Assembly (NCBI GenBank): GCA_048939765.1
Contig: JBHLPF010000006.1
Location: 1-64,000 of the forward strand
Reading direction: 5' to 3'
From: Promethearchaeota archaeon
GTDB taxonomy: Archaea > Asgardarchaeota > Thorarchaeia > Thorarchaeales > Thorarchaeaceae
DNA: 64,000 bases
Translations under genes and position numbers: made by a program
The notes under the pieces: generated by a model
The model's input: the letters and a program-made list of their open reading frames with translations, nothing else
Told to the model about the DNA's origin: nothing
Databases searched by the model: none
Shown: piece by piece, positions 1 to 64,000 of the stretch
Layout: the number at the start of each line of letters is the position of its first letter
How positions within the stretch are numbered: the stretch's first letter is position 1

Positions 1-574
1 CTTTACCATACATTCCTACTGCTGTTACTGTGACGGTACCAATTTGCTTCTTGACAAAAAAAGGATCAGTTCTAAACCTTCGCCATAACAAAAAGTCACG
101 CAGAAACTTGGGTAGTGCAAAGAGTCTTCGCATCATTTTTTGATCAGCTGTATCAGAGATGATTCCATCCGTACGAGATCGAACCCCCCATATTTCATCC
201 TGAATTTCGTGAGCGGTTTTTTCATTGGCTTTTCTTACAGTGTATGTATAAGGTCCTACGTCTCCATCTATCTGTCTTTCAATCATGACAGAAACATCTA
301 CATCTTTGAAAATAATCAATCGCTTCCCTTTTCTAATTGCATGGACATTCGTATGTTCGCTGACAGCTTGTGCGATGCACTTTGTTATCCAAGCCGTAAA
401 GGAGAGCTCTTTTCCTGACCTCTCTTCGTAGTCTCTAATCAATTGACGACCCTTTGTAACATCCACCTCTATTAGACCTGAAATGTAATGGGATCGAAGT
501 CCTTGTTCCATTAATTCCACAATAAACTCTCGCTCAAAGGGCTTCTCCTCATATTCGTCTATCAGGTCAACCAC
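1..574 (-). CDS. Stand-alone 2-oxoacid dehydrogenase E2-type acyltransferase catalytic domain, paralog copy 1 (3' end outside window)
   Basis: Aligns at constant offset 2873 to 2874..3447; GTG start at 572-574 gives MVDLIDEYEEKPFERE...; the frame runs off the window edge. Confidence 0.85.
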   Translation of the reverse strand, partial: MVDLIDEYEEKPFEREFIVELMEQGLRSHYISGLIEVDVTKGRQLIRDYEERSGKELSFTAWITKCIAQAVSEHTNVHAIRKGKRLIIFKDVDVSVMIERQIDGDVGPYTYTVRKANEKTAHEIQDEIWGVRSRTDGIISDTADQKMMRRLFALPKFLRDFLLWRRFRTDPFFVKKQIGTVTVTAVGMYGK

Positions 575-622
575 AATCCTAACGATACAGGATTGTGAAT
601 CAGACGTATTACTGTTTTGTCC
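1..622. repeat. Diverged direct repeat (gene plus upstream region) of 2874..3495
   Basis: Long identical stretches with scattered substitutions; the shared upstream element gtattactgttttgtcc is present in both copies. Confidence 0.9.
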
Positions 623-893
623 CACCAAGTAACTTGAGAGGCTTATCTAGGTGCGCGTTTGAGTAAGGCTAGTAGGCAACTAGTCGCTTCTTAGGCTTTC
701 GAGATGGCCGTACTCTGCAAATACTATGGTGAAAGGAGCGACTATTTTGTTCAGATTCACCTTTGAGAAAAGACTAGGCATCTTTCTATAATGTTAAATG
801 TGAATCGAGGTTGCGTAAATTGTGTAGGACAACAGGCATACTATCAGATGACTGAAATGGGCACTATAGGCATCAATTGGGATGTGAACAACC

Positions 894-1490
894 ATGACTG
901 AAATCCCCAAGTCAGGTTCTGAGTCACATCGACAGCTTCCAAGTATTCGTAGAACATCCGATTGCTCCAGGCGGGGCGCCTTAATCTGCGTCGTGCTTAT
1001 CATTGGGACTATGGTTAGCGGGAATGTCTTCGTTTCTAGCTTTCGAGGTCCATCCAAGACTGATAGCGGCGCAACATCGTATGATTCAATGTCTATCGTA
1101 AGCTACACGAATACAGATATCACCCCATACATAACAGGAATGATGCATGATGAGTTCAATGTGAATAGCTCTCAAGTGCAGACATCTACTCCACCAGACA
1201 TGTGGTTCAATATCACGGTTATCAGTACAGGCGTCGATAATGTGATGGTATCCATACTTGTCGCTGTCTATAGATTAGACCTGGACGCGTTCAATTCGAT
1301 TCCAAGATGGGATATCCGTGATTCATATCTTGTTCAGCAAGGATTGTACACGAACACAGCCACGAATTTCTTTAACCTTGACAACCAGGTGTCAACATAT
1401 GTTTGGGCGGTCTGGTTTAATGTGAGCCACAAGACGGTTGTCTGGGATGTTGATATTACCATTAATCTTCGATACAATTGGCATTCTTAA
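894..1490 (+). CDS. Hypothetical membrane-anchored or secreted protein
   Basis: 198-aa ORF; hydrophobic segment ALICVVLIIGTMV followed by a Ser/Thr/Asn-rich, beta-rich region. Confidence 0.6.
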   Translation: MTEIPKSGSESHRQLPSIRRTSDCSRRGALICVVLIIGTMVSGNVFVSSFRGPSKTDSGATSYDSMSIVSYTNTDITPYITGMMHDEFNVNSSQVQTSTPPDMWFNITVISTGVDNVMVSILVAVYRLDLDAFNSIPRWDIRDSYLVQQGLYTNTATNFFNLDNQVSTYVWAVWFNVSHKTVVWDVDITINLRYNWHS

Positions 1491-2159
1491 TGACTATGTA
1501 CTCTGAAGAAGTTCGGTGCCATGTTTTGGGCTGGAAACCCTCAGCACCTCACCCTCTGACGCATTATACATTACTACTGATAAGAAAATGTGGCGAGCCT
1601 TCGTTCAATTTGATAGGAACTCACCCTGTTGTTTATGCCTGCTTCTTGACTTGATACGCAAGTGTCCACAGATCTGCTCTTGGCATACCCATCCAGTATG
1701 CGGGTTACAGATTAAGAAGTCGAGATGAGATGCGTATTAGGCTCTCGAGATAGCACTACTCTGTCCATTCCCGAAAATAAAAAGTAAAAGAGGAGGGATG
1801 AATTACCATCAAGCCTAGTGATGAAAGTCATCTCTCGAGAGAAACTTCCACGCGAAGAATAGGACGAGGGAAGCCATGCCGAGTTCAATAAGACCGCCAA
1901 ACGCCTCGACGAAACCATTGATAATTACCGTTGAATATCGCCTTCTATGTATTCCTTAGATAATTATAATATAAATTGATAGTTATAGGATGTTTCGCTA
2001 GGGCCTTTCAATATGTAGATTAATGGTTTCATAGAACTCAGAGATGATCTTTGACCTGATGTCTACTACTTCTACAAATTGTGGAGAAGGCAATTTGACT
2101 AAGCGATTGATTGGGTCAACAAATCCGAAACGCGATTATGATGACTACCAGAGAAACTG

Positions 2160-2510
2160 CTACTGGATTGATGGATTTTCCAGCTCTCTCGTTCTTCGTT
2201 CCGCCCTCCCGATAGCAATCATGTAGATGAAGAAACTTGTGTATATAGTCATTGTCGCATTGAGCGATAGTAACGCAAGAAGGTTGGCCGTGGACATCTC
2301 AGACAACAACCATGCTGTGAAAATCGATATTGGTAGCCAAAGAAGCGGGACAGTACAGACTGCAAAGAAAATGGGAACCTGAGGCTCAGCAGCAGCATAA
2401 CACCTAGCTGAGCAGTATCTCCGCCCCCTAGCACTCCGCCACAGAAATCTGCTATTCCATTGATCCTTTGGCTTTTTGCACCAGCTGCAGTGGATCTCTC
2501 TGCGTTCCAT
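2160..2510 (-). CDS. Small Zn-finger (CxxC...YCSxxC) two-TM membrane protein
   Basis: CSWC and YCSARC motifs followed by two hydrophobic helices. Confidence 0.6.
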   Translation of the reverse strand: MERREIHCSWCKKPKDQWNSRFLWRSARGRRYCSARCYAAAEPQVPIFFAVCTVPLLWLPISIFTAWLLSEMSTANLLALLSLNATMTIYTSFFIYMIAIGRAERRTRELENPSIQ

Positions 2511-2652
2511 ATGGAGTGATGCTCAGGTTCCAAGATAACTTCATTGATTTCCATGAGGGCCCATGAGGATTCTGTTTAGACAGGTTTCCGGGAACACCAA
2601 ATGGCCAAAGTTTGCTGATTAGGCTTTCGTGGTGGAAATGAAACATTCTTCA

Positions 2653-3447
2653 CTAGATGTCGATTCCGAAGACAGACTCAACTAAACCCGCAAAACGTGC
2701 TACAAAACGAGCTGCAGGACCGCCGTCAACTACATCATGGTTTAGGAATATTGTAACACAAAGGAATTCTCTTTTCTCTATGCTCTCATCAACTACTGCT
2801 GGCTTCTCTGCTATACCTCCTAGTGCGAAGAGCACAGGAGAGATACTAATAGGGACTGCCCATCCACTTTTTCCTTTGCCATACATTCCTACTGCTGTTA
2901 CTGTGACGGTGCCAAGGTGCTTCTTTACAAAAAAAGGGTCAGTTCTAAACTTTCGCCAAAATAGAAAGTCACGTAGAAACTTGGGTAGTGAAAAGAGTCT
3001 CCGCATCGTCTTTTGATTAACAGTATCAGAGATGTCACCATCTTTTCGAGATCGAATTGCCCATATTTCATCCTGAATCTCATGCACGGTTTTTTCATTT
3101 GCCTTTCTGACAATATATGTCTGAGCTCCAACATCTCCATCTATTTGTCTTTCAACCATGACCGAAACATCTACATCTTTGAAAATGATCAATCGCTTTC
3201 CTTTTCTAATTGCGTGGACATTCCTGTGTTCGCTGACGGCTTGTGCGATACACTTTGTTATCCAAGCTGTAAAGGAGAGCTCTTTTCCTGACCTCTCTTC
3301 GTAGTCTCTAATTAATTGGCGGCCCTTTGTAACATCTACTTCTATTAGACCTGAGATGTAGTGGGAACGAAGTCCTTGTTCCATTAACTCCGCAACAATC
3401 TCTCGCTCAAAGGGCTTCTCCTCATATTGGTCAATCAGGTTTTGCAC
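2653..3447 (-). CDS. Stand-alone 2-oxoacid dehydrogenase E2-type acyltransferase catalytic domain, copy 2
   Basis: EVDVT, SFTAWITK, GTVTVT, LGGIAEKP and the catalytic HDVVDGGPAARF (HxxxDG) motif; no lipoyl domain. Confidence 0.9.
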   Translation of the reverse strand: MQNLIDQYEEKPFEREIVAELMEQGLRSHYISGLIEVDVTKGRQLIRDYEERSGKELSFTAWITKCIAQAVSEHRNVHAIRKGKRLIIFKDVDVSVMVERQIDGDVGAQTYIVRKANEKTVHEIQDEIWAIRSRKDGDISDTVNQKTMRRLFSLPKFLRDFLFWRKFRTDPFFVKKHLGTVTVTAVGMYGKGKSGWAVPISISPVLFALGGIAEKPAVVDESIEKREFLCVTIFLNHDVVDGGPAARFVARFAGLVESVFGIDI

Positions 3448-3577
3448 AATCCTAACATTCAGGATTGTAGGTCCATCGTATTACTGTTTTGTCCTAGCTA
3501 GTTGGCCCCAATTCAGGATTGCAGAGCGATTGGTATGGGAGAGCGGAAGACTTGATGCATAAATTGCCTTGCGGTTC

Positions 3578-3856
3578 TTACTCCCGCTTTCTCGTCAACA
3601 CTACGGCCATCGCCACCATTGTTAATGGAATGGCTATACTCAGAGGGAATATGATGAACAACAGGGGCATTTGGAGGTCCATACCCTGCGGAATCATTTC
3701 TAGGAGTACATACACGATGGTCACAGCAAGCAGACCTGTCATAACAATAAGGATTCCACCCCAGAGATATGCCCACCAGGGTGCTCTGCTCACAGAGCCC
3801 TTTCCCATGTAATCCTGATGAGTTGCGGCTTTACTAGGCGGAGATATGTAGTTCAA
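3578..3856 (-). CDS. Small two-TM membrane protein
   Basis: Two hydrophobic helices and a basic C-terminus (TRKRE). Confidence 0.6.
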   Translation of the reverse strand: MNYISPPSKAATHQDYMGKGSVSRAPWWAYLWGGILIVMTGLLAVTIVYVLLEMIPQGMDLQMPLLFIIFPLSIAIPLTMVAMAVVLTRKRE

Positions 3857-3939
3857 CGCTGTTCAGTGCTATCTTCTATCTCTTCAGACAAAAGCTTTTG
3901 CTCAACCCATGGCTCAGTCCAGAAGCCATCTTTCGGGGC

Positions 3940-4761
3940 TTAGAAGTCATCTATTGTCGTCTGCGCAAATGACATCTGCCTATGCATCAGATCCAGCTTC
4001 TGCTGTTGCCTAGGATTGATTTTCCCCATCAGCCGGAGCATCTGTAGGGCATTGAAGGGTGCGTTTCCACTGAAATGATTGTTCCAGTATCCAAGGACAG
4101 ACTCCGTCCGACTCAAGATATCCTCCAGACGGGGCTTCCAGGCTTCTAGCTCTTCCTCAGAGTATAGGTAGTTGTACCACGGGCTCACTCCATGGCCATG
4201 CCATCGCACATAGGCAAAATCAGTTGTGACACGCAAGTCAATTGGCAGTTTGGGCTCATCAACAATCACATAGGCGACGCCATAGTCCTCAAGCAACCTT
4301 GATGTCTTCTGAGAAACCCAACTCTCGTCCCTGAACTCAATGGCATATCTGAAGGATGTGTCGAGCTGCGAAAGGAAAGCTTCAAGGTCGGCCATCTTAG
4401 ATATATCCCAAGGAGGGAGCTGAATGAGGAGAGCAGCGATCTTGTTCTGTATGGGATTCATCAGGGAAAAGAATGATTTCAGCGTTTCACCGCCTTCTCC
4501 CAATAGATTCATCCGACTGTCATGTGTCACTTTCTTGGGGAGCTTGGCTGTGAAGAATTTGCCCTCTTTGAGAGAAGCCAGATGCTTCACAAAATTGGCT
4601 TGCGGGAGGGCATAGAAGGTCGAGTTAATCTCCGCGGTATCAAAGATTGCAAGATACTGTTGGAGGAGCGACTTTCCAGAATAGTAGAACACATCCTTCC
4701 AATCACTCTCATATGACCAGCCACTTGTGCCAATATGGAGCCCCTTTCTTGACATTGTCAC
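3940..4761 (-). CDS. DUF72 (YecE-like) protein
   Basis: IGTSGWSY, AEINSTFYALP, LIQLPP, AIEFRDESW, YVRWHG motifs. Confidence 0.92.
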   Translation of the reverse strand: MTMSRKGLHIGTSGWSYESDWKDVFYYSGKSLLQQYLAIFDTAEINSTFYALPQANFVKHLASLKEGKFFTAKLPKKVTHDSRMNLLGEGGETLKSFFSLMNPIQNKIAALLIQLPPWDISKMADLEAFLSQLDTSFRYAIEFRDESWVSQKTSRLLEDYGVAYVIVDEPKLPIDLRVTTDFAYVRWHGHGVSPWYNYLYSEEELEAWKPRLEDILSRTESVLGYWNNHFSGNAPFNALQMLRLMGKINPRQQQKLDLMHRQMSFAQTTIDDF

Positions 4762-5063
4762 AATATGATGATGGAATCAAACAGGTTTCTATCTTCCGGC
4801 ATTGAAGAAGATATTCATAAGAAACAAAGACTGCGATGCAGACGTGAATGACCAATGAAAAGAACCATCTAGAGAAGAAGGCCATTCACATAGCCGCATT
4901 GAATTTTGAGATTTAAGGGGGCGAGGAAGCAGGCGTCGCCAGTGTTTCAATGCGACGAGAGCTCGGAAAAGAAACTGAAACATGGTATAGGGAACTCTGG
5001 GGCTGAAAACTCCGGCTGGAACATCTTAAATACAGGGCATTATGAGCCGAATCTCGTCGACTG

Positions 5064-6383
5064 GTGGTGATTCGGATGTCTGAACAGATAGAATATGTTG
5101 AGCTTCGATTTGTGGACATATTGGGCCGAATGAAGGCTATGGTTGTACCTTGTAACCCCGCAGACACTCTTGATGAACTGCGAAAGGATTCCATTCTATT
5201 GGATGGAACGAGTCTTGATGGAAGCTCAGTTACTGGACTCTCAATGGTTGAGGCCTCAGACCTCCGCCTAGCACCCGATCCCGATTCTTTGATTGAACTC
5301 CCATATTCACTTCAAAGAACTGCTGCTGTGATGTGTTCTGTAAGTGAGAAAAGCGGCACAGAAGGCAGAGAGTCGCCTTATCCACTAGACAGCAGAGCAA
5401 CTCTTCACACAGTCTGCGATAAATTGTTACCTGGAAATCTATGTCTGAGGGTCAAGATTGAACCCGAATTCCACTTCATCACACGAGATGGAGATCTCTT
5501 CGATTCTGGCGGATATGCTGATACATATCCACAGAATCCAGGCGCAGACATTCTCCTTGAAATTGCCTCTGCAATTCGAGGCATGGGTATGAAACCTCGA
5601 GTGATTCATCATGAAGTAGGAGAAGCGCAACAAGAGATTGAGATTTCGCATGCAGATATTCGCCAGATGGCCGATTTCATTTTGACTTTCAAGAATCTCG
5701 CCCGAACTGTCGCAGCCAGCCGAGACATAGATGTTTCGTTCATGCCAAAACCATTCGAAGGGACTGCGGGTAATGGGCTTCATTGTCATATTCAACTATG
5801 GGATGGCGACGACAATCTGTTCGGCAAGGAAACCAATGATCTTTTGTCAGACACAGGGAAGAGCTTCATTGCCGGTCTTCTTGAACATGCTCCGGCTTTG
5901 ACAGCAATAGCAAATCCAACAATTAACTCCTACAAGCGACTTGTTCCGCATCATGAGGCTCCTGTATACATCACATGGGGCTTTAGAAATAGAACGGTTC
6001 TTGTTCGAGTGCCTCTCTTTAAGACAAAACATGAAGCAGCGGCGGAGCTGCGGTCTCCGGACGCCACGACTAATCCCTATCTTCTATTCTCAGCTATTGT
6101 GGCTGCTGGAATGGATGGTGTGAATCAAGAGATGAAGCCGCCCGAACCCAGGAGGGAAGACATCTTTCATCTCTCTGATACAGAGAGGGCGTCATTAGGA
6201 ATCAAAATGCTACCTTCTTCTCTCAGAGAGGCTCTAGATCATCTTGAGAGAGATGAAGTTGTTCGAGATGCCATTGGATCCGAGTTGGTTGATGCCTTCA
6301 TTCGTGTGAAGCGTGATGAGTGGAGAGAGTATGTCAATTATGCTATCACTAGCTGGGAATGGTCAAAGTATCATTCATTCTAG
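5064..6383 (+). CDS. glnA: Glutamine synthetase type I family protein (possibly a gamma-glutamyl-amine ligase)
   Basis: LDGSS, EPEF, HHEVGEAQQEI, FMPKPF..GNGLHCH, NSYKRLVP.HEAP, ELRSPD motifs. Confidence 0.85.
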   Translation: MVIRMSEQIEYVELRFVDILGRMKAMVVPCNPADTLDELRKDSILLDGTSLDGSSVTGLSMVEASDLRLAPDPDSLIELPYSLQRTAAVMCSVSEKSGTEGRESPYPLDSRATLHTVCDKLLPGNLCLRVKIEPEFHFITRDGDLFDSGGYADTYPQNPGADILLEIASAIRGMGMKPRVIHHEVGEAQQEIEISHADIRQMADFILTFKNLARTVAASRDIDVSFMPKPFEGTAGNGLHCHIQLWDGDDNLFGKETNDLLSDTGKSFIAGLLEHAPALTAIANPTINSYKRLVPHHEAPVYITWGFRNRTVLVRVPLFKTKHEAAAELRSPDATTNPYLLFSAIVAAGMDGVNQEMKPPEPRREDIFHLSDTERASLGIKMLPSSLREALDHLERDEVVRDAIGSELVDAFIRVKRDEWREYVNYAITSWEWSKYHSF

Positions 6384-7546
6384 TGGTTTCTAAAGTATGC
6401 TGTCAGTCTATCAAAGGCTTCATCCACTGCTTCAGGAGTAAGAGGGCCAATTGAGATGCGAAGATGGGATTCGCCAGCTTCTCCGAAAACTCGTCCTGGA
6501 AGGACAAGAAGCTTCGATTCTCGAAGTATATCGAGCACTAGCTTTCGAGAGTCTGTACAGCCAATTACTCGCGGAAACAGGTAGAAAGTCCCTGCAGTCC
6601 TTGTTGTGTCGAGCGCCTGTATCTCGTCTATTCTGAGGTAAGCAAGGTTTCTCAAAAGGCTGAGTTTGTCGATTTCCTCCTGTATATCATCTAATCCATG
6701 TTTCAGTATTTCGAGAGCAAGCATCTGTCCGGGAGTCGGAGCGCAGATAGTGACTGTGTCCTGGACCTTGAGAAACTCCTGCATGAATTCGTCAGAACCT
6801 ATAACATATCCAACTCGCCAACCACTCATTCCAAAATCCTTACTAAAGCTGCCCAGAGATATCACGCGATCATGCGCGTCAGAGCGGGACCGCGGACTGT
6901 GATGAGTGGCCCCATCAAAAACAAGCCTTCCATATGTTTCATCGGATATGAGTATCAGATCCTTGTCGATGCAAAGATCAACTAGAGCATCAATATCTCC
7001 TTTGGAGTATACCGCACCTGTCGGATTATTTGGTGATGCAATGAAGATAGCACATGTATCTTTATCCACAGCAGATTCGATCGCCTCGTAATTCAATTGA
7101 AAGTTGGTGCCTACAGGGACTTCAGTTATCTCGCCTCCAGCAAGGTGGACAGCCATAGCGGAGTTGAAGTAATAAGGAGCAGGCAATATCACCTTGCTGC
7201 CAGATGACAGTATCGTAAAGATTGTTCCAGTAAAAGCTGCATTTGCTCCGGCAGTAATGGACAGTTCCTTTTCCGGATCAGCTTGGATGCTCCAATTCTG
7301 ACGAAGGTATATCGCCAACTCCTCTCTAAGCTCAAGTTGGCCTTGATCAGGAGTATATCTGTGAGTTGCTGGATGGAGCAGGGTCTCGCCAAATGCCTTC
7401 AGTGTTTCAGTTGGAGGAATATGCCCAGGAAGCCCTTGACCTAGATTCAAGAAGTCTGGTGACGAAATATATCTCTGAGCTGCCTCAATCAGTTTCAAGA
7501 TTGGAGGGGGCATGATTTTGTCAGTGCGGAATCGCATCGGCAACAC
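6380..7546 (-). CDS. PLP-dependent class I/II aminotransferase
   Basis: SPNNPTG, DETY and SFSKDFGMSGWRVG (PLP lysine). Confidence 0.92.
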   Translation of the reverse strand: MLPMRFRTDKIMPPPILKLIEAAQRYISSPDFLNLGQGLPGHIPPTETLKAFGETLLHPATHRYTPDQGQLELREELAIYLRQNWSIQADPEKELSITAGANAAFTGTIFTILSSGSKVILPAPYYFNSAMAVHLAGGEITEVPVGTNFQLNYEAIESAVDKDTCAIFIASPNNPTGAVYSKGDIDALVDLCIDKDLILISDETYGRLVFDGATHHSPRSRSDAHDRVISLGSFSKDFGMSGWRVGYVIGSDEFMQEFLKVQDTVTICAPTPGQMLALEILKHGLDDIQEEIDKLSLLRNLAYLRIDEIQALDTTRTAGTFYLFPRVIGCTDSRKLVLDILRESKLLVLPGRVFGEAGESHLRISIGPLTPEAVDEAFDRLTAYFRNH

Positions 7547-7644
7547 ATCTGAAGGTCAGACCAATATGTAGCAATTAGCAGGGAGTGATAAAGGCATATT
7601 GGCGTCGCTAGAATTCTCGCTAAGCCCTTACTGCTTGAGGTTCC

Positions 7645-8478
7645 ATGTCAAGCTTAATATTGGACCATCCTCCCTCAAGCTCGGTGTTCTCAGCTATGGG
7701 TGAAGAATGCGAAGCCAAGATACTAGGGTCTCCAGAAGCTCAGGTCGTACAGACCGATCTCCATCTTTCAATGAAATCCCCTCTTCTGGTCTGCTGCTTT
7801 CCATCCGCAGGAGTCATTGGGACAATTGCGGCTAACACGATGATTGAGCAGTTCAAAATGGTAGAGGTTGCCCACGTCAGGTCCAGATACATGCCATCAG
7901 CCGCAGTCTTTCTCGATGGCAGACTAAGGCATCCTTTTCGGATTTATGCCAGTGAGGAGAAGAATCTCATTGTTGTCACTGCGGAACTCCCTGTGGCCGA
8001 GGAAGGAATGTATGTGGTGAGCTCAGCCCTTTTGGACTGGGCAACAACAATCGGAGTCAAAGAAACGGTGATCTTGGACGGCATTCCAGTGCAGGGTATT
8101 CCAACTAAAAGAAAGGTCCTCTTTGCTGCTGAAGAGGAGAAGATTGCTGAGCTTGAGGAAGATGAAGAGATGGAGATACTCCAGAAAGGCATCATAACCG
8201 GAATAGCTGGCTCCATCCTTTCAGAAACCCTGTGCCGTGATTTGGTTGGTTTTGCGTTGCTGACTCCTGCAATACCCATGATGCCAGACCCGGAAGGAGC
8301 AGTCCAGGTTCTGAAAGCCCTGAACAGACTCTACGACGTGGGAGTGGAAGTTTCAGAACTAGAGGATAGTGCTGAGCAGATACGCAAGAAGATGGAAGAG
8401 GTTGCCCAGCAGGTAGATGGCATCAGAAGACAACAGCCAGGCCCTTCAAGGGGCGGGTACGAAAGAATGTATGCATAA
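7645..8478 (+). CDS. PAC2-family proteasome assembly chaperone
   Basis: FPSAGVIGTIAA, GIITGIAGSIL, PDPEGA motifs and a C-terminal MYA HbYX-like tail; real start may be the MGEE Met. Confidence 0.85.
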   Translation: MSSLILDHPPSSSVFSAMGEECEAKILGSPEAQVVQTDLHLSMKSPLLVCCFPSAGVIGTIAANTMIEQFKMVEVAHVRSRYMPSAAVFLDGRLRHPFRIYASEEKNLIVVTAELPVAEEGMYVVSSALLDWATTIGVKETVILDGIPVQGIPTKRKVLFAAEEEKIAELEEDEEMEILQKGIITGIAGSILSETLCRDLVGFALLTPAIPMMPDPEGAVQVLKALNRLYDVGVEVSELEDSAEQIRKKMEEVAQQVDGIRRQQPGPSRGGYERMYA

Positions 8479-8482
8479 GGCT

Positions 8483-9052
8483 TCATTTGTCAGTGCAGGT
8501 GTCGTACGCCTCTTTGGCACCTTCGGCATTCCGAGTACCAATCTTGCCAGGCCAGTTATCACAGATGACTTTCTGTATACTCTCTAGTTTAACCAGTCCA
8601 GTGGCCTTAGCAAAAGCACCGAGCATGGTTGTATTGACGACCGGGAGCCCTGCAACCATGAGCTTATGTTTCAGAGCGATGCCTGTCCCGTCGTAGGTGA
8701 ATATCCGTCCTCGTTTTAGCTTGACCTGTGATGGCGGCTTGTCAATATTCACAATCACAATCCCGTTTTCTTTGAGGCCCTCAGTGACATCAATAATGTC
8801 GATGATTCCAGCATCTAAGACTGCCACAATGTCTGGTTCGTAGATTTGACTCCGTACATTAATCGGTTTGTGAGAGATGCGTGTGAACGCCTTGACTGGT
8901 GCCCCACGCCTTTCTGCACCAAAATAGGGAAATGCCTGAACACCCTCATACCCATCCTTGTAGGCGGCTTTTGCAAGTAGCTCCGCTGAAGTGACTCCTC
9001 CTTGCCCTCCCCTTCCATGCCAGCGGATTTCAATCATCTTTTCCATTCTCAA
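8483..9052 (-). CDS. porG: 2-oxoacid (pyruvate):ferredoxin oxidoreductase gamma subunit
   Basis: EIRWHGRGGQG, FGAERRGAPV, NTTMLGA motifs. Confidence 0.92.
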   Translation of the reverse strand: MRMEKMIEIRWHGRGGQGGVTSAELLAKAAYKDGYEGVQAFPYFGAERRGAPVKAFTRISHKPINVRSQIYEPDIVAVLDAGIIDIIDVTEGLKENGIVIVNIDKPPSQVKLKRGRIFTYDGTGIALKHKLMVAGLPVVNTTMLGAFAKATGLVKLESIQKVICDNWPGKIGTRNAEGAKEAYDTCTDK

Positions 9053-9122
9053 GGCTCCTGTGTTCTTCAGAGGTCAGACTCACGCGCGCATAGCGAGGAT
9101 AAAGGAGTTTCGCTAAGACTAT

Positions 9123-9974
9123 ATGGAATTCGACTTGGATTTGGAAAGGTCGGAGATAGGAAGAATGGACAAGTTCATCGAGGCTAACAAGCATATGTGG
9201 GAGTTGCGTGTCGATGCCCACAAGAATAGCCAGTTCTATGATGTAGAAGGCTTCCTTAAGGGAAAGCAGACCCTAGATCCGGTTGAGTTGGATGAGGTTG
9301 GGAATGTCGCTGACAAGTCCTTGCTGCATCTAATGTGTCATTTTGGAATGGACACATTGTCGTGGGGCAGACTGGGAGCGAAGGTGACGGGTGTGGACTT
9401 CTCCGAAAAGGGAGTCAAATTAGCTTGCGACCTCAGCAAGCAAATCGGCGTAGAGGCGCGATTCATTGTTTCGGACATCTACAAGCTACCCCAAGTACTC
9501 GATGATGAGTTTGACATCGTTTTTACATCTGGAGGTGTCCTGACCTGGTTGCCAGACTTGAAGAAATGGGCGCAGATAGTAGCCAGATTTGTGAGGCAGG
9601 GCGGATTCTTCTACATCCGTGAGTTCCATCCATTCCCCTATGTGTTTGATGATGATGAAGGTGTAGTGGATTTTAAACTGAGGTATCCTTATTTCACGCC
9701 AGAGAAGCCGCTCAAGTTCGAAGATGGTTCAACCTATGCTGACCCAGATGCAAAGATTGAGAATACTGTGACATATGAATGGAATCATAGTATCTCAACA
9801 CTCATCAACTCTCTTATCGACGCGGGCCTTAGAATTGAATTCTTCAACGAGTTTCCGTTTACAACATGGAAGGCGTTGCCATTCTTGATAGAACGAGAAG
9901 ATGGGAGGTGGGTCTTGCCCTCGCATCAGGAGAGTCTGCCACTGATGTATTCTCTCAAAGCTACAAAGCTCTAG
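9123..9974 (+). CDS. Class I SAM-dependent methyltransferase
   Basis: LLHLMCHFGMDT, VTGVDFS, FDIVFTS.GVLTWLPDL; likely start at 9165. Confidence 0.88.
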   Translation: MEFDLDLERSEIGRMDKFIEANKHMWELRVDAHKNSQFYDVEGFLKGKQTLDPVELDEVGNVADKSLLHLMCHFGMDTLSWGRLGAKVTGVDFSEKGVKLACDLSKQIGVEARFIVSDIYKLPQVLDDEFDIVFTSGGVLTWLPDLKKWAQIVARFVRQGGFFYIREFHPFPYVFDDDEGVVDFKLRYPYFTPEKPLKFEDGSTYADPDAKIENTVTYEWNHSISTLINSLIDAGLRIEFFNEFPFTTWKALPFLIEREDGRWVLPSHQESLPLMYSLKATKL

Positions 9975-11338
9975 ATATGCCCCTCCAGGGCGCTGATTAC
10001 ACACTCGGCTGAGTTCGCAGCTTGTTGTAGACCAACCCCGGCTCCTGCAGTATCAGTTCCAACGATATACAGTCCCTTGACGGGAGTTCCAGGACCAGGT
10101 CGGTCAAGATCTGTTTGACCTGGGATGAGTGCAGCTCGCGTTGCATAGGAGCTCTGGATGTGTTCCATTTCGATGTGGTCAAGGACATCCGGATGATATT
10201 CTCGAAGACCGTTCTCCTTCACAAGCTCCGCCATGGTCTCGGGAGTCTTGCCATCTTGAAGTATTGTGGCTACTCCAATTAGCTCCTTTCCATCAGGCGC
10301 ACATGATGGATCAAATGATGACATTGAAATCATCCAAGCTTCAGGGCGTGGATGAACTATCACTCTGGACTTGCGATCACCAATGACAACCTGATCAAGA
10401 CCAAACCATATAGTAACGCCTTTTGTGAACTCCATATGATCCCATTTTCTGAAGAATTCGTTGATGGTGTTATCTCGTGATTCGACTATTCTGGACATTG
10501 ACCAGAGTGGAATGTTGCTGATTATAGTTGAGTGTTCTAGTGCATGACCTTTTGTTGTGACGGAGATGACACTGCCATCCTCCTCAGTGATTCTTTCTAC
10601 GGGGGCATTAAGAACGTAATCGCCTTCAATCTTATCAGACACACGGTCCACCAATGACTGCATCCCACCAACAGTTATGCCTTCGTCATACTCAGAACTC
10701 CCTAATAGAAGCCTTTTTGCTGATTGCAGCTTGTTACTCTCCTTATCAGTGTCCTTCAAAGTGCGAAGAGCCTCATACGCCGAGGCGCGAGTTATTGGAA
10801 CTCCTGCAGCCATATAGATTGCACTCTGCATGACATCGAGCATCACCTGGTTTGTTGCACCTTCTGATTCCATATATTCTTGAAATGTGATATCCTTGTA
10901 TCTCTGCATCTCCTCGAGCTTCATGGTCTTGATCTTTGCTCCAATCCGGGCTAGGCCCAGGCGCCCCTTTGCTCCCGTAAGAGGCCATCTCAGAGTCTCC
11001 CCAACACTCGATGGAATCGTGCCTACTTTGTCATGGACTCTGAAAAACCAACCCTCATGCAACACGAACTCAGGTGGAGGGTCAAGATGGGTCCGCAGAA
11101 ATCTTGCAAAAGCGCCTCGCTTCACTCTAGTTATGACATGTAGACCTTGGTCCACACGATAGCCATTCACCCAATATCCATGCCAGACTCCACCAAGACG
11201 GTCGGCCATCTCAAGCATCAGAACCCTCTTTCCCTTGGCTGTCAGCCCGAGAGCTGTAAGAAGCCCTCCAGCGCCAGCGCCACAGATGATTGCAGCGTAT
11301 TTAGTGCTGTCAGCTTGGTCGATTTTGATTTCTCGCAT
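9971..11338 (-). CDS. FAD-dependent oxidoreductase (phytoene dehydrogenase-like)
   Basis: IICGAGAGG Rossmann motif, LGG, VDQGLH, GGMQSL, TPVKGLYIVG. Confidence 0.85.
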   Translation of the reverse strand: MREIKIDQADSTKYAAIICGAGAGGLLTALGLTAKGKRVLMLEMADRLGGVWHGYWVNGYRVDQGLHVITRVKRGAFARFLRTHLDPPPEFVLHEGWFFRVHDKVGTIPSSVGETLRWPLTGAKGRLGLARIGAKIKTMKLEEMQRYKDITFQEYMESEGATNQVMLDVMQSAIYMAAGVPITRASAYEALRTLKDTDKESNKLQSAKRLLLGSSEYDEGITVGGMQSLVDRVSDKIEGDYVLNAPVERITEEDGSVISVTTKGHALEHSTIISNIPLWSMSRIVESRDNTINEFFRKWDHMEFTKGVTIWFGLDQVVIGDRKSRVIVHPRPEAWMISMSSFDPSCAPDGKELIGVATILQDGKTPETMAELVKENGLREYHPDVLDHIEMEHIQSSYATRAALIPGQTDLDRPGPGTPVKGLYIVGTDTAGAGVGLQQAANSAECVISALEGHI

Positions 11339-11399
11339 GGTCTGATTCAGGATTGCTCGGAGTCATGTCCACTTAAGCAGTGCGCAAGAGGTTTGTGTC

Positions 11400-12503
11400 T
11401 CAAAGCAAGTCAACAACTCGATTCTCATTTGCAGATTCATAAGCCGCATCCACAACCTTGTGTGCAGCAATTGCATCCAAGAAATCTGGTGATGGGTCTT
11501 TATCGCCTTGAACCGCCCTGATGAAGGAATAGCTCAAAGCAGAGAATCTCTCTGTACCCACATTCGTGATGGCATTAAGAGCCTCGGGTGCCATATTCTT
11601 TGAATGAAGACCGAGAGTTTCAAGCAGCGCTAGATTGGCTTGTTCCTCTTCAACTCTGACAGGAAGCTCATTCTGAAGATGGTATTCCAACCAGCGGTCA
11701 GCAGTCTCTAGATTGATAGAGATAATGCCCTTTTCAAAGAAGAACTCGATTCTTCGCTCATTTTGACGGTCAACCTGATGCCAGACGGAAACAAGCGTAC
11801 TGACCACACCATCCTTGTGGGTCATCACAAGTGAAGCCTGATCCTCAACTTCTCTCTCAGAGAAGAAGCCGATCTTGGCATAGACACTGGTTGTTTCTCC
11901 AAAGAACCACCGCAGGATGTCTAAGTCGTGAATACTGTGTTCGATGAGAGCCCCGCCACCTGCAATGGTCCTATCTCCTCGCCACTGTGTGTAGAATCCA
12001 TAGTCTACGGGAAAATGTTGGTCATCTCTAATATGAGCGTGCATAGGCCGGCCAAGGTCCCTGGTTTCAATTAGCTTCTTTGCATAGAGGAGAAAAGGAT
12101 CAAAACGAAGAACAAGCCCTACTCCAGTCTTGATATCTTCGCTCTTTGCAACCGCAAAAAGGTCTCTCGCTTGAGGACAACTATGAGCAAGAGGCTTTTC
12201 ACAGAATACATCCTTGTGCGCTTTCGCAGCAGCTGTCACCATGTCAATATGCTGACTGGTTGGAGTGCAGACATAGACAAGGTCAACATTCTCATCATTG
12301 ATAAGATCTTCATAGTTGCCATATGTCTTATCGACATCATAGAGCTCTGCCGCACGCTCTAAGGACTCCTTATCAATATCACAAAGTGCAGCAATCTCTA
12401 CATTGACAAGCCCAGCCTCACGAAGTGCCGCAATTGCCAGAAGATGCATTTGGCCAACGTTGCCGGTGCCAATTAAACCCAAGCCAGTCTTTGCGTTGCT
12501 CAA
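11400..12503 (-). CDS. Gfo/Idh/MocA family oxidoreductase
   Basis: GLIGTGNVG, VYVCTP, CEKPLA, GGGALIEHSIHDLD. Confidence 0.92.
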   Translation of the reverse strand: MSNAKTGLGLIGTGNVGQMHLLAIAALREAGLVNVEIAALCDIDKESLERAAELYDVDKTYGNYEDLINDENVDLVYVCTPTSQHIDMVTAAAKAHKDVFCEKPLAHSCPQARDLFAVAKSEDIKTGVGLVLRFDPFLLYAKKLIETRDLGRPMHAHIRDDQHFPVDYGFYTQWRGDRTIAGGGALIEHSIHDLDILRWFFGETTSVYAKIGFFSEREVEDQASLVMTHKDGVVSTLVSVWHQVDRQNERRIEFFFEKGIISINLETADRWLEYHLQNELPVRVEEEQANLALLETLGLHSKNMAPEALNAITNVGTERFSALSYSFIRAVQGDKDPSPDFLDAIAAHKVVDAAYESANENRVVDLL

Positions 12504-12635
12504 AGGGTTTCAACTGCCATTGTCGCATTCCTTGTGTGCATATGAGTCTTCTGAAACCCATATTCTCCTAGGGGAGGGAACGACTAGTATTAATAAGCAT
12601 CAGATATTCGAATGATGTAACAGGAGCCCAGTTCA

Positions 12636-14474
12636 TTGACTTCAGTAGACGAGCTATTGTTGCAAGCCAAGAGTGCCCTTCAAGAGGGCAGAAGAGAGGC
12701 TGGTGCAAGACTGCTTGATGAAGCCGCGGGCGTTTTTGCAGCACAGGAAGTCAATGATAAATCGGCCATTCTATATGAACGTGCAGCGCTAATCTATAGA
12801 GAGGTCTATCTTGCCTACGAATCGTTCAAGGCTTTTGAAAATGCCACCTTGATGTTGATACGACAACCAAATACCCCGGAATTGCAGCAGAAGATAGTTG
12901 ATCTCAATACAACAGCTGGAAATACAGCTGAGGAAACCACTGATTACAAGAGAGCTGCTGATTTCTATTTCCGCGCATCAGATTTTGTGGTTGACGATGA
13001 AGCAAAGCAGCAGCTCACTATGAAGGCTGCAGATGCACTTGAAAGCTTGGCTGATCAAAGAGAGGAGGAAGACGACCTCGAAAGTGCGGTTAGTCTGCTC
13101 AAGAAGGTTGGCAGGCTCTATTACACGTGCGGAGACGATGAACTGGGAAATAGGATTAATGATAGAGCAGCTAAAATCGCACAGAAGTGGGCTCAGAAAG
13201 CTAAGGGAGAGGGCGACCTTCTCTCAGCTGGAAACGCTCTCGCCGAAGCAGCGCAGATTATGCAGACTGAAGGCGAATCGCCTGAAGCCACAAGACTGAT
13301 GATGGAAGCAGGAGAGCTCTACGAAGCTGTGAGTCTATTTGAGAAAGCCGGTAACATCTATGATGCTGCACAGGAATCGTACCAGATGTTGCGACAGACA
13401 TCAGGACGACGAACAGCGATCACAAAAGCAGCCGAAGCATATCTAAAGATGGAAGGCAAGCCTGAGGTGCTTGCGCCCTTGCTAATCAAAGCAGGAAATC
13501 TCTTTCTTGAGATTGGACTGGATGTGAAGGCAAAATGGGCCTTCAAGCGTGGCAACGAACTGTTTGGCGTACTTGCGGCGAAGGCTGGCGAAAACGAGGA
13601 AATAGACTCACAGATGCAATACATCAGATTTCAAGCGTTGTGTCTTATGAAGTGGGATAGAACTGAAGAAGCTGAAAAGCTGTATACTGATGTGATTGAT
13701 TACTACCTTGGTCAAGCAGAACTCGAGAGAGATAACAAGGAGGCATATGGCCTCGCACTTGAAGCGGCTTCTGATGTTCTCGATGAAGCACAACGCCCAG
13801 AAGAAGCAAGAGCGCATCTGGAAAGGGCTCTTGAGATGTTCGTCGCACTTGCAGAGGAATTCGCATCTTCTGAGATGTTGGATGAGAGTTCAAGATTATA
13901 CAGCAAGGCCGCTGACTGTGCTAAGAAACTGGGCTATGACGAGAAGAGCGTGTCCTATCATGAGATTGCCAGTGTCAAGGCTGAAGAAGCGGCTAGCTCC
14001 TATATGAAAATGGATATCAAAGAGTTGGCAACTATTTGGTTGAGAACAGCTGGGACTGAAGCCCTTAAGACTGGAAAAGAAGAGTTGCTGGATAGGGCTA
14101 TAGGATTGTTGAGAGATTCGGCCGAAGGTTTCAAGTCTATTGATGTAATGAGTGACGCATTTGAAGACCTATTCGCAGTCTTTGAGGCGCTGTTCTTGTA
14201 CCGTTCTGATAATAGGGATGAGATCGCCAAGATATTGTCTGAAATGGATGAGTTGGCTCGTGCAACGCAGGACTATAAGATGCATTCCCTCATGACTGTC
14301 ATCAATTCGGTGGAGAAAGGTAATCCAACAGCAGCCATACTCACGCTTCAAGAGAGAGAGGAAGAGCTATTGCCGCTCCGCAAGCGACTACTTGCGTTGA
14401 TAAGGCATTCAAAACAAGTCAGAGCGCCCGAGGATGTAGAAGCAACCGGAAGAACTCACTGGCTCTACAAATAG
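12636..14474 (+). CDS. Alpha-solenoid TPR/SNAP-like repeat protein
   Basis: Ala/Glu-rich helical repeats such as KSAILYERAALIY, LLSAGNALAEAAQI and KAGNIYDAA. Confidence 0.75.
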   Translation: MTSVDELLLQAKSALQEGRREAGARLLDEAAGVFAAQEVNDKSAILYERAALIYREVYLAYESFKAFENATLMLIRQPNTPELQQKIVDLNTTAGNTAEETTDYKRAADFYFRASDFVVDDEAKQQLTMKAADALESLADQREEEDDLESAVSLLKKVGRLYYTCGDDELGNRINDRAAKIAQKWAQKAKGEGDLLSAGNALAEAAQIMQTEGESPEATRLMMEAGELYEAVSLFEKAGNIYDAAQESYQMLRQTSGRRTAITKAAEAYLKMEGKPEVLAPLLIKAGNLFLEIGLDVKAKWAFKRGNELFGVLAAKAGENEEIDSQMQYIRFQALCLMKWDRTEEAEKLYTDVIDYYLGQAELERDNKEAYGLALEAASDVLDEAQRPEEARAHLERALEMFVALAEEFASSEMLDESSRLYSKAADCAKKLGYDEKSVSYHEIASVKAEEAASSYMKMDIKELATIWLRTAGTEALKTGKEELLDRAIGLLRDSAEGFKSIDVMSDAFEDLFAVFEALFLYRSDNRDEIAKILSEMDELARATQDYKMHSLMTVINSVEKGNPTAAILTLQEREEELLPLRKRLLALIRHSKQVRAPEDVEATGRTHWLYK

Positions 14475-14487
14475 ATACTTCACTCAG

Positions 14488-14943
14488 ATGCCACCTAACG
14501 TATTTGATAAGAAGGTGAGCCAGATGGCAACATATCATAGGTCATTCACATTGAATACGAGAGGGAATTGTGATATAATTGACATAACCGGAAGGGTGGA
14601 AGACATTGTAAGGGAGAGTGGTCTCACTGGCGGATTGTGCACTGTGTTTTGTCCTGGTTCAACAGCTTCCATAACCACAATCGAGTATGAGGACGGTCTT
14701 CTGAAAGATTTTCCAGATGCAATGGATCGGTTAGTGCCAGAGGACATTACTTACCAACATCATCTCCGCTGGGGTGATGGTAACGGTCATTCTCATGTAA
14801 GGGCATCAATAATGGGACCAAGCCTCACTATACCTTTTACCGGGCATTCTTTGACCTTGGGGACATGGCAGCAAGTTGTGTGCTGTGATTTCGATAACAA
14901 GGCTAGGAATAGAAGAATCGAGGTTATGCTCATAGGTGAATAA
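14488..14943 (+). CDS. yjbQ: YjbQ/UPF0047 family protein
   Basis: IIDIT, GSTASITTIE, DGNGHSHVRAS, LGTWQQV; likely start at the MATY Met. Confidence 0.92.
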   Translation: MPPNVFDKKVSQMATYHRSFTLNTRGNCDIIDITGRVEDIVRESGLTGGLCTVFCPGSTASITTIEYEDGLLKDFPDAMDRLVPEDITYQHHLRWGDGNGHSHVRASIMGPSLTIPFTGHSLTLGTWQQVVCCDFDNKARNRRIEVMLIGE

Positions 14944-15213
14944 TCAGAACAAATCAGACTGTTCGTCCAGCTCCCACTCAAGATTTCTAATACTTTCGGG
15001 AACAGGGCTCTCATTTCGTATCTTGTACGCCAAGTAATGGATACGAAGCGATCGTCTAAGCCGATGAAGTTGAAAGGGTGCGTTCCAGTCCGGATTCTTC
15101 TGCCTGTATTCAAGAGTGTCCATGAGATTCCTGATTGTGTCCAACTCACGCTTTACCTGGGCTTTCACATCATCAAGATCTCGGTCAATCGTAAGCGCGC
15201 CTCCGTTTGTCAT
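14944..15213 (-). CDS. Hypothetical small helical protein
   Basis: 89-aa ORF that fills the gap downstream of and co-oriented with nob1. Confidence 0.6.
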   Translation of the reverse strand: MTNGGALTIDRDLDDVKAQVKRELDTIRNLMDTLEYRQKNPDWNAPFQLHRLRRSLRIHYLAYKIRNESPVPESIRNLEWELDEQSDLF

Positions 15214-15273
15214 TTGGAAACACCTTACTGACTACTCTCTGAAGACCATTAAACTAGGAGTATGACCTTGGTA

Positions 15274-15795
15274 TTACTTCGCGCGTTTGATTTTTTCCTT
15301 TCTCTTTGGTTTCCTTTGCATTTCCGTTCCACACACTGGACACTCGACCCGGCCGGTCGTTTCAGATCCCTCATTTCCACAGGCAGGGCATTTTAGCATC
15401 CATGTGATTCTCTCCTTCATTCTCCCCTTTGGATCCAATGTGTTAAGACCAAGGGCGGCTGCGGTGTTAAGCAAGGCTAAGTCACTGGACACAACACTCA
15501 CTTTGTGACCAAGGTGTTTTTGCTGTAGACTCAACGAAATCAGTTCCAAGTCCTCTTTACTTAGTACGCCATAATCCCCCATTTCACGAGCCTTCTTCTC
15601 GGCCATTTCAATTGACTCCAAATCAGGCGAAGCAATTCGCAATCTGTCCGTCGAAAGAAGACTCTGAACCCTGTTTCTACTTGGACTGTTTTGAATCTCA
15701 TCAATCACCGACTGAGTTGTCATGAATATGAAATCTGGATTCTTCGACGTCCACTGAGTGAGCAGGACGCCAGTATCGAGTATATAGATGCGCAA
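15274..15795 (-). CDS. nob1: Nob1-like PIN endonuclease with Zn ribbon
   Basis: YILDT, VIDEI, GD...LS..D PIN residues; CPAC and CPVCG ribbon. Confidence 0.88.
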   Translation of the reverse strand: MRIYILDTGVLLTQWTSKNPDFIFMTTQSVIDEIQNSPSRNRVQSLLSTDRLRIASPDLESIEMAEKKAREMGDYGVLSKEDLELISLSLQQKHLGHKVSVVSSDLALLNTAAALGLNTLDPKGRMKERITWMLKCPACGNEGSETTGRVECPVCGTEMQRKPKRKEKIKRAK

Positions 15796-15806
15796 AACCC
15801 AGCCAC

Positions 15807-16685
15807 CTAGAGGGTTCGTGGGACAAGACGCGTATTGATTCTGTCCCAGTAGTTGTCATACATTCGAATGAAACGAGATACACCCTTTGCTTTCTTGACC
15901 CAGACAGTCTCTGAAGGTTCAACGTCCCACCGTGTCTGTCCATCAATCACTGCTAACCCGGGAGCCCCGGGTTTAACTAGTTCCAGCTCCAGAACACTAC
16001 TATCAGGAATCACAACCGATTTCAGCTCAAAACGCGGGGGACAAACTGGGACAAAGATAAAGCCATTGACATTTGGAGAGAGAATGGATCCCCCCGCAGC
16101 CAGGGCATATGCCGTTGAGCCACAGGGCGTCGCCACCATTGCGCCATCGGCTCGACCATAGTCGATTCGAACGCCGTCGAGATGAGCCTGAAATGTCAAT
16201 AGCCGGCCGGGAATTCTCGATACAACATATACCTCATTGAGCGCTTCCTCGAATTCTCTGTCACCAACCCCTGATGCGATATTGACATTCACTTCCAGAA
16301 CACACCGACCTTCAATCACTTTCTCAAGGGCATCCAATGCAGTTGTGGTGCTTGCTTCGGTGAGGAACCCAATATTGCCCCGATTAACACAGAAAAGCGG
16401 GATCTCCCGGTCTTTCAGTCTAGAGAGGGCATAAAGGATTGTGCCATCACCTCCAACGGTCACCACGAAATCAACATCCATGTCTTCTATTGGAGTGGGA
16501 GCAGCTTTCTTTGTAGTGACATTACATGATCCTGGATCGACTTGAACATCAATATCTTTGGTGAGAAGGAACTCGGCTATGCGATTTGCAATGCGTTCAA
16601 CCTCGATGCGGCCGGGCTTGCACACGAGACCAACAGCTTTGCGGTCACTGAGAATTTTCGGACTCTCAATAATCAAGGATAGCAC
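15807..16685 (-). CDS. nadK: NAD kinase
   Basis: GGDGT, GNIGFL, ALNE, DG..VATPCGSTAYALAAGG. Confidence 0.95.
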   Translation of the reverse strand: MLSLIIESPKILSDRKAVGLVCKPGRIEVERIANRIAEFLLTKDIDVQVDPGSCNVTTKKAAPTPIEDMDVDFVVTVGGDGTILYALSRLKDREIPLFCVNRGNIGFLTEASTTTALDALEKVIEGRCVLEVNVNIASGVGDREFEEALNEVYVVSRIPGRLLTFQAHLDGVRIDYGRADGAMVATPCGSTAYALAAGGSILSPNVNGFIFVPVCPPRFELKSVVIPDSSVLELELVKPGAPGLAVIDGQTRWDVEPSETVWVKKAKGVSRFIRMYDNYWDRINTRLVPRTL

Positions 16686-16822
16686 TTCCGACTGGTCCTG
16701 ACCGTAATTCCCTTTTACTCTTGTTGTTGCCTAGATAATCAGAAAAGTCGATTTCCCGCAAAGTATTTAGATGATGCAGAGGGTGTTGGGATGAAACGGC
16801 CTACAAGACGTGGTGATATACA

Positions 16823-17221
16823 TTGAGCATTCAGAAAAAGACCGCGAAGGGATTGAAACCAGGGAGCTATTTTCTAATTGACGGAGAACCGTGTAGAGTG
16901 ATTTCTATAGAGAAGTCCAAGCCTGGAAAACATGGATCTGCCAAGGCTAATATCACAGCAGTAGGTTTCTTCGACAATAGAAAACGCAATGTCATCATGC
17001 CCGCAGATCGTCAGGTGGACGTGCCTCTGATTGATAAAAGGGGTGCAACTATCATTGCAGACATGGGAGAAACTTTGAGTCTGATGGATACAGGCGAGCC
17101 CTACGAAACTTACGAAGTAGCAAGGCCCACTGATGAGGATATAGCTTCCAAGATTGCGCTCAATGCTGAAGTTGAGGTTTGGGATGTAATGGGCACAAAG
17201 GTCATCACCAGAGTGAAGTAG
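16823..17221 (+). CDS. eif5a: Translation factor aIF5A
   Basis: SKPGKHGSAK hypusination motif. Confidence 0.96.
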   Translation: MSIQKKTAKGLKPGSYFLIDGEPCRVISIEKSKPGKHGSAKANITAVGFFDNRKRNVIMPADRQVDVPLIDKRGATIIADMGETLSLMDTGEPYETYEVARPTDEDIASKIALNAEVEVWDVMGTKVITRVK

Positions 17222-17300
17222 AAAGATTTCAGCGCGCTCTTCACAGGTCATGTGGTCAGCGGACACTATTCATTTATCACCCGCGAGTTCAAATTAGCAG

Positions 17301-17762
17301 TTGACATTCGGAGCTGGTACTATGGGCTCGGAAGAAAAGCTTGGCAAGTATGACATGAGAATAATCAAGGAGCTCGTGGAAAACTCAAGAAGCCCGCTTA
17401 GGGACATCGGAAAACGAGTCAAACTTAGCGCAAGTTCCGTGAGAAACAGAATGGCTCGTCTAGAGGCCATGAATGTAATCAAGAAATATACAGTGGAAGT
17501 CGACTGGAGAAAACTAGGATACGATATTGAGGTAATCTTGCTGATCTCATCTTGGATGACTGCATCCAGAGAAATTCATGAAACCCTCTCACAGTTTGAA
17601 CAAGTGAGTAAGGTCTATTGGACAGCTGGCACAGCTAATCTGGTCTGTTTTATCCGTGTGGAAACAATGCAAGAACTGTCCACCTTCATTACTGAGAATC
17701 TTGAGAAATTGAGGGGTATTGAGAGAGTCGAGAGCCTGTTCATCATGCCTGTTCAAGAATAA
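17301..17762 (+). CDS. Lrp/AsnC family transcriptional regulator
   Basis: N-terminal HTH (SRSPLRDIGKRVKLSASSVRNRMARL), VDWRKLGY linker, RAM domain. Confidence 0.9.
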   Translation: MTFGAGTMGSEEKLGKYDMRIIKELVENSRSPLRDIGKRVKLSASSVRNRMARLEAMNVIKKYTVEVDWRKLGYDIEVILLISSWMTASREIHETLSQFEQVSKVYWTAGTANLVCFIRVETMQELSTFITENLEKLRGIERVESLFIMPVQE

Positions 17763-17767
17763 AGAGA

Positions 17768-17884
17768 TGGTGCGGAGGGCGAGATTCGAACTCGCGAACT
17801 TCTACAAGAATCCCCTGCGATCACCAGGGTGAACGCATCAGGGACCTGAGCCCTGCGCCTTTGACCAGGCTTGGCAACCTCCGC
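17768..17884 (-). tRNA. trnL: tRNA-Leu(CAG) with a 29-nt intron at non-canonical position 43/44 (17810-17838); CCA encoded
   Basis: GCGGAGG/CCTCCGC acceptor stem, CAGGG-CTCAGGT-CCCTG anticodon arm, GCGAG-TTCGAAT-CTCGC T arm; the insert forms a bulge-helix-bulge. Confidence 0.92.
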
Positions 17885-17948
17885 ATTCGACCATGTCGAA
17901 ATCTCCACTTATGATAAGGATTTCTATGAATTGAAGACAGCCACTCTT

Positions 17949-18701
17949 TCAGCTATGGACTCTGGCTTTAGCCATTTGATGTCTTAGGCTTGCCCAGTCA
18001 CCCATCTTTTCGATTATCGTCTTGTCTGAAAGCGCGTCTTCAACAGCGCCGTCGAATACTATACTACCCTGATCGATAACAGCAACAGTGTCAGCCCAGT
18101 TTTCTAGGAAGAACCGGTTATGGGTTGTGTAGAGAATACTGATTCCCTCACGGCGAAGATCCCGGATGATGTCCACAATTCCGGTAATCATTGGAAAGTC
18201 CAGTCCTGCAAATGGCTCATCTAGAATCAGGATACTGGGTCGCATTGCAATAATCCCCGCGAGAGCTACTCTCTTGGCCTGCCCATGACTCATCTCGTTC
18301 ACTGGACGGTCGATGAAATCACCCATACTCACTTTCTCAAGTGACCAATCAACACGTTTCGCAACCTCTTCTTCACTCAATCCTAGATTCGTAGGACCAA
18401 ATGCAACGTCTTCCCACACGGTAGGGGCAAAGAGCTGATCATCTGGATTCTGAAAGAGAAATCCTATGTTTTGCCTAATTTCCCATAGGTTCTCACGAGT
18501 GACCTTTCTATCGTGAACAAAGATTGCTCCAGAGTGGGGTTCCAGTAGACCCACTATCAGCTTGAACAGTGTTGTTTTGCCAGAACCATTCTGACCGACA
18601 ATTGCCTTCTGTTCTCCTATATGTAGCTGAAGGTTAATGTCTTCTATTTTGAATTCGTCATATCTGAAAAACACTTGGTTCACATCAATTGCACAAGTCA
18701 T
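17949..18701 (-). CDS. cbiO: ECF transporter ATPase (NikO/CbiO)
   Basis: GQNGSGKT, FQNPDDQLFAPTV.EDVAFGP, MSHGQ, ILDEP. Confidence 0.93.
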   Translation of the reverse strand: MTCAIDVNQVFFRYDEFKIEDINLQLHIGEQKAIVGQNGSGKTTLFKLIVGLLEPHSGAIFVHDRKVTRENLWEIRQNIGFLFQNPDDQLFAPTVWEDVAFGPTNLGLSEEEVAKRVDWSLEKVSMGDFIDRPVNEMSHGQAKRVALAGIIAMRPSILILDEPFAGLDFPMITGIVDIIRDLRREGISILYTTHNRFFLENWADTVAVIDQGSIVFDGAVEDALSDKTIIEKMGDWASLRHQMAKARVHS

Positions 18702-20476
18702 ATCATAATTGCCTCCAAAACCGGTGGTATCAGAAATATCAACGCCATTAGAAGAGAAATAAGCAGAATGGGCAGCACTGAGTCTGACCGCCTAAATCCT
18801 CCACTAGTCACCATCATGCCTTTTCCAAAGCCTCTCAGAGTCATCGATTCGTAGACCATGGTACTGCGGTCAAAGGCTCTATCAATCGTAGTTCCTGCCA
18901 AGTAGCCCATTGAACGAATTCGATTCAAGCCTGTTCCACGTTCATAGCCCCGGAGGGATTGTGCCCCCTGCATTCGAGTCCGCTCTTCAATGAATAGAGG
19001 GACATACCTAAACATAATGAGCAGCGAGCCAAGAATTGCAGTGGGGATTTTGAGGGTCCTAAGGGCACCTACAAACTCACTCAGAGTCATATGGGACAGA
19101 GCTGCTAGAAAAGTCAGAAGAATGGCAAACATCCGCATTCCCAATAGCACTCCAAGGAAAAGTCCCTCCCAATACGCATGGACTGAACCCCACGGGAATT
19201 GTAGTGTGAATAGAATTGTACTGCCGAATAGAAATGGCTCAAGGATAATCCAGAAGAGAATGATCGCTTCGAACTTGGCTGCCATTGAAATAGCTCTTCG
19301 CCAATTTGTACCTGACATAATGCCAGTACCCAGAACCAGAATGATGAGAATAGATAGCATGATGATGCTGTTCTGAACCGTTATGACAATGGCCAATGCA
19401 ATAGCAGATACCAGAATTCCGGCTGAAGAGAAGGGTGCAGGGGACCGTTTTCCTTCTGCAAATGGCAACAGAAACCTGCCTGTTTCCGGTCCACGAGTAT
19501 GTGAGTCATGTGCAGCTCTTCGAAATAAGATAAGGCCCAATCCCAAGGCGGCGAGAATTCCTATGGACCCAGTGACCATGTCAATCACAGGGCCCTCTCC
19601 AAACTGAGACCATATTCCAGGGAAGCCAACTTCTGGGTCAGCTATGCCAGCAAACTCAAAGAAAGCCCATTCAAAGCCATCCGGATTCTCAGATGCAAAC
19701 CCACTGAAGATGGCTAGTCCTACCAAGGTGATTGTGAGCACTGCTGACACAATCAATGGTCTCAGTGAGGTTTCCTTCTTAGGTGGCTCAGCACCCTGAT
19801 CTGACTCTTCGGGAGAAGCCATTTCTTGGGTTCCAGAAGTACGGAGGAATGATACTAGGCTCGGTTTTGCCTTGACAAAATACAGGAGAATCACTGTTGT
19901 CAGTATTGCTTCTCCAATTCCGATAATGACATGAACAGAAGTCAATGCAAGTAATGCTTCGGTTCCAAAGCCAGGTACTGTGAGTAATTGAAGGCCTAGC
20001 AAGAACGCAGCACTCACAGTCACTATGAATGACGCCGCGGCGGCCGAGAAGAGTATGGCCACCTTCTCGGTTGATAACCTTCTCGCACCTCTGAAGAACA
20101 TCAAAGCAAGACCGTATCCTAGAAAGACCGCAAATATACCCATGTTAAAGAAATTGAGTCCGAAGGTGATAATGCCTCCATCCCCGTAGAGTGACTGAAC
20201 AAAGAGTACGAGAGCCATGATGAGAGCTGCAACCCAAGGGCCCACCATGATAGCGAGGAGAGTTGAGCCAACAAGATGCCCGCTTGAGAATGGCGGAACA
20301 GGGAAATTGATTAGCTGAGCTGCGAAAATGACCGCCGCCAGAACTCCCATGTAGGGGACCAATCGATCATCGAACTTCTTGTTTACAACCCGCAACGACA
20401 GAACTATTGCAGTCCCACTGACTATTAACAGAATTATCTGTAGCCAGAGTGGTACTATGCCGTCGGGTACATGCAA
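18698..20476 (-). CDS. Fused nickel ECF transporter NikM-NikN-NikQ (S, accessory and T components)
   Basis: N-terminal MHVPDG (NikM type), central ASENPDGFE (PDGLE-like), C-terminal EcfT motifs (FRYVP, SLRG, MTLRGF). Confidence 0.88.
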   Translation of the reverse strand: MHVPDGIVPLWLQIILLIVSGTAIVLSLRVVNKKFDDRLVPYMGVLAAVIFAAQLINFPVPPFSSGHLVGSTLLAIMVGPWVAALIMALVLFVQSLYGDGGIITFGLNFFNMGIFAVFLGYGLALMFFRGARRLSTEKVAILFSAAAASFIVTVSAAFLLGLQLLTVPGFGTEALLALTSVHVIIGIGEAILTTVILLYFVKAKPSLVSFLRTSGTQEMASPEESDQGAEPPKKETSLRPLIVSAVLTITLVGLAIFSGFASENPDGFEWAFFEFAGIADPEVGFPGIWSQFGEGPVIDMVTGSIGILAALGLGLILFRRAAHDSHTRGPETGRFLLPFAEGKRSPAPFSSAGILVSAIALAIVITVQNSIIMLSILIILVLGTGIMSGTNWRRAISMAAKFEAIILFWIILEPFLFGSTILFTLQFPWGSVHAYWEGLFLGVLLGMRMFAILLTFLAALSHMTLSEFVGALRTLKIPTAILGSLLIMFRYVPLFIEERTRMQGAQSLRGYERGTGLNRIRSMGYLAGTTIDRAFDRSTMVYESMTLRGFGKGMMVTSGGFRRSDSVLPILLISLLMALIFLIPPVLEAIMI

Positions 20477-20520
20477 CTTTCTCTTCTCTCCAAGATTATT
20501 TCTGAACGAAGCCTTTATGT

Positions 20521-20568
20521 GTGTTACTTTTCATCAATTCGTGTCACTCGTAGAGTCGGTTGTGTCAC
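20521..20568. promoter_or_regulatory. Candidate NikR operator repeats
   Basis: GTGTTAC (20521), GTGTCAC (20541) and GTGTCAC (20562) between the divergent nikMNQO and nikR genes. Confidence 0.55.
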
Positions 20569-20586
20569 TTGCGTTCGGTGGTATGA

Positions 20587-21036
20587 TTGTTGTCAAAGGA
20601 AAATGAATTGAAACGGTTCGGAGTATCAATACCAACAGACCTTCTCAAACAGTTCGACGCTCTTGTCAAAGCCAAGCGTTATGTTGGGAGATCTGAAGCG
20701 ATAAGGGATGCCATGAGGCTATTAATCTCCCAATGGGAGATTGAGAACAATCAAGAAGGCAATGCGGCTACTCTCAGTGTTGTCTACAGGCATAGGGCCA
20801 AGCTTATGGCTGAGTTGACAAACACACAACATGATTCAACTGCGAACGTGATATCCACTATGCATGTTCATCTCACACCATCTCACTGTATGGAGGTGCT
20901 TACTCTGAGTGGATCGCAGGAAGAGATCCAGAAACTCGCAGACCGAGTCAGCGGGTTATCTGGCGTCGATTTCACGAAGCTCTTTTCATTCGTGGTACCG
21001 GAGTCATCAGAGAACGACCATGCCCATCATCATTGA
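20587..21036 (+). CDS. nikR: Nickel-responsive regulator NikR
   Basis: RHH domain (RFGVSI..RSEAIRDAMR) and metal site QH..MHVHL..HCME. Confidence 0.95.
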   Translation: MLSKENELKRFGVSIPTDLLKQFDALVKAKRYVGRSEAIRDAMRLLISQWEIENNQEGNAATLSVVYRHRAKLMAELTNTQHDSTANVISTMHVHLTPSHCMEVLTLSGSQEEIQKLADRVSGLSGVDFTKLFSFVVPESSENDHAHHH

Positions 21037-21042
21037 GATAGA

Positions 21043-21588
21043 CTAGTTTATCTCACTGATAGCCTCAAACATCCGCGACATATCAGGACACGCATTGCTA
21101 GTTGCTTTCAAGACCTCAATATGGCGGAGTCTTCCTTCTTTGTCCACCAAGAAGACTGCCCTTTTCCCATACCCCTCTTTGGGCACAAAGCAATCATACT
21201 TCAATGTTGTATCTCCAAGAGGAACATAATCAGCTAGAATGGGAAATCCCAAATCACCTACTTCATCTAGCCATTGCCTGTTATTCTCGACTGAAGCCAT
21301 GTTGATAGCCAATACTTGCGTATCAGTAGCCTCAAACTGAGTGAGATACTCCTGATAGAATGTGAAGCTGTCCTTACATCCCGAATTCAAATCACCTGGA
21401 TGCAGGGCAACTAGAACATTCTTGTGTCCTCTGAAATCGGAAAGACGAACACGTGTGCCAGTCTGGTCGGGTAAGTTGAAGTCAGGTGCCTCTTCTCCAA
21501 GGTTCAGGCACACATTCTGTTCTCGCAATAGCATCTTTTGAGTCACTTCGAATTGTTTGGTATTAAAGAACCGGTCTGCACTTATCAA
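21043..21588 (-). CDS. Peroxiredoxin/AhpC-TSA (AhpE/BCP-like) protein
   Basis: GEEAPDFNLPDQ, LSDFRG, PGDLNSGC, FPILAD, KRAVFLVDKEG. Confidence 0.85.
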   Translation of the reverse strand: MISADRFFNTKQFEVTQKMLLREQNVCLNLGEEAPDFNLPDQTGTRVRLSDFRGHKNVLVALHPGDLNSGCKDSFTFYQEYLTQFEATDTQVLAINMASVENNRQWLDEVGDLGFPILADYVPLGDTTLKYDCFVPKEGYGKRAVFLVDKEGRLRHIEVLKATSNACPDMSRMFEAISEIN

Positions 21589-21641
21589 GTTAACTATTGT
21601 TATTCTATTTTGAGGATTAGGGACATAGTCAAAAGCGGGAA

Positions 21642-22634
21642 ATGGATGAGTTCAAGGCGATGACTACTAATCCCCTAAATGAGATTGCAGACGGGATTCA
21701 TCTTTTCATCCCACCGCCAGACAGAATCGCAGGGTGGAGAAGGTCAGGCAATGTGGTTATTCTGGACAGCGACAAATCCCTATTTCTCATAGATTCTGGA
21801 GGGCCTTCAGCAAGAAAACAAATCAAATCTATAGTCCGGTCATTTCTTGCAAGTGGAAGCCAAGACATATACAGTATACATACTCATGGTCATATCGACC
21901 ACATGGCAGGAGCGTATCTACTGCAGGAATCGTTTGAAGCTAGCATATGGGCTCCTGAAGAAGCGATCCCCTTTGTGATGAAACAATCACCTATCTACCT
22001 AGAGAGAGAACAGGAATTACTCGTTGTTTCATTTAGTGAGCTTTTCACAGCACCTTCGTGGTTTGTCAGAGGTGCAATGTGGGCAACGCTAGGACGCAAT
22101 CGACCACTTTTTGATGTGAAACCAGTCGGCAGTTGCGGCAATTTAGATGAAACTGGATTTCGTCAAGTTGCACTGCCAGGTCATCATTTCGGGCACACCG
22201 GATTCTACAGTGATGAGGAAGGAATACTGATTGCTGGAGACCTCATCGATCCACGCCACAAGATGAAACCAAATCTGACATCGCCATCGTCAGACTTCGT
22301 GGAGTTGAGAGATGCTCTACATATTGCAGGAAAACTGGCGCCATCCACAATACTACCCGGTCACGGATTTCCTATTCAAGGAGATGATGAAATCCAACAG
22401 GCCATTGAAGAAGCTGAGGCGATAATGGATGGAGCATTACAGGCAGTAATGGAGATTCTGGAAAAAGCCCCTTCCACACTCCCAGAGATTTCCAATAGGA
22501 TGGTGAGAAAAGGAATCGGTCCGGGAGATGTCTTCAGAAGAATGTTCATCCATAGCATTCTAAGACATCTAATGGAAACAAGGACGGTATCTAGGCAAAC
22601 AGAGGCAAGAGGGAAGACAGTGTTCTCTATCTAA
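21642..22634 (+). CDS. Metallo-beta-lactamase-fold hydrolase with C-terminal winged helix
   Basis: THGHIDH, PGHH, AGD, PGHG motifs. Confidence 0.9.
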   Translation: MDEFKAMTTNPLNEIADGIHLFIPPPDRIAGWRRSGNVVILDSDKSLFLIDSGGPSARKQIKSIVRSFLASGSQDIYSIHTHGHIDHMAGAYLLQESFEASIWAPEEAIPFVMKQSPIYLEREQELLVVSFSELFTAPSWFVRGAMWATLGRNRPLFDVKPVGSCGNLDETGFRQVALPGHHFGHTGFYSDEEGILIAGDLIDPRHKMKPNLTSPSSDFVELRDALHIAGKLAPSTILPGHGFPIQGDDEIQQAIEEAEAIMDGALQAVMEILEKAPSTLPEISNRMVRKGIGPGDVFRRMFIHSILRHLMETRTVSRQTEARGKTVFSI

Positions 22635-22639
22635 TGAAA

Positions 22640-24259
22640 CTAGGAGTCTGTTTCTTTAAGCGCAGACCGTAGGATTTTGCCATCTTCAGCAATGGGCAGT
22701 GATTCTCGGATAATCACATCTTTGGGTTTCTTGTAAGATGCCATCTTTCCTGTGCACCATTCGAGAATCTCATTCTCAGTTATTTCAGATCCCGGCTTGG
22801 GAACAACAAATGCACGCACAACTTCTCCCCACGTTCTATCCGGAATGCCTACAATCACTGCAGATTCAACATTTGGATGTTGGGAAATCAATTCCTCAAC
22901 CTCAGCTGGGAAGACTTTCTCGCCTCCGGAGAAAATCACCTCACTCTTCCGTTCCATGTAATAATAATTGCCCTCCTCATCAATTCTGAATAGGTCTCCA
23001 GTTCGAAACCACTCGCCCTCAAAGGAGGCTTTGGTCCTGGTCTCATCATCATGGTATCCACTCATGAGAGAAGGGCTTTGATATATCGCCTCGCCAACCT
23101 CTCCAGGTTTTACATCGTCACCCCTCTCGTTGACTACTCTCATCTCAACGCCGCTGATTGGCTTTCCAATATACCCCTCTGTGATTTTGGGAAGGTCATC
23201 AATAGTGAGGAAAGAATAGATAGCCGCTCCTATATTCTCAGTCTGACCATAGCCATCGACTAATACGGTATCTGGGAATCTTGTTAGGATCTCCTTCTTC
23301 ATAGAAGCGGGCATTTTCGATCCTCCTGAGGATAGCATTGTTACCGAGGTCATGTCATGAGATTCCAAATCAGGGTAGTCCAGGAGAATTCTAAACTGGG
23401 TTGGCACCATGAATACTGCCGTTATCTTCTCCCGCTCAATGATTTCAAGAATTTCCAGGGGTGAGAAGCTCAGTGACTTCGGAAAGACAACTGGTCGCTT
23501 CATAGCAGCCATGATAATAGCCGGCATGAATCCTGATAAATGGTATAACGGTGTAGGAACAAGGAACTTGAGCTCGTGTTCTGTAGGAAGAAGTGCAGAT
23601 TCTGGAACCTTACCTTCGAAAATGAGACTAAGACCGTGGTCAGGTATCAGCGTGCAGGCATCAAGCAGAGCTTGATGGGAGAAGTTTGTCCCTTTTGGAA
23701 GACCTGTAGTACCCCCTGTAAAGAGCTGGACACTCAAATCCTCATTTGAAACTAAAATGGACGGCGGATCCTGAGAGACTCCAGCCACGAAGTCATCCCA
23801 AGATTTGATGTTACTGTCCGAATCAGTGGAGCCCTCGACAACGACGAGGGGGAGTCTATCTTCTACATCGGGAAAAGCATCAAGGACCTGTGCCATATAA
23901 TGGACACTAGTGATGCAGACAGAAGGCTTGCCGGTATCAAACACGTGTCGTATCTCTCTTCCAACGAACCTTGTACTGATTGGAGCTGGCACCATGCCAG
24001 CACGTTGAGTCCCATATAGAGCCGCAAGGTATTCGGGCCGGTTCTCCATTATAATGGCAACTCTCATTCCTTTTGAAGCGGGGTACTCTCTCAGTAGGGA
24101 ATTCGCTAGAACCGAGATACTGATATCGACATCTGACCATGTGAGGTGATCATCGCCATAGACAACAGCTAGCATGTCACCGTAATCCTGTGCATTTCTG
24201 CTTAGAAGATCACAGAATGCCCTAAGTGGGACATCCTCTTCTACATCAGGAGGGCTCAT
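22640..24259 (-). CDS. Acyl-CoA synthetase (long-chain fatty-acid--CoA ligase family)
   Basis: FTGGTTGLPKG, GYGQTE, WFRTGD, GGEKVFPAEVE. Confidence 0.93.
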   Translation of the reverse strand: MSPPDVEEDVPLRAFCDLLSRNAQDYGDMLAVVYGDDHLTWSDVDISISVLANSLLREYPASKGMRVAIIMENRPEYLAALYGTQRAGMVPAPISTRFVGREIRHVFDTGKPSVCITSVHYMAQVLDAFPDVEDRLPLVVVEGSTDSDSNIKSWDDFVAGVSQDPPSILVSNEDLSVQLFTGGTTGLPKGTNFSHQALLDACTLIPDHGLSLIFEGKVPESALLPTEHELKFLVPTPLYHLSGFMPAIIMAAMKRPVVFPKSLSFSPLEILEIIEREKITAVFMVPTQFRILLDYPDLESHDMTSVTMLSSGGSKMPASMKKEILTRFPDTVLVDGYGQTENIGAAIYSFLTIDDLPKITEGYIGKPISGVEMRVVNERGDDVKPGEVGEAIYQSPSLMSGYHDDETRTKASFEGEWFRTGDLFRIDEEGNYYYMERKSEVIFSGGEKVFPAEVEELISQHPNVESAVIVGIPDRTWGEVVRAFVVPKPGSEITENEILEWCTGKMASYKKPKDVIIRESLPIAEDGKILRSALKETDS

Positions 24260-24603
24260 TTCATCAATGCCTGAAGTTTGATCAGATCGTTCATCGGTCC
24301 CTTGGCTTTTATCTTCCCGCCCATGAAAGCGCGGGTTGGACTCAGAGAACCATCCATGATCGCCATGATGGAGTCTGTGGTTGTAGTTATCACTAGTTCA
24401 GCACCGTCATTAACACCATCGATGATTTCGGCAGTACCTCCCTGGAACACAATATGGCAGGTTGCTTCTTCGTTGTCTGTGAAGTGAAACTGAAGAACCC
24501 TATTGAAGTCTGTAAAACGAGACTGGTATTTTGGATCCTCCATCTTGCCTACCATCTTCTCTAATGAGGACATCACTTCGTCTTTTGTTGCCATTTCTTT
24601 CAC
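24256..24603 (-). CDS. Stand-alone SCP2 (sterol carrier protein-2) lipid-binding protein
   Basis: GSLSPTRAFMGGKIKAKG SCP2 signature. Confidence 0.9.
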   Translation of the reverse strand: MKEMATKDEVMSSLEKMVGKMEDPKYQSRFTDFNRVLQFHFTDNEEATCHIVFQGGTAEIIDGVNDGAELVITTTTDSIMAIMDGSLSPTRAFMGGKIKAKGPMNDLIKLQALMK

Positions 24604-24626
24604 TTCCTTGATTCATTTCGAGTCAT

Positions 24627-25391
24627 CTACTTCCCCTTCCATTCTGCTGGACGTTTCTCCATCCAAGCTTCAAATCCTTCGATAACATCCTCTGAACGGA
24701 AGAGTTCATTGAATGGCTCCCACAGAGCTCCGATTTCCCGTATTCCTCTTCTGAGAAATTCCTTGGTAAGCTTCTGTGATAGCGGCGCCACAAGCTTGAT
24801 CTCTTCACAGAGTTCAGTCACCTCTTTTGTTAGGTCATCATGAGGCACGACCTTGTTCACTAGGCCCATTCGATAAGCCTCCTGCGCATCAATAGACCTA
24901 CCTGTGAAGGTCAGTTCCTTGATGTAACGCATATTGTACTCATGCGCTCTAATGATTAGCAAGCCGGACATCAATCCACGGCGATTCTCTCGAAATGCAA
25001 AGACAGCCTTATCAGATGCAATGACAAGGTCACAAAACAAGGTGAGTTCGAATCCTCCTGCATAGGCATGGCCATTTACAGCTGCGATGACTGGTTTTGG
25101 ATATCGTTGAAGTAGTTCTATTGGATCCAAGATAATACTCAAGAACTCGCCGAGCCCTTGAAAGCCCACAGTGCTCATCTCTTTGATATCAAGTCCAGCA
25201 CTGAACGCTGTGCCCTCTCCAGTAATTACCAATGCCCTCACTGTATAGTCATCATAGGTATCCTGCAACACTTGCATCAGCTCCATCCAAGTCTGGCGGG
25301 ATAGAGCATTTCTTACTTCAGGCCGATTGAAGGTAATCCAACCGATGCCATCTCTTACTTCGTATTTTATGCATTCGTAAGTCATCTTCAT
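24627..25391 (-). CDS. Enoyl-CoA hydratase/isomerase
   Basis: NRPEVRNAL, FSAGLDI, IAAVNG.A.AGGFEL; both catalytic Glu residues present. Confidence 0.93.
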   Translation of the reverse strand: MKMTYECIKYEVRDGIGWITFNRPEVRNALSRQTWMELMQVLQDTYDDYTVRALVITGEGTAFSAGLDIKEMSTVGFQGLGEFLSIILDPIELLQRYPKPVIAAVNGHAYAGGFELTLFCDLVIASDKAVFAFRENRRGLMSGLLIIRAHEYNMRYIKELTFTGRSIDAQEAYRMGLVNKVVPHDDLTKEVTELCEEIKLVAPLSQKLTKEFLRRGIREIGALWEPFNELFRSEDVIEGFEAWMEKRPAEWKGK

Positions 25392-26632
25392 TCTTCCTCC
25401 TTAAGATCCTCAGGGTCAACTCCTCTAAGTACCCTAGGCAGAATCATGGGATCAGGAGTTTTCTTGAACTCCTGTCTTCCAACAAATAGCTTGAGAACAT
25501 CGTTCCCTCCGCCTGTCACCTTGGTGAGGAGGGCATTCTTCAGGATTGATGCCGCCAAGAACTCCTCCGTGTAGCCGTCACCCGAGAGAATCACCAGCGC
25601 ATCTTCTGCGATCTCAATCAGTGCATCTGTAGAGAATATCTTGCAGACTGCAGCATCGACTCCGAACTGGAACATGTCTGCCGTCCCGCTGTCCAGTTGA
25701 GCTGCAAGTGCATACAGGTAGGTTCGGGCTAGTTTCAATCGAATCGCCATATCTGCCATTCTGGTTTGAACAGTCTGGTAGCGGGATATCGGCGCGCCAA
25801 ATTGGACTCGTCTTCGACCGTACGATCTCGCAGTTTCCACAAGCATCCGTGCCTGACCCACTGTGGCGGCAATACCGAGACGTTCAATGTTTAGTCCCGA
25901 AGTCATCACTGTCCAGCCATCGCCCTCAAAGAGGATCATGTTGTCCTCAGGGACTCTTACGTTTCGAAACCGAATAACGCTGTTGAACATCTCCACGTTG
26001 CCTGTCAGCTCATTGATCTTCTCAATTGAAATGCCGGGTGTGTTTCTGGGCACTAGAAAGGAGGAGAGATGGGAATGGGTGGCTTGTGCCTCCGGGGATG
26101 GATCAGTGACTGTATATGTCATCAGGTAGTCAGCATTTGCACCCAAGGTGATGAAGCGTTTCCAACCGTTGAGGACATACTCATCACCATCTTTCTCAGC
26201 AAAGAGCTGGACGTTGGCTGCATCATTACCTACGTCTGGCTCAGTGACGCAGATTGCAGTCCACTTTTCACCCTTCAGCATTGGAGTCAGAAACCTCTCC
26301 TTTTGTTCGGGAGAGCCGAATAGATGCACAGGGCCTCCGCCAAAGACTGTTGTGAGTAAAGGATTGATGTTCAGATAGCAACGACCAAATTCTTCATTCA
26401 AAATGGTATATCCAGTATAACCCTCATCTCGACCTCCATGCTCTTCTTCCACTAGCACTGCGAGAGGATGGAATCCCTTGTCAACAACAAACTTGCTGAT
26501 TTCCCACTGGACCTTCATCGCCTCATTGTGATCGATCTTGTCAGCAAGGGGCCGTAGCTCGGAATTTACAAATTCCTCAACTTCAGCAGCGAACTTCTTG
26601 TTCTTCTCAGTCCACCATGGTAGTGTTTCCAT
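25388..26632 (-). CDS. Acyl-CoA dehydrogenase
   Basis: CVTEPDVGND, LNGWKRFIT, RVQFGAPI..YQ, GDGY. Confidence 0.93.
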   Translation of the reverse strand: METLPWWTEKNKKFAAEVEEFVNSELRPLADKIDHNEAMKVQWEISKFVVDKGFHPLAVLVEEEHGGRDEGYTGYTILNEEFGRCYLNINPLLTTVFGGGPVHLFGSPEQKERFLTPMLKGEKWTAICVTEPDVGNDAANVQLFAEKDGDEYVLNGWKRFITLGANADYLMTYTVTDPSPEAQATHSHLSSFLVPRNTPGISIEKINELTGNVEMFNSVIRFRNVRVPEDNMILFEGDGWTVMTSGLNIERLGIAATVGQARMLVETARSYGRRRVQFGAPISRYQTVQTRMADMAIRLKLARTYLYALAAQLDSGTADMFQFGVDAAVCKIFSTDALIEIAEDALVILSGDGYTEEFLAASILKNALLTKVTGGGNDVLKLFVGRQEFKKTPDPMILPRVLRGVDPEDLKEEE

Positions 26633-26645
26633 TCTTCCGGCACCT

Positions 26646-26957
26646 CTAGAAATCTGACTTGTCTAATCCATAACGCAGGCTTACATCCCCAATCCCATTC
26701 AATCCACGCCATGTAATCTTGGCAAGCTTAATCTTGCCTCTTGGATCAATCCAGATATTGACCAGTCCGTCCTTCTCCAAGGCCAGTAACGCTTCATCGA
26801 AGATGGAAACGTCATCCACTCCGAGCTTGCTCATCATATCCTCTTTCTCACAGTGAAGGGACTGTGTATATTCAAACTCTTTAGCAAGCAGAGTCAGGAT
26901 GCTGCTGTTCAGGTCTTTTGACATTGGGCCAGTCCTCCTTTCAGGAATCGCGCGCAC
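26646..26957 (-). CDS. Small winged-helix-like protein, first gene of the lipid operon
   Basis: DEALLALEKDGLV followed by a wing ending ITWRG. Confidence 0.6.
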   Translation of the reverse strand: MRAIPERRTGPMSKDLNSSILTLLAKEFEYTQSLHCEKEDMMSKLGVDDVSIFDEALLALEKDGLVNIWIDPRGKIKLAKITWRGLNGIGDVSLRYGLDKSDF

Positions 26958-27121
26958 CCCAACTTAAATAGTCTGTCAGCCTTGCTCTCGATAATCTCCA
27001 AGACTTCGTCTAGGTTACATTTTGTAAGTATTTGTTTGGCTTCGTCATATAGCTAGGTAACATTCGACATTAGTTTATTAGCTAGGCCGCTGACCGAGAA
27101 TTGACTACATTCGCGATGTAG

Positions 27122-27496
27122 TTGGAGGAAAGACATATGTCTGAAAGACCTCAAGGCATTATAATCGGAGCCCTGCTTGTGCTAATCTTTGCTCTATATC
27201 ACCTTGGCTATGGAGCATGGTTCATTATTCAGGCAGGCGGAGACCCCATTGCTCTACTACTGGGTTCGCTCTTCGCAATGATATACCTAATCGTAGGAAT
27301 CATCGCGTTGATATTGTTCATCGGTCTGTGGGGCATGAAGAAGTGGGCTTGGCTGTGGACTGTCATTATGGCTCTGCTCGCCATTCTAGGTGGCGCCATG
27401 AACCTTGGAGACATAATGTCGATCATAGGATTGATACTTGGTGTAGTCGTCCTAATCTACATGTTCATGCCAGCCGTGAGGAACAATCTCAGATAG
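27122..27496 (+). CDS. Small four-TM membrane protein
   Basis: ERPQG start, GLWGMKKWAW, four hydrophobic helices; similar pattern to 29986..30324. Confidence 0.75.
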   Translation: MEERHMSERPQGIIIGALLVLIFALYHLGYGAWFIIQAGGDPIALLLGSLFAMIYLIVGIIALILFIGLWGMKKWAWLWTVIMALLAILGGAMNLGDIMSIIGLILGVVVLIYMFMPAVRNNLR

Positions 27497-27509
27497 AGAT
27501 TGGATGCTT

Positions 27510-27552
27510 GGAACCCAGTCATCCAAACTGGGTTCCTTCCTCTTCTTTTTTT
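27510..27552 (+). terminator. Hairpin plus T-rich tract
   Basis: GGAACCCAGT/ACTGGGTTCC 10-bp stem followed by TTCCTCTTCTTTTTTT. Confidence 0.6.
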
Positions 27553-27762
27553 GAGTCATAATCTATGTTGCTACGCGGCTATGTTCTCTCTAGCAGGCTG
27601 CCTCTCTTTAGACCCGCTCACATCTTTGTTGCTAGTCTATTTGCAGGGTTCTCGTTCCTTCTCGTTCAAATCGCGTACGCAAGGTTTGTTGCTAATTCTG
27701 CTCAATCTTCCATAGTGAAACCTCAACCAGATATTGGATAATTCAGGTCTTGGAGCTGTTTG

Positions 27763-28998
27763 TCAGAGGAACTCGTCGGCTAGAAACCGACCCCATTTTT
27801 CACCGCATCTCTTCTTCGCCAAAGCCAGGGCAGAGCCGATATGGTCCACACTTGACTTCTTGGACATCCTCTCAGTGAGATTCTCAATTAGAAATTCGAT
27901 TGCAGTATACATGTAGTCCAGATCCAATGTGGACATGCTGTCATTGATTTCACACCGAATGATTAGAGGTTCGGGATTTCTGATCGCTACTGTCCACGGA
28001 TGAGCCTCAACGCCGGCTTCAAGAGTAGATGCAAAGAACTCATTCATTCTTGCAGATCCCAGAATGGACTTGCCAAGTTGTAGCAGTTCATTCAGAACAC
28101 ATTCATTGGCTAATATCATTCGTCGCTCGGTTGAAATCCTCTGAACATATCCTCTGTTCACGAGGTCACCGAGTTCGAGAGGCAACGATCCCTTATGCTT
28201 CAACTTGAACGTGCCCAGACAATGTGATAGAGGACTACGCCCATCGAGAGCACCAATGACTTTCTTTGTCTGGGTCGATATCCCCAAGGGATTGCCTCGA
28301 CTAAGGAGAGTTGAGAGCGCTCCCTCGGAGAGACATAGCATGTCATCTTCGGTGGGAACGTAAATAATTCGAATAGCATTATGCCAAAAAGCGAGCGCAA
28401 CAATATCCTTGGTCTCAGTCAAGCTCATGCTTTGTCTTTTGGCTATCTCTTCGATTGTCTGACCACTCTTGATCCTCATTAGAAACTTCATTACATGCAT
28501 CAGTACTTTCGAGGACTCAATGGGTAGCATCACTGACTCCCAGTCTGCATTTCTAATCACGACAGACTTCTCAGACAATCTGTCTAGCACTATAACGCGC
28601 ATCACGAATTTGTCAAAGTCGGATAGCACCTCAACGTCGATGCGATCTAGGTTTCTGAAGCTTCGAAAGCTCTCCTCAAACTCACGTACTATGTGACGGA
28701 GCTTGCTCCTGACCTCATTGGTTTCTCTGGATATCGCCATGACGCCTAAGGCCCATTCGCCACCCTCAACTAGAAGGACAATGTCTTCGCCATACTCGGT
28801 TTTCCATTGGGTCTGTTCGCCTCCCGCTAGGGTTCCAATGAAGCTTGTCATTGCTGAAACAAAACCCGATAGGAGCTGAGGATCTAACCCTCCCGGAATG
28901 AACTCGTGAGAATACAGAGCTGCACCTGATTCCCGATGAAGAATGAATAGGACCTTCTCATTGGAAAGCTCCTCATCGTATGTCATGGGGGAGGTCAT
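27763..28998 (-). CDS. Longin-like domain plus tandem winged-helix protein (NPRL2-like architecture)
   Basis: N-terminal LFILHRESGAALY..LDPQLLSGFVSAM; two wHTH-like segments (GQTIEEIAKR..; LDGRSPL..DLVNRGYV). Confidence 0.65.
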   Translation of the reverse strand: MTSPMTYDEELSNEKVLFILHRESGAALYSHEFIPGGLDPQLLSGFVSAMTSFIGTLAGGEQTQWKTEYGEDIVLLVEGGEWALGVMAISRETNEVRSKLRHIVREFEESFRSFRNLDRIDVEVLSDFDKFVMRVIVLDRLSEKSVVIRNADWESVMLPIESSKVLMHVMKFLMRIKSGQTIEEIAKRQSMSLTETKDIVALAFWHNAIRIIYVPTEDDMLCLSEGALSTLLSRGNPLGISTQTKKVIGALDGRSPLSHCLGTFKLKHKGSLPLELGDLVNRGYVQRISTERRMILANECVLNELLQLGKSILGSARMNEFFASTLEAGVEAHPWTVAIRNPEPLIIRCEINDSMSTLDLDYMYTAIEFLIENLTERMSKKSSVDHIGSALALAKKRCGEKWGRFLADEFL

Positions 28999-29111
28999 GT
29001 CATGAAACGGTCTGCTACTACTGTTTATACTTGTTGTTCATATTAATCTCTAAATTCGGCATATTGCGACAGATTGAACTGTCTTATTGACAGAGATGAA
29101 ATGAAGACACC

Positions 29112-29927
29112 ATGAGGGTCAGGACAGTCCAAGCCAAGAGCATCATCACAAAGAGCAATATTCCTGGAATAGACTATGTGATCAATCCGTACATTGGCTG
29201 CCAGCATGCATGCATCTACTGTTATGCGGAGTTCATGAAGCGTTTCACGGGTCATGGCGGAGAAACATGGGGAGATTTCTTGGACGTCAAGCGGTTTGGC
29301 CTTGACAAGATCAAACCGGAAAAGTATGATGGCAAAACAATTCTTCTTAGCTCCGTGACCGATCCATACACACCTTTAGAGGCGAAGTATGAGAACACAA
29401 GAAGAATCCTTGAAAGACTCGTCAGTACCAAGGCGAATGTTCAGATTTTGACCAAGTCACGCCTTGTGGAACGTGACATCGACCTATTTCAGCAGTTCGA
29501 GAACATCGAGGTCGGCGTTTCCATGAATACACTGGATGATGAGTTTGCAAGGTCTATTGAACCGCGTGCATCAAAACCCAAAGACCGACTGAAGGCGCTT
29601 CAGCTAATTGCAGAAATGGGGATTTCCACATACGTGTTCTTGTCACCAATTTTCCCCAAGATCACGGACTGGATGGCAATAATCGATGCTGCACGCAATT
29701 TCACAAATGAGTTTCATTTCGAGAACCTCAATTTCAGAAGCCATAATGTTCCACGCATATTGAGATTAATCTCGAAGGACCACCCTGACTTGTTGAGTCA
29801 CTTCGATCGGATAAGAAAGGACCCAACAATGTGGGATGAAATGGAGGAAGAGATCGAAGAACACTGCAGAGCGATGAATCTGACCTGCAGAATAGAGTTC
29901 CATCATGGGGGATTTACCAAGAGTTAA
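29112..29927 (+). CDS. Radical SAM protein (spore photoproduct lyase-like family)
   Basis: INPYIGCQHACIYCYA, SSVTDPY, ILTKS. Confidence 0.92.
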   Translation: MRVRTVQAKSIITKSNIPGIDYVINPYIGCQHACIYCYAEFMKRFTGHGGETWGDFLDVKRFGLDKIKPEKYDGKTILLSSVTDPYTPLEAKYENTRRILERLVSTKANVQILTKSRLVERDIDLFQQFENIEVGVSMNTLDDEFARSIEPRASKPKDRLKALQLIAEMGISTYVFLSPIFPKITDWMAIIDAARNFTNEFHFENLNFRSHNVPRILRLISKDHPDLLSHFDRIRKDPTMWDEMEEEIEEHCRAMNLTCRIEFHHGGFTKS

Positions 29928-29985
29928 TGCTCAATCTTTATGAGGGACTATATCTGCAAATGCAAGAGAATTAGGTGAAATCAGG

Positions 29986-30324
29986 GTGTCAAAGTGGTAT
30001 TCATCAAGCTCACCGTTGGGTGTAAGAGTCCTTGCAGACTTTGAGATTCTCGTGGGTATTGCCTATATTCTATTGGGCACATTCCTGTTATACTTCTTAG
30101 CAATCTCAGGTGTCGGTGTTATTGCCATTGGCTTCACTATGATATACATGGGATGGGCATTAGACAAACTGGAGATTTGGGCATGGTGGGGGAGCCTATT
30201 GATGAATGGAGCGATTTGTGTGAGTCATTTCATATTTGGCGGCGACTATCTTTCCTTTATCATGTCCTTGGCGATCATCATCTATCTATTGACTCCTGGA
30301 GTTCGAAGCCGGTTCTTTCAATGA
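29986..30324 (+). CDS. Small multi-TM membrane protein
   Basis: Hydrophobic helices; SPLGV...WAWW...YLLTPGVR pattern resembles 27122..27496. Confidence 0.7.
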   Translation: MSKWYSSSSPLGVRVLADFEILVGIAYILLGTFLLYFLAISGVGVIAIGFTMIYMGWALDKLEIWAWWGSLLMNGAICVSHFIFGGDYLSFIMSLAIIIYLLTPGVRSRFFQ

Positions 30325-30375
30325 AATGGTTCGGCATACTCCACGGTGTTTCTGCGGCCAATTGTATTGAAGCAT

Positions 30376-31245
30376 TTACTTGAATGAGGGCATCACTTCC
30401 ATCGCGAATTTGTGAATCGTTTCGATGCCTGTTTCATCTCGAGACGACGACACTAGATAGTAGCTGTCCCCTGCATCGTCTGCTGCCTCAACCAACTTCA
30501 TGAACTCGTTAATATCCGTGATTCTTCTTTGCATCATGCCACCAGTCATGAACCCAATCCTGTCTGCTCTATTTGCATTCTGAGCGGCATTCAGCACCCG
30601 TTCCCTTGCTGCTGCTGGATCATATTCTCCAAACGGCGGAAGATAAATGATATCGCCATATTTCCCAGATAGCGCGAGCATCCGGTTCCCTCGGCTGCCA
30701 AAGAGTAGTGTGGGGTATGGTTTCTGGATAGGCTTGGGCTCAAGGACTGCGCCTTTTGCCTGGTAGAATTTGCCGTTGAAGTCCACCTTATCCTTTGTCC
30801 ATAATTCAATGATAAGCTCAAGCCCCTCATGTGTCTTGTCCACCCTCATCTTTGATTTGTTCCACACACTGTATCCTTCGAACTCAGCTTGGGACCAACC
30901 AGCTCCAACTCCGACAATGACTCTCCCGTTTGACAAGATGTCCAATGTAGAAATCATCTTTGCCAAAAGACCAGGCGGCCTGAAGGGGATAGGTGTGACC
31001 ATCGTGCCAAGACGTATTTGCTCAGTTTTTGCAGCGAGATATGCCAGAGTCATCCAGGTTTCCACAGTCACATTTGAATCAGGACGCGACATTGGGCCCC
31101 CACGCATTTCTCCCCACATGTAGTGGTCAGGCATCAGTGCCCCGTCATAGCCAAGTTTGTCCGCTTCAAGTATTGCATTCTTAACGAGGTCAAAATCATT
31201 GAACCAATTTCCAAGGCCGCCCAACATGAATTTCATAGCATTCAT
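30376..31245 (-). CDS. LLM-class (luciferase-like, probably F420-dependent) oxidoreductase
   Basis: PDHY, IRLGTMVT, STLDILSNGR..GVGAGW, PKPIQKP; the ORF track starts at 31299. Confidence 0.9.
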   Translation of the reverse strand: MNAMKFMLGGLGNWFNDFDLVKNAILEADKLGYDGALMPDHYMWGEMRGGPMSRPDSNVTVETWMTLAYLAAKTEQIRLGTMVTPIPFRPPGLLAKMISTLDILSNGRVIVGVGAGWSQAEFEGYSVWNKSKMRVDKTHEGLELIIELWTKDKVDFNGKFYQAKGAVLEPKPIQKPYPTLLFGSRGNRMLALSGKYGDIIYLPPFGEYDPAAARERVLNAAQNANRADRIGFMTGGMMQRRITDINEFMKLVEAADDAGDSYYLVSSSRDETGIETIHKFAMEVMPSFK

Positions 31246-31343
31246 GTCAATCTGAGTTCCGTTATTTGAACCCACTGGAATCGCAGAAGATAGTGACAAT
31301 CGGGTGAGAACGCTTTTAGCATGCGGATTGAACTAGCGGAATC

Positions 31344-32381
31344 ATGGCAACCCAGCATCGAATCACAAAACCCACAGATTTGCTGGATGAAAGTGGTCAT
31401 CTGGTGGAACCGGGATATGCCACCCAGCTGCTTTGGCGATATGACCGGAGTAAGATAAAGGCAGGATGGCACCGGATTAAGGAGTGGGACTACTATTACA
31501 TTCTGAATGAGGACTATGGAATCTCCTTTACAATGTCAGACCTTGGTTATGCAGGACTCATGGCTGTTGTATGGCTTGATTTTGGAAAAGGCACCTGCAC
31601 CCAAGAGGAAACACTTGCGATACTTCCGAGGGGAAGGCTCAATTTTCCCTCGACATCCAGTGAAGGAGATGTGGAATACCAGGACAGAAAATTGAAACTT
31701 GGCTATTATGTAGAACCTGGTAGGAGGACCATTAGAGTCGATTGTCCTGAATTCACCCACAACCTAGGAGAGAAGGGACTTACAGGGGAATTGGAATTGC
31801 ATCAGGATCAGGATATGGACACCATGGTCATAGCAACATCATGGAAGGAGAATCGGAGGAAGTTCTACTATAATCAGAAAATCAACTGCATGCCAGCACA
31901 AGGTATCATCAGAATTGGAGACAAAGACTACGAATTCAATCCGGATAGTAGCTTCGGCGGACTGGATTGGGGTAGGGGCAATTGGACCTACAAGAATCGA
32001 TGGTACTGGGGGTCTGCTTCGGGTATGATGGATGGCGAGCTATTTGGTTGGAATATTGGATATGGGTTTAGTGATCGTTCTGTCGCATCGGAGAATATGG
32101 TCTTCCATAAGGGAAATGCTCACAAGCTAGACCGAGTGACTTTCCACATGGATGTCAACGATTATATGAAACCTTGGAAGTTCACTAGCAACGATGATAG
32201 GTTTGAGATGACCTTTGAGCCGATTCTTGATAGATTCGGTAAGTTCAATCTTCTTCTAATTAAATCGGTTCAGCACCAAGTTTTTGGTCATTTCTCTGGA
32301 AAGGTTATACTCGATGATGGCACCAAGCTTAACGTTGAAAGGATGCTTGGTTTCGCTGAGGCTGTATACAATAGATGGTAG
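31344..32381 (+). CDS. DUF2804-like beta-rich protein
   Basis: IKEWDYY, FYYNQKINCM, LDWGRGNW, QHQVFG motifs. Confidence 0.8.
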   Translation: MATQHRITKPTDLLDESGHLVEPGYATQLLWRYDRSKIKAGWHRIKEWDYYYILNEDYGISFTMSDLGYAGLMAVVWLDFGKGTCTQEETLAILPRGRLNFPSTSSEGDVEYQDRKLKLGYYVEPGRRTIRVDCPEFTHNLGEKGLTGELELHQDQDMDTMVIATSWKENRRKFYYNQKINCMPAQGIIRIGDKDYEFNPDSSFGGLDWGRGNWTYKNRWYWGSASGMMDGELFGWNIGYGFSDRSVASENMVFHKGNAHKLDRVTFHMDVNDYMKPWKFTSNDDRFEMTFEPILDRFGKFNLLLIKSVQHQVFGHFSGKVILDDGTKLNVERMLGFAEAVYNRW

Positions 32382-32439
32382 CTGCGTTTTGAGAGCAGAG
32401 ATATATTGTACCCATACGGGAAGATTCTTGGTGTTTGCA

Positions 32440-33237
32440 GTGGTAGAAATATCTGGGAAGCATGCTGATGTCAAGGGATTCAAATTATACTACGAAGAAT
32501 TGGGCAAAGGTCCGCCACTGATTCTTATACACGGCGGAATTAGCACTTCTCGTAGTGGTTGGGAACCATGTTACAAGTTTTTTGCTGAACATTTCAGAGT
32601 CATTGCACTTGATTCTAGAGGGCATGGAAAATCGGAGAACCCGAGTAAAGAACTCAGTTACAGACTGATGGCGGATGATACTGTCGCATTCATCGAAGAG
32701 TTAAGACTTGAGGACCCTCTAGTATGTGGATGGAGTGATGGCGGGCAAATCGCTTTGGAAATAGGTATTGAATATCCTAAAGCAGCAAAGGCGCTTGTTG
32801 CCGGAGGAGTATTGTCTGAGATGTCTAACCATTATATAGAGGGAATGAGAGCCTGGGGATTAAACGGTCCGGGAGATGTCGATGTTCAGAAGCTTCAAGA
32901 AACAGTGCCAGAATTTGCAGCGTCCCTAAAGGGACTCCATTCACATGTTTATGGTGAAGATTACTGGAAGGATTTACTTACGATAAGTTCGATTATGTGG
33001 TTCAATCCAGAATCATTTCCGCAGGAGAGAATACGAAAGATAGCAACTCCGACATTGATCATCCAAGGCGATCGAGATGAGGCGGTACCGCTTGATGATG
33101 CCGTGAAGATCTTCAAAATGCTCCCCAAAGGAGAGTTGGCAATCATAGCTGGTGCAGGACATGATGGAGTATTGACTCAAGCTCCAAAGTTTGCTGGAGC
33201 AATCATTGAGTTTCTAAAAAGGACTTTAGACCTATAG
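32440..33237 (+). CDS. Alpha/beta hydrolase
   Basis: LIHGG, DSRGHGKS, GWSDGG nucleophile elbow, GDRD, GAGH; GTG at 32440 avoids the overlap in the ORF track (32284). Confidence 0.9.
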   Translation: MVEISGKHADVKGFKLYYEELGKGPPLILIHGGISTSRSGWEPCYKFFAEHFRVIALDSRGHGKSENPSKELSYRLMADDTVAFIEELRLEDPLVCGWSDGGQIALEIGIEYPKAAKALVAGGVLSEMSNHYIEGMRAWGLNGPGDVDVQKLQETVPEFAASLKGLHSHVYGEDYWKDLLTISSIMWFNPESFPQERIRKIATPTLIIQGDRDEAVPLDDAVKIFKMLPKGELAIIAGAGHDGVLTQAPKFAGAIIEFLKRTLDL

Positions 33238-33261
33238 CGGATTGAAGGATCTGTATCAAAA

Positions 33262-34098
33262 TCAATTGAAAAACAGTAGTTCAAAACTGATCAACACTAT
33301 TGCAAATGCTAACACCGAATATACTATGGCAGTATTCGGCATTACCAGATCCGTGTGCTGCAAACGATCAATTCGAGAATATGCGCGTTTGTAAACGAAT
33401 GTGAATATAGGAATCATAACAGCCACTGAAATGACATTCGCGACGCCAATATACAGCTCCAAAGGCTGGTATACGAGGGCATATGCAATCATTCCAAAGC
33501 CATGGAGAGTCATCCCAATGAATAGAATCGAGAAGGTGTCTCTAAGGGTATATTCAGGAGAGATGCCCAACAAGGGAAACAGCAGAAAGAATAGAATTGC
33601 TCCCATTATGACTATCAACAATCCTAGAACTTGGATTAGGATTGCTGGGATTCCAGCAGAAATCATCAACACTACATCGCTACCAGGAACCGATGAACCA
33701 AAGAGAAAGTATCCAGCTGTTGAAAGAAAGGCGATCGGAGCAGTCATCAATAAAGGAACTAATCTGGGAGCCCGCCAGCGCCACAGAATGACAATCACGA
33801 CTACTCCAAATAGAAGTTCAGCCGCAGTTCCTGCCACGGTAACGAATAGCATGGAGCTTTCAGGGATTTGGGAAAGAGGTTTAGCCATTGATACACCAAA
33901 TGGATTCAGTGATAGCTGGAAATCAATGGAAATAGAAGCTAGTGCTAAACCATGACCTATCTCATGGATTGCAGTAGTAGACAGAAGAGCAATTATGTAG
34001 GATGCAAGGAGGAGAAAGGATGATCGAAGAAGATTTGATTTCGGGTAAGATTCTGGGATTTGTTGGAGTGAGGGTCGCGGGTCAGTCGATGACGTCAT
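33262..34098 (-). CDS. Multi-TM protein with HExxH (M50/M50B peptidase-like)
   Basis: TAIHEIGH inside a TM helix, a later VAG motif and GSD; about seven TM segments. Confidence 0.65.
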   Translation of the reverse strand: MTSSTDPRPSLQQIPESYPKSNLLRSSFLLLASYIIALLSTTAIHEIGHGLALASISIDFQLSLNPFGVSMAKPLSQIPESSMLFVTVAGTAAELLFGVVVIVILWRWRAPRLVPLLMTAPIAFLSTAGYFLFGSSVPGSDVVLMISAGIPAILIQVLGLLIVIMGAILFFLLFPLLGISPEYTLRDTFSILFIGMTLHGFGMIAYALVYQPLELYIGVANVISVAVMIPIFTFVYKRAYSRIDRLQHTDLVMPNTAIVYSVLAFAIVLISFELLFFN

Positions 34099-34189
34099 CC
34101 TGGTTCAGGTCCTTTTTGACTTCGCAAGTCTAGAGGCATAATATAGTAACCGATTGGGACTATTTCGAGTTGGACAGTCCAAAATGAAA

Positions 34190-34264
34190 TGGGGCCCGAA
34201 GGGGGAATCGAACCCCCGTCAGGGGAGCCACAATCCCCTATGCTGCCATTACACCACTCGGGCC
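34190..34264 (-). tRNA. trnH: tRNA-His(GTG), with G-1 and CCA genomically encoded
   Basis: G-GCCCGAG...AGGGGATTGTGGCTCCCCT...GGGGGTTCGATTCCCCC-TTCGGGC-C-CCA. Confidence 0.95.
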
Positions 34265-34351
34265 ATTGCTGTTGTGGCCAGCGATGTCATGCTCATGATT
34301 TCGTCTTATTAGCTTATCCGTAGAATATCTTGGAAACAGCGAGTTCACGAA

Positions 34352-35188
34352 TTAGCTCTTGAAGGCTAGAACACTCAAGACACTCTTTTTCCGCGTGACT
34401 GTGGCAAATCCCGAATCACGAAGCCGACTCATGACTCCTTTCTGGAAGTCCAAATTCGAATGTTTTGATTCGGCAGATCCAATGTAGTGAAGCAATACGC
34501 CATTGCTTCGCAGAACCCTATACAAATGGCTATAGAACTCTGTTGTATAGAGTTCCGGAGCCAATGAGAAACGGGGAGGGTCATGCATCAAAGCATGGAA
34601 GGATTTGTCGTCAATCTTCTCGATTTCCAGAGACGCATCTGCATTGATGACTGTGACTCTGTCATCCGTGAAGAGTCTATGGGACCAAGGGTTCACTCTG
34701 GCCAGTTCAAGGACCTTTTCATCTTTTTCAATCGTTACAATGCTACGAACACCCTTCTGGAGACAGGCAATGCTTGCGTAGCCGAGACCTGTACAAATCT
34801 CCAGCAGATCTATGCCATTTCGGGCACAGATTTCGGCCTTCATAAAGGCATCGTCCATAGGTGTGGTATCTTTGACTCTATGCATCAGAATACCATCAAT
34901 CAGCAGTGCAGGCGCCTGGTTCTGGACAACAGGCATCAGTTTGTAGAAATGCTTACCGCTTAGTTCCGCTTTGAATATACCTTCGTCATTCACGAAATAG
35001 ACTGACTCTTCATCCTGGGATATCTTCTCGAGCTGTTCCCTATTCCATGGTTGACTGGCAAGTCTGATTCGTCTGGTCGTTACTCCAAGGTCTAAAGAAA
35101 CCTCAACCTCCCTTGAGCCGCTATCATATGCAGACAGTATACGTTCTGCAGCATAGGAGTCGAGAAACAATAGCTCTTCTGGCGACAT
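34352..35188 (-). CDS. Archaeal SAM-dependent methyltransferase
   Basis: IDGILMHR, LLEICTGLGY, HDPPRFSLA.ELY. Confidence 0.85.
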   Translation of the reverse strand: MSPEELLFLDSYAAERILSAYDSGSREVEVSLDLGVTTRRIRLASQPWNREQLEKISQDEESVYFVNDEGIFKAELSGKHFYKLMPVVQNQAPALLIDGILMHRVKDTTPMDDAFMKAEICARNGIDLLEICTGLGYASIACLQKGVRSIVTIEKDEKVLELARVNPWSHRLFTDDRVTVINADASLEIEKIDDKSFHALMHDPPRFSLAPELYTTEFYSHLYRVLRSNGVLLHYIGSAESKHSNLDFQKGVMSRLRDSGFATVTRKKSVLSVLAFKS

Positions 35189-35289
35189 CAGACGTGATAT
35201 AATAGCAGGATTTCAAAAGGCTGTCGACATAGCCATCGCAACTGTTATGGTCTTGTGAGACATTTGAAATCCATACAGGAGGAGTGTAG

Positions 35290-36471
35290 ATGATTCTGGA
35301 AGAGAATGGATTGGACAAGGAGACCGTTGTTGGACGGCTGGAATCGCTTCTTGAAGGGGATGTCACGTACTTTTCTGGTCATCCGATTGCTTCAATGTCC
35401 ACCACCCCTCATCAACTTGGAACAGATGTGTTTCTCAGGACTATGGAGAGAAACGCAGGTAGACTCCATACGTTCAAGGGATCTGCAAGGATTGAACAAG
35501 AAGTCATTGAGATGATTGCAGACCTATTGCATCTTGAAATGCCACACGGAACGACAACATCAGGAGGGACCGAGTCCAACATACTTGCGATGCTGGCAAT
35601 GCGAGAAACCCGGAAGAGAGCCAAAAAGCCTGAAGTCATCGCTCCAAAAACAGTGCACTCGTCCATTGACAAGGCGGCCTGGATTCTTGGTATCAGACTC
35701 ATCAAGACCGGAGTGGACAAGCAGTTCAAGGCAATCAGCCGACGTATTGAGAAGAAGATTTCCGAGAACACCGTAGGCATTATTGCGACTGCCGGCACGA
35801 CATACCTTGGGCAGATAGACCCGATTGATGAGATTGGTGGAATCGCCGCAGAAAATCGAGTCCCTCTACACATCGATGCTGCATTTGGTGGCTTTGTGAT
35901 TCCTTTCTTAAACGACCTTGGACTGGGAGATTATTCCTACGACTTTGAGTTAGATGGCGTTACTAGCATCAGCGTTGATCCGCACAAGATGGGCCTTGCG
36001 CCAATACCTGCAGGTTGCCTAATCTTTAGATCAAGTCGCCATCTCAGTGCAATCACCAGAAAGATACCATATCTGCCAGGAGCTAGTTCCAAGCAGGCAT
36101 CCCTGTTGGGAACTCGACCCGCGGCGTCAGTCTTGGCCACATGGGCTATAATGAAACACCTTGGCCGATCTGGGTACAGAGAAATTGTGAGAGGGTGTAT
36201 GGCACAGACCAATTTAGCAAGGGAGAGAGTCGAGGGCAATCCGCTATTAGAGCTTGTAATTGAGCCAGTGATGAACATTCTTGGAATTCAGAGTAAAGAA
36301 GTGCCTCTTGGCACGATAATTATGAAAATGGACAAACGCGGATGGCGGATGGCGACATCCCCATTGCCGCCCTCGCTGAGACTGGTTGTTATGCCTCACG
36401 TCACTTCAGGGGCTTTGAACGCATTCTTTAACGACTTGAATGAGGTTTCCACAACTGTACCCGCAGACTAG
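35290..36471 (+). CDS. mfnA: L-tyrosine/L-aspartate decarboxylase (group II PLP enzyme)
   Basis: SMST.PH, TSGGTESN, HIDAAFGGF, SVDPHKMG, GTRP. Confidence 0.9.
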   Translation: MILEENGLDKETVVGRLESLLEGDVTYFSGHPIASMSTTPHQLGTDVFLRTMERNAGRLHTFKGSARIEQEVIEMIADLLHLEMPHGTTTSGGTESNILAMLAMRETRKRAKKPEVIAPKTVHSSIDKAAWILGIRLIKTGVDKQFKAISRRIEKKISENTVGIIATAGTTYLGQIDPIDEIGGIAAENRVPLHIDAAFGGFVIPFLNDLGLGDYSYDFELDGVTSISVDPHKMGLAPIPAGCLIFRSSRHLSAITRKIPYLPGASSKQASLLGTRPAASVLATWAIMKHLGRSGYREIVRGCMAQTNLARERVEGNPLLELVIEPVMNILGIQSKEVPLGTIIMKMDKRGWRMATSPLPPSLRLVVMPHVTSGALNAFFNDLNEVSTTVPAD

Positions 36472-36863
36472 GCGGGAGGGCTTAATTGATCCTTCAGGTC
36501 TAGGATCTCTTCCTCTAAATCATTCATACGTTTTGACATCTCTATCATCTTGTGCAGCAACATGGATATGAGGTATCCATAGTTGACTGAATAGCCCTTA
36601 GTCCGTTCTATGATATTGGATGCTTCTAGTCGCCCAGATACATTTGATATGGATTGTTTGGAGACCTCTCGCTCCTTTACTACCTTGTCCACATTTTCTC
36701 GGACAGCTCCTGGCTCAACTGGATTTCCTTGCAAAGGAGCTAGAAGAGTATGAAGCATGACGAGCCCCGCATTCATCCGTGGATTCATTAGTTTGGCAAA
36801 TGTTTGGCTTAGGAAACGTGGATTCATTATTTCCGCAATTTTGTCGTTTTGCTCAGTCGTCAA
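36468..36863 (-). CDS. Hypothetical winged-helix-like plus coiled-coil protein
   Basis: SKQSISNVSGRLEASNIIER helix, C-terminal heptads. Confidence 0.6.
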   Translation of the reverse strand: MTTEQNDKIAEIMNPRFLSQTFAKLMNPRMNAGLVMLHTLLAPLQGNPVEPGAVRENVDKVVKEREVSKQSISNVSGRLEASNIIERTKGYSVNYGYLISMLLHKMIEMSKRMNDLEEEILDLKDQLSPPA

Positions 36864-37059
36864 CCTGATGTGCCCCCGTAGTGCTGATGACTAGGTGGAG
36901 TAAACGCTTTGCTTGAGAAAAATCTTCTGGCTAATCCAAATAGTCTATCGGAAATGAAGGACACAGAGAAATGTTGGTTAACGTGTACTTCATGGCGGTT
37001 CGCAAATACGCACGGTTTTGTTACGTTCAAAACAGTGAAAAGACGCGCGTTTTCTGAGC

Positions 37060-37764
37060 ATGGTAAGTGAATTCGTCTTGAACAATGAACTCGACCGAGT
37101 GGTCTTTGTGGCTGTGATTCATACTGATACAGAAAGTGTTGAACAAGCCAGAGAGGCAGTTAGAAATGTTCGGCCCGATGTCGTCGCTGTTGAGTTGGAC
37201 CATCAGAGATACCAGCAGCTCATGGACCATGACAAGACAATGGCGAATTGGGAGCCTAAATCATCAGGCGATGCCGCACAAGACCTGATACAACATATGG
37301 CGACACTTGAGAAGAGCCTGGGGGAGATGACCGGATCCAACGTGGGAGAAGAGATGCTCGCAGCCATTGAGGAGGGTCGAAGGATTGGCGCAAAGATAGC
37401 TCTTGTAGACAGACCAATCCACGTCACTATGCAAGCTATAGCTAGGGTGCCCTTGGATGAGATTTATCGCCTGATGGGTGTTGTGCCTGATGTACAAAAG
37501 GACCTTCAGGAGGGGGAGGGCACTGATATCCTGGGAATGCTAAAGGAGGAAGGGGCAATTGAGAACCTGATGAAGGATTTCAACTCAGAATATCCCTACC
37601 TTGCTGATGCATTGATACATCAGAGAGACCTCTACGTCGCAAAGGCGCTCAGAAGTATCATGAAAGATGTACAAGGCAGAATTGTAGTGGTTCTGGGCGC
37701 AGGGCACATTGATGGCGTTCGAAAGGCTCTTCTAGACCTACTGGAAACCGATGCCGCTTCCTAG
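37060..37764 (+). CDS. TraB/GumN family protein
   Basis: PDVVAVELD..R, GEEM, LVDRPI, LIHQRD, VVLGAGH. Confidence 0.9.
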   Translation: MVSEFVLNNELDRVVFVAVIHTDTESVEQAREAVRNVRPDVVAVELDHQRYQQLMDHDKTMANWEPKSSGDAAQDLIQHMATLEKSLGEMTGSNVGEEMLAAIEEGRRIGAKIALVDRPIHVTMQAIARVPLDEIYRLMGVVPDVQKDLQEGEGTDILGMLKEEGAIENLMKDFNSEYPYLADALIHQRDLYVAKALRSIMKDVQGRIVVVLGAGHIDGVRKALLDLLETDAAS

Positions 37765-38411
37765 AAACCTAGGGATTCAATAAGGGCTTCTATTCCCTCA
37801 CCGGTCGCTGAGCTGATCTTGAGGACTGGGATGTTTGCGTCAACCTCCCGCACATCATCTTCGAGAGCGCCTACATCGAAACCAATAGCTTCGGCGAGAT
37901 CGACCTTGTTGATGACAACCATATCAGCTCTCTTTATTGTGAGTGGATGTTTCCGCACCATATAGGGACCCTCAGTCACACTCACAACGACTATCTTCTT
38001 GTCTACTCCCAGCGAATATCCTGCAGGACAGATGAGGTTTCCAACATTCTCGATGAAAATGAGTTCATATTTAGACAGATCGATGTCTTTCAGAGCAACT
38101 CGAAGCATCCTTGCATCTAAGTGACACGCAGTCCCCGTGTTTATCTGAACCGTATCAACCCCGTGAGAGGCGACACGGTCTGCATCTATTGTTGTTGCGA
38201 GATCACCAGCTACCATTAGGATTTGATACCTGTCGCGTAGTTTCTCGCAGAGTGCTTCAATGAGCTGTGTCTTGCCAGTACCAACGGACCCCATAATGTC
38301 AACAGATTTGATTCCATTTTGTCTGAATAAATCAGCGTTGTGAGACGCAGCCTCTTCGTTTGCTCCAAAGAGATCTGTTCCGATGTCTATTGTAATTGTG
38401 CGGTCCGTCAT
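37761..38411 (-). CDS. hypB: Hydrogenase nickel-insertion GTPase HypB
   Basis: GSVGTGKT, INTGTACHLDA, ENVGNLICP, SVTEG, NKVD. Confidence 0.95.
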   Translation of the reverse strand: MTDRTITIDIGTDLFGANEEAASHNADLFRQNGIKSVDIMGSVGTGKTQLIEALCEKLRDRYQILMVAGDLATTIDADRVASHGVDTVQINTGTACHLDARMLRVALKDIDLSKYELIFIENVGNLICPAGYSLGVDKKIVVVSVTEGPYMVRKHPLTIKRADMVVINKVDLAEAIGFDVGALEDDVREVDANIPVLKISSATGEGIEALIESLGF

Positions 38412-38423
38412 TTCCTCTCCTTC

Positions 38424-38978
38424 TTATTGCGTGATCTCTTGGAATTCATCATCCGGATATAGATATTGACCAATAATTGGTCGGATTACAATCCGCTCTA
38501 ACAGTAAGGCAACAAATGCCCATAGAAACGCCTGAAGCATATCAATTGCAGCATAGAGGACTGTGAGTTCTATTGATTCCGTAAATGCTGCGAAGATGGT
38601 CATGCTAGGGATGAAGCCTCCGATGATTCCTCCTCCGAGGACAACCATTGCAATGTAGAGCAGAGTGTCCCTATCAGCCCTAACATGAATTGCATACCCA
38701 GTTCCTATCCCCAGGCAGATATTGCCAATCATGGGCAGCAACGGTGGTTCTCCTCCACCTATGGCACCTCCAAGACCGACTATTGCACCGACCAATGCCC
38801 CGCCCGGTAGACCACCAATGACTCCCCCAAGTTCTGAGAACAGGAACCCAGGCGTTAAATCAAGCAGGCCAGGTATCACCGGAATTCGTACAAACATACG
38901 AACCACAATGCCCACGGCTGCTAGCATGGCTAGAGTTGTCAAAGCTGCCGTGTTCTTCTGCAGAGGAATCTTGCCCAT
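38424..38978 (-). CDS. ECF transporter S-component-like membrane protein
   Basis: AMLAAV, RIPVIPG, GGLPGGALVG; about six TM segments; the ORF track extends to 39062, overlapping the upstream gene. Confidence 0.7.
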   Translation of the reverse strand: MGKIPLQKNTAALTTLAMLAAVGIVVRMFVRIPVIPGLLDLTPGFLFSELGGVIGGLPGGALVGAIVGLGGAIGGGEPPLLPMIGNICLGIGTGYAIHVRADRDTLLYIAMVVLGGGIIGGFIPSMTIFAAFTESIELTVLYAAIDMLQAFLWAFVALLLERIVIRPIIGQYLYPDDEFQEITQ

Positions 38979-39004
38979 TTCACTATACCTCAAGACACCA
39001 TGGC

Positions 39005-39382
39005 TCAGGTAAGCTGGTCGCCCCATGGTTCCAACAAGAATCTTCTGGTTTCTTGGTACCATCGGTCAAGTCGAGCAAGAATCTCCCCCCTAACCGACTC
39101 TGTAGAAATAGCCCTGTACACATGATAAAACCCCCCACGCTCAAATGTCTGTTCGCTCATGTCCACTAGACCCTTATCCTTTAGGTTGGTCAACACACGT
39201 TGAACAGTACTACGGTCTCTATCAATTCGTGCAGCAATCTCTTTGACGGTCTTTGGACCAGTGATAAGTGAGAAGTAGACATCTATCTCTGTGTCCCTCA
39301 ATCCGAAAGCACAGCATAGAAGATCCGACGGCTTTTCGAAGCTCTTACTGAATAAGTCTGCCAGGAGGGCCTTGGAAGTCAT
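39005..39382 (-). CDS. TrmB-like winged-helix regulator
   Basis: CAFGL..TEIDVY, TVKEIA..DRSTVQRVL..L..KGLV. Confidence 0.85.
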   Translation of the reverse strand: MTSKALLADLFSKSFEKPSDLLCCAFGLRDTEIDVYFSLITGPKTVKEIAARIDRDRSTVQRVLTNLKDKGLVDMSEQTFERGGFYHVYRAISTESVRGEILARLDRWYQETRRFLLEPWGDQLT

Positions 39383-39515
39383 TTCTTTTCCTCATTTCTT
39401 TTCCTAAGTTCTTTTCTTTAAAGAGTTGTGCAATGTCGTGCACAATCGAATATTCCGGCATAATACTTCGGTTCAAAAGAATCAGATATCTCATACAGGG
39501 TGGAGCTGACACACA

Positions 39516-39989
39516 ATGGACTTCAGCACACTGAAAGAAGACCGAAATTTGGACCCTTGGAGAAGAAACGAGCAAGAGCCAAGACAACTCCAACCTATCA
39601 ATTTGGCACCGCTAAAAGGAATCATCGAGTCAGATGCTGTGAGGTCCAAAGTGCTTAGAGTCTTGATTGAAGATGGCACTTGGGTTTCCACCGCAGATCT
39701 ATTGAGGGCAGCCAGACAAGAGAGAGCGATTGTGGGGGCGGTTACAATCGGAACGATATTGAAGGGAATGAATGATTTGGTCAGCTCAAAACTCATTCTT
39801 AGTCGAACGTCCTTGGCATCAGGTATTGACTGGGCTGAATGGAGAATAAACCCAGATTGGCTAAGGCCCACGAGGAAGCTGCTACAAATGCTTAGCAGGC
39901 CTAGGTTTGAAAGGGCAATTCGAAAGACTCCGACCGAAGATAGACAATCACGTCTAGAAGAGTTCACCACTGAGGCTACTCAGGAGTGA
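39516..39989 (+). CDS. Hypothetical winged-helix-like protein
   Basis: 157-aa ORF; VRSKVLRVL..VSTADLL..EWRINP pattern. Confidence 0.65.
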   Translation: MDFSTLKEDRNLDPWRRNEQEPRQLQPINLAPLKGIIESDAVRSKVLRVLIEDGTWVSTADLLRAARQERAIVGAVTIGTILKGMNDLVSSKLILSRTSLASGIDWAEWRINPDWLRPTRKLLQMLSRPRFERAIRKTPTEDRQSRLEEFTTEATQE

Positions 39990-40003
39990 GTAGCTTATGT
40001 TGA

Positions 40004-40693
40004 GTGAGTAGACTTATTAGGAGTTCAAGTACGCAAGAGCACATGCAAGATCCATCAGGAAAGGAGGCAGATGCTGCTATGGCCTCTCCCGAGCGAGCAC
40101 ATGATGATCAGGACTGGCATCTCTCAGAAGTGTCACGAACTAGTGAGAACGTCAAGAAAGTAGCCCTGGCAGGGATCATGGCATCTCTCTCACTGGCCAC
40201 ATCTCCCATTGCCTCAGTGATTCCGAGGATTCCCGGATGGGATATTGCGCTTTTCGATCCCGTTTCATTCTTCTGGATTATAGCATTCCTTGTGGGTGGA
40301 ATCTGGGTCGGCATGATCAGTGTGACTGCTGGAACCTTTGGCTTGTTCTTCTTCGATCCTTCAGGCGTTGGACCCATATTCAAGTTAATGGCCACTCTGC
40401 CTATGATTGTCATTCCTTGGCTAATTGTTAGATTTCGGGGGCAAGGAGGACTGCGTCTAGCTGCTCCAACGCTATTCATAAGTGCAATGACCATTGCCAC
40501 TCTTGTAAGACTGCTCATAATGGTCCCGACAAATCTGGTCATGGTACCTATGCTATATGGGCCAGTATGGACTGCCGAGTTTATTGTGACATATGCATTG
40601 ATTCTCAATCTATCTCAGAGTCTATGGGACAGTTTGATTCCGTATGTTACAGTTTATCTAAGCCCAATATTCGAACGGTTTGGCATGTGGTAA
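40004..40693 (+). CDS. ECF transporter S-component-like membrane protein
   Basis: ALAGIMASL, FDPVS, GPIFK, ILNL; about six TM segments. Confidence 0.7.
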   Translation: MSRLIRSSSTQEHMQDPSGKEADAAMASPERAHDDQDWHLSEVSRTSENVKKVALAGIMASLSLATSPIASVIPRIPGWDIALFDPVSFFWIIAFLVGGIWVGMISVTAGTFGLFFFDPSGVGPIFKLMATLPMIVIPWLIVRFRGQGGLRLAAPTLFISAMTIATLVRLLIMVPTNLVMVPMLYGPVWTAEFIVTYALILNLSQSLWDSLIPYVTVYLSPIFERFGMW

Positions 40694-40792
40694 GTCCCCA
40701 CAGGTGAAGTCGTGGCACGGAGGGGACCCTAGAAACCGCTATATGCGGAAGTCCGTAGAATAATCAGACCAGCCACCATAGGATGATCTACA

Positions 40793-41605
40793 ATGCGGCG
40801 ATGCGAGTTTTGTGATAGCCCTGTCCCAGCTGATGCTACAGTCTGCCCGGTATGCAAAGAGGAAATTGCTGCGGAGACCCTTGAGAGAATTTTGCCAATG
40901 CTCAAGAGACCTGATGCACCAGATGTGAGGGAGATGGGTATTAGGGACAGACTATGGGGAGTGATTCGACGTCCAGCCGCAGCCTACCGTGATATCGGAA
41001 GAAGACCTGATGCCGCGGGTCCCATGCTTGTCATAATAGCCAATGCACTTGTCCTCTTTGGCTTCTTTTTGGCCATATCATCGAAATTCACAGTCACTGT
41101 CACCGTCAACACGACCTCGGGACAGACTGCTGATGTCAGTGTATTGAGCAGCCACCTGGCGCCACAGGTAATACTCGCTGGAGTAGCGACAATTGTTCCC
41201 TACATGATGCTTGGCATGTTCTACTTGATCATCGGTGGAGCTTTCGCCCATCTTGCCTTTAGAATCACTGGAGGTTCTGGGAACAAGCGAAAGTCAGTGG
41301 CAATCGTTGGATACAGTATGCTTCCTGTCGTACTCATTCGAATAGCTGCTATCTTCGTCATCCTGACAACTCTACCCACTTTTGATGCGAATCTGGCCTC
41401 ACGGTACGGGCAGATTGTCGACGCCATTTTCACGTCCCCCAGTTGGGAGATCATTGACCTAATGACAGTTGGAGCGTTCTTCTGGACAGGATTCTTGCTA
41501 ATATTTGGAATAAGAGAGGCACATGACACCTCCACGATGTGGGCCGCACTTATGTCGCTAGCCTGCATGATAGTCCTGATATGGACATTCTGGCAAGTCC
41601 ACTAG
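40793..41605 (+). CDS. Yip1-domain membrane protein with N-terminal Zn ribbon
   Basis: CEFC..CPVC; IRRPAAAY, GGSG..IVGYSMLP; five TM segments. Confidence 0.8.
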   Translation: MRRCEFCDSPVPADATVCPVCKEEIAAETLERILPMLKRPDAPDVREMGIRDRLWGVIRRPAAAYRDIGRRPDAAGPMLVIIANALVLFGFFLAISSKFTVTVTVNTTSGQTADVSVLSSHLAPQVILAGVATIVPYMMLGMFYLIIGGAFAHLAFRITGGSGNKRKSVAIVGYSMLPVVLIRIAAIFVILTTLPTFDANLASRYGQIVDAIFTSPSWEIIDLMTVGAFFWTGFLLIFGIREAHDTSTMWAALMSLACMIVLIWTFWQVH

Positions 41606-42540
41606 ATGGGTAGTCCATACAAGGGAATGATTACGAAGGCTATCAGTCCCACAAGAGCACCAATCTTATCGAGTGTGCTTCCTATCAACAGACGCTTCTT
41701 GTCATCAGGTCCGGTTAGTGGTGTAATAGCAGCACCCAATACGATTATGGAGCCAAGCATGAGTAGAGGCCAGAGGTCCCAGCTGGCGAAGTCTAGAATC
41801 CAGACTAGAGAATAACACGCCACACCAATGAAGTTGAGAAGCGCAGCAACTCCGGCTGCTGCGTTGTATCCATATACTCTAGCGATTGTCCGTACATCCC
41901 TAATTCGGTCGCCCTCAACATCTTCAGCACCCTTTATTGTTTCCCGTGCTTGAAGAATCATGAACGCAGTGAGGAAGAATAGCCATGAGGGAATAGGAAC
42001 CACATAGCTCATTGTCTGTTCTACATAAACGAAAGATCCGTACAGAACACCGAACGCGAAGGAAAAAGCAACCATGAAATTACCGGCTAGACCCCATGTC
42101 TTGACCCTCGCAGCATATGCATATCCAATGACAATAAAGGCTAACACAATCAAGGTACTCCACGGACCTGTTAAGAAACCAAACAACAAGCCAATTGCAC
42201 TCAGACCTGCAACGTAGAACCATGCCTGCCTGATGGTCATCCTGCCGCTAGGGAGAGCACGATGTGGACGATTGATTCTATCAATCTCAATGTCATAGAT
42301 GTCATTGACAACATTGGATCCAGCAGCAATTGTGAAGTACGTGATATATGCGAACGCAAGAATATTGAGAGTATTAAATAGGTTAAGGACTGGATCTTGT
42401 TTGTAACCCATTAAGAAACCAGCAATAACTGTAAGGGACCCAATGAAGCAATTTTGCGGCCTAATGATAGAAAGGAATGCGACTGGGTCAATCTTCCGGT
42501 CTGAGGATGGTGTTTCTGGTCCATTAGGGGTATCCGTCAT
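41602..42540 (-). CDS. UbiA-family prenyltransferase (DGGGP synthase-like)
   Basis: IIRPQN, NDIYDIEIDRINRPHRALPSG, RETIKGAEDVEGD. Confidence 0.9.
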   Translation of the reverse strand: MTDTPNGPETPSSDRKIDPVAFLSIIRPQNCFIGSLTVIAGFLMGYKQDPVLNLFNTLNILAFAYITYFTIAAGSNVVNDIYDIEIDRINRPHRALPSGRMTIRQAWFYVAGLSAIGLLFGFLTGPWSTLIVLAFIVIGYAYAARVKTWGLAGNFMVAFSFAFGVLYGSFVYVEQTMSYVVPIPSWLFFLTAFMILQARETIKGAEDVEGDRIRDVRTIARVYGYNAAAGVAALLNFIGVACYSLVWILDFASWDLWPLLMLGSIIVLGAAITPLTGPDDKKRLLIGSTLDKIGALVGLIAFVIIPLYGLPI

Positions 42541-42665
42541 TTCTAATTCTCCCGCTCAATGCTCCGGGGAGGACTTGGGATTAAAGACTTCCGCTGAGTC
42601 CAGTACGGACCTAATCACTCATATGAGAGAATTGACAGGGAAACCATGGTACCTCATCACCTTGG

Positions 42666-43526
42666 ATGTATATGAGTGGAGGAATGACGCTCCTGATAGA
42701 TATCAGATTCGGACCAGCGGGCTATCCTTCTGCCGCGAAGGGGAGTGTATCACGCGTCTTCTCACTTCTAAAAGAGGTCAACCTTAATGCCTTGGAATAT
42801 GCGGCTGTTTACGGTTTACGAATGGGTCCTGAAAAAGCTGAGAGGATTGGTCATCTTGCTAAAGAGTCAGGGATTTCAATGAGCATGCATGCAGCGTATT
42901 ACATCAGTCTGCTGTCCAAGCAACAAGACGTCAGAGAACGGTCAAAAGGAAGGCTAGTGAAGGCACTTCAATTTGCGGCGCTGATGCAAGCGAAGAGAAT
43001 CATCTTTCATCCTGGGGGATATAGCGGACTTTCTCAGCAAGAAGCCTATGCCGTTGTCAGGGATGCTGTTGAAGAGGTCTGGGAGAAAGCGGGACATCTA
43101 GGAGACGGAGCGATTCTTATGGTCGAAACTGCAGGCAAGAAAGGTGCATTTGGATCCGTCGATGAGCTGATTAGATTGTGCCAAGATGTGGATGGTTGTC
43201 TTCCTGTAATCGATTGGGCACATCTCTATGCACGGAGTATGGGTAGAATCAATGATAATGAGAGCTACCTCGAGATAATTGGTAGATTCGAGGACCAGTT
43301 GGGAAATCGCTTTGTTGATAACATGCACTTCCATGTAAGCGGAATCACCTATACAAAGAGAGGGGAGAAGTCACACAGACCCCTTGGCGGAGAGTGGGGG
43401 CCCGACATACTGCCATTAATGCAAATAGTGAAAGATGTGGGTTATACCCCCACCTTCATATCCGAAACACCCAACTCTCTCGAAGGCGCTCTATATACAA
43501 AAAATCTCTACGAAGCTCTGGAGTAA
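42666..43526 (+). CDS. nfo: Endonuclease IV (AP endonuclease family 2)
   Basis: RFGPAG, SMHAAYYISL, FHPG, ETAGK, IDWAHLYAR, HFHVSGI. Confidence 0.9.
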   Translation: MYMSGGMTLLIDIRFGPAGYPSAAKGSVSRVFSLLKEVNLNALEYAAVYGLRMGPEKAERIGHLAKESGISMSMHAAYYISLLSKQQDVRERSKGRLVKALQFAALMQAKRIIFHPGGYSGLSQQEAYAVVRDAVEEVWEKAGHLGDGAILMVETAGKKGAFGSVDELIRLCQDVDGCLPVIDWAHLYARSMGRINDNESYLEIIGRFEDQLGNRFVDNMHFHVSGITYTKRGEKSHRPLGGEWGPDILPLMQIVKDVGYTPTFISETPNSLEGALYTKNLYEALE

Positions 43527-43533
43527 CGCATCG

Positions 43534-44877
43534 ATGACTGATTATGCATTTGTCCTTGGGAAGAATTGGCTGCTTAGCCTTGCCGAGCTAGTCGTCTATA
43601 TTCGAGATAGAGGCCTTGCTGATGGTGTGAAGGACTACTCGAGGACAGCAGCTATTGTGGAGATAGAGGAAAATCTGGATGACGAGCAGTTGGTCGAGAT
43701 CCAGAGTGCACTCGGCGGTTGTTTCAAGGTTGGCCGAGTTGCATCCGCATATGACCGGTCACTTGTCGAGGGTGCCTTTCCAGCAAGAGGGAAAATAGAC
43801 AAAGAGGCACGAAGAACGTTTCAAGAAGCTCCGTGGACTGACCGCGTCTGGAGCAACCTGAAAGGTGGCAAGGTCAAATTTGGTGTCAGTACATATCCAA
43901 TGCTGGGGAAACAGACCACCATTGACCTTAGGAAATTCACTCTTGGACTTGATGAATGGACCAAGAAACGCATTCTGGAACTTGGTGCGAATAAAGCAGT
44001 TTACTACGTCTATGATGGGCCCGACAAGAGAGATGCGCGTCGACCAAATGTAGCGCTTTGGCCTCAGAGTATCGGTCGACATGGTCTTTTGAGTCCGCCA
44101 AACGCCGAGTTGCTCGCTCTTCTAATGGAGGACACATTGTATATTGCTAAGACGGTGGCAGTCTATGACTCAACGCTTCAGAAATACAGAGACGAAACTA
44201 GACCCTTCATGTCAGCAGAGATTAGCACTAGTCCCAAGATCTGCAGAACTCTCCTCACGTTATCCGGTGCGAGACCCGGAGATACTGTGCTTGATCCATT
44301 CTGCGGAACTGGAACGCTGCTCATGGAAGCTGCAATGCTTGGCATGAAATGCGTGGGTATTGATATCGAGCAGTCAATGGTGCAGGGAGCTAGCCAGAAT
44401 CTGAAGTGGTTGGGGGCGGGTCTCGGAGAATGGTTAGACTTCAAGCTCATCAAGGGCGATGCACGTAATGTTTCGAAGCTTGTTGAAGGACAAGTTGATG
44501 CAGTGGCATTTGAACCACACCTTGGGCCGACATACTCCGAACCTCCTAGATATGAAGAGGCGGCTAGCAACATGGAGGACCTCTCGGTGCTGTACCGTGA
44601 TGTTCTGCAGAGTCTTGAGTCATGCATAAGACCAGGAGGAAGAATTGCAATGACTTTGCCTGTTGTAAACACAACTGAGAAGCAGGTTTCAATAGATCTT
44701 GAGTCTATGTTGGAGGATACAGGATTTGTGGTCTTCAAGCTCCTTCCTGAAGATGCCTTCACAGAAGCAAGACTAAAACACAAACAGCTACAGGTAATCC
44801 CTGAACGCAGTACTCTCCCTGAGAGAAAGAGAGGGCAGATTGTAGAACGAAATGTTGTGATGCTGGGTAAGGCTTAG
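43534..44877 (+). CDS. Trm11/TrmG10-like tRNA methyltransferase
   Basis: LSLAEL N-terminus, SPKICR, VLDPFCGTGT, FEPHLG; ATG at 43534 follows the nfo stop. Confidence 0.8.
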   Translation: MTDYAFVLGKNWLLSLAELVVYIRDRGLADGVKDYSRTAAIVEIEENLDDEQLVEIQSALGGCFKVGRVASAYDRSLVEGAFPARGKIDKEARRTFQEAPWTDRVWSNLKGGKVKFGVSTYPMLGKQTTIDLRKFTLGLDEWTKKRILELGANKAVYYVYDGPDKRDARRPNVALWPQSIGRHGLLSPPNAELLALLMEDTLYIAKTVAVYDSTLQKYRDETRPFMSAEISTSPKICRTLLTLSGARPGDTVLDPFCGTGTLLMEAAMLGMKCVGIDIEQSMVQGASQNLKWLGAGLGEWLDFKLIKGDARNVSKLVEGQVDAVAFEPHLGPTYSEPPRYEEAASNMEDLSVLYRDVLQSLESCIRPGGRIAMTLPVVNTTEKQVSIDLESMLEDTGFVVFKLLPEDAFTEARLKHKQLQVIPERSTLPERKRGQIVERNVVMLGKA

Positions 44878-45707
44878 AACAGATGCCGAATCACGTCATC
44901 CAAAATGGCATATGTCTGAAGACGCTCGACATCTGACTTAACGTACGGCATTGCATGTTTGAATAGCATTGTCTGGTAGGCTTTCTTTGAAACGGTCTCC
45001 TTAACCACTTGACTCAATATCTTCAATATCTCTTCCAGGGCGACTCTTAGCTCCTTGTAGGGTGCAGTATTGACATCAATGTTGAGGACCTCAATGCCCG
45101 CTGAGTCGACGGTCACTACATCCAAGAAATCATAGAATGCTTTGATAGGCTTGAACGACTTCTTGATGCGCTTAACAAGCTCCCGCCGTGTTTCCTTATC
45201 TGTCCTGACTCTCATAATCGCTCTGAATAGGTGACTGTAGACAGCCAGGCAGTCCATCGATTTTCCAGCAACGAGGCTCTCGTCAGTGACCTCATATTGG
45301 CTCACTAGCTCATCAATAAAGCTCCCAAACTTCCTGAATTGACTAGGTCTTCCATGCCACTGTTTCAGCATTGTTTCAATGGTGTTTCCATCGGGAATCT
45401 GATTCTTCATGAACTCGTTCAATGCATATTCAAGAATGAAGCGCATATGACTGACCCGGGCGCTCTTGGATACGACCATGACGAAGAGAAGATAGTCATT
45501 AGCCTCCCAGATGTAACGATTTGTATCTGTATCGATCGTCTTGAGACTCTCTTGGGATGCCTTGTCTATGAATGTATGAGTCGCTGAAAGAAAAGGTGCA
45601 ATCAGATCCATGTCGATCTCAATATTGGCATACGCTTTACTGACGAGGGGCCTACCGCTACCTCGTTCAATCAACCATATGCCTTGAACAGACCTCTTGT
45701 TCGACAT
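44874..45707 (-). CDS. Longin-like domain protein
   Basis: GIWLIERGSGRPLVSK..DMDLIAPFLSA..LLFVMV; helical C-terminal domain. Confidence 0.65.
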   Translation of the reverse strand: MSNKRSVQGIWLIERGSGRPLVSKAYANIEIDMDLIAPFLSATHTFIDKASQESLKTIDTDTNRYIWEANDYLLFVMVVSKSARVSHMRFILEYALNEFMKNQIPDGNTIETMLKQWHGRPSQFRKFGSFIDELVSQYEVTDESLVAGKSMDCLAVYSHLFRAIMRVRTDKETRRELVKRIKKSFKPIKAFYDFLDVVTVDSAGIEVLNIDVNTAPYKELRVALEEILKILSQVVKETVSKKAYQTMLFKHAMPYVKSDVERLQTYAILDDVIRHLF

Positions 45708-45854
45708 GGTTCAGTCAAGCTCCTAGCTAGGCATTTGCTGAGCTTAGAAATAAGCGTATGTCGGACGTGAATAATACACTGAAAAAGAACAAAAGGACAG
45801 GGTGTTGGACCCTGCCCATTCCTCTGCCTTCCAACTCTTTGACTGCGTTCTCCG

Positions 45855-46826
45855 TTAGGTTGTGGAAATCCCCAGCTTCTCAACCATTTCCTTGTATCTG
45901 TTTCGAACCGTTACTTCAGTCACTCGTGCAGTACGAGCGATTTCAAGCTGGGTCCGGCGTTGACCCGTGAGAATGCTGGCAACATATATCGCTGCAGCGG
46001 CCATTCCCTTTGGATCTTTACCAATGGTGAGTCGTTCCTCTCGGGCCATCTCAAGAATGTCTATAGCTTTCTTCTTGGCATCGCCCTCAAGTCCCAACTC
46101 AGTTCCAAATCGATGCACAAACTCCACTGGATTGCTGTGAGGAATCTTGAGATTCAGATACCTCAGAATCAGTCTGACGCACAGACTGAGTTCTTTTCTG
46201 GTGATATGTATCTGATCGCAGACCTCTTCCAACGGTCGAGGAACTTGATGCACCCTGCATGCAAGGTATAATGAAGCTGCAATCATCCCCAAAATCGTAC
46301 GCCCTCTCGTGAGACGCTTACGCAGTGCTTTTCGATAAATCACTGCAGAGGTCTCTCGTATCGAATAGGGAATGCTCAGCTGAGAGCTGATTCTATGAAG
46401 TTCTGTCATAGCAACCGCAAGGTTACGTTTGTCAGAAGAGTGCACTTTGGTGCGTATCTGCCACTTACGTAGTCTATGTATTTGAGCTCGTCTGGTCGAA
46501 GTCAATTTCCTTCCTGAAGCATCGACATTCTGGCGGCCAATTATTGTGGTGAGCCCTTGATCGAACTTACTCCAATCCGTTGGTCCGCCCACGCGCTGTC
46601 GAGCGTTCTGCTCATCAGCTGTGAATGCACGCCATTCTGGACCCATGTCAATGGATCTGTCAGAAAGAACGAGCCCACAATTTGAGCAGGTCACCTCTCC
46701 CCTCGTGCTATCAATATAGACTTCATCAGAAGAACATGTAGAGCAAACGTATCTAGCCGCACCAATCTTGCTTTCTCCGGATTTCTTGGTCTTCGCGTGT
46801 TTGCTGGCCAGTGCAATCATCTCCAT
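45855..46826 (-). CDS. tfb: Transcription initiation factor IIB (TFB)
   Basis: CSTC..GEVTCSNCGLV, GPEWRAF, RGR..AASLY, GKDP, VTEVTVRNRYKE. Confidence 0.96.
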   Translation of the reverse strand: MEMIALASKHAKTKKSGESKIGAARYVCSTCSSDEVYIDSTRGEVTCSNCGLVLSDRSIDMGPEWRAFTADEQNARQRVGGPTDWSKFDQGLTTIIGRQNVDASGRKLTSTRRAQIHRLRKWQIRTKVHSSDKRNLAVAMTELHRISSQLSIPYSIRETSAVIYRKALRKRLTRGRTILGMIAASLYLACRVHQVPRPLEEVCDQIHITRKELSLCVRLILRYLNLKIPHSNPVEFVHRFGTELGLEGDAKKKAIDILEMAREERLTIGKDPKGMAAAAIYVASILTGQRRTQLEIARTARVTEVTVRNRYKEMVEKLGISTT

Positions 46827-47101
46827 GCAAACCCTATCGGGGGAGTAGGGTTGCCATCAGAGCAATTGTTGATACCTGTGCGGTGTGCCCCAATCATGGC
46901 GTTGAAGGAGCACCTTTTCGGGACGCGGATATTCTCAGAGAGAACACCTATGCGCAGATATTAAATCATTATAAACCCTTTGTACGTTTTCGCGTAAGTT
47001 TAGTTGTATAATTGAATAAATTAAAGGCCAGTCCGGGTGTTGAAACAATCAATGACGAGTCATGATTTGATGTGAAACAATTGTGAAACAGCGTTTAGTT
47101 T

Positions 47102-49063
47102 ATGAGTCAACACCGGGCATCTATGATACAGCCAAAGGGGATACTAGCTTTGACGATTGACAGGACGACAGATAATCCATGGAACCACGTGATGAGTGTA
47201 GTCGCGAGAGTTCTAGCTGACTCTGCGTCTGTCGATCTTGTGACGGCTCATGAGAACCTTGAGATTCCGCCAGATGCCAAGCTGGGAGACATTGCAACCA
47301 CCTTAGCTTTTCGTCTGGCAAAGGAAAGAAAGGACAATCCGGCAAAGATTGCTGCAGATATCTCAAAGAATCTTGAGAGCGCTATCAAGAAGGAGCCGTT
47401 AATTGATAGAATAGATAACAAGGGCCCATACATCAATCTCTTTCTGTCTAGAAGAGAATTGGCTGATTTTGTCATCAGAGCCGTGGCCCAATCAAATGAG
47501 AACTATGGTAAGTCTAACGAATTCCAAGGCAATCGAGCTCTCATGGAGTACCCCGCGGTAAATCCCTCTAAGCCATGGCACATCGGTCATACCAGAAATG
47601 CAGTACTTGGAGACACTTTAGGAAATGTCCTTGAGGCAGCGGGATATGACGTGATCAGAACAGACTACATCAATAATCTCGGATTGCAGATTGCTCAGCT
47701 CGTTTGGAAGCTTATGAAGGACAAACCTTCCCCTGGAGATGAGAAATATGATCACTTTCTAGGGCATCTATATGTTGAGGTGCACGAGGATTTTGAGAGG
47801 GACAAGAAAGTAGAAAGTGAGATTCGGGCTGTTGCTCGTGACCTCGAGAGCTTGGAGAGCGAAGCTGCCAGAGTCAGCGAAGAGATGGTCACCGAATGCG
47901 TGAGAGCGCAGTGTCAGACTGCATATCGACTAGGAATCTTCCATGATTACCAGATATGGGAGAGTGCGATTGCTCACAGTGGATTACTGGACAAGGCCCG
48001 AAAGATGATGCTAGAAACTGATAACATCTTCATCCCTGAAAGCGGTGAGAAGGCAGGATGTATTGTAGCTGACCTCAGGACAATTGAAGATTTCAAAGAC
48101 ATGAAGGACCCATTTAAGGTCCTCTTCAGATCAGATGGAACCAGGACCTATACTGGCGCAGATGTAGCCACGCAGATGTGGAAATTTGGGATAATAGAAG
48201 ACCCATTCTTGTACAAGGAGTTTGAGCGTCAGCCAAATGGTGAAATCGTGTATAGAACTGCAGTTGATGGATCCGAAAGAGACCTTGGCACTGTAGATCT
48301 CGTCTTCAACATAATTGGATCAGAACAATCACAACCGCAACGGCTGGTCTACACGGTGCTTGGACTCTTAGGGTATAATGAACAGAGTGGCAACTCACAC
48401 CATATCGCGTATGAGTTTGTTGGACTTGAGGATGAAGACTTCTCAGGCAGGGAGGGCACGTGGATAGGCTATTCATGCGACGTGGTACTTGACAAGGCTG
48501 AGGCTCTAGCCAGAAATGAGGTTGAAAAACGAAATCCCGAGGAGTCTGATGAGTTCAAGAATGATATCGCGGCTAAGGTAGGAATCGGTGCTGTTCGATA
48601 CTTGCTGTTGAAATCATCACCAGACAGAAAAATCATCTTTAGATGGGAAGATGCTTTGGACTTCAACGGAGATGCAGCACCATATCTGCAGTACTCTATT
48701 GCGAGAGCGCAGAGAATACTAGAGAAGGCAGATGAAGCAGATATTTCAAATGCAAATCTGAAGCTATTGGTAGAGGAGGCGGAGTTTGCACTCATCAAAG
48801 CAGTTTCACGCTTCCCAAATGTGATTCTTGAAGTAGTGAGGAGTCTGAAGAAAGAAACTTGGGGAACAGGATTCAGTTCCAACAGGATTGCTGCATACTG
48901 CTATGAGCTGGCAACTCTCTTTAGCAGGTTCTATGATTCCTGCCCAGTGCTTAAGGCAGAGCCAGATTTCAAAAGAGCCAGGCTCGAGCTGGTGAAGGCA
49001 TTCAAGACTACGATGGTGAACTGCCTGAGGATTCTTGGAATTCCTGTGGTCGAACGAATGTAG
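47102..49063 (+). CDS. argS: Arginyl-tRNA synthetase
   Basis: NPSKPWHIGH.RN, RSDGT, FSGREG, GDAAPYLQY, FSRFYDSCPVL. Confidence 0.96.
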   Translation: MSQHRASMIQPKGILALTIDRTTDNPWNHVMSVVARVLADSASVDLVTAHENLEIPPDAKLGDIATTLAFRLAKERKDNPAKIAADISKNLESAIKKEPLIDRIDNKGPYINLFLSRRELADFVIRAVAQSNENYGKSNEFQGNRALMEYPAVNPSKPWHIGHTRNAVLGDTLGNVLEAAGYDVIRTDYINNLGLQIAQLVWKLMKDKPSPGDEKYDHFLGHLYVEVHEDFERDKKVESEIRAVARDLESLESEAARVSEEMVTECVRAQCQTAYRLGIFHDYQIWESAIAHSGLLDKARKMMLETDNIFIPESGEKAGCIVADLRTIEDFKDMKDPFKVLFRSDGTRTYTGADVATQMWKFGIIEDPFLYKEFERQPNGEIVYRTAVDGSERDLGTVDLVFNIIGSEQSQPQRLVYTVLGLLGYNEQSGNSHHIAYEFVGLEDEDFSGREGTWIGYSCDVVLDKAEALARNEVEKRNPEESDEFKNDIAAKVGIGAVRYLLLKSSPDRKIIFRWEDALDFNGDAAPYLQYSIARAQRILEKADEADISNANLKLLVEEAEFALIKAVSRFPNVILEVVRSLKKETWGTGFSSNRIAAYCYELATLFSRFYDSCPVLKAEPDFKRARLELVKAFKTTMVNCLRILGIPVVERM

Positions 49064-50413
49064 TCAGCCAGAGGTCACCTGCGCAGAGCTTATGACGATT
49101 GATGGACTTATAATCGAGAAAGCAACTCGAGTATCTGCAGCTACCATTTCTATACGTTTCAACAGATCGCGCATGTTGATCCCAATGAGCGTATTCTGCA
49201 CAGGATGCTGAATCTCTCCATTCTCGAAATATGATCCTTCCATAATCATTGCACTGAGGTCACCGGTTGTCATGTTTGGCCGGTCTCCTGTGAAGCGGCA
49301 TAGAACTCCCTTGCCAACTTCTTTGATGAGATCATCCAATGTGCCCTTTCCAGGAGTAACTACGAAGTTTGAAGAGGATACCGAGGGCACTCCTGCATAT
49401 CCAGGCCGGCTGGCATTTCCAGTGCTATCGACACCATCCTTGTTGGCGGTGTAAGAGTTGTGCAATAGACTCTTCAGGACCCCACCATCAAGAATCTCGG
49501 TGCGTTGAGATGGATGGCCTTCGGCATCAAAAGACCGAGAAGAAACACCCGATGTCATAAGACCATCATCGATAATCCGAAGCTGCGGAGTCGATACCTC
49601 TTCGCCTAATGCATCTGCGATATAGGAGCGGCCATATTGGACTTCCTCGGCATTCACAGCTCCAGCAAATCCTCCCCCTAGGATGGTCCCAACGGCAAAT
49701 GGAGCAAGAATCACTGGCATCTCACCTCCCTCAACAGCCTTGGCCCCCAGATTGCTCAATGCATTCTCTGCAGATCTCGTTCCTATCCACTCAGGGTCAA
49801 TCTCCTTGAGTCTGCGAGAGAGCTGGACCTCATAGCTGGATGTCTGATCGCCATCTTCTTTGATTGTGGGCTCTGTATACATCCATACAGACGTCGATTC
49901 GCCAAACCCCTTGATTCCGAGCGAATTGACAATGACAGTAGTGCCAGTCGATGAACTCATTTTAGCTGCAACTGCAACATCCATGCCCTCCAGTCTTGAG
50001 CGTGCAGCGTCAACTCCACGAATGATCATTTCAGCGACTTGCTCAGAATCCAGCTCTACAATTTCGGAATCGTAGAGACCTTTAACGTCAGGGTAAATCC
50101 CATCGAACGATGGAAGGCTCACAAAGTCCGGGTCAGGAACAGAGGCCTTGGCGAGTCTAACAGACAGCTCAGCAGCCTCCAGAAGGTCGGCTTCTAGAAC
50201 AGTTGTGGCATATGCGAACCCCACTCTCTTGCCGACAACTGACCGAATTCCGCAGCCTGTATCACGATTCTCTGAGGCACTTTTGACTGAATTGTTCTCT
50301 ACATCGATGGAGAAGGTACGGGATGATGACGTGTAAACCTCCACCTGGCCGGCACCAAAAGACTCAGCCTTCTTAGCTGCTTTTTCCGCGATGTCTAGAA
50401 GATTCTCCATCAC
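49064..50413 (-). CDS. pmbA: PmbA/TldE family protein
   Basis: GCGIR, FDAEG, STGNA, TTGDLS; no HExxxH. Confidence 0.9.
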   Translation of the reverse strand: MMENLLDIAEKAAKKAESFGAGQVEVYTSSSRTFSIDVENNSVKSASENRDTGCGIRSVVGKRVGFAYATTVLEADLLEAAELSVRLAKASVPDPDFVSLPSFDGIYPDVKGLYDSEIVELDSEQVAEMIIRGVDAARSRLEGMDVAVAAKMSSSTGTTVIVNSLGIKGFGESTSVWMYTEPTIKEDGDQTSSYEVQLSRRLKEIDPEWIGTRSAENALSNLGAKAVEGGEMPVILAPFAVGTILGGGFAGAVNAEEVQYGRSYIADALGEEVSTPQLRIIDDGLMTSGVSSRSFDAEGHPSQRTEILDGGVLKSLLHNSYTANKDGVDSTGNASRPGYAGVPSVSSSNFVVTPGKGTLDDLIKEVGKGVLCRFTGDRPNMTTGDLSAMIMEGSYFENGEIQHPVQNTLIGINMRDLLKRIEMVAADTRVAFSIISPSIVISSAQVTSG

Positions 50414-50414
50414 T

Positions 50415-51806
50415 CTACATGCCTCCTACAGGAATATTGCGAATCCTGGCATGTGGGCCTCCACTCATGTCAGGTACCATCTGTCCATTCTTCCCACAAG
50501 TCCCTGCATCCATGAGAAAGTCATTGCCAACAGCATCTATTTGGGCTAGTACGTCAAGAATCTGACCAGCAAGAGAAACGTCGCGGACCATTTGGCCAAG
50601 CTCACCATTCTCAATGAGATAGCCATGACTGGCTTGGAACATGAACTGTCCTTTTGCGGGCTCTGTGTACCCATAGTTGAAGCTGCAGAGCATTACCCCT
50701 TCTTTTGTGTCGGAAATCATCTCGTCGACGTCCCAATCACCTGGTTCCATGATGGTGTTGGACATCCTGGCCAATGGTGCGTGCATGAAGGACTGCGCTC
50801 TGGCAGAGCCATTTGGTTGCATATCCAAACGAACTGCAGTTTCAAGGGTGTGTAGAAGCTCGGTGAGTACACCATCTTTTACAAGAATTCGCTTCTTCGT
50901 CTTTGTTCCCTCCCAGTCATATTCAAATGAGCCCCGCTCTCCGGGCATAGTAGGGTCGTCGCTTAGATTAAGGTGATCAGGGCCAACACACTCTCCAACC
51001 TTGTCCTCGAGAACTGTCGTATGAGCTGGCCAGTTATCTGCTTCGCAGGCATGACCAAATGCCTCATGAACCATTACGCCATTTAGGACTGGGTCCATGA
51101 TAACATCGTAGGTTCCTCCCTTTGCAGCTACAGATGATAGCAAATCAATTGCCATCTTTGCAGATTCCTCACCGATGGTCTGGGGCCGCTCTAACTCCAT
51201 CATCTCAAAACCACCCCTGACACCGTAGGACTTGAACGCCCTTTGCCTGTTAGCACCATCTTTAGCGGTTGAAACAGAAATGACTCTAGGAAGAGCATTT
51301 TGCATACTCACACTTGTTCCAAAGGAATTGGTGACATAGAGATCAGTCCAGAGATCACCGTATATAGAGCGGGTATTGACAATCCTCTTGTCATAAGCAC
51401 GAGACTGCTCATCGATTCTCTTGATATACTCAATCTTGTCCTCAACCGAAATATCCCTGAAGGGCTTTTTCAGCTTGACTTCAACCTTGTCATTGAAGGT
51501 AGGCCCATCCATCTCAAACTTCTCATTGACCTTTGTCTTGGTGGCCATGGCTAGCCTAGCAACTGATTCACCAGTTTCACGCATGCCCTTAGCAGTAAGG
51601 TCAGTTGTCTGAGCAAAGGCCCAAGCGCCATCAATGAAAGCTCGAATTCCAGCCCCCTTCAGTCGTGAGGCAACAGACCTCTTTGTCACACCATCCGTCA
51701 TCTCAATGATGGTGGTGACAGTGTTTTCTATTCGCACATCAGCGAATTTTGCTCTAGCATTGATAGCCGCCTCAATTGCAGCCCGAGCTATGTCTTCCAT
51801 AAGCAT
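50415..51806 (-). CDS. tldD: TldD family metalloprotease
   Basis: HEAFGHACEAD, YDWEG, RMSNT, CGKNGQ. Confidence 0.93.
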   Translation of the reverse strand: MLMEDIARAAIEAAINARAKFADVRIENTVTTIIEMTDGVTKRSVASRLKGAGIRAFIDGAWAFAQTTDLTAKGMRETGESVARLAMATKTKVNEKFEMDGPTFNDKVEVKLKKPFRDISVEDKIEYIKRIDEQSRAYDKRIVNTRSIYGDLWTDLYVTNSFGTSVSMQNALPRVISVSTAKDGANRQRAFKSYGVRGGFEMMELERPQTIGEESAKMAIDLLSSVAAKGGTYDVIMDPVLNGVMVHEAFGHACEADNWPAHTTVLEDKVGECVGPDHLNLSDDPTMPGERGSFEYDWEGTKTKKRILVKDGVLTELLHTLETAVRLDMQPNGSARAQSFMHAPLARMSNTIMEPGDWDVDEMISDTKEGVMLCSFNYGYTEPAKGQFMFQASHGYLIENGELGQMVRDVSLAGQILDVLAQIDAVGNDFLMDAGTCGKNGQMVPDMSGGPHARIRNIPVGGM

Positions 51807-51959
51807 CTCCTGACTAGTCCTTGCTGATGTTCAATCTATTATAACTGATATGGACTGGTCAAATGCACTGATCGAAACTCTATGTAACTAATACCCGAGT
51901 GATACACGGGTTATTCTTAGATTCCTCTTCTTACTTCATAGTCTGCAGGAGGTATACAC

Positions 51960-53528
51960 TTGACTCTAGACTCCCTATCTCATCGCTGTCCTGTATGTCA
52001 AAGAAACAGAGCCAGTCACTTGTGTGAAGATTGCGGTACAGTGTTATGCTCAGAGTGCCTTGACTCAAGGACCAAAGAGTATCATATGTGTCGCGATTGT
52101 CACGCGACATTGACCACGTTACAAGGTGAAAAGATAGACAGCTGTCCTGAGTGCGAGTCTGAGAACATTGATACAGGTAGGCGTACAGCTGACATATGTC
52201 CTAGATGCCACTCAAGTCGTATTATCCTACTGGAAGAGCGGAGAAGAACTCTTGCTCAAGAACTTAGACAGGCCATCATGAGCATTCAGTATGGCCACAC
52301 CAAATTGCGAGAGTTCATGACTAAGCTTGACAATGCCAAGAGAACGCTTGTTTCTCTCAGGATGGCTAACTTCCTACACTATCATTGGATAGAGGAGAAG
52401 GTCGAGTCAGTGCAGGATGAAATGCCAGCAATCAAGAGTCGAATTGGAAACCAAGCAGAGATAGTCGCAAAGCAAATCGCTGCTGAAACAAAAGGCCTCA
52501 TTGATTATAGCAAGTGGACTCCTGCTCAGTTCCCGTTCATTGAGGGTGTCAGAAATAGAGTATCAGAGCTTGGCACGTACTACAGACAACACGTCGACGA
52601 TAGTCTTGATGAGGTCAGACCAAGACTGGAGGAAGTAATGGCCCAGCTTGATGGTCTGAGCTATCACAGGAGAGAATTCACAGAGTTCTATGAACATGGT
52701 GAACTCGCTGTTAATGAATTGCCTGTGGCGGCTCTGCCGGACATTAGGGTTGTGGGTAGCAACTTCCTGAAAAACGACAAGGCCTACGGTACGCTCTTCA
52801 TCACTAACAAGAGGCTATTCCTAGTGGCTGAAACGGGAATACTACGCAAGAAGACTGAGATTGTGTTCCAGTTTCCGCTTATGTATTTGAAAGATATCGA
52901 AGAGGATGGCCGCCTTCGCAAGAGAATTGTATTGCGACTTAAACAGGGCGACGTTAAGATCTCCTGCAGCGAGGATACAAAAAAGGTCATGCCAGATTAC
53001 TTCGAGATTGCGAGGAAATTCGAGAAGTATATGCAGAGTGATCTTCAGAGAGTTCGGAAGATTGAGCAGAAGAACCTCAACATTAGCGATGTCAGACTCA
53101 AGATTGAAGGATTGGTATACTCATTGCTCTCCACGACTGGAAATGCCTCAGAAGCACCGCAAGGAAGCCGAATGAGAACCAGATTCTATCAACCACGATC
53201 GATTCCACCGAGATATGGACAAATCGAGAATCCGTATGACCATCCCAGAGTGTTCAAGGAGCATCTTGAGGACACTCTTGGTCGCACAGACTATGGTCGA
53301 ACCTACTATCGAGAGGCCCCCTATGCACCTCCCGAGTCTGATATAGAATATCTCAAGAGGAACGCAATAGAGATTCAGAATGCGATTAACGAGACTCTAC
53401 ATCTAATGAGAAACGGACATTTAGTCCCTGAAGACTTCATCAGAAGGTATCGCGGTCTCATGCGCGACTCATATCAGACCAATCATGAAATCGAGCGTGC
53501 TACCCGGCATTTTCATGGGTACAGATGA
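51960..53528 (+). CDS. Zn-finger + coiled-coil + PH(GRAM/GLUE)-like + steadiness-box-like protein; candidate ESCRT-I subunit or adaptor
   Basis: Six CxxC pairs; GTLFITNKRLFLV; Pro/Tyr-rich linker; C-terminal NAINETLHLMRNGHLVPEDFIRRYRGL; GGAGGT SD before the TTG start. Confidence 0.65.
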   Translation: MTLDSLSHRCPVCQRNRASHLCEDCGTVLCSECLDSRTKEYHMCRDCHATLTTLQGEKIDSCPECESENIDTGRRTADICPRCHSSRIILLEERRRTLAQELRQAIMSIQYGHTKLREFMTKLDNAKRTLVSLRMANFLHYHWIEEKVESVQDEMPAIKSRIGNQAEIVAKQIAAETKGLIDYSKWTPAQFPFIEGVRNRVSELGTYYRQHVDDSLDEVRPRLEEVMAQLDGLSYHRREFTEFYEHGELAVNELPVAALPDIRVVGSNFLKNDKAYGTLFITNKRLFLVAETGILRKKTEIVFQFPLMYLKDIEEDGRLRKRIVLRLKQGDVKISCSEDTKKVMPDYFEIARKFEKYMQSDLQRVRKIEQKNLNISDVRLKIEGLVYSLLSTTGNASEAPQGSRMRTRFYQPRSIPPRYGQIENPYDHPRVFKEHLEDTLGRTDYGRTYYREAPYAPPESDIEYLKRNAIEIQNAINETLHLMRNGHLVPEDFIRRYRGLMRDSYQTNHEIERATRHFHGYR

Positions 53529-53531
53529 TGA

Positions 53532-54155
53532 CTAAATACCCAGTTCACGCTCCAAATCCTTAATGTCTTTCTCAAGGGTTTCTGACTCAGATGCAGGCCT
53601 GGCTGCTACTGATGCTGCATCAGCCAATCCAACTTCCACATCGATTTCTTGCATGGCAGCAGCCACATCATCTGAACTAACTTCCATGCTCGCATCAAGC
53701 GCCTCTGCAGATATTGCACTCTCAATCTCGAACTCATCTAATCGACGAGTGATCTCGTCAATGTTCTCAACAAGCCGGCGGGTATCACTTGTATCGCCAA
53801 GCATTCCAAGGATCTTTGCAACCTGCTCGAGTGCGCGACCTGTCCTTGCTGATGTCTGTGCACGATTGAGGTGAGTAAGGATTTTGAGAATCTGAAGCCT
53901 CGCCTTGTCTGTGGAGAGTGCGTATCGTCTGAAACGTATCATCTCAGTTGCATAGGTCGTGAAGGCATCCATTTGTCCAGCCTGGCGAGCTTTGATAGCT
54001 CGAGCTCTTGTGTCACGCTCTTCTTTCTCCAACTTGCTTCTCTCACGAGCAAGTTGTTTCGTCAGAATTCTGAGCTGACTGGAAACCTCTCCAATGTCTG
54101 GTTTTTTCCGACCCCATCTGAATGCCTTTCTGAGTGAATCCAAAAGTCTCACCAC
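53532..54155 (-). CDS. ESCRT-III Snf7-family protein (Vps2/24/46-like)
   Basis: Basic N-terminal helical hairpin (LARERSKLEKEE..AIKARQAG..YATEMIRFRR), acidic C-half, terminal helix TLEKDIKDLERELGI. Confidence 0.85.
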   Translation of the reverse strand: MVRLLDSLRKAFRWGRKKPDIGEVSSQLRILTKQLARERSKLEKEERDTRARAIKARQAGQMDAFTTYATEMIRFRRYALSTDKARLQILKILTHLNRAQTSARTGRALEQVAKILGMLGDTSDTRRLVENIDEITRRLDEFEIESAISAEALDASMEVSSDDVAAAMQEIDVEVGLADAASVAARPASESETLEKDIKDLERELGI

Positions 54156-54315
54156 TTATCTATGGGCTTCGCCCCACAACACTAGGATGAATGTTCAGCG
54201 TTTAAACCTTCGTAGAGCTGGTGTATAGCATCTATCAATCCCAGTATTAGGGGCATATAGTGATAGTCACACAGAACTTATTATCATCACAGGTTCCAGT
54301 TAGACCTGAACAGGG

Positions 54316-55539
54316 ATGTCTGATAGATTAGACCAAGGCCTGAAAAATCTACTCGACAGGGCCATAGAACTTGACCAGAGAGGAATGAAGAAGGAAGCTG
54401 CTCAATACTACCTGAAGGCTAGCAAAATCCTGATCAAACTGTCAAATGCAGCATCTTTGCCCTCAGTTCAGAAACACTACCTTGACAGGGCACAAGAGTG
54501 TGTTGACAGAGTCCGCTATATCTCTGGTATAAAGAAGAAGGCGAGAGGACCTCCAGAGGGGTTGACGACTCCACCAGTGTTTTCTTCTGCTGAAACGGAA
54601 CCAACAGCCGAGAAGTCTACGGAAGCGATGGCATCTGAAGCAGAGGTGGATGAGGACACACGAAGACTGCAGGAGATGATAGCTGACACAATCATCACTG
54701 AGAAACCTAATGTCAAAATGAGTGATGTTGCGGGCCTAAAGGATGCCAAGCAGGCAATTAATGATGCAATTATCGCACCGATGAAACATCCAGAGCTCTT
54801 CAAGGGGAAGTCTCGGCAGCCATGGAGGGGAATATTGTTCTATGGTCCCGCAGGATGCGGAAAGACGTTGATAGCAAAAGCGGTGGCATCGGAGGTGAAT
54901 GCCACTTTCTTCAATGTTTCAGCAGGCAACATTGTAAGCAAGTGGCTTGGAGAGTCTGAGAAACTGGTCATGAACCTCTTCACTTTGGCCAGACGAAGTC
55001 AGCCTGCCATAGTCTTCATGGATGAGCTGGATTCCGTCGGGGTCTCTAGGTCTGGTGATGACGTCGGGGGAGAAAGAAGACTAAAGACTCAGCTTCTAAC
55101 AGAACTACAGGGACTAGCCAGCGACCTTGAAGATAGGGTCACAGTGATTGGTGCAACAAACCTGCCATGGGAGTTGGACTTCGCTCTTCGGTCGAGGTTT
55201 GAGAAGAAAATCCATGTGCCGCTGCCAGACAAGCCAGCTAGAAAGAGAATCTTCGAGATTCACATGGAAGAGATAAATGTCGCTCCTGAAGTGGACTTCG
55301 AGGAACTTGCGGATCTCAGTGAGGGATATAGTGGACGGGATATTAGCGTCGTCTGTAGAGAAGCAGCCATGGAACCGATAAGGGACCTTCAGCGCATTGG
55401 AAGAATGGACGAGGAAGAAGAGATTCTTGATATTCGACCAGTATCCAGAGAAGATCTTCTGCAGGCGATCGAGAACATAAAGCCGGCAACTTCTCCTGAG
55501 GATGTAAAGAGGTATATCGATTGGGCGGAGGGTTCCTAG
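54316..55539 (+). CDS. vps4: Vps4 AAA+ ATPase with N-terminal MIT domain
   Basis: RAIELDQRG..AAQYY MIT domain; PWRGILFYGPAGCGKT, SKWLGESEKLV, FMDELD, GATNLPWELD. Confidence 0.95.
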   Translation: MSDRLDQGLKNLLDRAIELDQRGMKKEAAQYYLKASKILIKLSNAASLPSVQKHYLDRAQECVDRVRYISGIKKKARGPPEGLTTPPVFSSAETEPTAEKSTEAMASEAEVDEDTRRLQEMIADTIITEKPNVKMSDVAGLKDAKQAINDAIIAPMKHPELFKGKSRQPWRGILFYGPAGCGKTLIAKAVASEVNATFFNVSAGNIVSKWLGESEKLVMNLFTLARRSQPAIVFMDELDSVGVSRSGDDVGGERRLKTQLLTELQGLASDLEDRVTVIGATNLPWELDFALRSRFEKKIHVPLPDKPARKRIFEIHMEEINVAPEVDFEELADLSEGYSGRDISVVCREAAMEPIRDLQRIGRMDEEEEILDIRPVSREDLLQAIENIKPATSPEDVKRYIDWAEGS

Positions 55540-55542
55540 GGA

Positions 55543-56277
55543 GTGGGTGTCAGAGAGAGACGTAGAGAAAAAGAGAAAGAAAAGACTACGTCAGAAACAG
55601 CAACATCAGAACCCACCGTAGATGAGGCCATTCCAGCAGAAGAGATAGAAGAAGTGAAGGAAACCTACAGACCGGAAGCTGTTATGACGCAAGCGGCAAC
55701 AGAAACTGCTGTCGAAGAGAAGAGGGATTCAGTAGCTCAAGCTGAGGAAGTTCTAGTCAAACCGGATGAAGTCACCATCATGCCTCCATGGGGAGACCTT
55801 GGACAAACAGAGTGGATGTATGGCATACCTCCTCGAGAAGAAGACAGAGAGATGTGGGCTGAAGAGTGGTCTGATTTCGTCCTGAGATGGATGGAAGCAC
55901 ATGATGTCCATGTCCTTTCTGTGACTGCTTTCATCAAGGAACCCCCCTTTAATGAAATCACGAATAAAATCGATTCATTCAAGCTAATTGGCAATGTGCT
56001 CGTAGAGAAGGAAATTGCGGAGTGGCTGGATAGGAACCAAAGACAATTGCGAGTCTATTGGAGATTCCTTGAGGAATGGGCGGACATTATATATGAATGG
56101 GCCTTGAAGTCAGGGAAGGTCAGACTAGATGTGAAATCAATAGTCATTCAGGAAGAGGAATATAGCTTCGCTAGACTGCCAGAGAAGGATCTTCATCAGA
56201 TACTCCTGATAATGGTGGAGAAAGGACTTGCAGAGTGGGTGGACAAGAAAAGAGGGGCAATCAAGATCATCGTTTAA
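55543..56277 (+). CDS. vps25: ESCRT-II Vps25-like protein with acidic N-terminal extension
   Basis: WAEEWSDFVLRW, AEW..VYWR.LEEWADIIYEWA, L..MVEKGLAE; PP motifs at the N-terminus. Confidence 0.88.
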   Translation: MGVRERRREKEKEKTTSETATSEPTVDEAIPAEEIEEVKETYRPEAVMTQAATETAVEEKRDSVAQAEEVLVKPDEVTIMPPWGDLGQTEWMYGIPPREEDREMWAEEWSDFVLRWMEAHDVHVLSVTAFIKEPPFNEITNKIDSFKLIGNVLVEKEIAEWLDRNQRQLRVYWRFLEEWADIIYEWALKSGKVRLDVKSIVIQEEEYSFARLPEKDLHQILLIMVEKGLAEWVDKKRGAIKIIV

Positions 56278-56278
56278 C

Positions 56279-57052
56279 TTAACGTCGTGAAATAGATCCA
56301 CCATCGTCATGTTCCCTGGCACGCAGGCCTGGGAAGTAGTATCTACCCCCAGTTGAGAATCGAATGTCTGCCACTGCCATTCCGGCATCTGCTAGACTGG
56401 AGAGAACTTGCCTTGCATGATCCTCGGACCATTTCATGAGCATCATTACTTCCTCAACAGAAACATAGCCCTTAGATGCAGCGAGGTTTACAACATCCGC
56501 TTGATCCCTTCTGAGCTCAAGTGGGCGAAGCTCAACTACTTTTACACCACCGCGTAGCGTCCGTATGCCTGGTATTAGTCCATGCTCAGCAACCCGATTG
56601 ACAGCCTCGATAACATCACTGTAGCTTATTGCCTTAAGCTCAGGCATACGCTTCACAACTTCAACGATTAGCTCAGCGAGTCCCATGAGTCCCTTGGAGG
56701 CATGTACTGTTGCCACATCAAGAATTGCAAGACCAATGTGGTCGTAATATTCATCCATGGTCATTCCGTCTCCACGGAATCGGTTCTCACGACGGGAGAG
56801 GTCAAGCAGCATAATGGCATCAGGGAATCGTTCTGCAACATGTTCAGTCTGAATGAAGGTGCCAAAATCTAGGCCAATGCGCCTCAGATCTGCAATGTTA
56901 GCCTTAACCTCACTGGCTAGTGCTTCAGACTCCCTCTGATATGACCTGATGTCGACAATTCCCATGTCGAACATCTTCTTCAGCTGGTCAAGGGTGGCAA
57001 TTGAGGCGAAGAGTTCGGATTGGAGACGTTCTTGCATCAAAGAAACCTTCAC
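56279..57052 (-). CDS. Vps28-N-like domain fused to ESCRT-II Vps22/36 tandem winged-helix domain
   Basis: C-terminal DEYYDHIG..GLMGLAEL..ISYSDVIEAV..PLELRRDQ..GYVS..W..ARQVL..G..YYFP; N-terminal ELFASIATLDQLKKMFDMGIVD..Y. Confidence 0.8.
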   Translation of the reverse strand: MKVSLMQERLQSELFASIATLDQLKKMFDMGIVDIRSYQRESEALASEVKANIADLRRIGLDFGTFIQTEHVAERFPDAIMLLDLSRRENRFRGDGMTMDEYYDHIGLAILDVATVHASKGLMGLAELIVEVVKRMPELKAISYSDVIEAVNRVAEHGLIPGIRTLRGGVKVVELRPLELRRDQADVVNLAASKGYVSVEEVMMLMKWSEDHARQVLSSLADAGMAVADIRFSTGGRYYFPGLRAREHDDGGSISRR

Positions 57053-57240
57053 TCAGGAGTTGAGTCCAGACTGGACTATTGCTTGAAAATGGTCTATTGC
57101 TACTATAAGAGAGAGTAATACAAACAAGTGCACTTTACATGCACAAAAAGTGGCACTTTGATGAGGGATGGGGTACATTTCTCTGGTGCATGTTAACGTC
57201 ATGATGTGTGATGACAAATCACTTAATTCCAAAGTATTAA

Positions 57241-57966
57241 TTGCCTGAGGAGCAGATCATCGAATCGGTAATGAAACCGCGAGTATTGAGTTTGAGAATT
57301 ATCGTTGTGATAGTTCTGACGCTGACTATTTGCGTAGGATCTACAGAAGGACTTACCAATCACGGATTCTATTGGGGTATTGAGATTGGTGATAGGTTTG
57401 ACTATCACATGGAGCTTCGGCTCCCAGATTCTAGTAAAAACAAAGCCCTTGATTATTATGTGGTTGTAGATGATTTGCCTTCAATTGATGAGAATATCAC
57501 AGACATACCTCAAATCACTGGTGATGTATATGACTGGAACAATTATCATTCATTCTACTTGATGAACGATACAAGGATTACATCTCAGACGAACATCTCA
57601 GACGATCTCAGACAAACTCTGCATTGGAGAGCTTTTCCAGTTGGTAACTGGAGCCTTGTCAATGATTTATTCCTCATACCGAAAAATAATAGCTTGTTTG
57701 AGGTCCAGACATTTGACACTGCAGCTGATTGGGGGTATAGTATCACTGGTATTGTGTTCGGAATTACAGTAACAGAAACTGGGAGGTATTCTAAAGAAAC
57801 TGGTGCATTGATCTTTTACGAGTTGAACGACCAAAGATTCAATGAATCAATCTACTCAGTTCAGATTACAATTGTTGGTGACGCTGTTCCATTGTTTGTG
57901 TTAATTGGAGGGGCATCAATTGGACTATTGGTTGTTGCATTGGCGGTCCTGAAGAAGAGAGTCTAG
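57241..57966 (+). CDS. Secreted, C-terminally anchored surface protein
   Basis: Signal-like IIVVIVLTLTICV, several N-x-S/T sequons, terminal TM helix plus KKRV; AT-rich. Confidence 0.7.
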   Translation: MPEEQIIESVMKPRVLSLRIIVVIVLTLTICVGSTEGLTNHGFYWGIEIGDRFDYHMELRLPDSSKNKALDYYVVVDDLPSIDENITDIPQITGDVYDWNNYHSFYLMNDTRITSQTNISDDLRQTLHWRAFPVGNWSLVNDLFLIPKNNSLFEVQTFDTAADWGYSITGIVFGITVTETGRYSKETGALIFYELNDQRFNESIYSVQITIVGDAVPLFVLIGGASIGLLVVALAVLKKRV

Positions 57967-58186
57967 ATGAGTTTGAGAAGATTCGATATAGAGTATTATC
58001 AGGTGTATTTGAGGGAAAAAAGGGAGGACTTCAATGCCCGCTAAATCAATTAGTAGAATCTCAATTCTCCTTACTCGCTACCAAGCCGCGGTCATGCAGA
58101 CTGGATTTATAGCTTTGAATCAACGCAAGTAGTTCATTATGGAAGACATGCCTTTTGGCCCGTACTTAAACACAGAATACTCTTAA

Positions 58187-59545
58187 TCAAGGAGTTATCC
58201 GGTCGCGGTCTCGTGGAAGAAGTATAGCCTCACGGATATTTTCTATTCCAAGCAGCTGCATTGTGAGCCGTTCTACTCCAAGACCCAACCCTCCATGTGG
58301 TGGTGCACCATATTTGAAGGGATCAAGATAGAAAGCAAAGGCATCTGGATCAAATCCCTTCGCCTTGAATCGCTCAACCAACAAATCATGGATGTGTATA
58401 CGTTGACTTCCTGTTGTTATCTCCATGCCTTTGTACATGAGGTCAAAACCCTCAGTCATCCCCTCGTCTGTCATACTAGGCATAGTATAAGCAGGTTTCA
58501 ACTCCAAGGGGTAATGAGTAATGAAAACCATGTCAGTCCCGAATTTCTCAGGGAATATTTCCCCAAGTAGCCGTTCAGCTTCTGGATCGATGTCATCAGT
58601 GACTGCTAGTTCTTTTCCTTCGCTGTTGAGTAGATCAATGGCTTCAGCATATTTGATTCTCTTGAAGGGTACTTTTGGCACAACTAGCTCGATTCCGAGA
58701 AGTTCAAGTTCATTTGCCGCGGCTTCTGATGTCTTCTTGAATGAATGATTCAGCATTCGTTCCTCCATCTTCATGACGTCGTCCACATCGGTTATCCATG
58801 CCATCTCGAAGTCGAATGAGGTATACTCATTGACATGTCGTCTTGTATTGTGTTTCTCAGCTCGAAATACAGGAGCAATCTCGAAGACTCTGCCGAAGCC
58901 AGCCAAGAGCATCAGCTGCTTATAGAATTGTGGGCTCTGAGCCAGGTATGCCTTCTTATCGAAATATTTGACCTCGAATAGGTTTGCTCCACCTTCTGTG
59001 GCTTCAGCAACTATTTTCGGAGTGTGGATTTCCACAAATCCATTTGACTCTAGGTACTCCCGTGCGAATCGAACAAGTGAGTGTTGAACCCGGAAAATCG
59101 CATTAATTGAGGGTTTCCTAAGGTCCAGGACTCTATGATTGAGGCGTGTGTCTAGATCGATATCCACTTTTCCCTCTACAACATCAATTGGAAGACGCTG
59201 GGCAGTATTGATGATACGTATCTTGGTTGGAATGATCTCAGCACCAGAAGCGACTTGCTTGGCAGCCACAACCTTGCCTGTCACAGCCACAGCGTACTCT
59301 GGCTTCAGTTGTCCAGAGGCCTCAAAGACTTCCTTAGAAACCTTAGCCTGTGGAATTGTCACCTGACACTGACCCTGTTCATCTCTGAGAACCAAGAACT
59401 TTATCTTCCCCTTATCACGCAGAATATGGACCCAGCCCATAATGACGACTTCAGTATCTACTATCTCCGCAGTAATCTCAGTAGTGAAGTGAGTACGGAT
59501 TTCTTCACCTATAGGCTCGATACCTGCATCGCTGTAGAAGTCCAT
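58187..59545 (-). CDS. aspS: Aspartyl-tRNA synthetase (archaeal type, probably non-discriminating)
   Basis: GWVH..RD, TRLNHRVLDLR, LAQSPQ, FRAE, GAPPHGG.G.G.ER. Confidence 0.96.
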   Translation of the reverse strand: MDFYSDAGIEPIGEEIRTHFTTEITAEIVDTEVVIMGWVHILRDKGKIKFLVLRDEQGQCQVTIPQAKVSKEVFEASGQLKPEYAVAVTGKVVAAKQVASGAEIIPTKIRIINTAQRLPIDVVEGKVDIDLDTRLNHRVLDLRKPSINAIFRVQHSLVRFAREYLESNGFVEIHTPKIVAEATEGGANLFEVKYFDKKAYLAQSPQFYKQLMLLAGFGRVFEIAPVFRAEKHNTRRHVNEYTSFDFEMAWITDVDDVMKMEERMLNHSFKKTSEAAANELELLGIELVVPKVPFKRIKYAEAIDLLNSEGKELAVTDDIDPEAERLLGEIFPEKFGTDMVFITHYPLELKPAYTMPSMTDEGMTEGFDLMYKGMEITTGSQRIHIHDLLVERFKAKGFDPDAFAFYLDPFKYGAPPHGGLGLGVERLTMQLLGIENIREAILLPRDRDRITP

Positions 59546-59692
59546 TAGATTTCACCTCAGTATTCGAGAACAGAATCCTCCCTGATTACATTATGAGGCT
59601 TTTGGCACAAGCTGATGAAGGGGCGGATCAATAAACATTGAAACGATATCCCTAAGCTAAAGCCAGAGATATCGTTTCTTGTACATACTAGA

Positions 59693-59926
59693 CTACATCG
59701 GCGCCGAAATTAGCTCATAGACCGCCATCCGCTTGTCCTTGCCATGTTCATGCTCCTGGATGAGACCTAGGTCCTTCAGTCGACTAAGGCCATAGTTCAC
59801 TGTCCTAGGAGGTAAGAAGGTGTTGCTGATCAGGTCTTGCCGGGACATCCGGCGCCTGTTCTTAAGCAGCACGTACAAGAACTTCGCAGACGGAGGTAGA
59901 GCTAAGAATGAGCGCTGTGCAAACAC
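59693..59926 (-). CDS. Small MarR-like winged-helix protein
   Basis: LPPSAKFLY, LPPRTVNYGLSRL..GLI, DKR..VY. Confidence 0.8.
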   Translation of the reverse strand: MFAQRSFLALPPSAKFLYVLLKNRRRMSRQDLISNTFLPPRTVNYGLSRLKDLGLIQEHEHGKDKRMAVYELISAPM

Positions 59927-60072
59927 GATCCCACCTAAAAGTTGTCACCATGTTTTATCATACCTCCTGATAGTGCTGAGATTCACGCGGGACATCACCA
60001 AATAAGGATTCGTATTTCATCATCAGAGGGTTCATCACAGTTCTTATCAGTCAAGGCGAGAAGTGGTATTCC

Positions 60073-60741
60073 ATGTATTCGTTTGAGAGCATTGAGATCA
60101 AGGGATATGATGGAAAGCAGATACCCAATACCTATCTCAAACTCAAAGGATTCAGTGATAAACTGGCTCTGGTCTTCCCTGGACGAGGTTATTCATCGCA
60201 AGGCCCACTACTTCACTACACAATCAACCTCTTGCTTGAGAATCGAGTTAGTGTGCTCAGTGTTGACTATGCCTATTGGAATAATCAGGAGTTCAATAGT
60301 CTAGAATGGGAGGACAGGGAGAGGTGGCTCTACACGGATGTTGAGGAGGCTTACAAGGCTGCTGTAGATCATATAGATGCTGAAGTCAGAGTCCTTGTGG
60401 GGAAGTCTCTTGGCACTCTTGCCATTGGACGCCTTCTCGATACATTCTCTGAAACCAGAAGATGCGGAGTGATATGGCATACTCCACTCATCAAGATGCC
60501 ACATCTTGTGACGCAGATTACTAGGCACCACCCCAATTCCGTATTCGTCATTGGCACATCCGACCCCCATTATGACAAGGAAATCCTCGAACAGGTGAAG
60601 AGTGCAACAGGCGGAAGTCTAGTTGTTGTTGATAATGCAAATCATAGTATGGAAGTGCCAGGAGGCGTCACGGAGTCCCTAGATGTGATGAATGAGATTA
60701 TCGAAGGCATCCGACAATTCATGTGGCCAGTTGAAAAGTAG
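60073..60741 (+). CDS. Alpha/beta hydrolase
   Basis: FPGRGY, GKSLGT, GTSD, ANHSM. Confidence 0.85.
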   Translation: MYSFESIEIKGYDGKQIPNTYLKLKGFSDKLALVFPGRGYSSQGPLLHYTINLLLENRVSVLSVDYAYWNNQEFNSLEWEDRERWLYTDVEEAYKAAVDHIDAEVRVLVGKSLGTLAIGRLLDTFSETRRCGVIWHTPLIKMPHLVTQITRHHPNSVFVIGTSDPHYDKEILEQVKSATGGSLVVVDNANHSMEVPGGVTESLDVMNEIIEGIRQFMWPVEK

Positions 60742-60748
60742 ACATAGC

Positions 60749-62113
60749 CTAGGGCTTTCTTAGAACTAGGACCCATTCTCCGTCCATGCGTTCCTTTCGC
60801 GGAATCTTGATGAAATGGCGGATTACTCCTGAGAAGAACGTCTTCTCAATCCTGAAACCCACCTCCTCAGCAGTTGCAATCTCTGTCAGTATCTTATGAG
60901 ATTCAACTACATTGCCTCGAATTACGTTGTTGCCAATAGCCAGACAATAATGACCCCCAGGACGAAGTACGCGAAATGTTTCTTTGAGCTGCTCTTTCAT
61001 GTCCTCAAAGAACTTGAAGACGATGTAAGACCGGCGCGGGTCCACTGTGTATATCTTCATGAGAATTGGGTCAAGTGAATGAAGTCCAGACACTCCAAGT
61101 TCATCATACTCCTCTTTATAGACGGTTTCCGTCCCAATGTACTTCCGCTTCATGTTTGAAAGAGGGCCTTCCTCATGAAGGCCGAGCCAATACATCTCCA
61201 GCTGGTGAGTTCGAGGGTAGTCAACTGCATTGATGTAGGGAGGAGAGGTGACAGCCAAGTCTACAGATTCGGGTTCCAACCCCGTAGATATGGCATTAGA
61301 CTCTGGTAGGACTGGTTCCTCAAGATCCCAATCTCTTGTGATTGCGAAGAGGGCATGCATTCCCTTCAATTGTTGCTCCAGTGTTTCACGAAACTTCTCT
61401 GACGTTTCTCCATGCTCGATCCACTTTTGCAGGTTCTGCCGTATCACAGTTCGTGTACAGTGAGGGTCAGCATTTGATACGTCTCTTATTATCGAAGAGA
61501 AGACTACCATGAAGAAATCATAGACAGCAGCTGCTAAATTTGAAGGGAGCACTGCCGCCAATGGGGACTCTCTGAATTGGTGAATTGCATCCCTGATAAC
61601 ACCGAGTTCATGAAGCACATAGTCACGGAACCAGTTATCTCTATAGTTGAACTCGGGAATCTCAGGACAATATCTTGAATCAGACTGGTGTTGCATTAGC
61701 CGACCCAAGAGCCAATCTCGAGCCTCTTCTAGTACCGAAGTGTCAATTGGAGTTGTCTTTACTTTGGTGATAAGTCTTGCAATTGGATCTATGTCAATCC
61801 CAACCGCGGCACGACTCCTTAGATACGCCTCCAGAACAACAGTTCCACTGCCGCACATCGGGTCTAATACCGTCGCACCCTTCTTTGAGTAGTGGTCAAT
61901 TAGATAGCGTGGCAATTCGGGAAAAAACTTAGCAGGAAACTTGTGAATGCCATGTGTTAGGTAGGACTGATCTTTGCTATAGATGAGAATACTAGCCCCG
62001 TTTGGAATCTCGATGCTTCCTTCAATATCGCCTGAGTACTCCAAGATTCCTGATGTGATCTCAGTGTTCATTTCACCTTCTTCTCCAGGCGCTTCAACCA
62101 TAGAGCAACACAC
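60749..62113 (-). CDS. Orphan amino-DNA methyltransferase (probably m4C)
   Basis: THGIHKFPAKF, LDPMCGSGT (motif I) followed by VTSPPY (motif IV); no adjacent endonuclease. Confidence 0.88.
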   Translation of the reverse strand: MCCSMVEAPGEEGEMNTEITSGILEYSGDIEGSIEIPNGASILIYSKDQSYLTHGIHKFPAKFFPELPRYLIDHYSKKGATVLDPMCGSGTVVLEAYLRSRAAVGIDIDPIARLITKVKTTPIDTSVLEEARDWLLGRLMQHQSDSRYCPEIPEFNYRDNWFRDYVLHELGVIRDAIHQFRESPLAAVLPSNLAAAVYDFFMVVFSSIIRDVSNADPHCTRTVIRQNLQKWIEHGETSEKFRETLEQQLKGMHALFAITRDWDLEEPVLPESNAISTGLEPESVDLAVTSPPYINAVDYPRTHQLEMYWLGLHEEGPLSNMKRKYIGTETVYKEEYDELGVSGLHSLDPILMKIYTVDPRRSYIVFKFFEDMKEQLKETFRVLRPGGHYCLAIGNNVIRGNVVESHKILTEIATAEEVGFRIEKTFFSGVIRHFIKIPRKERMDGEWVLVLRKP

Positions 62114-62444
62114 TCTGATAACAGGAGTAGAAATTCATGCCAGTTCATACCATATTAAGGTAATCAGATATATCGCATAGGCAGATTAGTACATATAGCG
62201 AATTATGAGAGGAGGGCTGGCGTGTGTGGGTAGTAAAAACGACTCATCCGGTTAGATTAAATAGAAGCTCCGAAAGGAACAGAGTCATTCGTAATCAGTT
62301 GGAGTGAAGCAATGCTGGGTGAATTCAGGGCATGCACCCTATAGCTGCCATCATGATAAAGAATCAATAATCAATGACTGCTATTCACACAGCAGAACTG
62401 AGCTTCTACATGAATTGCGGAGAGAGATAAAGGAGCTATTTTCA

Positions 62445-62774
62445 ATGGCAGATCTAAAGAAGATTGGGGACCTTCTGGTTCTCCTAGGTGCACTTCTAGG
62501 ATTACTCCAAGGAATTCTTATGATTATAGGAACTCCATTTGGATTCGTCAACCTGCTTGCAGGCTTTCTTGACGCCTGGATTTTGGGTGTTCTAGCAATC
62601 CTCTTTTCACTGATAGCTTTGGTGAACAGTGGATTCCTCAAAATCAGTGCACTCGACTTCGGAAAGACAAACAAATTCATCGTGGTTCTAATCATTGGAA
62701 TCCTGATGATTCTGTTCACTAGCGACCTAGGTGGCATTCTAGTCATTCTGGGTGCAATTCTCTGGCTTCTATAG
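62445..62774 (+). CDS. Small multi-TM membrane protein
   Basis: MADLKKIG... with four hydrophobic helices; AGGAG SD upstream; the ORF track starts at 62304. Confidence 0.75.
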   Translation: MADLKKIGDLLVLLGALLGLLQGILMIIGTPFGFVNLLAGFLDAWILGVLAILFSLIALVNSGFLKISALDFGKTNKFIVVLIIGILMILFTSDLGGILVILGAILWLL

Positions 62775-62784
62775 ACAGATGATG

Positions 62785-62833
62785 CTCATCTCCAGGTCCT
62801 GAAGTCTGGAGATGAGTCTTCTTTCTTTTTCTT
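62785..62833 (+). terminator. Hairpin plus T-rich tract
   Basis: CTCATCTCCAG/CTGGAGATGAG 11-bp stem followed by TCTTCTTTCTTTTTCTT. Confidence 0.65.
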
Positions 62834-62843
62834 GGTCAAACCA

Positions 62844-64000
62844 TTAAACCGATTCTTTGATCGCCTTCTCAAGTCGATTTACAGCATCGTCAATGTTTTC
62901 CTCAGTTATGACGTAGCTAGGCGTGAAACGGATGACATTTTGACCGCAGCCCAATGCCCACAACCTCTGTTTCTGGACCAAGTTCTTGAGAAGCTTGTCA
63001 CGGAGCTTTGGAGCCTTCTCCTTCGACTTCTTGTCCTTCACAAACTCAATGCCAGCCATTAGTCCAATACCACGGGCATCACCTGCTACATCATACTTCT
63101 CGACAAGCTCCTTTAGTCGATTCAGGAGATATGCCCCTTTCTCCGCGTTCTTCCTCAGATACTCACCGTCTTCGATGTGTTTCAGTATCCAGAGGGATAG
63201 AAGGGACATCTTAGGTTCAGCTGAGAAGGTTTCAGAGTGTCTAGCGCTTTCACTATACATGGGGACAGGGCCGATTGAGGCACCCATGGGATAACCTCCA
63301 CCCAACGACTTGGCCATCGAAATGAAATCAGGAACTACACCGTGATTCTCGACTGCACACCACTTCCCAGTCCTAGCCATTCCTGCTTGAACCTCATCAG
63401 ACATGAAATATGCACCAACTTCCTTCGTAACTTCATACATCCCTTTGACTGCCTTTGCTGGGGGAACGATGAGACCTCCCTCTCCCGCTATCGGCTCCAT
63501 GATGGTTGCTGCAATGTCATTCCCCTCGACTTGAAGTGCATACCGAAGAGCTTCTACACATTCTAGGTTGCAGTCTTCTTCTTCTTGACCATAAGGACAG
63601 CGATAACAGTATGGATAGAAAACTCGAATTACATCTACTCCCTGGGGGAATCCCGACTTGTGCTTAGAGTTGGTTGCTGTCAGTGCTAGAGCATAGCCGG
63701 TTCGACCATGAAAGGCTGGTCTGAAGGCGACAAATCTTCGTTTCCCGGAAAGGTCCATAGCCGACTTCATGCATCCCTCAACCGCACGACCTCCGGATGT
63801 GGTAAATGCAACACGCTTCTTGTGGTCGCCAGGAGTGATTTTAGCTATTTTTTCTGCTAGAAGCGTCTGAGGAATTGCATCGAAGTCAGAACCTGGAAGC
63901 TCATGTACAACATCCATAATGCGCGTCTGAAAGTCCAGATAGGGCTTGTACCTCAAACCGAACGCACGCACAGCAACTCCTCCCGTCACGTCTAGGTACT
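62844..64000 (-). CDS. Class III PLP aminotransferase (GABA/acetylornithine type); 5' end outside window
   Basis: YLDVTGG, AFHGRT, EPIAGEGG, DEVQAGMARTGK, MAKSLGGG. Confidence 0.93.
   Translation of the reverse strand, partial: YLDVTGGVAVRAFGLRYKPYLDFQTRIMDVVHELPGSDFDAIPQTLLAEKIAKITPGDHKKRVAFTTSGGRAVEGCMKSAMDLSGKRRFVAFRPAFHGRTGYALALTATNSKHKSGFPQGVDVIRVFYPYCYRCPYGQEEEDCNLECVEALRYALQVEGNDIAATIMEPIAGEGGLIVPPAKAVKGMYEVTKEVGAYFMSDEVQAGMARTGKWCAVENHGVVPDFISMAKSLGGGYPMGASIGPVPMYSESARHSETFSAEPKMSLLSLWILKHIEDGEYLRKNAEKGAYLLNRLKELVEKYDVAGDARGIGLMAGIEFVKDKKSKEKAPKLRDKLLKNLVQKQRLWALGCGQNVIRFTPSYVITEENIDDAVNRLEKAIKESV

Follow-up and report, generated by a model that had tools for sequence, protein, structure and literature searches.

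The five ESCRT genes described here constitute the core locus for ESCRT membrane remodelling that is standard in Thorarchaeota (Asgard archaea), and the locus, while real, is already known. They lie within the window, i.e., the whole 64,000-nucleotide stretch of thorarchaeal DNA that was analysed. With a probability of roughly 80%, the locus supplies a Vps4/ESCRT-III module, a Vps25/Vps22 bridge and an ESCRT-I-like adaptor positioned upstream of these, with recruitment that proceeds without ubiquitin or a UEV domain. Asgard ESCRT systems bear on the origin of the eukaryotic ubiquitin-ESCRT sorting pathway, and Thorarchaeota represent a natural case of ESCRT-I/II/III/Vps4 without ubiquitin. Since a ubiquitin-less ESCRT and both unusual proteins of the locus have already been published, the window provides one further member. 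A claim of novelty is not upheld, as the architecture, the Vps28-N/Vps22 fusion and the ubiquitin-less Thorarchaeota were all published in 2022-2024.

Organisation of the locus

The five genes occupy positions 51960-57052, and the open reading frame (ORF) calls give five ORFs with intergenic gaps of 3, 160, 3 and 1 nt, identical to those initially annotated. The ESCRT-III gene is convergent with the adaptor gene and the Vps25 gene is co-directed with the Vps4 gene; the genes fall into four transcription units, convergent at the outer two junctions and divergent at the middle one, rather than one operon. The features are as follows.

51960..53528, + strand: Znr_CC_PH_SB adaptor (P0001, 522 aa); AF2 model, conserved Cys, orthologue ThorAB25_08990 'SB', cog.011556
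53532..54155, - strand: ESCRT-III, Snf7 family (P0004, 207 aa); Snf7 match
54156..54315, no strand: divergent ESCRT-III/Vps4 intergenic region (160 nt); presumed site of both putative promoters
54316..55539, + strand: Vps4 ATPase (407 aa) with MIT-like N-terminus, AAA, AAA lid and Vps4_C; Pfam
55543..56277, + strand: Vps25, ESCRT-II (P0003, 244 aa); Pfam and the published orthologous locus of Thorarchaeota
56279..57052, - strand: Vps22/EAP30, ESCRT-II (257-aa ORF); Vps28-N-like hairpin domain at the N-terminus; Pfam and structure superposition

Pfam searches confirmed the ESCRT-III, MIT-Vps4 and Vps25 identities proposed earlier. The ESCRT-III protein matches Snf7 with 42.4 bits (cut-off 27.3) and is the orthologue of the gene product labelled ESCRT3A by Hatano. 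In Vps4, the AAA (134 bits) and Vps4_C (25.8 bits, cut-off 21.3) matches are both above cut-off and the MIT match (23.6 bits) lies under the cut-off of 30. Vps25 matches the ESCRT-II/Vps25 family with 59.8 bits, and its N-terminus is extended by about 85 aa of charged, low-complexity sequence.

The orthologous locus, ThorAB25_08990 'SB' to 09030 'Vps22', was used in yeast two-hybrid assays by Hatano et al. 2022 (PMC9192718). The adaptor and ThorAB25_08990 'SB' (Hatano Supplementary Data 1) share long identical motifs, e.g. MSIQYGHTKLREF and LVSLRMANFLHY, and the flanking genes match as well. The earlier suggestion of a machine in five genes goes too far, as the locus is not the whole machine: contig C8 encodes a second ESCRT-III, and contig C21 a Vps28-like/BAR-like protein that is conserved. 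The latter protein gave no match against the PDB with phmmer.

Domain architecture of Vps22 and the adaptor

Vps22 probably starts at M6 (position 57037), giving a protein of 252 aa as in its homologues. It has the tandem winged-helix core of EAP30, recognised by Pfam (51.4 bits), by profile comparison (human SNF8, E 6.9e-20) and by Foldseek (2zme_A, E 3.2e-7). The fusion to a Vps28-N-like domain, proposed earlier from the helix pair, is borne out by the structural model, in which residues 1-86 superpose on Vps28-N from 6vme_U (Z 12.1, rmsd 2.2, 84 of 102 aa), 2f6m_D (Z 10.7) and 2caz_B (Z 9.6). VPS28 Pfam matches are found in 23 of the 44 members of the Vps22 family, and the profile comparison of the N-terminus with Vps28-N in the PDB gives E 0.15.

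The adaptor gene starts with TTG, with GGAGG 8 nt upstream. Its product alone gives DZR and bPH_3 matches in Pfam, both sub-threshold. Three Zn sites are present (C10/C13/C30/C33, C22/C25/C44/C47 and C62/C65/C80/C83); Cys 22/25/30/33/44/47 and 62/65/80/83 are invariant or near-invariant and the CxxC at 10/13 is kept in the family consensus. At the family level, DZR is matched by 38 of 51 members and zf-B_box by 27 of 51 (best E 7.9e-6). The AF2 model (pLDDT 78.7) has helices at 91-246, followed by a beta-sandwich (255-335) and a helix (338-358), which make up a GRAM/GLUE-like PH domain at about 250-358, and a disordered linker at 395-456. This order of N-terminal Zn ribbons, coiled-coil/helical region and PH domain is that of the Znr_CC_PH_SB family. 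In the structural search with the whole model, the PH domain is close to the MTMR2 PH-GRAM domain (Z 12.8, rmsd 2.6, 106 aa), Lam6 (Z 12.0) and the EAP45 GLUE domain (2dx5_A; Z 10.3, 22% identity). DH-PH proteins dominate the Foldseek matches of the whole adaptor with an rmsd near 20 Å, so that the PH part alone is informative.

A C-terminal helical hairpin (459-520, pLDDT above 90 in the AF2 model) completes the adaptor and is steadiness-box-like. The earlier suggestion that this helix pair resembles an ESCRT-I core hairpin is supported by sub-threshold matches: Vps23_core is matched in 7 of 51 family members, always on this hairpin (best E 5.7e-4; e.g. at 463-504, 468-510 and 493-534 in homologues), Mod_r matches map to the same hairpin, and the adaptor profile matches the yeast Vps23 core in the PDB with E 0.11 (profile positions 457-515). 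The Vps23_core signal is confined to some homologues, PF09454 giving nothing at E <= 10 over the genome of the present organism. In the wide structural search with the whole model, the hairpin is nearest to the cytoplasmic domain of Prometheoarchaeum OST1 (Z 10.0) and to the CdvA hairpin (Z 9.4), and no ESCRT-I chain is among the matches listed for it; a search of the ESM Atlas with residues 445-522 yielded no usable match. Helical hairpins are generic, and the steadiness-box assignment, resting on sub-threshold sequence matches, is tentative. Sequence similarity between the adaptor tail and the Vps22 N-terminus was not detected (hhalign probability 1.5%). Two candidates for a free-standing steadiness box, retrieved with an HMM of the adaptor tail, were rejected, one (C35:1917-2216) because it overlaps, in a different frame, a gene for a SpoU methylase and the other (C46:50455-50880) because it is a generic coiled coil.

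Conservation and genomic context

The adaptor is kept in 82 of the 85 genomes of the Thor family and in 295 of the 400 genomes of the phylum, with homologues of about 700 aa in family f22, compatible with the 651-aa Lokiarchaeum member. Three Thor MAGs have an identical gene order, with adaptors about 50% identical. The synteny within Thor is not confined to the ESCRT genes but takes in everything around them, among others genes for tRNA synthetase and TldD/PmbA, and by itself is therefore weak evidence. Outside Thor, 15 loci from 7 families were compared, and in 10 of them the adaptor gene adjoins a genuine Snf7 gene that lies tail to tail with it on the opposite strand. Linkage of the adaptor gene to ESCRT genes holds across Asgard families, as the initial annotation required of related genomes. 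The distant ESCRT-III paralogues at these loci were missed by single-sequence phmmer, recovered by jackhmmer and confirmed by Pfam. Across the Asgard families, it is an ESCRT-III gene, rather than Vps22 or Vps25, that most consistently accompanies the adaptor gene.

The initial annotation reported no ubiquitin or UEV gene in the window, and the absence extends to the whole genome (completeness 88.5%), where no ubiquitin, UEV or E2 was found above the Pfam cut-offs. Ubiquitin (PF00240) has no match, the best E2 match (PF00179) scores 17 bits and contains an internal stop, and the best UEV match has E 0.62. Ubiquitin is absent from all 85 Thor-family genomes as against its presence in 289 of 400 in the phylum. 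Hatano et al. 2022 describe Thorarchaeota without ubiquitin, and the text of Lu et al. (bioRxiv 10.1101/2023.07.25.550441) reports UEV-Vps23 as missing from Loki- and Thorarchaeia. In a lineage lacking eukaryote-type ubiquitin, E2 and UEV, recruitment mediated by ubiquitin and UEV is therefore impossible. The proposal that the adaptor acts instead of ubiquitin is not sustained, as the adaptor family and ubiquitin coexist in most Asgard families, and the adaptor is thus no replacement for it. The wider census of ubiquitin and the adaptor in Thor-family genomes and the retention of the tail-to-tail adaptor/ESCRT-III pair across at least seven Asgard families are modest additions to the published picture.

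Proposed mechanism and alternatives

In the proposed scheme, Vps4 and the ESCRT-III subunit would form the scission and recycling module, and Vps25 and Vps22 an ESCRT-II-like bridge in which Vps22 is probably a homodimer, in line with the self-interaction given in the yeast two-hybrid text of Hatano et al. for Thor. The Znr_CC_PH_SB protein would act upstream as an ESCRT-I-like adaptor, its PH and Zn modules presumably binding membrane and/or cargo and its steadiness-box-like hairpin docking onto a partner hairpin, which may be the Vps28-N-like hairpin of Vps22 and/or the unlinked Vps28-like/BAR-like protein. The identities of the genes, the folds of the domains, the conservation of the linkage and the family-wide lack of ubiquitin are observed here, and the binding partners and the ligands of the PH and Zn modules are inferred.

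A more specific version, in which the adaptor hairpin pairs with that of the Vps22 homodimer to form a fused ESCRT-I/II supercomplex, targeted by the PH and Zn modules only and dispensing with a Vps28-C:Vps36-type bridge, is possible but on the whole doubtful. Such a direct contact between the adaptor and the Vps22 hairpin, and its stoichiometry, were not found stated in the parts of the publications consulted. If true, such a supercomplex could represent a state of the pathway before ubiquitin or after its loss.

The adaptor might alternatively be a membrane-bound recruiter of ESCRT-III directly, as in CdvA-CdvB, rather than an ESCRT-I subunit feeding ESCRT-II, and might then serve division or membrane repair and not cargo sorting. 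Its hairpin superposes on that of the S. islandicus CdvA filament (9s9g_A; Z 9.4, rmsd 1.1, 67 aa), Makarova et al. (PMC10936438) report that the steadiness box resembles CdvA in HHpred comparisons, and the primacy of ESCRT-III among its conserved neighbours agrees with such a role. However, neither a PRC barrel nor an E3B-type peptide was found, the Pfam search detected no wH extension in the locus ESCRT-III, Asgard archaea are described in the published text as keeping FtsZ/SepF for division, and an SB-Vps28 interaction is given in the yeast two-hybrid text of Hatano et al.; this alternative is considered unlikely.

It is highly improbable that a beta-grasp tag other than ubiquitin, of the SAMP/Urm1 type, is recognised by the Zn modules or the GLUE-like PH domain, which would make the pathway directed by a tag though not by ubiquitin. 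In favour of this reading, the genome has eight ThiS/MoaD-family ORFs (three clustered on contig C17), a single E1 of the ThiF type and a JAB of borderline score, and the EAP45 GLUE domain, to which the PH domain is similar, binds ubiquitin. Against it, these genes are all unlinked to the ESCRT locus, and ThiS/MoaD/ThiF are present for sulfur transfer in 12-14 of 14 control genomes.

Comparison with known systems

The adaptor does not differ materially from the Znr_CC_PH_SB or 'Steadiness/Vps23 box' family (cog.011556; Makarova 2024, Lu 2023), defined by Makarova et al. 2024 as a likely ESCRT-I component, and shares its domain order and locus position. The published ThorAB25_08990 begins about 20 residues later, most likely owing to a difference in the annotated start, and therefore lacks the first CxxC pair. 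Similarly, no difference was found from the Asgard Vps22 with SB (cog.002769), in which a Vps28-N-like hairpin precedes the EAP30 tandem winged helix; the structural superposition obtained here agrees with its published VPS28 call (Table S3 of Makarova 2024: Thor Vps22 KXH75178.1, residues 1-70, to PF03997 VPS28, Vps28-N/SB, HHpred 99%).

Like Vps36 with its GLUE domain (EAP45 2dx5/2hth), the adaptor is an upstream ESCRT component with a PH domain of the GRAM/GLUE subtype, a fold shared with GRAM-type PH domains (MTMR2 1lw3; Lam6 5yqr); in contrast to Vps36, this domain is found in an ESCRT-I-like rather than an ESCRT-II protein and has no split-PH NZF inserts. The hairpin modules are shaped like those of the eukaryotic ESCRT-I headpiece (Vps23 SB/Vps28-N/Vps37; 2f6m, 2caz, 2p22, 6vme), with weak profile similarity of the Vps23 core to the adaptor tail and of Vps28-N to the Vps22 N-terminus. 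Unlike eukaryotic ESCRT-I, the Thor set is without UEV, Vps37 and Mvb12 in a lineage without ubiquitin, and it carries its Vps28-N-like hairpin as part of an ESCRT-II protein, with the Vps28-C-like region on a separate BAR-like protein.

Gene organisation of the ESCRT locus

The window (bases 1-64000 of contig C60) belongs to a genome of 3.37 Mb with an estimated completeness of 88.5%, and nearly all of the best database homologues carry the name Candidatus Thorarchaeota.

Genes of the ESCRT locus (coordinates, strand, identity)
51960-53528, +, 522-aa adaptor (ORF list; Pfam matches weak only, DZR and bPH_3)
53532-54155, -, ESCRT-III (Pfam Snf7, 42.4 bits)
54316-55539, +, Vps4 (Pfam AAA, 134 bits; AAA_lid_3; Vps4_C, 25.8 bits; MIT, 23.6 bits, below the cut-off)
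55543-56277, +, Vps25 (Pfam ESCRT-II/Vps25, 59.8 bits)
56279-57052, -, Vps22 (Pfam EAP30, 51.4 bits)

The intergenic gaps of 3, 160, 3 and 1 nt match exactly the tight spacing described in the initial annotation. The genes form one divergent and two convergent pairs, implying four transcription units and no single operon. The TTG start of the adaptor gene has a GGAGG 8 nt upstream, and Vps22 is probably 252 aa long, since its family consensus begins at the M6 position. A TldD/PmbA metallopeptidase tandem pair directly upstream of the locus (49064-51806, minus strand) is syntenic with it in every thorarchaeal locus inspected. Divergent from Vps22 lies a 241-aa ORF (57241-57966, plus strand) with hydrophobic segments at both termini and no match in a Pfam search; its position in other thorarchaeal loci is occupied by a different gene of ~375 aa, likewise without a Pfam match.

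Domain architecture of Vps22 and the adaptor

The C-terminal 150 residues of Vps22 match human SNF8 (E 6.9e-20). Its first 86 residues adopt a helical hairpin fold that aligns structurally with one chain of the human ESCRT-I headpiece (6vme_U; Z 12.1, rmsd 2.2, 84/102 residues) and with yeast Vps28-N (2f6m_D, Z 10.7; 2caz_B, Z 9.6). The Vps22 profile also matches the yeast Vps28 core (E 0.15), and 23 of the 44 family members have Pfam VPS28 matches. The fusion of a Vps28-N domain to Vps22, proposed initially, is thus well supported.

Three Zn sites of the CxxC...CxxC type (Cys 10/13, 22/25, 30/33, 44/47, 62/65 and 80/83) were identified in a 51-sequence alignment of the adaptor. Its AF2 model (mean pLDDT 78.7) begins with small Zn modules, followed by four long helices (91-246) and by a beta-sandwich that ends in a helix (255-358); a disordered, little conserved linker (395-456) then leads to a confidently modelled two-helix hairpin (459-520). 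As modelled, the beta-sandwich is a PH domain of the GRAM/GLUE type: a structural search with the whole model matched it to MTMR2 (Z 12.8, rmsd 2.6, 106 aa), to Lam6 (Z 12.0) and, at 22% identity, to the GLUE domain of EAP45 (Z 10.3), the TM score against 2hth_B is 0.59, and Pfam assigned this region to bPH_3 in 39, GRAM in 20 and Vps36_ESCRT-II in 10 of the 51 family members.

The C-terminal hairpin gives sub-threshold Pfam matches to Vps23_core (7/51 members) and Mod_r (6/51); the Vps23_core match fell on the hairpin in all three homologues checked (best E 5.7e-4), and positions 457-515 of the family profile align with the yeast Vps23 core (E 0.11). Its nearest structural neighbour in the whole-model search is the cytoplasmic domain of Prometheoarchaeum OST1 (Z 10.0), and the CdvA hairpin is also close (Z 9.4, rmsd 1.1). 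On these grounds, the assignment of the hairpin as a steadiness box is plausible, and unproven here. Of the two helix pairs initially likened to ESCRT-I, that of Vps22 is Vps28-N-like and that of the adaptor, with Vps23_core below threshold, is a plausible steadiness box.

Conservation of the locus in the Asgard lineages

Profile searches detected the adaptor in 295 of 400 Asgard genomes, including 82/85 in the own family, and in none of those of some families, such as f8 (0/31) and f11 (0/22). Gene order is identical in three thorarchaeal MAGs with a ~50% identical adaptor; the common order extends to the flanking TFIIB, ArgRS, TldD/PmbA and AspRS genes, so that synteny within Thorarchaeota alone is weak evidence. 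Among 15 loci fetched from other families, ESCRT-III adjoins the adaptor gene tail to tail on the opposite strand in 10, distributed over seven families (f2, f6, f14, f16, f22, f28 and f30), with Snf7 above the Pfam cut-off confirmed for eight. Linkage of the adaptor gene to ESCRT genes is thus observed across Asgard families.

A second, unlinked ESCRT-III is encoded in the same genome (C8:55992-56486, minus strand; L060:1378-2154:-; Snf7 57.7 bits). By score, the adaptor-adjoining ESCRT-III is clearly closer to the C8 copy than to the window copy in eight of the 10 non-thorarchaeal loci; in the two f22 loci its scores to both are weak. A further Snf7 gene, orthologous to the window ESCRT-III, is present in six of the 10, directly next in three and 2-7 kb off in three; one f6 locus (L043) has the order adaptor, ESCRT-III, ESCRT-III, Vps4, Vps25. 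From this pattern, the thorarchaeal locus looks like an ancestral cluster from which one ESCRT-III paralogue has moved away. Proteins of ~605 aa in family f28 (L048:9016-10839:+ and L055:9392-11203:+) join the adaptor's Zn/helical part to a region matching the Vps22 profile, and two more Vps22-like genes lie 7 kb from this fusion. This form may correspond to the published cog.002441, described with two winged-helix domains, a steadiness box and three Zn ribbons (PMC10936438).

Ubiquitin system and unlinked components

Searches of the own genome gave no match for ubiquitin (PF00240), a best E of only 0.62 for UEV and, for E2, a single 17-bit fragment with an internal stop; one ThiF-type E1 (C94), one borderline JAB and eight ThiS/MoaD ORFs were found. 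Three of these eight beta-grasp ORFs lie within 1 kb (C17:3703-4618, plus strand), and the cluster and ThiF may together form a SAMP-like set in this Asgard lineage, which lacks ubiquitin. Across the phylum, 289/400 genomes contain ubiquitin, against 0/85 in the own family and 0/1 in the sister family f2. The absence of ubiquitin and UEV, noted initially for the window, also holds for the own genome, and the loss of ubiquitin spans the lineage, an assembly gap not being the cause. The proposal that Zn/PH modules provide targeting instead of ubiquitin is unsupported or overstated, as adaptor and ubiquitin coexist in most other families (127/135 and 133/135, respectively, in f22); the adaptor is an ancestral component and not a substitute that arose in ubiquitin's place.

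Nor are the five genes the complete machine initially envisaged, as both the ESCRT-III on C8 and a Vps28-like protein on C21 are encoded elsewhere. The latter (C21:29064-30296, minus strand; L001:838-2073:-) has 411 aa with weak Pfam matches to VPS28 (49-191) and BAR (230-377) and lies apart from the ESCRT locus. It is retained in 80/86 genomes of the family, and in 23/23 of those of high quality. It is likely the Vps28-like component of the thorarchaeal lineage and may represent the BAR/Vps28 architecture of Makarova Table S3 (PMC10936438). Also encoded on contig C60 (72367-73539, plus strand; L071:868-2040:+) is a protein of 390 aa whose IFT52 GIFT domain (70.7 bits) precedes a helical tail; neither Pfam nor the adaptor-tail HMM gave a steadiness-box signal in it.

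Comparison with known systems

The locus is confirmed and its domain reading in the initial annotation is upheld, with the steadiness box of the adaptor plausible, and the ESCRT system of the window is a known one. Hatano et al. 2022 (PMC9192718) describe true ubiquitin homologues as "seemingly" missing in Thorarchaeota, and Lu et al., who name cog.011556 the 'Steadiness/Vps23 box' family, report Loki- and Thorarchaeia as without UEV-Vps23. The yeast two-hybrid set of Hatano et al. (PMC9192718) includes ThorAB25_08990 (SB), 09000 (ESCRT3A), 09020 (Vps25) and 09030 (Vps22), of which SB and Vps22 are, by sequence, clear orthologues of the proteins of the window. Their text suggests possible binding of Vps28 by the SB protein of Thor and Loki and reports Vps22 self-interaction, and the legend of their Supplementary Fig. 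8 names RING, CC, PH and SB domains. Makarova et al. 2024 (PMC10936438) define the family Znr_CC_PH_SB (cog.011556), to which they ascribe a membrane-binding PH domain and a likely role as an ancestral component of Asgard ESCRT-I, and describe a steadiness box fused to Asgard Vps22 (cog.002769), residues 1-70 of the thorarchaeal KXH75178.1 matching VPS28 in HHpred at 99%.

Follow-up and report, generated by a model that had tools for sequence, protein, structure and literature searches.

Asgard ESCRT systems offer the best window on the origin of eukaryotic membrane remodelling. To our knowledge, Asgard archaea have no identified Vps36 GLUE domain, Vps37 or ESCRT-0, and for this reason the way in which archaeal ESCRT proteins find their membrane is an open question. 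An obvious candidate for this role is the Asgard-specific protein Znr_CC_PH_SB, which combines a PH domain with an ESCRT-I assembly hairpin, is present in nearly all sampled Asgard genomes and is encoded within ESCRT clusters. The family was described computationally under the names Znr_CC_PH_SB and Znr_PH_CC_SB (cog.011556 of the asCOG collection), with a probable place in ESCRT-I suggested for it (Makarova et al., 2024, mBio; PMC10936438). Its cog.011556 entries include one from Lokiarchaeum GC14_75 (PMC10936438).

The present analysis concerns a Thorarchaeota copy of this gene in a 64,000-nucleotide stretch of DNA (the window). The encoded protein has 522 amino acids, and its features are as follows:

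51960 to 53528, forward strand: ORF of Znr_CC_PH_SB, Thorarchaeota copy, 522 aa with a TTG start (open frame on translation; homologues)
51981 to 52229, forward strand: zinc module, aa 8-90 (six CxxC pairs, conservation, Pfam, model of the module)
52230 to 52697, forward strand: helical region, aa 91-246 (four long helices; AF2 pLDDT 84-95)
52707 to 53015, forward strand: predicted GRAM/GLUE-type PH domain, aa 250-352 (model, fold matches, Pfam across the family)
53019 to 53129, forward strand: pair of helices following the PH domain, aa 354-390 (AF2 model; conserved among Thorarchaeota homologues)
53139 to 53330, forward strand: disordered Pro/Tyr/Arg-rich linker, aa 394-457 (pLDDT below 50; variable in both alignments)
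53331 to 53516, forward strand: predicted steadiness-box (SB) helical hairpin, aa 458-519, with helices at 459-484 and 490-519 (model and hhalign)

The Gene and Its Family

The ORF at 51960-53528 is confirmed as a real gene, and its start position is shared with homologues, some of which use ATG. A first-pass annotation made from the DNA letters had read it as an adaptor with several domains, and every motif listed there is present in the translation: 12 cysteines arranged as six CxxC pairs (C10/13, C22/25, C30/33, C44/47, C62/65, and C80/83), a stretch of helices spanning about residues 91-246, GTLFITNKRLFLV (residues 277-289) accompanied by the basic stretches ILRKK and RLRKRIVLRLK, a Pro/Tyr-rich stretch at about 394-457, and the C-terminal NAINETLHLMRNGHLVPEDFIRRYRGLMRDSYQ. 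This motif set and its homologue support lie far above chance, because the homologues are numerous and the cysteines are kept across divergent members. A homology search gave 167 homologues at E<=1e-3, of which the best 120 are 50-93% identical to the query, and a profile search gave 114 clusters at 50% identity. Two alignments were used, one of Thorarchaeota homologues only and one of 57 diverse family members that are 17-29% identical to the 522-aa protein. On its own, the 522-aa protein had only sub-threshold matches to Pfam and to PDB sequences (DZR 0.0016, bPH_3 0.02, RING/FYVE 0.2 or weaker).

Judged by architecture, distribution and context, the ORF product is the Thorarchaeota orthologue of Znr_CC_PH_SB (asCOG cog.011556). 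It carries three N-terminal CxxC...CxxC units, four central helices, a PH domain and a C-terminal steadiness box, its family is confined to Asgard archaea, and its gene lies among ESCRT genes. All homologues whose source organism is named come from Asgard archaea, and the family profile, at E<=1e-5, detects a member in 193 of the 201 Asgard genomes sampled; in most Asgard families the match is strong and full-length. The protein kind was therefore already known from the computational description of 2024, and the window adds no new kind; the novelty implied by the first-pass annotation fails on this published architecture (cog.011556; PMC10936438). Of its domain reading, the GRAM/GLUE-type PH domain, the steadiness-box tail and the link to ESCRT hold, while the analogies to FYVE/ESCRT-0 proteins and to the Pro/Tyr region of TSG101 do not.

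ESCRT Neighbourhood

The genes downstream of the ORF encode ESCRT components:

53532 to 54155, reverse strand: ESCRT-III (Snf7 family) gene (Pfam Snf7, E 7e-11)
54316 to 55539, forward strand: Vps4, with MIT, AAA and Vps4_C domains (Pfam)
55543 to 56277, forward strand: Vps25-like ESCRT-II subunit (Pfam ESCRT-II, E 4.5e-16)
56279 to 57052, reverse strand: Vps22-like ESCRT-II subunit (EAP30 at residues 82-229) with a fused N-terminal Vps28-N-like hairpin
56789 to 57034, reverse strand: Vps28-N/SB-type hairpin of the Vps22 fusion, aa 7-88, a candidate partner of the SB (BLASTP, hhalign)

The ESCRT-III gene stands tail to tail with the ORF, and their stop codons are 3 nt apart. In all Thorarchaeota loci that are long enough (71 loci were fetched) the order is ArgRS, two TldD genes, Znr_CC_PH_SB, Snf7, Vps4, Vps25 and Vps22. 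This block also holds housekeeping genes (ArgRS, TldD, AspRS), and Thorarchaeota synteny alone could reflect general collinearity. The convergent Znr_CC_PH_SB-Snf7 pair is found in those Thorarchaeota loci that reach beyond the gene, and also in three unrelated Asgard lineages (L074, L075 and L111), and in other Asgard families the Znr_CC_PH_SB gene sits inside full clusters of UEV-Vps23, Vps28, Vps22, Vps25 and Vps4, joined by Snf7 in L111. The ESCRT linkage first proposed from the window is thus borne out across lineages.

The genome from which the window derives (88.5% complete) appears to have a reduced set of upstream factors. UEV-Vps23 had no match in it with either Pfam Vps23_core or an Asgard UEV-Vps23 query, ubiquitin and canonical Vps28 were not found there, and Vps23_core occurs in one of 43 genomes of the same family. 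Thorarchaeota have also been reported to lack ubiquitin (PMC9192718). The sole Vps28-like match in the genome is the N-terminal hairpin of Vps22 (E 5.9e-9), setting apart a sub-threshold match to a 411-aa protein on contig 21, which, from this match, could supply a Vps28 C-terminal domain. The Vps22 hairpin matches the N-termini of Asgard proteins called as VPS28 by Pfam (BLASTP E 2e-10 to 1e-6) and the SB of the Znr_CC_PH_SB family (hhalign E 1.3e-3), and it is the probable partner of the SB in this genome. Two other candidates were rejected: the ORF at 57241-57966, considered as Vps28, is membrane- or secreted-like with hydrophobic stretches at both ends and has no Pfam match, and a 145-aa ORF on contig 69, considered as a free SB protein, is SHOCT-like.

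The C-terminal Hairpin

The C-terminus is predicted as a helical hairpin at pLDDT about 90 (AF2), in line with the steadiness-box-like tail originally suggested. Comparison of the 57-member alignment with the C-termini of Asgard UEV-Vps23 proteins by hhalign gave a probability of 97% and E 3.3e-11 over residues 458-518, and Pfam Vps23_core is matched at the C-terminus of 14 of the 57 members. The wider alignment is needed for this strong match: the Thorarchaeota-only alignment matched the Asgard Vps23 SB weakly (hhalign E 0.01, probability 4%), its profile found the yeast Vps23 core in register among PDB sequences at E 0.15-0.84, and Vps23_core has no match in the ORF product itself. These profile comparisons support homology of the tail hairpin to the SB of Asgard UEV-Vps23.

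Helical hairpins are a common fold. The SB model also superposes on a chain of the S. islandicus CdvA filament (9s9g_A; Z 9.7, rmsd 1.2 Å over 67 residues), which raises the possibility that the protein works in the manner of CdvA, that is, as a scaffold on the membrane to which ESCRT-III is directly recruited, or on which it is templated, for instance at the division site, with a hairpin that self-assembles into filaments instead of entering an ESCRT-I headpiece and a PH domain that replaces the membrane binding of CdvA. Such a role would fit with the ESCRT-III gene being the most conserved neighbour across lineages, always tail to tail, with Pfam CdvA matches in 3 of the 57 members, and with a reported similarity in sequence between the SB and CdvA (PMC10936438). 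On the other hand, many unrelated chains also align to helical hairpins at middling Z scores, and in sequence the hairpin is much closer to the SB of Asgard Vps23. Convergent genes are not co-transcribed, the model and the Pfam matches contain no PRC barrel, and no ESCRT-III-binding peptide was identified. A CdvA-like scaffold is therefore unlikely, and the hairpin is better taken as a predicted SB of the ESCRT-I kind.

The Zinc Module and Helical Region

The six CxxC pairs would suffice for three predicted zinc sites. The first four pairs have a B-box/cross-brace-like spacing and the last two are zinc-ribbon-like; across the 57 members 10 of the 12 cysteines never vary and the remaining two hardly do. 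Pfam zf-B_box is matched in 21 of the 57 members (best E 1.9e-5) and the ANCHR-like B-box in 11 (best 6.5e-6), in both cases mostly below the curated cut-offs, while DZR and zinc ribbon families match other members. When the module was modelled alone (pLDDT 82), its fold matches reached Z 4.4 at most and Foldseek E values were no lower than 0.03; these weak matches comprise RING, U-box, B-box and ZZ fingers as well as zinc ribbons, with tandem B-boxes and RING fingers at Z 3.4-4.4 only. The module is thus only weakly B-box-like, and of the "FYVE/B-box-like" fingers first proposed the B-box part may hold in this weak form and the FYVE part is not supported.

An upstream, ESCRT-0-like role comparable to that of Vps27/Hrs, in which the zinc module is a FYVE-type finger binding phosphoinositides, is highly improbable. 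The spacing HxCxxCGxxxCxxC resembles the FYVE core, and the Thorarchaeota-only profile finds solved FYVE domains at marginal values (E 0.012-4: ZFYVE19 0.012, RUFY1 0.08, EEA1 0.2). However, that search gives RING and PHD domains similar scores, the Pfam families listed for the 57 members do not include FYVE, and the top 50 fold matches of the module contain no FYVE structure. The R(R/K)HHCR motif for PI3P is missing: the 522-aa translation contains no RRHHCR patch, the site reads RASHLCEDCG without a basic patch, and the family consensus at this point is xxxCEDC.

The zinc module is followed by four long helices, in which R134 is invariant and H140 and E145 (at the first turn between helices) and F240 are nearly so among the 57 members. 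Foldseek and structural alignment gave no specific fold match for this region. The similarity to DH-PH (RhoGEF) proteins at the top of the Foldseek list was rejected (rmsd 14-27 Å, and 14-20 Å in the alignments of the helical region), as it combines a PH match with non-specific helices. A B-box followed by a long helical region and a C-terminal domain is also the arrangement of TRIM proteins, and the weak fold matches of the zinc module are chiefly to RING and U-box E3 domains, so that an E3-ligase-like or oligomerizing factor that modifies ESCRT components could be considered. This is scarcely probable: a RING proper is lacking, every match falls under or close to its threshold, the model folds the helices back into a bundle rather than the long antiparallel coiled coil of TRIM proteins, and ubiquitin was not found in this genome and is reported to be lacking in Thorarchaeota.

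The PH Domain and Linker

The PH domain is modelled as seven strands and a C-terminal helix (AF2). G277 is invariant and T282, F288, G293 and G317 are nearly so among the 57 members; the basic residues R296, K298, R318, R320 and K321 are conserved as well. The closest folds are the GRAM-PH domain of MTMR2 (Z 12.6), Lam6 (Z 12.3) and the GLUE domain of EAP45 (Z 10.5 at 22% identity), with Foldseek E values of 3e-5 to 3e-4. Among the Pfam matches of the 57 members, bPH_3 accounts for 30, GRAM for 11 and the Vps36 GLUE domain (Vps36_ESCRT-II) for 5; the GLUE matches are thus tied with or below the GRAM and generic PH matches. Together these data agree with the GRAM/GLUE-type assignment made at the outset. 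Across the family, the Pfam matches to bPH_3, GRAM, GLUE, B-box and Vps23_core fall where each domain would be expected. A PH fold alone, here a modelled one, is no proof of lipid binding.

The linker ranges from 24 to 459 aa across the 57-member alignment and has no conserved motif. PPxY (IPPRY in the ORF product) occurs in 8 of the 57 members and P[ST]xP in 11, mostly in long linkers, and both were rejected as functional motifs since they are not kept even among close relatives. What had been likened to the Pro/Tyr-rich region of TSG101 is this variable, disordered linker.

A generic zinc-finger/PH protein unrelated to ESCRT, placed beside ESCRT genes by inherited gene order, was already disfavoured and has an almost negligible probability: the housekeeping genes of the Thorarchaeota block and the generic bPH_3 as best Pfam PH match would allow it, but the adjacency recurs in lineages with differing other neighbours and the SB is evidently related to that of Vps23.

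A Possible Ubiquitin-Independent Route to ESCRT-III

The best explanation overall, and one we hold to be fairly probable, is that the Znr_CC_PH_SB orthologue acts as a membrane-directed, ESCRT-I-like adaptor to ESCRT-II/III. In this scheme, the PH domain, perhaps with the flanking basic strands, would anchor the protein at the cytoplasmic face of the membrane, and the zinc module could serve as a protein-binding head. The SB hairpin would assemble with other SB-type hairpins into an ESCRT-I-like headpiece. UEV-Vps23 and Vps28 are its presumed partners in most Asgard lineages, an arrangement that would put Znr_CC_PH_SB in the position of Vps37/Mvb12; in the present genome the SB would pair with the Vps28-N-like hairpin fused to the Vps22 encoded nearby. 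In this way the adaptor would attach directly to ESCRT-II (Vps22/Vps25), leading to ESCRT-III nucleation and Vps4-driven remodelling, and the outcome would be a membrane-directed recruitment route independent of ubiquitin.

A more far-reaching proposal, which is tentative and rather doubtful, is that the ancestral upstream ESCRT factor of Asgard archaea, and the one most widely retained, is Znr_CC_PH_SB and not UEV-Vps23, with the PH domain as membrane anchor and the SB as the seed of the ESCRT-I headpiece, and that in Thorarchaeota it forms with the Vps28N-Vps22 fusion a minimal, ubiquitin-independent ESCRT-I/II bridge. If this is true, membrane targeting would have preceded ubiquitin-directed cargo recognition in the evolution of ESCRT. 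The window provides a clean minimal case, with five genes and no UEV-Vps23, canonical Vps28 or ubiquitin found, and would allow the hairpin-hairpin link to the Vps28N-Vps22 fusion to be tested directly.

Comparison with Known Systems

Several described proteins share parts of this architecture. CdvA of TACK archaea is a membrane-associated recruiter of ESCRT-III with an SB-related helical hairpin, but it possesses a PRC barrel together with a CdvB-binding tail, and neither a zinc module nor a PH domain, so that only the hairpin resembles the ORF product. Vps36/EAP45 has in common with it a PH fold of the GRAM/GLUE type, though the GRAM domains of MTMR2 and Lam6 match at least as well as GLUE. 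Yeast Vps36 also carries zinc fingers in the same chain; these are of the NZF type and inserted in the PH domain, whereas those of the ORF product are N-terminal and not of the NZF type. The winged-helix core of Vps36 (EAP30 family) has no Pfam match in the ORF product and is absent from its model.

Vps23/TSG101 shares the C-terminal SB hairpin preceded by helices. Where Vps23 has a UEV domain, the ORF product has an N-terminal zinc module and an inserted PH domain, and no UEV family is among the Pfam matches of the protein or of its family members. The family coexists with true UEV-Vps23 in other Asgard lineages, which makes it a paralogue that carries an SB rather than an orthologue of Vps23. 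Vps37/Mod(r) and Mvb12 offer a functional analogy, in that the ORF product may join Vps23 and Vps28 as a third subunit that bears an SB and contacts the membrane; their N-terminal domains differ from it, and the Mod_r Pfam match is weak (3 of 30 members, E 0.03). No clear Vps37 homologue was found in Asgard archaea by Hatano et al.

The closest system is Znr_CC_PH_SB itself. It has the same domain content in the same order (three zinc ribbons, a coiled-coil or helical region, PH domain and steadiness box) and, like the ORF product, is Asgard-specific, widespread in the phylum and located beside ESCRT genes, that of ESCRT-III among them. The first two zinc sites may differ in kind, being B-box/cross-brace-like in the ORF product versus separate ribbons in the published description, and the ORF product is 522 aa long, compared with 600-900 aa in Lokiarchaeia-type members. 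There is no substantive difference between the two, and the window holds the Thorarchaeota form of Znr_CC_PH_SB, with a short linker.

Gene and Relatives

The open reading frame at 51960-53528 (+) comprises 522 codons and begins with TTG, at a start position common to its homologues, some of which have ATG there. All motifs listed in the first-pass annotation were present on translation, namely 12 Cys arranged as six CxxC pairs between residues 10 and 83, an extended helical stretch, GTLFITNKRLFLV at residue 277, a Pro/Tyr-rich stretch, and the C-terminal sequence quoted there, and that observation is confirmed. Homologues numbered 167 at E ≤ 1e-3; the best 120 of the 167 are mostly of ~520 aa, 50-93% identical, and labelled Thorarchaeota. 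Searching 1.8 billion representatives with a profile of 30 homologues found 114 clusters at 50% identity, and of 201 Asgard genomes sampled, the family profile matched 193 (E ≤ 1e-5), most families having strong matches over the full length.

Domain Architecture

An AlphaFold2 model of the protein was built on 30 sequences (mean pLDDT 76).

Structural features in the AlphaFold2 model
Residues 1-90: small beta elements around the Cys pairs
Residues 91-246: four long helices (pLDDT 84-95)
Residues 255-352: PH domain, a seven-stranded sandwich plus C-terminal helix
After the PH domain, before the disordered stretch: two further helices
Residues 394-457: disordered stretch (pLDDT <50)
Residues 459-484 and 490-519: helical hairpin, the steadiness box (SB; pLDDT ~90)

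The GRAM/GLUE-like PH domain proposed earlier is upheld by both fold matches and family-wide Pfam assignments. Foldseek matched the domain to the Lam6 PH-like domain (E 3e-5) and EAP45 GLUE (E 3e-4), as well as to MTMR2 GRAM. Exhaustive structural comparison gave Z 12.6 for MTMR2 GRAM-PH (rmsd 2.8 Å over 106 residues), Z 12.3 for Lam6, and Z 10.5 for EAP45 GLUE, whose 22% identity was the highest among the PH-domain matches listed. Among 57 diverse family members, Pfam placed bPH_3 (30/57), GRAM (11/57), and Vps36 GLUE (5/57) at the expected positions.

For the C-terminal tail, the comparison set consisted of C-termini from 14 UEV-Vps23 proteins that Pfam Vps23_core detected in other Asgard genomes; their genes are followed downstream by Vps28 and Vps22 genes, whose identity was confirmed by Pfam or BLAST. 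The family-wide alignment matched this set over residues 458-518 (probability 97%, E 3.3e-11); the Thorarchaeota-only alignment gave an identical register, but E 0.01. Pfam Vps23_core matches the C-termini of 14 of the 57 members, and the yeast Vps23 core was matched in register (E 0.15-0.84). The modelled hairpin and the UEV-Vps23 match bear out the steadiness-box-like tail.

Ten Cys of the zinc module are invariant across the family and two nearly so. Taken with sub-threshold Pfam matches to B-box (21/57) and ANCHR-like B-box (11/57), the spacing within the first four pairs suggests a cross-braced finger and then a ribbon. When the module was folded alone (pLDDT 82), no fold match exceeded Z 4.4, in a list mixing RING, U-box, B-box, and ZZ fingers with ribbons. 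Of the proposed FYVE/B-box-like identity, the B-box part retains these sub-threshold and weak, mixed matches; the FYVE part is not supported, as the PI3P motif is absent, FYVE is not among the Pfam families listed for family members, and FYVE sequence matches were on par with RING or PHD ones, no better. The linker, rich in N, S, P, Q, and Y, ranges from 24 to 459 aa, and PPxY and P[ST]xP occur in it only sporadically, which makes the supposed analogy to the Pro/Tyr region of TSG101 weak. The idea of one chain uniting ESCRT-0, Vps36, and Vps23/37 modules is partly supported: it holds for the PH domain and SB, and not for FYVE or the TSG101-like region.

Genomic Neighborhood

The surroundings are those of an ESCRT locus of Asgard archaea. 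The gene converges on an ESCRT-III (Snf7) gene, with 3 nt between the stop codons, and beyond that gene follow Vps4, Vps25-like, and Vps22-like genes; upstream are two TldD/PmbA genes, ArgRS, and TFIIB. Across 71 Thorarchaeota species-level loci, the order ArgRS, TldD, TldD, this gene, Snf7, Vps4, Vps25, Vps22, AspRS is kept in every sufficiently long locus. Since this block holds housekeeping genes, the contexts of more distant homologues were examined: these are likewise convergent with Snf7 in otherwise different surroundings. Clusters that join the gene to UEV-Vps23, Vps28, Vps22, Vps25, and Vps4 occur in two further Asgard families, and one of them (locus L111) includes Snf7 too. The suggested ESCRT linkage is upheld.

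Other genes of the window were also noted. The tandem TldD/PmbA metallopeptidase pair (49064-51806 (-)), directly upstream of and divergent from the gene, recurs in every related Thorarchaeota locus that reaches that far. Between Vps22 and AspRS, 57241-57966 (+) encodes a predicted membrane or secreted protein of 241 aa, which is hydrophobic near each terminus and matches nothing in Pfam. Since tblastn found a counterpart in none of the 71 related Thorarchaeota loci, the gene may have been inserted locally. The 277-aa product of 44874-45707 (-) weakly matches a longin domain (Fuz_longin_1, E 0.0015).

ESCRT-I Parts and a Candidate Partner

Residues 7-88 of the Vps22-like protein (56279-57052 (-)) match the N-terminal hairpin of Pfam-called VPS28 proteins (BLASTP E 2e-10 to 1e-6) and align to the SB of the present family (E 1.3e-3). 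No other stretch of the genome gave a clear Vps28-like match (E 5.9e-9 here, E 0.45 for the one other hit). This Vps28-N/SB-type hairpin makes the protein an ESCRT-I/II fusion; in other Asgard families, a stand-alone Vps28 gene precedes Vps22. A caveat on the fusion as sole Vps28-like match is a 411-aa helical protein on contig 21 of the same genome (G000; 29061-30296 (-), L001:838-2073), with sub-threshold Pfam matches to VPS28 (E 6.7e-4, aa 49-191) and BAR (E 5e-5, aa 230-377); it may belong to the multidomain proteins with a Vps28-C part that Makarova et al. list (PMC10936438).

An Asgard UEV-Vps23 query and Pfam Vps23_core and ubiquitin found none of these in the window's genome (88.5% complete). 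Among 43 genomes from its family, just 1 gave a Vps23_core match, and Thorarchaeota are described as being without ubiquitin (Hatano et al., PMC9192718). Some 8.4 kb beyond the window end, a 390-aa protein (contig 60, 72367-73539 (+); L110:1368-2540) has C-terminal helices with a weak hhalign match to the stalk and SB of Asgard Vps23 (E 4.5e-4, probability 33%). A 145-aa protein on contig 69 (11482-11919 (+); L109:1297-1734) weakly matches the Vps23 C-terminal profile (E 0.12), and the VPS28 model matches weakly at the same place across stop codons; it is SHOCT/GvpG-like by Pfam and so probably not an SB. One 484-aa protein from another Asgard family (L106; G145 contig 21, 31704-33155) joins a UEV-like N-terminus, Vps23-type SB, and full Vps28, a UEV-Vps23-Vps28 fusion resembling that reported for Heimdallarchaeota.

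Proposed Role and Comparison with the Published Family

The protein is best read as an ESCRT-I-like membrane adaptor, whose PH domain would sit on the membrane and whose SB hairpin would be part of the headpiece. In Thorarchaeota, its headpiece partner would be the Vps28N-Vps22 fusion, through which the adaptor would connect directly to ESCRT-II, ESCRT-III, and Vps4 with no need for ubiquitin. The leading alternative is a scaffold acting directly on ESCRT-III, like CdvA, the ESCRT-III recruiter of TACK archaea; it draws on the conserved ESCRT-III gene adjacency and on the similarity between the protein's hairpin and that of CdvA (Z 9.7, rmsd 1.2 Å).

A protein of this kind is already known. 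Makarova et al. (2024; PMC10936438) described the Asgard-specific family Znr_CC_PH_SB or Znr_PH_CC_SB (cog.011556), comprising three zinc ribbons, a coiled coil, a PH domain, and an SB. It was called "likely to be ancestral in Asgardarchaeota" and "a likely ESCRT-I component," with membrane association expected for the PH domain; in their table, the Lokiarchaeum GC14_75 member lies two genes from Vps20 (PMC10936438). Our literature search found no further description of, and no experimental work on, a protein of this type. The present protein shows every architectural feature of Znr_CC_PH_SB, a match made by architecture rather than by accession-level listing.

Follow-up and report, generated by a model that had tools for sequence, protein, structure and literature searches.

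The window, which is the whole stretch of 64,000 nucleotides that was analysed, is from a Thorarchaeota (Asgard) contig and belongs to a metagenome-assembled genome of 108 contigs and 88.5% completeness. It contains a compact cluster of ESCRT genes, at the end of which sits the gene considered here (the target). The genes of the cluster and the parts of the target are the following.

51960..53528, plus strand: 522-aa protein combining zinc ribbons, coiled coil and PH-like domain, helical towards its C-terminus (Pfam and architecture)
53532..54155, minus strand: ESCRT-III (Snf7 family) subunit (PF03357, 42.4 bits)
54316..55539, plus strand: Vps4 AAA ATPase with MIT domain (Pfam AAA, AAA_lid_3, Vps4_C and MIT)
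55543..56277, plus strand: Vps25 of ESCRT-II (PF05871, 59.8 bits over residues 92-192)
56279..57052, minus strand: target gene, whole ORF of 257 aa from the GTG at 57052, stop codon included in the coordinates
56783..57037, minus strand: Vps28 N-terminal (ESCRT-I headpiece) domain, residues ~6-90, a hairpin plus three short helices (HMM and AF2 fold)
56762..56794, minus strand: flexible junction or linker, residues ~87-97 (low pLDDT, limits of homology, variable alignment)
56321..56761, minus strand: Vps22/EAP30 tandem winged-helix core, residues ~98-244 (PF04157, SNF8, 2zme_A)
56282..56320, minus strand: disordered, weakly conserved C-terminal tail, residues 245-257 (pLDDT below 50 at residues 244-257, variable alignment)

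The Vps25 gene, whose product begins with an acidic N-terminal extension of ~90 aa, is convergent with the target gene, and the two stop codons stand 1 nt apart. The true start of the target is likely the ATG at 57037, which corresponds to residue 6 and gives a protein of 252 aa, since the majority of its homologues start at the residue equivalent to M6. These homologues comprise 135 database proteins, nearly all of 245-260 aa, and those with a named source are nearly all from Thorarchaeota. Genomes of the Thor order were surveyed as a set of 42, made up of 41 that are 90-99% complete and the target's own genome at 88.5%. The chimera is present in 41 of the 42, each with exactly one strong Vps28-N match (89-112 bits) that always falls in the Vps22 frame. 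The remaining genome (G087) has a weak partial Vps28-N match only, and none of the 42 holds a second Vps28-N copy above 22.5 bits. An assembly or gene-calling artefact merging two adjacent genes, for which one might cite the metagenomic origin of the contigs and the adjacency of vps28 and vps22 in other lineages, is of negligible probability in view of the same unbroken frame in 41 of 42 independent genomes and in the 135 database proteins, and because read-through of two intact genes would have kept the Vps28 CTD and the helical domain of Vps22, neither of which the protein has.

The C-terminal two thirds of the protein are clearly a Vps22-type core. PF04157 (EAP30) matches residues 82-229 with 51.4 bits, above the cut-off of 26.8, and residues 94-243 align with human SNF8 residues 88-239 at E 1.6e-16, as compared with E 0.2 for Vps36. 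Judged from sequence, the winged-helix core is nearer to Vps22 than to Vps36. The N-terminus of Vps36 carries a GLUE/PH domain, with NZF fingers in addition in yeast; Pfam finds no PH, GLUE or zinc finger in the target, and the model of its N-terminus is all-helical. An EAP30-like search of the own genome returned a single other match, sub-threshold, in a 703-aa protein on contig C8, and identified no Vps36 partner. In the full-length AlphaFold model, residues 98-244 match human Vps22 residues 92-240 (2zme_A, Z 13.1, 31% identity). The target shares with eukaryotic Vps22/SNF8/EAP30 (PDB 2ZME, 3CUQ, 1U5T) the tandem winged helix, at 30-31% identity to human SNF8, and its gene is a neighbour of Vps25. 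What it lacks is the helical domain at SNF8 residues ~13-77, which pairs Vps22 with Vps36 in eukaryotes, and positions 1-64 of PF04157, which describe the N-terminal helical domain of Vps22 and Vps36, remain unmatched in the target.

The N-terminal 90 residues might nevertheless be a normal Vps22 helical domain that has diverged in Thorarchaeia, with no fusion at all. The length of 257 aa is close to the 258 aa of human Vps22, and other Asgard Vps22 proteins too have an N-terminal helical region of ~90 aa. To this reading the profiles are opposed. From 39 non-Thor Asgard Vps22 proteins of ~240-265 aa, 22 N-termini were used in a profile (A4), and this profile finds yeast Vps22 and, at E 1e-7, residues 13-77 of human SNF8; the non-Thor Asgard Vps22 proteins therefore have the canonical Vps22 helical domain. 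Compared by hhalign with the Thor N-terminus, the same profile gives a probability of 0.5%, that is, the two are unrelated. Conversely, an HMM of the Thor N-domain (87 positions) matches each tested Asgard Vps28 N-terminus with 37-66 bits over HMM positions 4-84, whereas the Vps22 N-termini of the same non-Thor Asgard genomes score 5.5 bits or less. Since the non-Thor N-termini are canonical and unrelated to the Thor N-terminus, the Thor protein is a domain replacement and not a diverged Vps22. A fold search with residues 1-86 of the full model also returns VPS28 (6vme_U, Z 12.3) and not Vps22, which leaves divergence a very remote prospect. In the target, the canonical Vps22 helical domain thus appears to have been replaced by the Vps28 N-domain.

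Residues ~6-90 are a Vps28 N-terminal domain. An HMM with only the Vps28 N-domains of other Asgards as its input matches the target at residues 9-87 with 55.6 bits (E 5.5e-15; HMM positions 14-92 of 95), and the target gene is its only significant match among the 25,476 six-frame ORFs of the own genome. The A3 profile scores 106 bits on the same domain. The alignment of Thor and Vps28 N-domains covers 87 residues and is nearly gapless, apart from a one-column insertion that two of the Vps28 sequences carry, and the motif common to both is ELYAxIATLDxL...G..D...Y.RQ..AL...F...E.I.E.FP.A...L. A Thor-only profile searched against the PDB places the yeast Vps28 chains 2f6m_B, 2f66_B, 2p22_B and 2caz_B within its top five matches (E 0.007-0.015), with human VPS28 further down the list. 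With the single sequence, the signal of PF03997 is weak. On the N-terminus alone it reaches E 0.11-0.14 (residues 12-66, profile positions 2-58) and 12.7 bits, under the Pfam cut-off of 24.5, and when the full-length protein is scanned, EAP30 is the sole match with E up to 1, the VPS28 match surfacing only if the N-terminus is scanned separately. Across relatives, PF03997 matches 12 of 14 Thor N-termini (best E 5e-5), and the sister-family homologue G112 exceeds the cut-off. On the evidence of the profiles, the N-terminal Vps28 pattern is genuine and well beyond chance.

The predicted structure points in the same direction. The full-length model (mean pLDDT 78.7, pTM 0.40) consists, in this order, of a helical hairpin (H2-29/H35-58), short helices, a disordered linker and two winged helices. 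Linker residues 87-94 have a pLDDT below 50, which, together with the pTM of 0.40, means that the model treats the domains as independent units. No other stretch of the Thor alignment varies as much as the linker, and around it Vps28 homology stops at about residue 89 and Vps22 homology begins at about residue 94-98. When modelled separately with AF2, the N-domain has a pLDDT of 87.7. In an exhaustive comparison against 48,161 PDB representatives, its best fold match is human VPS28 (6vme_E, Z 12.1, rmsd 1.9 A, 80 residues aligned); yeast Vps28 (2caz_E) has Z 9.4 and the best unrelated chain Z 7.8, and Foldseek ranks the matches in the same way. Fold and motif register are the same as in eukaryotic Vps28, model residues 1-82 corresponding to human VPS28 residues 34-114 at ~20% identity.

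A further alternative regards the N-terminus as a hairpin of generic type (steadiness box or coiled coil), like those of Vps23, Vps37 and CdvA, so that its likeness to Vps28 would be convergent or no greater than that of any steadiness box. Dozens of unrelated helical proteins do reach Z 6-8, the Vps23 hairpin and CdvA among them with Z 7.0; one Thor member has a weak Vps23_core match; and the label given by Makarova et al. 2024 (PMC10936438) is the generic 'SB'. However, the VPS28 chains stand far above the rest, and the Vps23 hairpin aligns over 56 residues only. Moreover, the Vps28 homology of 37-66 bits spans ~80 residues and includes the helices after the hairpin with their FP.A motif, and the HHpred probabilities in Makarova et al. 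2024 (PMC10936438) are 99 for PF03997 against 85 for CdvA/SB. A generic hairpin consequently keeps a slim chance. The initial annotation had described the gene as Vps28-N joined to a Vps22-type tandem winged helix, on the strength of a Vps28 N-terminal pattern. Profiles and fold now agree on both domains, and the N-terminus belongs neither with the Vps22 helices nor with generic hairpins, the two placements that the initial annotation had named as counting against the fusion; the pattern was right, but profiles were required to see it, the single-sequence Pfam match being weak.

In eukaryotes, ESCRT-I and ESCRT-II are bridged non-covalently, the Vps28 CTD binding to Vps36. Eukaryotic Vps28 (PDB 6VME, 2CAZ, 2F6M, 2P22) has for this a C-terminal four-helix bundle that contacts ESCRT-II. 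Unlike it, the target is without the bundle, as the Vps22 winged-helix core takes its place after residue 90, and its N-domain is covalently joined to an ESCRT-II subunit. An Asgard Vps28-CTD HMM found nothing significant in the own genome, at its 88.5% completeness (best E 0.3), and Vps23_core (PF09454) had no match there. A canonical stand-alone vps28, the presence or absence of which had been raised as a check on the fusion, was not found in the own genome or across the 42 Thor-order genomes. One PF03997 match of the own genome, on contig C69 (L002), was rejected as spurious, being a low-complexity coiled coil with internal stop codons. In the wider distribution, the Vps22 core was found in 269 of 301 Asgard genomes, and PF03997 exceeds its cut-off in 101 of 151. 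In the Thor family (f1), none of 26 genomes has such a match, and the weak Thor matches are located either in the N-terminus of Vps22 or in a protein of ~411-450 aa. In the single sister-family genome searched (f2, G112), PF03997 is above the cut-off inside the fused Vps22 only.

A piece of Vps28 is also borne by a second protein of the own genome. This 411-aa protein on contig C21 has a BAR-like domain and a Vps28-CTD-like region, and is conserved as a single copy in Thor. Its profile matches the Vps28 CTD structure 2j9w_A (E 0.005), and against PF03997 positions 52-185 it scores 20-22 bits, which is under the cut-off. Aligned by hhalign with full-length Asgard Vps28, its N-terminal 230 residues give a probability of 0.5%, which is not significant. 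It is identified with the Thorarchaeial Vps28/Vps5-BAR fusion of Eme et al. 2023 (PMC10307638) and with the 'BAR-SB' protein of Makarova et al. 2024 (PMC10936438). Like the target, it carries part of Vps28, but the CTD-like part and not the N-domain, and this part is fused to a BAR domain whereas that of the target is fused to winged helices. A weak Vps28-CTD-like domain may thus survive on a separate BAR-domain protein and, given such a domain, a non-covalent bridge may still exist. The initial annotation had further supposed that the Vps28 CTD and the N-terminal region of Vps36 were replaced by a covalent link. This stands as far as the CTD is concerned, which is absent from the target, but the part replaced is the helical domain of Vps22, and a weak CTD-like domain remains on the C21 protein.

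The gene order in other Asgards bears on how the chimera arose. Among non-Thor loci with both genes, all 36 have vps28 on the upstream side of vps22 and in the same orientation; the distance between the two has a median of 18.5 bp and stays below 400 bp in 34 cases. The loci were retrieved around Vps28 matches; vps22 was present in 28 of the 30 obtained in this manner, and the other two stop at contig ends. Each Thor domain is homologous to one member of this canonical pair, in identical 5' to 3' order, but other Asgards have two separate proteins, a Vps28 with its CTD and a Vps22 with its helical domain, whereas Thor has one chimera. Because vps28 lies directly upstream of vps22 in other Asgards, a simple origin of the Thor protein would be an in-frame deletion across the pair, by which the helical domain of Vps22 was lost together with the spacer and with the linker and CTD of Vps28. 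In the target, the junction falls exactly at both domain boundaries. Alternatively, the chimera may have arisen by a duplication and later shuffling of domains.

The gene is accordingly read, with a probability of about 0.85, as a natural ESCRT-I/ESCRT-II chimera typical of Thorarchaeia, in which a Vps28 headpiece replaces the Vps22 helical domain and is followed by a flexible linker of ~10 residues and the Vps22 core, with the origin proposed above and the mechanism that follows. The winged-helix core would bind Vps25, and thereby ESCRT-III and Vps4, as eukaryotic ESCRT-II does. Through the tethered Vps28-N, the headpiece surface of ESCRT-I would become available to an adaptor acting upstream, which would dock with its helical-hairpin (steadiness box) end. 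The conservation of the helix-1 motif suggests putative binding of the N-domain to steadiness-box hairpins of the Vps23/Vps37 type. The most likely adaptor would be the neighbouring 522-aa protein with its zinc ribbons, PH-like domain and coiled coil. This protein has weak Pfam matches to DZR (E 0.0016) and bPH_3 (E 0.02), and it fits the architecture of the Znr_PH_CC_SB family of Makarova et al. 2024 (PMC10936438), which makes it a candidate ESCRT-I-like partner of that type. Its steadiness box is taken from the literature, because searches of its C-terminus (Pfam, and phmmer against the PDB, with the single sequence) gave no steadiness-box, Vps23 or CdvA match. In this arrangement, recognition of cargo and membrane would be wired covalently to ESCRT-II and not, as in eukaryotes, by a non-covalent contact between the Vps28 CTD and Vps36.

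The main rival for the mechanism accepts the fusion and assigns it another task, namely that Vps28-N mainly homodimerises Vps22, standing in for the lost Vps22-Vps36 pairing domain, and does not dock an adaptor. In its support, Thor Vps22 self-interacts in yeast two-hybrid (Hatano et al. 2022), the canonical pairing domain is absent from the target, steadiness-box hairpins pack on one another in the ESCRT-I headpiece, and the searches of the 522-aa neighbour gave no steadiness-box partner. However, Heimdall and Loki Vps22, which have the canonical helical domain, self-interact as well (Hatano et al. 2022), and self-interaction therefore needs no Vps28-N. Furthermore, the strong conservation of the helix-1 motif common to Vps28 argues for a retained heterotypic partner, and a candidate steadiness-box adaptor is encoded in the cluster. 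Homodimerisation as the main role is thus unlikely, while keeping a share that the other alternatives do not have. Regarding adaptor docking, a free steadiness-box protein of Loki binds Vps22 in yeast two-hybrid (Hatano et al. 2022).

Ubiquitin is reportedly missing from the Thor lineage, in which this coupling would operate (Hatano et al. 2022), and UEV-Vps23 is missing as well according to another study. In a broader reading, to which we give somewhat better than even odds, Vps28 would have been dismantled in Thorarchaeia, its headpiece having passed to Vps22 by the vps28-vps22 deletion and its CTD-like part being found only on the BAR protein. ESCRT-I and ESCRT-II would then form one covalent, ubiquitin-independent machine, a steadiness box on Vps22 would be true of this lineage only, and the gene would serve as a Rosetta stone for the pre-eukaryotic hand-off from the ESCRT-I headpiece to ESCRT-II. 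A covalent link between the ESCRT-I headpiece and ESCRT-II provides independent evidence, of the Rosetta-stone type, that the two worked jointly already in Asgard archaea. The target protein and a steadiness-box adaptor would make a compact two-gene system for studying the archaeal ESCRT-I to ESCRT-II hand-off in vitro. Additionally, the Thor-only replacement, the helical domain of other Asgards and the absence of a canonical Vps28 from Thor bear on the reconstruction of the ESCRT architecture of the ancestor of eukaryotes.

The fusion itself has already been published by Makarova et al. 2024 in mBio (PMC10936438), where Asgard Vps22 proteins (cog.002769) are described as fused to a steadiness box. 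Table S3 of that study assigns residues 1-70 of the Thorarchaeota Vps22 KXH75178.1 to the PF03997 VPS28 N-terminal domain with a probability of 99 (PMC10936438). The Asgard 'Vps22#' (asCOG cog.002769; KXH75178.1) has, by its published description, the same architecture as the target, a Vps28-type steadiness-box domain ahead of two winged helices, and the same ESCRT neighbourhood; the HHpred assignment in Table S3 is in agreement with the profiles and fold matches obtained here. Makarova et al. 2024 (PMC10936438) placed the fusion in Asgard Vps22 generally, whereas here it occurs in Thor-order genomes only, among those searched. The present analysis adds to this that the fusion replaces a domain, is limited to the Thor order within the set of genomes searched and goes together with the absence of a canonical Vps28, and that the Vps22 of other Asgards still has the canonical helical domain, which is homologous to the one in human SNF8. 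Among the homologues, P0065 is 72% identical to the target, and its 90%-identity cluster includes sequences of Thorarchaeota SMTZ1-45 and AB_25.

The Vps22 N-termini of non-Thor Asgards (fetched loci L037-L078) are homologous to residues 13-77 of human SNF8 and share the consensus MGLxEIEK...FExKYG...PEY...ELG. Therefore, the Asgard Vps22-steadiness box fusion, published as a general trait (Makarova et al. 2024, PMC10936438), seems to be limited to Thorarchaeia among the genomes sampled. The architecture of Vps28 also varies in other Asgard families. Among the PF03997 matches, family f5 has frames of ~465-495 aa with Vps28 placed C-terminally, resembling the published Heimdall UEV-Vps23-Vps28 fusion. 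The Vps28 frames of family f13 are ~300 aa long and extended at the N-terminus. Family f9 has proteins of ~790-800 aa matched in the CTD part alone (profile positions 87-182).

Two further proteins with ESCRT-like regions, a small ORF that possibly encodes a steadiness-box-like protein, and the neighbour of that ORF lie on other contigs of the window's own genome (G000), as follows.

L001:838-2073 (contig C21, 29064-30296), reverse strand: 411-aa Vps28-CTD-like/BAR-like protein
L004:1435-3546 (contig C8, match ~7857-8405), reverse strand: protein of at least 703 aa with EAP30-like C-terminus (PF04157)
L080:1471-1824 (contig C38), reverse strand: 117-aa helical ORF
L080:1826-2740 (contig C38), reverse strand: 304-aa protein with small-GTPase motifs

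The 411-aa protein is present as one copy per genome in all Thor genomes searched (25/25). A BAR-like domain (PF03114, E 5e-5) lies C-terminal to its Vps28-CTD-like region (residues ~110-191; profile match to 2j9w_A, E 0.005), in agreement with the published thorarchaeial Vps28/Vps5-BAR fusion (Eme et al. 2023, PMC10307638).

The length of the C8 protein is a lower bound, as its N-terminus may extend beyond the locus edge. Besides a long coiled coil and a CarboxypepD_reg/Ig-like domain, this protein has an EAP30-like tandem winged helix at the C-terminus, which scores slightly under the PF04157 cut-off (23.5-25.8 bits). It may represent a second, giant ESCRT-II-like paralogue. In other Thor-order genomes, frames of ~810-850 aa (contigs G112:C21 and G287:C23) match the Vps22 core profile at positions ~89-244.

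The similarity of the 117-aa ORF to the Vps28-N profile is weak (E 0.05-0.07) and falls in the profile's hairpin segment; the ORF possibly encodes a free steadiness-box-like protein. The gene immediately upstream encodes the 304-aa protein, in which an extra N-terminal domain precedes a small-GTPase P-loop and DxxG/NKxD motifs.

Within the window, the ESCRT region has the following additional features.

47102-49063: ArgRS, flanking
49064-51806, reverse strand: tandem TldD/PmbA metallopeptidase pair, immediately upstream of the ESCRT cluster
55543-55830, forward strand: Vps25 N-terminal extension
58187-59545: AspRS, flanking

The Vps25 extension (~90 residues, preceding the PF05871 domain) gave no match in a Pfam scan and is acidic and of low complexity.
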